This document shows, in pieces, positions 1 to 5,332 of a DNA stretch of 5,332 nt. Positions within the stretch are counted from its first letter, which is position 1. Every line of letters begins with the position of its first letter. The stretch lies in the NCBI GenBank assembly GCA_028693335.1, contig JAQUVR010000051.1, positions 1 through 5,332 on the forward strand, given 5' to 3'. Position numbers and translations under genes: made by a program. The notes beneath the pieces are model-generated. The model was not told where the DNA came from. It did no database searches and saw only the letters and a list, made by a program, of their open reading frames with translations. This DNA comes from Candidatus Iainarchaeum sp. Its GTDB lineage: Archaea; Iainarchaeota; Iainarchaeia; Iainarchaeales; CSSED10-239.

Positions 1-2
1 AA

Positions 3-71
3 GTAGGACTGAATAATTACAAAGGCATTTTAACACCACAGGTGATAATTGAAGATTATCAGGTAATATAA
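3..71 (+). CDS. 3' end of an unidentified upstream gene (partial; continues beyond the window start)
   Basis: It is the only frame open from the window edge (codons 3..68: VGLNNYKGILTPQVIIEDYQVI, stop TAA 69-71). The other two + frames hit stops at 4-6 and 14-16. The stop lies just before the Shine-Dalgarno of the next gene. It is too short to assign a family. Confidence 0.3.
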   Translation, partial: VGLNNYKGILTPQVIIEDYQVI

Positions 72-77
72 AGGGGA
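71..77 (+). promoter_or_regulatory. Shine-Dalgarno-like site for the free-standing homing endonuclease
   Basis: The purine block aagggga is followed by a 7-nt spacer before ATG 84. Confidence 0.5.
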
Positions 78-83
78 ATAGAT

Positions 84-923
84 ATGAGTTATATAATAGA
101 TTTATACACCCAAGGCAATTCTGCGTTAAAAATTTCTAAACAAGAAAATATTCCTGTTCATCAAATATACAAAATATTGGAAAAAAACAATATTCCAAGA
201 AGAAGCAATCGAATAAATAATAAAAAATATAGTTGCAATGAAGATTATTTTGAGAATATAAATACGTCAGAAAAAGCATATTGGTTAGGTTTTTTATACG
301 CTGATGGCTTTGTTTCAAAAAATGAAAAATTTTATAATAGAGGATCGTTAGGAATATCTTTGGCAATAGAAGACAAAGAACATTTAGAAACATTAAATAA
401 AGATTTAAATTCAAATTATCCTATAAACATATATAGTGTAGTTAATGGTTATAAAATTGGTATTCAATATGCAAGAATAATTATTAAAAGTGAAAAAATA
501 TTTAATGATTTGATTGATAAGGGTTTAATTGAAAGAAAATCAGAGATTAAAAAACGTCCAAAAAAAATACCAGAAGAATTAATTAAATATTTTATACTTG
601 GATATTTTGATGGGAATGGTTGTATTTCAATACATAGAAGAAAAAATAATGATAAGTTGGATTTTAAATTTAGAATTACAAGTACAGATGATGTATTATA
701 TTTTATTACAGATTATTTATATAACAATAAATTAATATACAATAAAAGAAAATTAGACAAACGACACATATACGATATTGTCTCTAATTTAGAATACGGA
801 GGGAATAGGCAAGTATATAAAATTATGCACCATCTGTATCAAAATACACCCAGATTTTTAAAAAGAAAACATGAAAGATATTTAATATTAAAAAATCAAC
901 TTATGAAAGAAGGGAAAATATGA
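84..923 (+). CDS. Free-standing two-motif LAGLIDADG homing endonuclease with an N-terminal HTH-like extension
   Basis: The 279-aa ORF has two LAGLIDADG-type motifs: AYWLGFLYADGFVS (about nt 276-317) and KYFILGYFDGNGCIS (about nt 585-629). An ERKS element sits between them, as is common in phage and intein LAGLIDADG enzymes. The N-terminal roughly 40 aa (IDLYTQGNSALKISKQENIPVHQIYKIL) resemble a small helix-turn-helix. ATG 84 has an upstream SD. Stop TGA 921-923 overlaps the dnaE ATG 920-922. Confidence 0.85.
   Translation: MSYIIDLYTQGNSALKISKQENIPVHQIYKILEKNNIPRRSNRINNKKYSCNEDYFENINTSEKAYWLGFLYADGFVSKNEKFYNRGSLGISLAIEDKEHLETLNKDLNSNYPINIYSVVNGYKIGIQYARIIIKSEKIFNDLIDKGLIERKSEIKKRPKKIPEELIKYFILGYFDGNGCISIHRRKNNDKLDFKFRITSTDDVLYFITDYLYNNKLIYNKRKLDKRHIYDIVSNLEYGGNRQVYKIMHHLYQNTPRFLKRKHERYLILKNQLMKEGKI
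907..915 (+). promoter_or_regulatory. Shine-Dalgarno-like site for dnaE, embedded in the 3' end of the upstream endonuclease ORF
   Basis: The sequence aagaaggga ends 5 nt before ATG 920. The ATGA stop/start overlap suggests translational coupling. Confidence 0.4.
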
Positions 924-3220
924 TTAATTTACATGTTCATGATGCAAAAGGTTCATTATTGGATTCTATTGCAACAGTTGATAAAATAGTTGAATTTGCA
1001 AAAAAAAATAATCAAACTGCGATAGCATTAACCAATCATGGAATTATGACTTCATTTGTTGATTTTGTGAAAGAATGTAATAAAAATGATATTAAGCCTA
1101 TCATTGGATGTGAAATTTATGAAACTGATGACATGCATGAGAAGCAAGACACTAGAGATTATCAACAACCAAGATATCATTTAATATTATTGGCAAAAAA
1201 TAAGATTGGTTTGCAAAACTTATTTAAAATAGTATCTATTTCCAATACAGAAGGTTTTTATAAAAAACCAAGAGCATCCTTAGATTGGATTGAAAAAAAT
1301 AATTGTGGGAAAGGAATTATATGTTTAACTGCTTGTCAAGCAGGTAGATTAAGTAAGTATTTAATTAATGATAAAGAATTAGAAGCAATACAATTTGTTA
1401 AACAATTGCAATCTATATTTGATTATGTGTCATGTGAGATACAATCCCATAAAACGATTGATCAGCACAATGCAAATAAAAAAATATATGAATTTTCACA
1501 AAAATATAATTTGCCTTATGTTATTACCACTGATGCTCATATGATAAATAAAAACGAAATTGACACTCATGCAATTTTTGTTGAAATCGGAGAAGGAAGA
1601 GAAGTAGGAGAGAGTTATGTTGATTGTTATTTACAAACAGATTCAGATGTTTACAATATTTTAGAAAAACAATTTTCAAAAGAAATTATAAAAGAGGGTA
1701 TTAATGAAACTATTTTAATTTCAAATATGATTGAAAATATTGATATTGGTTTAAATAATGGTGTTATAATGCCTAAAATACCTGTGCAAGAAGGATTTAA
1801 TTCAAATAAAGAATATTTGAGACATTTAGTTTTCAAAGATTTTGAAAAAAAGTTTTCTCATTTATTAGCAGAAGATCAACAAATAAGAAAAGATAGACTT
1901 GAAATGGAATTGCCTATTTTATATGAGTTAAATTATACAGATTATTTTATTATGTTATATATGTTGGTAGAAGAAGCAAAAAAGAGGGATATCCCAATAG
2001 GGTATTCTAGAGGTTCAGGAGCAAATTGTTTATGTCTTTATATGTTAGGTGTAACTCAAATAGACAGCATTAGATGGGACTTAGATTTTTCAAGATTTGC
2101 TAATTTGGGTAGAAAATCAATTGCTGATTTTGATTTTGATATTTCCAAAAATAGACGAAAAGAATTTATTGAAATATCGGAAGAACTTTTTGGGAAAGAG
2201 AATGTTGCACCAATTGCTACATTTAATACTTTAAGTACAAAAGTAGCAATAAGAGACGTTGGTAAAGTATTAGATGAAAAATCAGAAGAGTATAAAGGTA
2301 AGATACCTTATAAATTACGTGATGAAGTGGCAAAGATGATACCTACTATTAATACTATAAATGATTTAGGTGAGGAAGAAGAAAAAGAAGTATTATTAAG
2401 AGATGTGTTGTTTAAAAACGAAAGATTAAAAGAAATATATGAGCAATATCCCTTGTGGTTTAAGTATGTTATGGAATTAGAAGGTTTGCCTAAAAGTATG
2501 GGTAGACATGCAGCAGGAACTATAATAACTCCCAATCCAGTTGTTAAATATTGTCCTATTTGTTATGATTCTGAAGATAATATTATGATTCAATTAGAAA
2601 TGCATTCAGCAATGGATGATTTAGGTTTAACTAAAATGGATTATCTTGGACTTGAAACAGTAGACATTGTAGATGACACATTAAGAATGGCAGGATTAAC
2701 TTGGGATGATGTAAATATAGATCACTTAAATCTTGAGGATTCAGAAGTATATGAAAAAGTTTATAAAAGTGGCAATACCATTGGAATATTTCAAATGGAA
2801 TCTGCTGAGGCAAGAAGAATGTGTATAGAAGCAGAAGTTGATAATGTAGAAGATATAATAGTCATTAATGCAGCAAACCGACCAGGAACAAAAGACAATT
2901 TCCCTGATTATTGTAAAAACAAAAAATATCCCAATGAAATTGAAGTGTTGCATGAGGATTTGAAGAAAATATTTAATAAAACTCAATATGTTTTACTTTA
3001 TCAGGAGCAAGCATTACAGTTATTTAGATACGCTGGTTTTCCTGAAGAAGAGGTAGATTCTGCGAGAAGAGCAATTGGGAAAAAATTGAAAGATGAAATG
3101 GAAAAATTAGAGATTAAGTTTAAAGAGGGATTGTTAAACAAAAATTGGAATGAAGATCAGATTAATGAAATATGGGGACTAATGCTTAAGCAAGCCGATT
3201 ATTCGTTTAATCGAGGGCAT
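920..3220 (+). CDS. dnaE: DNA polymerase III alpha subunit (DnaE-type, family C), exon 1 (767 codons)
   Basis: PHP-domain motifs: MINLHVHD (HxH), LLDS, TNHG, GCEIY, YHLILLA, LTACQAG, TTDAH. Polymerase core motifs: GYSRGSGANCLCLYMLGVTQID (2000..), ADFDFDIS (2123..), GRHAAG, KMDYLGLETV (2633..), IFQMES, NRPG, LLYQEQ and FNRGH, which ends at 3220. The track ORF continues for 11 non-homologous codons (KIVCHNMVTYC) to TAA 3254-3256, and I read that tail as intron sequence. Confidence 0.9.
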
Positions 3221-3364
3221 AAAATTGTGTGCCACAATATGGTGACATATTGTTAAAAACTTCCGAAACTGCTGGAAACCCCTTAGAGCCTTATAAACTA
3301 CAACGTAATCAGTAATGATAAGCGTGAATGTTTGAAAATTATAAGGATTGGGCAATCAGCATGG
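3221..3364 (+). ncRNA. Group I ribozyme 5' half (IGS/P1, P2, P3, P4-P5 domain, P4')
   Basis: See the helix coordinates in the intron feature. The segment is visibly richer in G+C than the flanking coding DNA (cttccgaaactgctggaaaccccttagagcc). Confidence 0.75.
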
Positions 3365-4226
3365 AAATTATCGTGTATATAGATTAATAATTAGGAGGTA
3401 TATAATTACAAATAAAAAATATTCAAACGAAATAGAAAGACAAATAGTTGATGAATATCTTAACGGAGCAAGCACAAAATATTTGAAAGACAAATATAAT
3501 TTTAAAACGAATAAGTCAATTATAGATAAAGTTAAAAAGTATGGTGAAAATCCAAGGACTCAAAGAGAAGAATTGATGTTAAATAAAACATATGAGGAAT
3601 TTTCAATGTCTATAATTGATAGTTGGTTTAAAGCATATTATTTAGGGTTAATAATTGCAGATGGTTATATTGTTAATAACGTAGTCGGCATTGATATGGT
3701 AGACGAAGATGTTATACAATTTATATCAAATATTATTGATAAACCATATAATATAATAAAAAGAAAACCACCGAGACAAAATAAATATAGAATTACCCTA
3801 AATAGTCCACGTTTAATTGATGAATTTAAACGGTTAAATATTGGAGAAAGAAAATCAAAAACATTAGGTGCAATAAACCTATATGATATTGAATATAAAT
3901 ATTTTCCTTATATAATACGTGGATTGATTGATGGAGACGGATGGATTAGAAAAGATGGCAAAGAATTTTTTATATGTAGCGCTTCGTTAGAATTCATAAA
4001 ATGGTTAAAAAACAAAATGGAAGAAAAAATATATATGCAAGATTTAAATATTGTTCAACAAGATGAAATTAATAAAACCACAATGTATCAATTAAGATCA
4101 TCTTTAAAAAGAAACATTAATATATTAAAAGTCTTGGTATATGACCAACCTTATGGAATGCAAAGAAAATATAATCTTATACACGATAAACCTTCAGAGA
4201 CTATAATGGAAGATACTTTATATTAA
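3348..4226 (+). CDS. Intron-encoded two-motif LAGLIDADG homing endonuclease (start codon uncertain: TTG 3348 per the track, or a non-canonical start near 3402-3405 after the AGGAGG)
   Basis: LAGLIDADG motifs are KAYYLGLIIADGYIV (about nt 3633-3675) and PYIIRGLIDGDGWIRK (about nt 3909-3956), with GERKS between them. The N-terminal part (IERQIVDEYLNGASTKYLKDKYNFKTNKSIIDKVKKYG) is HTH-like. It aligns by eye with the 84..923 protein. Stop TAA 4224-4226. It uses a different frame from both dnaE exons. Confidence 0.85.
   Translation: MGNQHGNYRVYRLIIRRYIITNKKYSNEIERQIVDEYLNGASTKYLKDKYNFKTNKSIIDKVKKYGENPRTQREELMLNKTYEEFSMSIIDSWFKAYYLGLIIADGYIVNNVVGIDMVDEDVIQFISNIIDKPYNIIKRKPPRQNKYRITLNSPRLIDEFKRLNIGERKSKTLGAINLYDIEYKYFPYIIRGLIDGDGWIRKDGKEFFICSASLEFIKWLKNKMEEKIYMQDLNIVQQDEINKTTMYQLRSSLKRNINILKVLVYDQPYGMQRKYNLIHDKPSETIMEDTLY
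3393..3398 (+). promoter_or_regulatory. Strong Shine-Dalgarno (AGGAGG) inside the intron, presumably serving the intron endonuclease
   Basis: A perfect AGGAGG lies in frame within the track ORF. The following in-frame codons are UAU AUA AUU ACA, so no AUG, GUG or UUG sits at canonical spacing. AUU 3405 is 6 nt downstream. Confidence 0.5.
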
Positions 4227-4293
4227 AGTATATGGGATAGTCCAGACCACAACATATTTATATAATATGGCTTGGGAAACCAAGTGTGGTAAG
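4193..4293 (+). ncRNA. Group I ribozyme 3' half (P6', P7, P3', P8, P7', P9 three-way junction, terminal G)
   Basis: It contains the R-like UUCAGAGACUAUA and S-like GAUAGUCC blocks, perfect stems P7 (6 bp), P8 (8 bp), P9 (6 bp), and two nested hairpins, one with a GAAA loop. It ends ...GGUAAG with G4293. Confidence 0.8.
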
Positions 4294-5332
4294 GCCGTAG
4301 CATATGGTTTGCTTAGTTATCTTACAGCATATTTAAAAACGCATTATCCTTTAGAATTTATGACAGCATGTTTAACCGCCAAGAGTGATAATATGTCAAA
4401 ATTAAGTATCTTTATTAATGAATGTCACAGGTTAAATATTCAAGTTGCACCACCAAACATTAATTTATCAGAACGAAATTTTACTGCAATAAAAAATAAA
4501 AATAAAATATTATTTGGATTATATGCAATTAAAGGCGTAGGAGATGCAGTAGTAGATACAATCATAGAAAATAGAAGATATGAAGGGTTTGATGACTTTT
4601 TATCTAAAACAAAGGAATCTGGAAAGATAACCAAAGGAACAATTATCAAGTTGGCAAAAAGTGGTTGTTTTCCAACAAAAAATAAAAGAAATTTTTTGCT
4701 TAGATATGCAAATAAATTATTTGAAAATGATTATAAAAATGAAATTTTTGAAGAAAGAAAAACTTTTAAATCAGTTAAGGAATTAAAAGAAGTATGGGGA
4801 ATTGATACTGATACAATCAAAAATAAGCAAGAGAGACTTAAATTATTCAATCAAAAAAGAAAAGAAAAATTTGACAATGAAGAAGTAGATAGAACATTCA
4901 AAAAAGAAGATGCCCGACAAAAATATATTAAAGAATTTTCGTCAAAATATTTACAAGAAGAATTTATGTGGGAGTTTGAAACTTTATCAATGTTTATTAC
5001 ATATGACCCATTAAAAGAAGCATATAAATATGTTACTCCTTGGGACGAAGTAGACGGTGGAGAAAAAGCAGTTGCTATCTGTGTAGTTGTAGACATTAAA
5101 AGAAAAAAAGATAAAAACAACAATGCTTTTGCCTATTTAGACTTATATACTCCTTATGGGATAATTGAAGCTACTTGTTGGGCAAGGCAATATAAAAACT
5201 TTAATGATTTAATTAAAAAAGGGAATAGTCTTGCAATTTTAGGACGGAAAAGAGATGGACAGTTTTTTGTTGAGTCAATGAAAACTTATAACCAATGGTT
5301 AAAAGATAGAGAAATTAAAATACATAGGAGAT
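4294..5332 (+). CDS. dnaE: DNA polymerase III alpha subunit (DnaE-type), exon 2; partial, continues past the window end
   Basis: I translated this frame codon by codon from 4294 to 5331 and found no stop (346 codons). It reads AVAYGLLSYLTAYLKTHYPLEFMTACLTA (the continuation of the FNKSH block). It then has the HhH region ILFGLYAIKGVGDAVVDTIIENR (about 4507-4575). An OB-fold-like C-terminal region follows: AVAICVVVDIKRKKDKNNNAFAYLDLYTPYGIIEATCW...LAILGRKRDGQFFV (about 5068-5271). It is absent from the ORF track because there is no stop codon in the window. Confidence 0.9.

Follow-up and report, generated by a model that had tools for sequence, protein, structure and literature searches.

Directly upstream of the dnaE gene of a phage we found an optional, free-standing insert, here called HE1, which encodes a protein with an HTH and two LAGLIDADG motifs. 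It is probably a mobile homing endonuclease gene (HEG) and still active in some form. Closely related phages either carry the gene or lack it with base-exact ends, and its homologues keep the first catalytic residue without exception, the second catalytic position being an Asn in HE1.

The HE1 gene, its neighbours and its predicted protein

HE1 was analysed in a DNA stretch of 5,332 nucleotides, referred to as the window. Its features, all on the forward strand, are given below; the two SD-like elements were read from the sequence.

1..71, +, 3′ end of a RecJ-like ssDNA exonuclease gene, stop TAA at 69-71
70..76, +, SD-like AAAGGGG of HE1, 7 nt before the HE1 ATG
84..923, +, HE1, a free-standing HTH plus double-LAGLIDADG homing endonuclease gene (probable function), 279 aa, ATG start, intact
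87..185, +, predicted N-terminal three-helix HTH of HE1, residues 2-34 (AlphaFold2 helices 2-9, 14-21 and 25-34)
267..308, +, predicted LAGLIDADG helix 1 (AlphaFold2 helix 62-74), ending in D74 (GAT, 303-305)
573..620, +, predicted LAGLIDADG helix 2 (AlphaFold2 helix 164-178), ending in N178 (AAT, 615-617)
910..915, +, SD-like AAGGGA of dnaE, within the last codons of the HE1 coding sequence
920..923, +, ATGA overlap of the HE1 stop (TGA, 921-923) and the dnaE start (ATG, 920-922)
920..3220, +, dnaE exon 1 (PHP, Pol III alpha core, fingers), its end fixed by the intron-less alleles of L015/L016/L052 and the X7 contig
3221..4293, +, intron of 1,073 nt carrying HE2, precisely absent from the HE1-containing L015/L016/L052 and the X7 contig
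3348..4226, +, HE2, a second LAGLIDADG gene, 26% identical to HE1 and in the same PHROG
4294..5332, +, dnaE exon 2 (HhH, OB), running off the contig end

The preliminary description of this DNA had proposed a free-standing LAGLIDADG gene between an upstream stop codon at 69-71 and dnaE, with the gene's stop overlapping the dnaE start, the dnaE SD lying inside its coding sequence, and no intron or intein context. All of these claims were borne out: the ORF at 84..923 is intact and matches its family, the ATGA at 920-923 and the AAGGG(A) at 910-915 are as described, and HE1 starts and stops on codons of its own, is preceded by its own RBS and is flanked by neither a ribozyme nor an intein. Between the recJ stop and the HE1 start lie 12 nt in the window and 0 nt in the related locus L020, and HE1 ends at the dnaE ATG, therefore leaving no space for a ribozyme. 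The whole window had no match in Rfam, nor had an insert of 213 nt in L036; no Hint domain was found at HE1, and the N-terminus of DnaE is normal, with the PHP domain starting at residue 4 and alignable with 36 relatives. The locus is not an assembly artefact, because the same junctions are found in five other assemblies (L015, L016, L051, L052 and the X7 contig). The upstream gene was identified through L015, a viral contig 99% identical to the window: positions 1..71 are identical to the last 23 codons of a 577-aa ORF (L015:3419-5152), a RecJ-like DHH exonuclease (phrog_2484 at 5e-163; Pfam DHH and RecJ_OB).

HE1 lies in an operon without a detectable promoter, terminator or regulatory hairpin of its own. 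A promoter and terminator scan around the gene returned 17 candidates against 15.9 expected from shuffles, and 0 terminators, and RNA structures predicted around the starts of HE1 and dnaE did not exceed shuffled sequences in stability (z of -0.58 and +1.22, respectively), so that there is no sign of RBS-sequestering hairpins. We infer that HE1 is translationally coupled to dnaE.

The window is the whole of one contig (C87) in a 646-kb, 100-contig MAG, and this contig is a piece of a bacterial phage (Firmicute-type) that was wrongly assigned to an AT-rich archaeal bin. Its phage origin follows from several observations. The MAG encodes archaeal PolD, and Pol III alpha is absent from 39 of 40 relatives, among them closed genomes from its own family and order. 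The same DNA is found at 99% identity in viral contigs of 65-137 kb (L015, L016 and L052), the closest DnaE of an isolate is that of Clostridium phage Amboise (55%), and the genes around HE1 encode a primase, the RecJ-like exonuclease, DnaE, a RecD-like helicase and a sigma factor. The GC content along the window is 24-31%, and the same DNA was recovered in digester, landfill, sludge and bioreactor metagenomes (16 studies). The dnaE of the window is thus phage DNA in an archaeal MAG and is not to be taken as a bacterial replicase of that archaeon.

The HE1 protein matches Pfam LAGLIDADG_3 with 30.6 bits (cut-off 22.5) and PHROG 4645 'endonuclease' at 1e-52. It carries two LAGLIDADG motifs in one chain, YWLGFLYADG (66-75) and FILGYFDGNG (170-179), and its first 45 residues gave sub-threshold matches to Pfam HTH_7/TrmB (resolvase/TrmB-type HTH). 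An AlphaFold2 model built on 62 homologues (pLDDT 94.8) places the HTH, a linker and two alpha/beta LAGLIDADG half-domains in this order. Using Foldseek, the best matches of the model were I-AniI, I-Tsp061I and the I-OnuI/I-LtrI family (E 1e-9 to 3e-11, probability 1.00). HE1 is accordingly predicted to adopt the monomeric, two-motif, pseudo-dimeric LAGLIDADG fold of alpha-beta-beta-alpha-beta-beta-alpha topology, its motif helices being packed at the interface. The family is large. At E<=1e-3 it comprises 46,725 representatives of 50%-identity clusters, at E<=1e-30 still 17,219, and viral contigs contain at least 544 matches. The distances to adjacent ORFs suggest that some of its members are borne by introns and others stand free; among those lying inside genes are HE2 in the dnaE of the window, gp36 in the dnaE of Bacillus phage 0305phi8-36, the KKP_3916 dnaE ORF and a copy in the recJ-like gene of L068.

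Presence, absence and turnover at the slot 5′ of dnaE

We collected 36 related viral loci by DnaE similarity and scanned them for the HE1 slot. HE1 is present at 99% identity in L015/L016 and in the metagenomic loci L051/L052, and an orthologue of 286 aa with 53-54% identity occupies exactly the same slot in L020/L033/L035. The sister phages of each group have no such gene, and in them recJ and dnaE adjoin or overlap: the end of recJ and the beginning of dnaE share 8-23 nt in L017-19 (DnaE 84%) and 10 nt in L022, and the junction of L021 reads TAA-t-ATG. Comparing L020, which has the gene, with L021, which lacks it, delimits an insert of 861 nt whose ends are, to the base, the recJ stop and the dnaE ATG, between phages that share 97.6% amino-acid identity in DnaE and 89.9% in RecJ. 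The clade of the window stands in a like relation to L017-19. The preliminary description had suggested a search for presence/absence polymorphism with precise junctions, and this is what was found; the universal, syntenic distribution with no empty sites that it had named as evidence against mobility is contradicted by L017-19, L021 and L022. On the DnaE tree the distribution of HE1 implies at least 2 gains or losses. In the HE1-less relatives the dnaE SD lies in the 3′ end of recJ, so that HE1 is dispensable for dnaE expression.

Further traces of homing were sought around the junction. Synonymous divergence between L020 and L021 is ~0.5-0.65 in primase, recJ and the first 20 dnaE codons and ~0.14-0.38 in the rest of dnaE, and because it steps down within dnaE, HE1 lies at a mosaic boundary in this pair; no such step was seen in L015/L017. 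A co-conversion gradient was not found in the pair L015 (with HE1) and L017 (without it), and L020/L021 show the divergence step only. In the first dnaE codons we found no consistent 'immunity' substitutions distinguishing phages with and without HE1. No empty junction co-existing with HE1 was found in the contigs of four sequencing runs, the X3 and X10 contigs being too fragmentary to show one.

The slot itself is occupied by different genes in different phages. It holds a LAGLIDADG_3 gene in two clades (HE1 and its orthologue). In more distant clades (DnaE 56-65%), where the conserved gene upstream of the slot is a Dda-like helicase, it holds an HNH-AP2 gene (7 loci), a different HNH gene, phrog_559 (1 locus), a LAGLIDADG_2 gene (PF03161; 10 loci) or an OGG glycosylase (1 locus), or is empty (6 loci). 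The occupants differ among phages with otherwise near-identical DnaE. The slot 5′ of dnaE is therefore a case of HEG turnover at an essential gene, as described for HEG islands in ICP1-like and other phages, in which HEGs are enriched beside DNA polymerase genes (Barth, Dunham and Seed, 2023; PMC10448857). The view of the whole dnaE locus as a hotspot, put forward in the preliminary description, gains support from these data, since across relatives the slot hosts four unrelated nuclease families or nothing; the intron insertion site, too, is used in three clades.

HE1 and the dnaE intron move independently of each other. The HE1-containing, intron-less loci L015/L016/L052 have an insertion site identical over -25..+17 to the spliced junction of the window, and a 35-kb contig from run X7 likewise contains HE1, lacks the intron and keeps the site intact. 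As the site is uninterrupted and unaltered in these genomes, it is not targeted by HE1, and the possibility that HE1 acts as a collaborative-homing partner of the intron was rejected on this ground. A megablast search of the window against isolated phages matched only ~95 nt of the intron core.

The second catalytic position and the proposed mode of homing

The preliminary description had taken D74 and D176 as the catalytic pair. The assignment of D74 holds, this invariant residue being the one that ends helix 1. That of D176 does not, as in motif 2 (GYFDGNG) D176 is the structural sixth position and the catalytic eighth position is N178, the last residue of helix 2. In HE2 and I-Tsp061I, the residue aligned with N178 is the Asp of GDG. 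An acidic residue thus ends the first LAGLIDADG helix of HE1 but not the second, and because of N178 we place HE1 in the family on account of its fold and sequence, without counting it as a nuclease with two proven sites. To our knowledge, characterised natural LAGLIDADG enzymes have Asp or Glu at both catalytic positions.

To see how these positions vary, we turned to the family alignment. D74 was found in 122 of 122 homologues and in ~100 of 100 representatives of 50%-identity clusters. Position 178 was Asp in 102 and Asn in 20 of the homologues, and Asp in 86 and Asn in 15 of ~100 cluster representatives taken as an independent sample, with no other residue in either set. Thus, of the two catalytic acidic residues whose loss in homologues the preliminary description would have read as domestication, the first is never lost and the second is replaced by Asn in ~15% of the family members sampled. 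On a FastTree tree of the family, parsimony gave 8 changes to Asn178, at least 5 of them forced by well-supported branches. A G200-to-S replacement was observed in 5 of the 8 Asn clades. N178 is present in all HE1 orthologues; its AAT codon is the same in all assemblies, in P0002 (a homologue with 86% identity) and in the orthologue with 54% identity. Both halves of HE1 keep the invariant peripheral residues, K152 and R261/K262, and no acidic residue co-varying with N178 was found in the family alignment.

HE1 is under purifying selection, with a dN/dS between the window and L020 of 0.31 (an upper bound, because dS is near saturation), compared with 0.41 for RecJ and 0.15 for DnaE. Between the two phage clades that contain it, amino-acid identity is higher for HE1 (53%) than for primase (47%) and RecJ (40%). 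Judging by these values, the gene is not decaying. The restriction of position 178 to Asp or Asn, together with the fixed D74, fits a shared metal site that would still be needed for catalysis at the first centre.

Work on engineered enzymes bears on what such a site could do. A single D-to-N replacement in one half of single-chain I-CreI or I-MsoI abolished double-strand cutting; with the half-site D20N in single-chain I-CreI double-strand cleavage was undetectable, and nicking was reported only for D22N mMsoI (PMC2655683). In a review of the field, LAGLIDADG nickases are given only as engineered variants, I-AniI K227M and I-SceI K223I (PMC3017599). Because Asn at this position abolishes double-strand cutting in the engineered single-chain enzymes, a double-strand break like that of T4 Seg enzymes is not to be assumed for HE1.

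Based on these observations we propose the following mode of homing. HE1 is part of a primase-recJ-dnaE replication operon of an uncultured Firmicute-type phage, in which recJ, HE1 and dnaE would be co-translated in this order. Its insertion would not be polar, because HE1 brings an SD of its own while the dnaE SD lies in the final HE1 codons, which also overlap the start of dnaE. During co-infection the protein may recognise the recJ|dnaE junction, or the conserved first dnaE codons (the M-x-x-N-L-H-x-H PHP motif), in phages lacking the gene and break their DNA there. We tentatively suggest, giving it slightly less than an even chance, that this break is a nick or a strongly strand-asymmetric cut. 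As in the case of I-HmuI and I-BasI, which are HNH enzymes that nick, replication would make this lesion recombinogenic, and recombinational repair would then copy HE1 into the empty site, taking flanking dnaE sequence along. That position 178 is only Asp or Asn and D74 never changes makes a nick or asymmetric cut likelier than a clean two-strand cut. It is conceivable, if rather doubtful, that HE1 represents a widespread natural subclass (~15% of those sampled) of the HTH-LAGLIDADG family that nicks strand-specifically and is still mobile, a type so far obtained only by engineering.

Alternatively, HE1 could be an ordinary double-strand cutter that spreads by Seg-/Mob-type intronless homing, with Asn178 still ligating the shared metal or the protein otherwise compensated. 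Its mobility signatures are as strong as those of any active HEG, Asn is the only residue besides Asp at position 178 and, being isosteric with Asp, could ligate the metal via its carbonyl oxygen, and the conservation of K152 and R261/K262 in both halves also agrees with two working sites. We nevertheless regard this as unlikely, given that the characterised natural enzymes known to us have Asp/Glu at both positions, the lack of a compensating acidic residue co-varying with N178, and the loss of detectable double-strand cleavage upon one D-to-N change in two engineered single-chain enzymes (PMC2655683). The same Asn could equally mean an inactive enzyme, in line with the undetectable double-strand cleavage of the D20N I-CreI half-site (PMC2655683). 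HE1 would then be catalytically dead or domesticated, either a site-specific DNA binder (a regulator resembling WhiA, or a protein that shields the 5′ end of dnaE from other nucleases) or a decaying remnant that carries the dnaE SD and start. The extra HTH domain, a dN/dS below 1, the dnaE SD supplied by the HE1 3′ end and the label 'WhiA' that one source gives to a homologue are compatible with such a role. The patchy distribution, however, in which very close phages differ by an exactly delimited empty site, bears the mark of a selfish insert and not of a regulator that is needed; a remnant would not remain intact across 47% amino-acid divergence; and dnaE does not need HE1, as in relatives without it the SD is in recJ. 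Moreover, D74 is fixed and position 178 is limited to Asp or Asn across hundreds of diverged homologues, which speaks for a persisting catalysis-related constraint. We thus find a dead or domesticated protein quite improbable.

We give hardly any credence to the possibility that HE1 is not free-standing at all, whether as an intron or intein ORF, as the dnaE intron's partner in collaborative homing, or as the product of a chimeric assembly. It is true that other members of its family (HE2, gp36, KKP_3916 and the L068 copy) sit inside genes. The flanks of 12 nt and 0 nt and the end of HE1 at the dnaE ATG, however, provide no room for a ribozyme; the gene has a separate reading frame, no Hint domain and no Rfam match; genomes with HE1 and no intron have an intact intron site; and the junctions are common to six independent assemblies. 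A mobile, free-standing HEG therefore remains our preferred reading of HE1.

Comparison with known systems

As a genome feature, HE1 is a routine selfish nuclease gene beside a phage polymerase, in a slot contested by several nuclease families, and it adds a clean natural example of HEG islands and HEG turnover with base-exact empty sites. Should enzymes with the Asp/Asn combination indeed nick, nature would already provide nickases that are specific for one strand and for a long site, and LAGLIDADG homing would not need a double-strand break. We know of no biochemically studied free-standing LAGLIDADG gene in a phage group with a dnaE-type polymerase. A literature search on free-standing LAGLIDADG genes returned organelle papers only, and one on 'D326N' returned nothing.

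The layout of a nuclease gene 5′ of dnaE combined with a LAGLIDADG intron is already known, being annotated in Bacillus phage 0305phi8-36 (EF583821). There, the 'mobile nuclease' gp239 lies directly 5′ of dnaE (gp240) and overlaps it, as HE1 does here. Also as in the window, the Pol III alpha gene gp240 is 'interrupted by a mobile intron', and the 'mobile intron protein' gp36, which belongs to LAGLIDADG_3, is homologous to HE1 (34% identity). The two loci differ in that the 5′ nuclease of 0305phi8-36 is an HNH protein and that of the window a LAGLIDADG protein, and the two DnaE proteins are only distantly related. The intron site of 0305phi8-36 looks different from that of the window, because the intron ORF starts ~1.6 kb into dnaE there and ~2.4 kb into it here.

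In its predicted fold HE1 matches I-AniI (1p8k), I-Tsp061I (2dch) and I-OnuI/I-LtrI, with two LAGLIDADG helices at the pseudo-dimer interface, at a sequence identity of only 12-23%. These enzymes are intron-encoded and have Asp/Glu at both sites, whereas HE1 is a free-standing gene whose product carries an additional HTH at the N-terminus and an Asn at the second site. The HNH enzymes I-HmuI and I-BasI of Bacillus phage DNA polymerase genes show that a single-strand break in or beside a phage polymerase gene can drive homing; they provide a functional analogy only, as their fold differs from that of HE1. Within the LAGLIDADG fold, disabling one site yields a nickase in the engineered I-AniI K227M and I-SceI K223I (PMC3017599), which are laboratory mutants, nicking by HE1 being a hypothesis. 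Domesticated LAGLIDADG proteins of the WhiA type have lost the catalytic residues, carry a C-terminal HTH and are universally conserved in a lineage. HE1 was considered as a protein of this type and rejected, as its D74 is invariant, its HTH is N-terminal and its distribution is patchy.

The closest parallel in genomic behaviour is the 'intronless homing' of T4 Seg/Mob genes together with the 'HEG islands' of ICP1-type phages, where, as with HE1, an optional nuclease gene lies between conserved essential genes and adjoins the DNA polymerase gene (PMC10448857). Like the HE1 slot, ICP1-type islands are refilled in relatives by homologous HEGs or by HEGs of the same or a different class, and they lie, as HE1 does, at a boundary of genetic exchange (PMC10448857). 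The enzymes of these T4 and ICP1-type systems are GIY-YIG, HNH or T5orf172 proteins, while HE1, known from sequence, combines an HTH with a double LAGLIDADG carrying an Asp/Asn pair.

The dnaE intron and its insertion site in related phages

The HE2-bearing intron of dnaE (1,073 nt, window 3221-4293), HE2 being the window's second LAGLIDADG gene, varies in presence among phages that are 99% identical. We found it, with HE2, in the window, in the related viral locus L051 and in sequencing run X1. It is missing, with precise ends, from three further loci (L015, L016 and L052) and from one contig, 35 kb long, of X7, a bioreactor run dating from 2016. These junctions, and inserts mapped at or close to this site in distant phages, are:

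L015 and L016, 8301|8302: intron-less dnaE junction
L052, 7137|7138: intron-less dnaE junction
L044:8317-9379: intron at the window's dnaE intron site, in a distant phage (DnaE 56%)
L036:8314-8526: 213-nt non-coding insert with in-frame stops, also present in L037-L043, L045, L048 and L050

The intron of L044 encodes an HE2 homologue (57% identical), its ends are similar to those of the window's intron, and the slot directly 5′ of dnaE, which HE1 fills in the window, is occupied there by a gene for an OGG-type glycosylase. The shorter insert of L036 lies at FNRGH|A, which is essentially the site of the window's intron, the mapped boundary being offset by ~3 nt. An Rfam scan of this insert returned no match, and its RNA fold z-score was only -1.1. 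Within the clade that carries it, a free-standing LAGLIDADG_2 gene is found directly 5′ of dnaE in 10 of the 10 loci that reach the slot, and the sister phages L034 and L049 have neither the insert nor the LAGLIDADG_2 gene. The two elements together are a candidate case of collaborative homing or of HEG turnover.

HE1 and its family

Contigs of two runs (run X10 record 10 and run X1 record 1) match window 1-93 exactly, and past position 93 they stop or run on into dissimilar sequence. As judged from these matches, the pattern suggests a co-occurring divergent allele that would branch off just within the start of HE1. Residue 200 of HE1 (window 681-683) is Gly in 87 of 102 Asp-type homologues and Ser in five of eight independent Asn178 clades, HE1 among them; the change from Gly to Ser may reflect a remodelled second active site. 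Two matches were located inside other genes:

L068:3258-5514: HE1-family member within a recJ-like gene
G000:C99:1735-1968: top LAGLIDADG_3 match of the MAG (2e-16), within an 842-aa open frame

In L068, ~1 kb separates the stretches that encode RecJ residues 18-148 and 146-417, and the two are read in different frames; the insert looks like an intron in the recJ-like gene, the neighbour of HE1 in the window's phage. The match on C99 may belong to an intein carried by an archaeal gene.

Origin of the contig and annotated or probable interruptions of dnaE in isolated phages

The window (contig C87 of G000) is a bacterial-phage fragment misplaced in an archaeal MAG. The rest of this MAG encodes the archaeal PolD DP2 (on C38), and Pol III alpha is absent from 39 of its 40 relatives. 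A distant Pol III alpha-like ORF also occurs on C42 of G008, a second MAG from this genus, and is probably contamination of the same kind.

Two isolated phages also have an annotated or probable interruption of dnaE. GenBank labels the Pol III alpha of Bacillus phage 0305phi8-36 (EF583821: 164719-170345) 'interrupted by a mobile intron'; in the same record gp36 is the LAGLIDADG_3 ORF of this locus, and the 5′ end of the gene has gp239, a 'mobile nuclease' of the HNH type. Three separate pieces match DnaE in Alicyclobacillus phage KKP_3916 (OQ846916: 59310-64403), with a 335-aa LAGLIDADG_3 + wHTH ORF between them. Because the pieces and this ORF are all annotated as hypothetical proteins, KKP_3916 probably has a dnaE that is split or contains an intron and has gone unannotated.

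Follow-up and report, generated by a model that had tools for sequence, protein, structure and literature searches.

A probable mobile group I intron in the conserved FNKSH motif of a phage DNA polymerase III alpha gene

Phage introns are typically of subgroup IA2. The T4 td intron with I-TevI, likened here by description, shares the proposed plan of the element treated below: it is a phage group I intron that interrupts a conserved gene of DNA metabolism, has its endonuclease ORF looped out of P6a and moves by homing into intron-less alleles. It differs in its GIY-YIG endonuclease, its thymidylate synthase host gene and its subgroup, IA2 with P7.1/P7.2. Judging from the titles cited in PMC3984707, the family A DNA polymerase genes of Bacillus phages SPO1 and Bastille contain group I introns. 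As in the present locus, the intron splits a replicative polymerase gene of a phage and carries a homing-endonuclease gene of its own. Those polymerases are Pol I-like (family A) and, going by the paper titles, their endonucleases are nicking HNH enzymes, whereas the gene described here is of the Pol III alpha type (family C) and its enzyme is of the LAGLIDADG type.

A literature search found no published report of a group I intron in Pol III alpha (dnaE) genes, and such introns are apparently undescribed there, even though the kind of element itself is textbook. The locus lies in a 5,332-nt stretch of DNA, here called the window. Judged from its sequence, the segment 3221..4293 is very probably a mobile group I intron in the Pol III alpha-type dnaE of an AT-rich phage (Table 1).

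The interrupted polymerase gene and its alleles

Past T3220, the dnaE frame gives KIVCHNMVTYC and then a stop at 3254-3256, and the continuation AVAYGLLSYLTAYLKTHYPLEFM begins at 4294 in a different frame. Cutting out 3221..4293 leaves one continuous reading frame, 1,113 aa long or more, which runs to the window end and carries the Pfam domains PHP, DNA_pol3_alpha, finger, HHH_6, and OB in order; exon 1 by itself holds PHP, DNA_pol3_alpha, and finger. Exon 1 corresponds to NCBIfam PRK05673 (profile positions 7-753), and the dnaE product matches PRK05673 and TIGR00594. The domain order and the FNKSH-AAY motif, continuous after splicing, identify a family C polymerase (DnaE / Pol III alpha). The joined product aligns without a gap over the junction to E. 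coli Pol III alpha (adysfnrgh/avaygllsy against GYGFNKSHSAAYALVSY; PDB 2HNH residues 671-858), and it is also gapless against the uninterrupted DnaE of Clostridium phage Amboise. The insertion point is inside the most conserved polymerase motif, where it immediately follows the FNxxH histidine codon.

L007 and L008, two public contigs from the same phage, lack exactly 3221-4293 and read through ...FNRGH/AVAYG..., with 99.6% identity to the window over 1-3220 and 98.3% over 4294-5332. Since the two bases flanking each junction differ, the insertion coordinates are unambiguous. The observation goes far beyond chance, the boundaries being confirmed independently by the empty-site allele. The initial annotation had proposed this frame break and this excision; the frame reads as claimed, and FNRGH-AVAY is rebuilt. 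Its choice of U3220 and G4293 as splice-site bases is fixed by L007/L008, and the check that it suggested, for a gap at the junction of the spliced protein, found none against the E. coli enzyme.

A further form of the gene occurs in L045/L046, in which the intron is 398 nt long and all of the remaining positions (398/398) are identical to the window. The loss of 675 nt of the ORF while 398 intron bases stayed unchanged fits selection on the ribozyme. Three forms of one phage gene, empty, full, and endonuclease-deleted, coexist in public data. These alleles capture in nature the cycle by which a homing element invades and decays, and they could serve for homing and splicing experiments.

Table 1. 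Features of the interrupted dnaE locus (window coordinates)
Feature	Position	Strand	Remarks
dnaE exon 1	920..3220	+	767 codons, ATG 920, ends ...DYSFNRGH, last base U3220 (ORF, translation)
dnaE exon 2	4294..5332	+	AVAYGLLSY..., continues to window end
Group I intron (probable)	3221..4293	+	1,073 nt, terminal G4293; missing from L007/L008; matched by family model R1
P1	3216..3233	+	exon GGCAU 3216-3220 / internal guide GUGCC 3229-3233, 5/5 pairs
P2 hairpin	3234..3253	+	3234-3240 / 3247-3253, 7/7 pairs; both-side changes at all 7 among relatives
P3 5' strand CUUCC	3260..3264	+	pairs 5/5 with GGAAG 4208-4212, ~950 nt distant
P4-P5 domain	3270..3361	+	P4 3270-3275/3356-3361; P5 3280-3282/3350-3352; P5a 3289-3296/3339-3346; all pairs form
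P5b	3303-3306/3322-3325 and 3308-3311/3316-3319	+	GUAA loop; all pairs form
Q element	3354-3361	+	
P6	3363-3364 / 4191-4192	+	strands either side of P6a
P6a	3368-3379 / 4178-4189	+	12/12, perfect; loop holds endonuclease gene
Ribosome-binding site of intron ORF, AGGAGG	3393..3398	+	in-frame AUA 3402, AUU 3405 at 3-6 nt
LAGLIDADG homing-endonuclease gene (predicted)	3402..4226	+	~274 aa, N-terminal helix-turn-helix region, in P6a loop
Segment absent from natural endonuclease-deleted alleles	3492..4166	+	675 nt; direct repeat AAATATAAT at 3492-3500 and 4167-4175
Catalytic 3' core	4193..4243	+	all pairs form
R element	4193-4203	+	UUCAGAGACUA
P7	G4197-C4243, bulged A4198, 4199-4203/4238-4242	+	G-binding pair G4199-C4242
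P8	4213-4220/4224-4231	+	covaries in all 7 pairs
S element	4236-4243	+	GAUAGUCC
P9 three-way junction	4246..4293	+	P9 4246-4251/4285-4290; P9a 4253-4258/4264-4269; P9b 4271-4275/4280-4284, GAAA loop

Ribozyme anatomy, covariation and the internal ORF

The intervening DNA contains the P3/P7 pseudoknot, with P3-P4-P5-P6 and P7-P3'-P8-P7' in canonical order, and the G-binding site of P7 with the R and S blocks is that of a group I intron. The roles of the G-binding and bulged bases of P7 are presumed by analogy with the Tetrahymena intron. The U3220·G3229 wobble in P1 marks the 5' splice site, a boundary fixed by the empty-site allele. On the right side, P9 is followed by AAG ending at G4293, the omega G, and then by GCC at 4294, with the boundary fixed by L007/L008. 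P10 is weak, with at most 2 bp. The P7.1/P7.2 elements of subgroup IA2 are absent between P7 and P3', where there is just UAAU at 4204-4207. The GC content is 34-35% in the core versus 25% in the internal ORF.

Comparison of the relatives favors this structure. In one relative (L024), P1 shows a compensating change, with C at exon position -4 and G in the guide versus G and C in the window. P3 occurs as ten different complementary sequence pairs in 14 relatives, and all of its pairs (5/5) are compensatory. L024 has an unrelated 16-bp P6a helix around its own ORF, while P6a of phage KKP_3916 has compensatory changes, and P9 and P9b covary as well. P7 does not vary within the family alignment, but it covaries in Dulem virus 36, with GAACA/UGUUC instead of GACUA/UAGUC. 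In seven relatives, on which the structure derived from the window was tested, 88.8% of cells pair versus 38-41% in slid controls, and 46 of the 75 pairs changed on both sides, a count reached by none of 500 shuffles. An alignment of 58 distinct sequences, itself fitted to the model, shows 92.6% pairing and 32/36 compensatory pairs. Both tests are thus biased towards the structure; their slid controls together range from 33 to 52% paired. Covariation among the relatives extends over P2-P6a and P8-P9b. Moreover, RNAalifold on the relatives with the window excluded recovers P3, P4, P5, P5a, P6, and P6a.

The family model R1, built without the window, matches 3270-3394 (77.9 bits, E 1.8e-16) and 4134-4250 (49 bits, E 1.8e-9). 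The gathering threshold of Rfam RF00028 (50 bits) is not reached, with no match for the whole window and none for the 3' half; below the threshold, the 5' half scores 17.1 bits (E 0.024) and the natural 398-nt allele 13.8 bits. The ORF-less KKP_3916 intron at the same site scores 27.4 bits over its full length (E 3.8e-5). RF00028, as a general model, is insensitive to this intron lineage.

The helices P2, P3, P4, P5, P7, P8, and P9 that the initial annotation had placed are all present, with covariation outside the invariant P7. Its 5-bp P1 with U3220·G3229 and its long-range P3 each form 5/5 pairs; the Q, R, and S blocks are found, and the core is GC-richer, as had been noted. It had also named RF00028 as a check, with refutation by the lack of both a covariance-model hit and a spliced junction in RNA data. 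By that standard the score below the gathering threshold is ambiguous, whereas the family model and the comparative analysis settle the matter.

From this anatomy we infer the splicing chemistry. In the pre-mRNA, the ribozyme would fold and P1 would present U3220·G3229. Free guanosine held in P7 (G4199-C4242, beside the bulged A4198) would attack after U3220. The terminal G4293 would then enter the same pocket, and ligation of the exons would give FNRGH-AVAY and one polymerase of at least 1,113 aa.

The predicted endonuclease has two LAGLIDADG motifs, LGLIIADGY at 3642-3668 (aa 81-89) and RGLIDGDGW at 3918-3944 (aa 173-181), each with its acidic residue, as in a single-chain enzyme of this family. 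It matches Pfam LAGLIDADG_3 (32 bits, cut-off 22.5) and PHROG 4645, endonuclease (E 6e-26). A weak PHROG 'transposase' match (E 4e-4) covers the helix-turn-helix region only. No ATG, GTG, or TTG is present near the ribosome-binding site, and in this frame a canonical start codon first occurs as TTG 3348, within P5/P4; the start codon is probably non-AUG. Dulem virus 36 and L024 encode homologues with 38-43% identity in their introns at this site, and the Dulem ATG aligns with window position 3402. The stop codon UAA (4224-4226) is inside P8, and the final 49 nt of the gene double as P6a, P6, P7, P3, and P8. The 3' strand of P6a/P6 also encodes the C-terminus of the endonuclease; a remnant of its last 30 aa, 70% conserved, persists in the KKP_3916 intron, which lacks the ORF. 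In a mixed infection, the enzyme would be expected to cut the intron-less allele at TTTAATCGAGGGCAT/GCCGTAGCATATGG, a candidate target that is present in L007/L008, and repair would copy the intron in (homing). The endonuclease may serve as a rare-cutting enzyme with this defined 30-bp candidate target.

Relatives at the same site and alternative readings

Introns at the same codon boundary are present in Alicyclobacillus phage KKP_3916 (OQ846916), Dulem virus 36 (PP511521), the IMG/VR contigs L024/L030, and the dnaE of ten Clostridium/Sarcina genomes, such as C. rhizosphaerae NZ_JAESWC010000004 and C. cuniculi NZ_SMUS01000024. The introns at this boundary share one core sequence family, and in the copies of the ten Clostridium/Sarcina genomes the 3' domain is 81-87% identical to the window. 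Several same-site introns have LAGLIDADG genes homologous to that of the window (38-46% identical) and some copies have no ORF, while the host DnaE proteins are 27-40% identical to that of the window. Related introns occupy at least five positions in a stretch of ~15 nt at the dnaE target, and a 284-nt ORF-less intron used as query matched 230 phage records.

The occupation of the same boundary in phage and in Clostridium chromosomal dnaE suggests virus-host movement through the shared FNKSH-coding target. It is an evenly balanced judgement that these are the first recognised dnaE group I introns, and that one intron and LAGLIDADG lineage inhabits both phage and essential Clostridium dnaE, moving between virus and host via the FNKSH target, an invasion hot spot that would also take in the site of the classic split DnaE intein. 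The novelty raised initially stands insofar as no describing paper was found; on the other hand, public phage and Clostridium sequences already contain this lineage at this site. These chromosomal copies offer a testable case of virus-host intron exchange in an essential replication gene. The phage records examined leave the intron unannotated and name the pieces of the gene hypothetical protein or polymerase/primase. Such phage dnaE genes are listed as fragments or hypothetical proteins and the general Rfam model misses the lineage; the intron pattern together with the family model could mend many gene calls.

Annotated phage records give such pieces as separate CDS, and both ORFs exist as read in the window, as expected of a truly split gene in which a 778-aa N-fragment (920-3256) and a C-fragment from ATG 4267 form a two-piece polymerase. 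This is very unlikely, because the gene is uninterrupted in a 99.6%-identical phage and the break splits the FNxxH-AxAY motif, which the aligned E. coli Pol III alpha has in one piece. In addition, ATG 4267 is inside P9a and the 20 nt before it contain no purine-rich ribosome-binding site, the 11 extra codons correspond to P1-P2 strands, and a covarying ribozyme fold fills the intervening DNA. The initial preference for a group I intron over two polypeptides is upheld, the latter being contradicted by the intron-less allele.

It is also very unlikely, though the low Rfam scores and the weak P10 would fit it, that the element descends from a group I intron but has lost splicing, so that this copy of dnaE would be a pseudogene and the genome defective or newly invaded. 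All core helices are intact with zero mismatches, the intron is present in three independent assemblies, both exons are still open and conserved, and the endonuclease-deleted form kept its ribozyme identical at 398/398 positions despite the 675-nt ORF loss. Even though L016, a related phage, carries an intein at ~aa 719 of this gene, it is extremely unlikely that the insert is an intein, a group II intron, or an IStron, in which an intron is joined to an insertion sequence. The frame closes 11 codons past the junction and the length of the insert is not divisible by 3, so it is not an intein, and a group I core is demonstrated. Among the matches of the internal ORF there is no reverse transcriptase or IS200/IS605-type transposase, and LAGLIDADG is the only domain found. 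These three kinds of element are ruled out by frame, length, and fold, and a group I intron that would still splice is the preferred reading.

Comparison with the split DnaE intein and Twort-type introns

The cyanobacterial split DnaE intein (Synechocystis/Nostoc) resides in the same gene, but it is a protein-splicing element rather than an RNA. Its site is presumably ...AEY/CFN..., ~5 codons upstream and before the FN of the same motif. If so, it is the position of the L040 intron, which is DYG/VNKSH; a text search for CFNKSH gave no match.

The Twort nrdE intron is called self-splicing in the titles of its GenBank record and of the cited paper. Twort nrdE intron 2 is 88.5% identical to the P3-P6 domain of the window (3267-3362), and window positions 3267-3361 are 88-92% identical to it and to the phiR1-37 intron. 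As in the window, the ORF for its endonuclease is placed in the P6 region, after the 5' core, and is annotated with a non-AUG start (ATA) behind a ribosome-binding site. In the 3' half, Twort has AACGACUA and a long insert from P7 to P3', whereas the window shows CAGAGACUA with just 4 nt between the two helices. The phiR1-37 and JDF86 relatives, like Twort, have AACGACUA plus the long insert, which is taken to be P7.1/P7.2 in introns of this type. Moreover, the Twort intron is hosted by a ribonucleotide reductase gene and encodes an HNH endonuclease, in contrast to dnaE and the predicted LAGLIDADG enzyme of the window.

Interrupted dnaE gene and boundaries of the insertion

The open reading frame from ATG 920 translates as a DnaE/Pol III alpha protein as far as ...DYSFNRGH, whose final codon ends at T3220, and is followed by 11 unrelated codons (KIVCHNMVTYC) and a stop. 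The DnaE continuation AVAYGLLSYLTAYLKTHYPLEFM lies in another frame, from 4294 onward. When 3220 is joined conceptually to 4294 (expected spliced junction CGAGGGCAU-GCCGUAGCA), the result is one uninterrupted frame of 1,113 aa or more, which contains the Pfam domains PHP, DNA_pol3_alpha, fingers, HHH_6, and OB and also matches NCBIfam DnaE models. The initial annotation had proposed checking the conceptually spliced protein for a gap, and none is present across the junction: residues 671-858 of 2HNH (E. coli Pol III alpha) align gaplessly with a 195-aa stretch that spans it, and adysfnrgh|avaygllsy falls against GYGFNKSHSAAYALVSY. The gene is uninterrupted in Clostridium phage Amboise, the closest characterised phage homologue (48% identity). 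An exact-sequence look-up of the 778-aa N-fragment gave no match.

The IMG/VR scan found two intron-less contigs, L007 and L008, of essentially the same phage as the window. Identity to these contigs is 99.6% over window 1-3220 and 98.3% over window 4294-5332, with the two blocks directly adjacent in them, so that the insertion relative to the natural allele is 3221..4293 and nothing else; its coordinates are unambiguous because the bases beside the two junctions differ. At the insertion site, the intron-less allele reads TTTAATCGAGGGCAT|GCCGTAGCATATGG, and the site sequence in L007 is TTTAATCGAGGGCATGCCGTAGCATATGG. The splice sites predicted from the sequence alone thus coincide exactly with the insertion boundaries. 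The exons of the intron-containing and the intron-less allele first differ 18 nt downstream of the insertion site, by a synonymous G/A (TTG/TTA Leu) at window 4311; the closest difference upstream is 390 nt off. These exon differences are too little for calling a co-conversion tract.

Ribozyme fold and its comparative support

Every canonical group I element can be placed in 3216-4293, and each listed pair forms. P3 and P7 cross in the intron, an arrangement common to all group I introns. P10 is weak, with at most 2 bp. Promoter and terminator scans within the intron gave matches no more numerous than in shuffles.

Elements of the intron ribozyme, in window coordinates
Element	Position	Strand	Remark
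P1	3216-3220/3229-3233	+	includes U3220·G3229
P2	3234-3240/3247-3253	+	pairs form
P3	3260-3264/4208-4212	+	pairs form
P4	3270-3275/3356-3361	+	pairs form
P5	3280-3282/3350-3352	+	pairs form
P5a	3289-3296/3339-3346	+	pairs form
P5b hairpin		+	GUAA loop; pairs form
P6	3363-3364/4191-4192	+	pairs form
P6a	3368-3379/4178-4189	+	12 perfect pairs, closing the ORF
P7	G4197-C4243, 4199-4203/4238-4242	+	bulged A4198; pairs form
P8	4213-4220/4224-4231	+	pairs form
P9 three-way junction		+	ends in GAAA-capped hairpin; pairs form
Terminal G of intron	G4293	+	

The Rfam search suggested in the initial annotation did not settle the matter: RF00028, the general group I intron model, has no match in the whole window. 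The 5' half gives a truncated match of 17.1 bits (E 0.024), and the 3' half gives none, Rfam returning only chance matches to snoRNA/miRNA models there. On a natural 398-nt allele of the intron, RF00028 reaches 13.8 bits with P4-P6 matched only. These scores are unconvincing on their own and are not counted as support.

Comparison among relatives argues strongly for the group I fold. Over window 3267-3361, identity is 88-92% with intron cores from Staphylococcus phages and from Yersinia phage phiR1-37; a search with the ORF-less intron (284 nt) brought up 230 phage records altogether. The core matches include Twort nrdE intron 2, whose record title names the gene and the HNH endonuclease I-TwoI. 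The 3' core pattern (CAGAGACUA, 15-45 nt, UAUGGKAUAGUCC) occurs in 22 IMG/VR loci and 35 genome loci. MAFFT alignments put P3', P6a, and P8 wrongly in some rows, and helices were therefore also located per sequence from fixed anchors, with cognate versus non-cognate strands as the P3 control. Across 14 relatives, P3 is built from ten different complementary sequences (such as CUUCC/GGAAG, GGGGU/ACCCC, CAACC/GGUUG, and CCCUA/UAGGG), and P6a and P8 are unrelated in sequence with the pairing always kept. On a 7-sequence MAFFT alignment, the structure, itself derived from the window, is paired in 88.8% of cells versus 38-41% with partners slid, and both-side changes affect 46 of its 75 pairs, a figure reached by 0 of 500 shuffles. 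RNAalifold returned P3, P4, P5, P5a, P6, and P6a independently from ten relatives without the window.

R1, a trimmed covariance model without P1/P2/P9, was built from nine relatives only, the window being left out. In a 388-kb search, it matches window 3270-3394 at 77.9 bits (E 1.8e-16) and window 4134-4250 at 49 bits (E 1.8e-9). An R1 alignment of 58 distinct sequences, which is fitted to the model, is 92.6% paired with 32 of 36 pairs compensatory. R1 also matches many Patescibacteria/Saccharibacteria genome contigs (L047-L050, L052-L054, L059, L063-L065, L068-L070, L072-L075, L079, and L080), most at 105-149 bits, above the phage copies.

Endonuclease genes, natural alleles, and rival readings

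The P6a loop contains an ORF with two LAGLIDADG motifs (LGLIIADGY, RGLIDGDGW), an N-terminal helix-turn-helix region, and the stop UAA 4224-4226; its final 49 nt double as P6a, P6, J6/7, P7, P3', and half of P8. Downstream of a strong AGGAGG (3393-3398), the frame offers AUA 3402 and AUU 3405 and no AUG, and the first canonical in-frame start, UUG 3348, lies within P5/P4. The start codon is a prediction, the best reading being a non-AUG start near 3402-3405. This is suggested by the Dulem virus 36 homologue, which has an ATG start at the position equivalent to 3402, and by the upstream paralogous ORF, whose residue 4 onward aligns with the intron ORF from residue 15 on. The Twort I-TwoI CDS also has an ATA as its annotated start. 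Folding around the ribosome-binding site of the endonuclease gave no sequestering hairpin (z = 0.6).

Window 84-923 (+) holds a free-standing LAGLIDADG and helix-turn-helix ORF (279 aa, PHROG 4645 E 1e-52), whose end overlaps the dnaE start by 4 nt (ATGA). At 30% identity over 98 aa, it is distantly paralogous to the intron ORF. L007 and L044 carry it, L009-L011 and L013-L017 lack it, and L012, L018, and L019 have a 54%-identical homologue in the same place. From this distribution, it looks like a second, independent mobile endonuclease gene beside dnaE.

The exact exon-intron junction of the window occurs in three metagenome contigs. The intron is complete in L044. In L045 and L046, which come from an activated-sludge assembly and a JGI metagenome, it is 398 nt long: 675 nt of the endonuclease gene are missing, and every remaining base is identical. 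This clean, in-frame deletion (window 3492-4166) lies between two copies of the 9-nt direct repeat AAATATAAT (3492-3500, 4167-4175) and stops 2 nt before the P6a 3' strand; the L045 allele occupies ~3489-3886 (- strand). Together, the full, deleted, and empty alleles show an intron that invaded, stayed, and lost its endonuclease but kept its ribozyme, which is expected if dnaE function depends on splicing.

The analysis establishes the boundaries, the fold, family membership by comparison, and the allele series. In the best explanation, this is, very probably, a functional mobile group I intron, which splices at 3220|4294 and homes via its LAGLIDADG enzyme. The original claim of a group I intron splitting dnaE inside the FNKSH motif was correct. 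Splicing would proceed by two transesterifications at 3220|4294, and the LAGLIDADG enzyme, with its predicted endonuclease activity and target, would drive homing. Three other explanations conflict with the insert's frame and length, with the empty allele, with a core that is intact and covaries, and with the lack of a ribosome-binding site ahead of ATG 4267. A dead intron in a pseudogene is very unlikely, a truly split polymerase is still less likely, and some other type of element is scarcely credible. Frame, length, ORF content, and the empty-site allele speak against an intein, a group II intron, and a gene that is truly split, all of which were rejected.

Relatives in other dnaE genes and comparison with known introns

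An intron directly after the His codon of FNxxH is also present in the Alicyclobacillus phage KKP_3916, the IMG/VR contigs L024/L030, Dulem virus 36, and ten Clostridium/Sarcina genomes. The KKP_3916 intron is ORF-less, keeps a 30-aa remnant 70% identical to the C-terminus of the window's endonuclease, and scores 82.7 bits with R1; its full-length RF00028 match has 27.4 bits (E 3.8e-5). The endonuclease is 43% identical in L024/L030 and 38% in Dulem virus 36, where both strands of P7 are changed, to GAACA/UGUUC. Related introns in phage dnaE lie 3 nt (L015), ~9-12 nt (L032/L038), 14 nt (Bacillus phage Edson), and 15 nt (L040) upstream of the window's site. The related phage L016 has an intein at ~aa 719 (~4478-5760; C...HN|C) with a LAGLIDADG domain instead of an intron at the FNxxH site, and its dnaE identity is 68% in the N-terminal 719 aa and 46% downstream of the intein.

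In published phage genomes, dnaE lies in 2-4 pieces cut by group I introns (L004, KKP_3916, 1001-7465; L043, Dulem virus 36, 1445-5341; L006, Edson), three of which score 70.6, 41.7, and 39.6 bits with RF00028. The records label these pieces hypothetical proteins or 'polymerase/primase' and list no intron.

The lineage of the window's intron also occupies this codon boundary in Clostridium/Sarcina chromosomal dnaE (FNKSH|AAAYA), at L067 1402-1811 (C. rhizosphaerae), L071 (C. cuniculi), L051, L057, L060-L062, L066, L077, and L078. Some of these genes are interrupted again, near aa 392 and 695, by further introns, and homologous ORFs of the LAGLIDADG type occur in some. In C. cuniculi, whiA is directly upstream of the interrupted dnaE; in C. 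rhizosphaerae, the interrupted gene, whose pieces match the clostridial DnaE equivalog, neighbours 2-hydroxyglutaryl-CoA dehydratase genes within a contig of 411 kb. The interrupted Clostridium genes are thus chromosomal and not prophage copies. The literature searched gave no description of group I introns in dnaE or Pol III alpha genes, nor of introns in Clostridium/Sarcina chromosomal dnaE. The intron lineage is already in public sequences, and the phage records examined do not annotate it as an intron. Its significance would be somewhat greater should two things hold: the connection of phage with chromosomal Clostridium dnaE, and the possible overlap of the intron site with the DnaE intein site.

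The two ribozyme halves (window 3267-3361 and 4193-4293) have different nearest relatives. In P3-P6, the introns of Twort, phiR1-37, and JDF86 are ~90% identical to the window. Their 3' halves belong to the AACGACUA type and have a long insert after P7, whereas that of the window belongs to the CAGAGACUA type and lacks this insert. Domain shuffling between phage introns, or P7.1/P7.2 loss, could account for the unlike halves.

The window's intron would work like the classical phage introns of T4 td, Twort nrdE, and the SPO1 and Bastille DNA polymerase genes; the T4 td intron has its ORF in P6a. In contrast to the SPO1/Bastille-type introns, which interrupt family A polymerases, its host gene encodes a family C polymerase. 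Its endonuclease is of the LAGLIDADG type, whereas that of Twort nrdE intron 2 is HNH (I-TwoI). Moreover, it lacks the P7.1/P7.2 insert of its Twort-like relatives, although the P3-P6 domain is ~90% identical.
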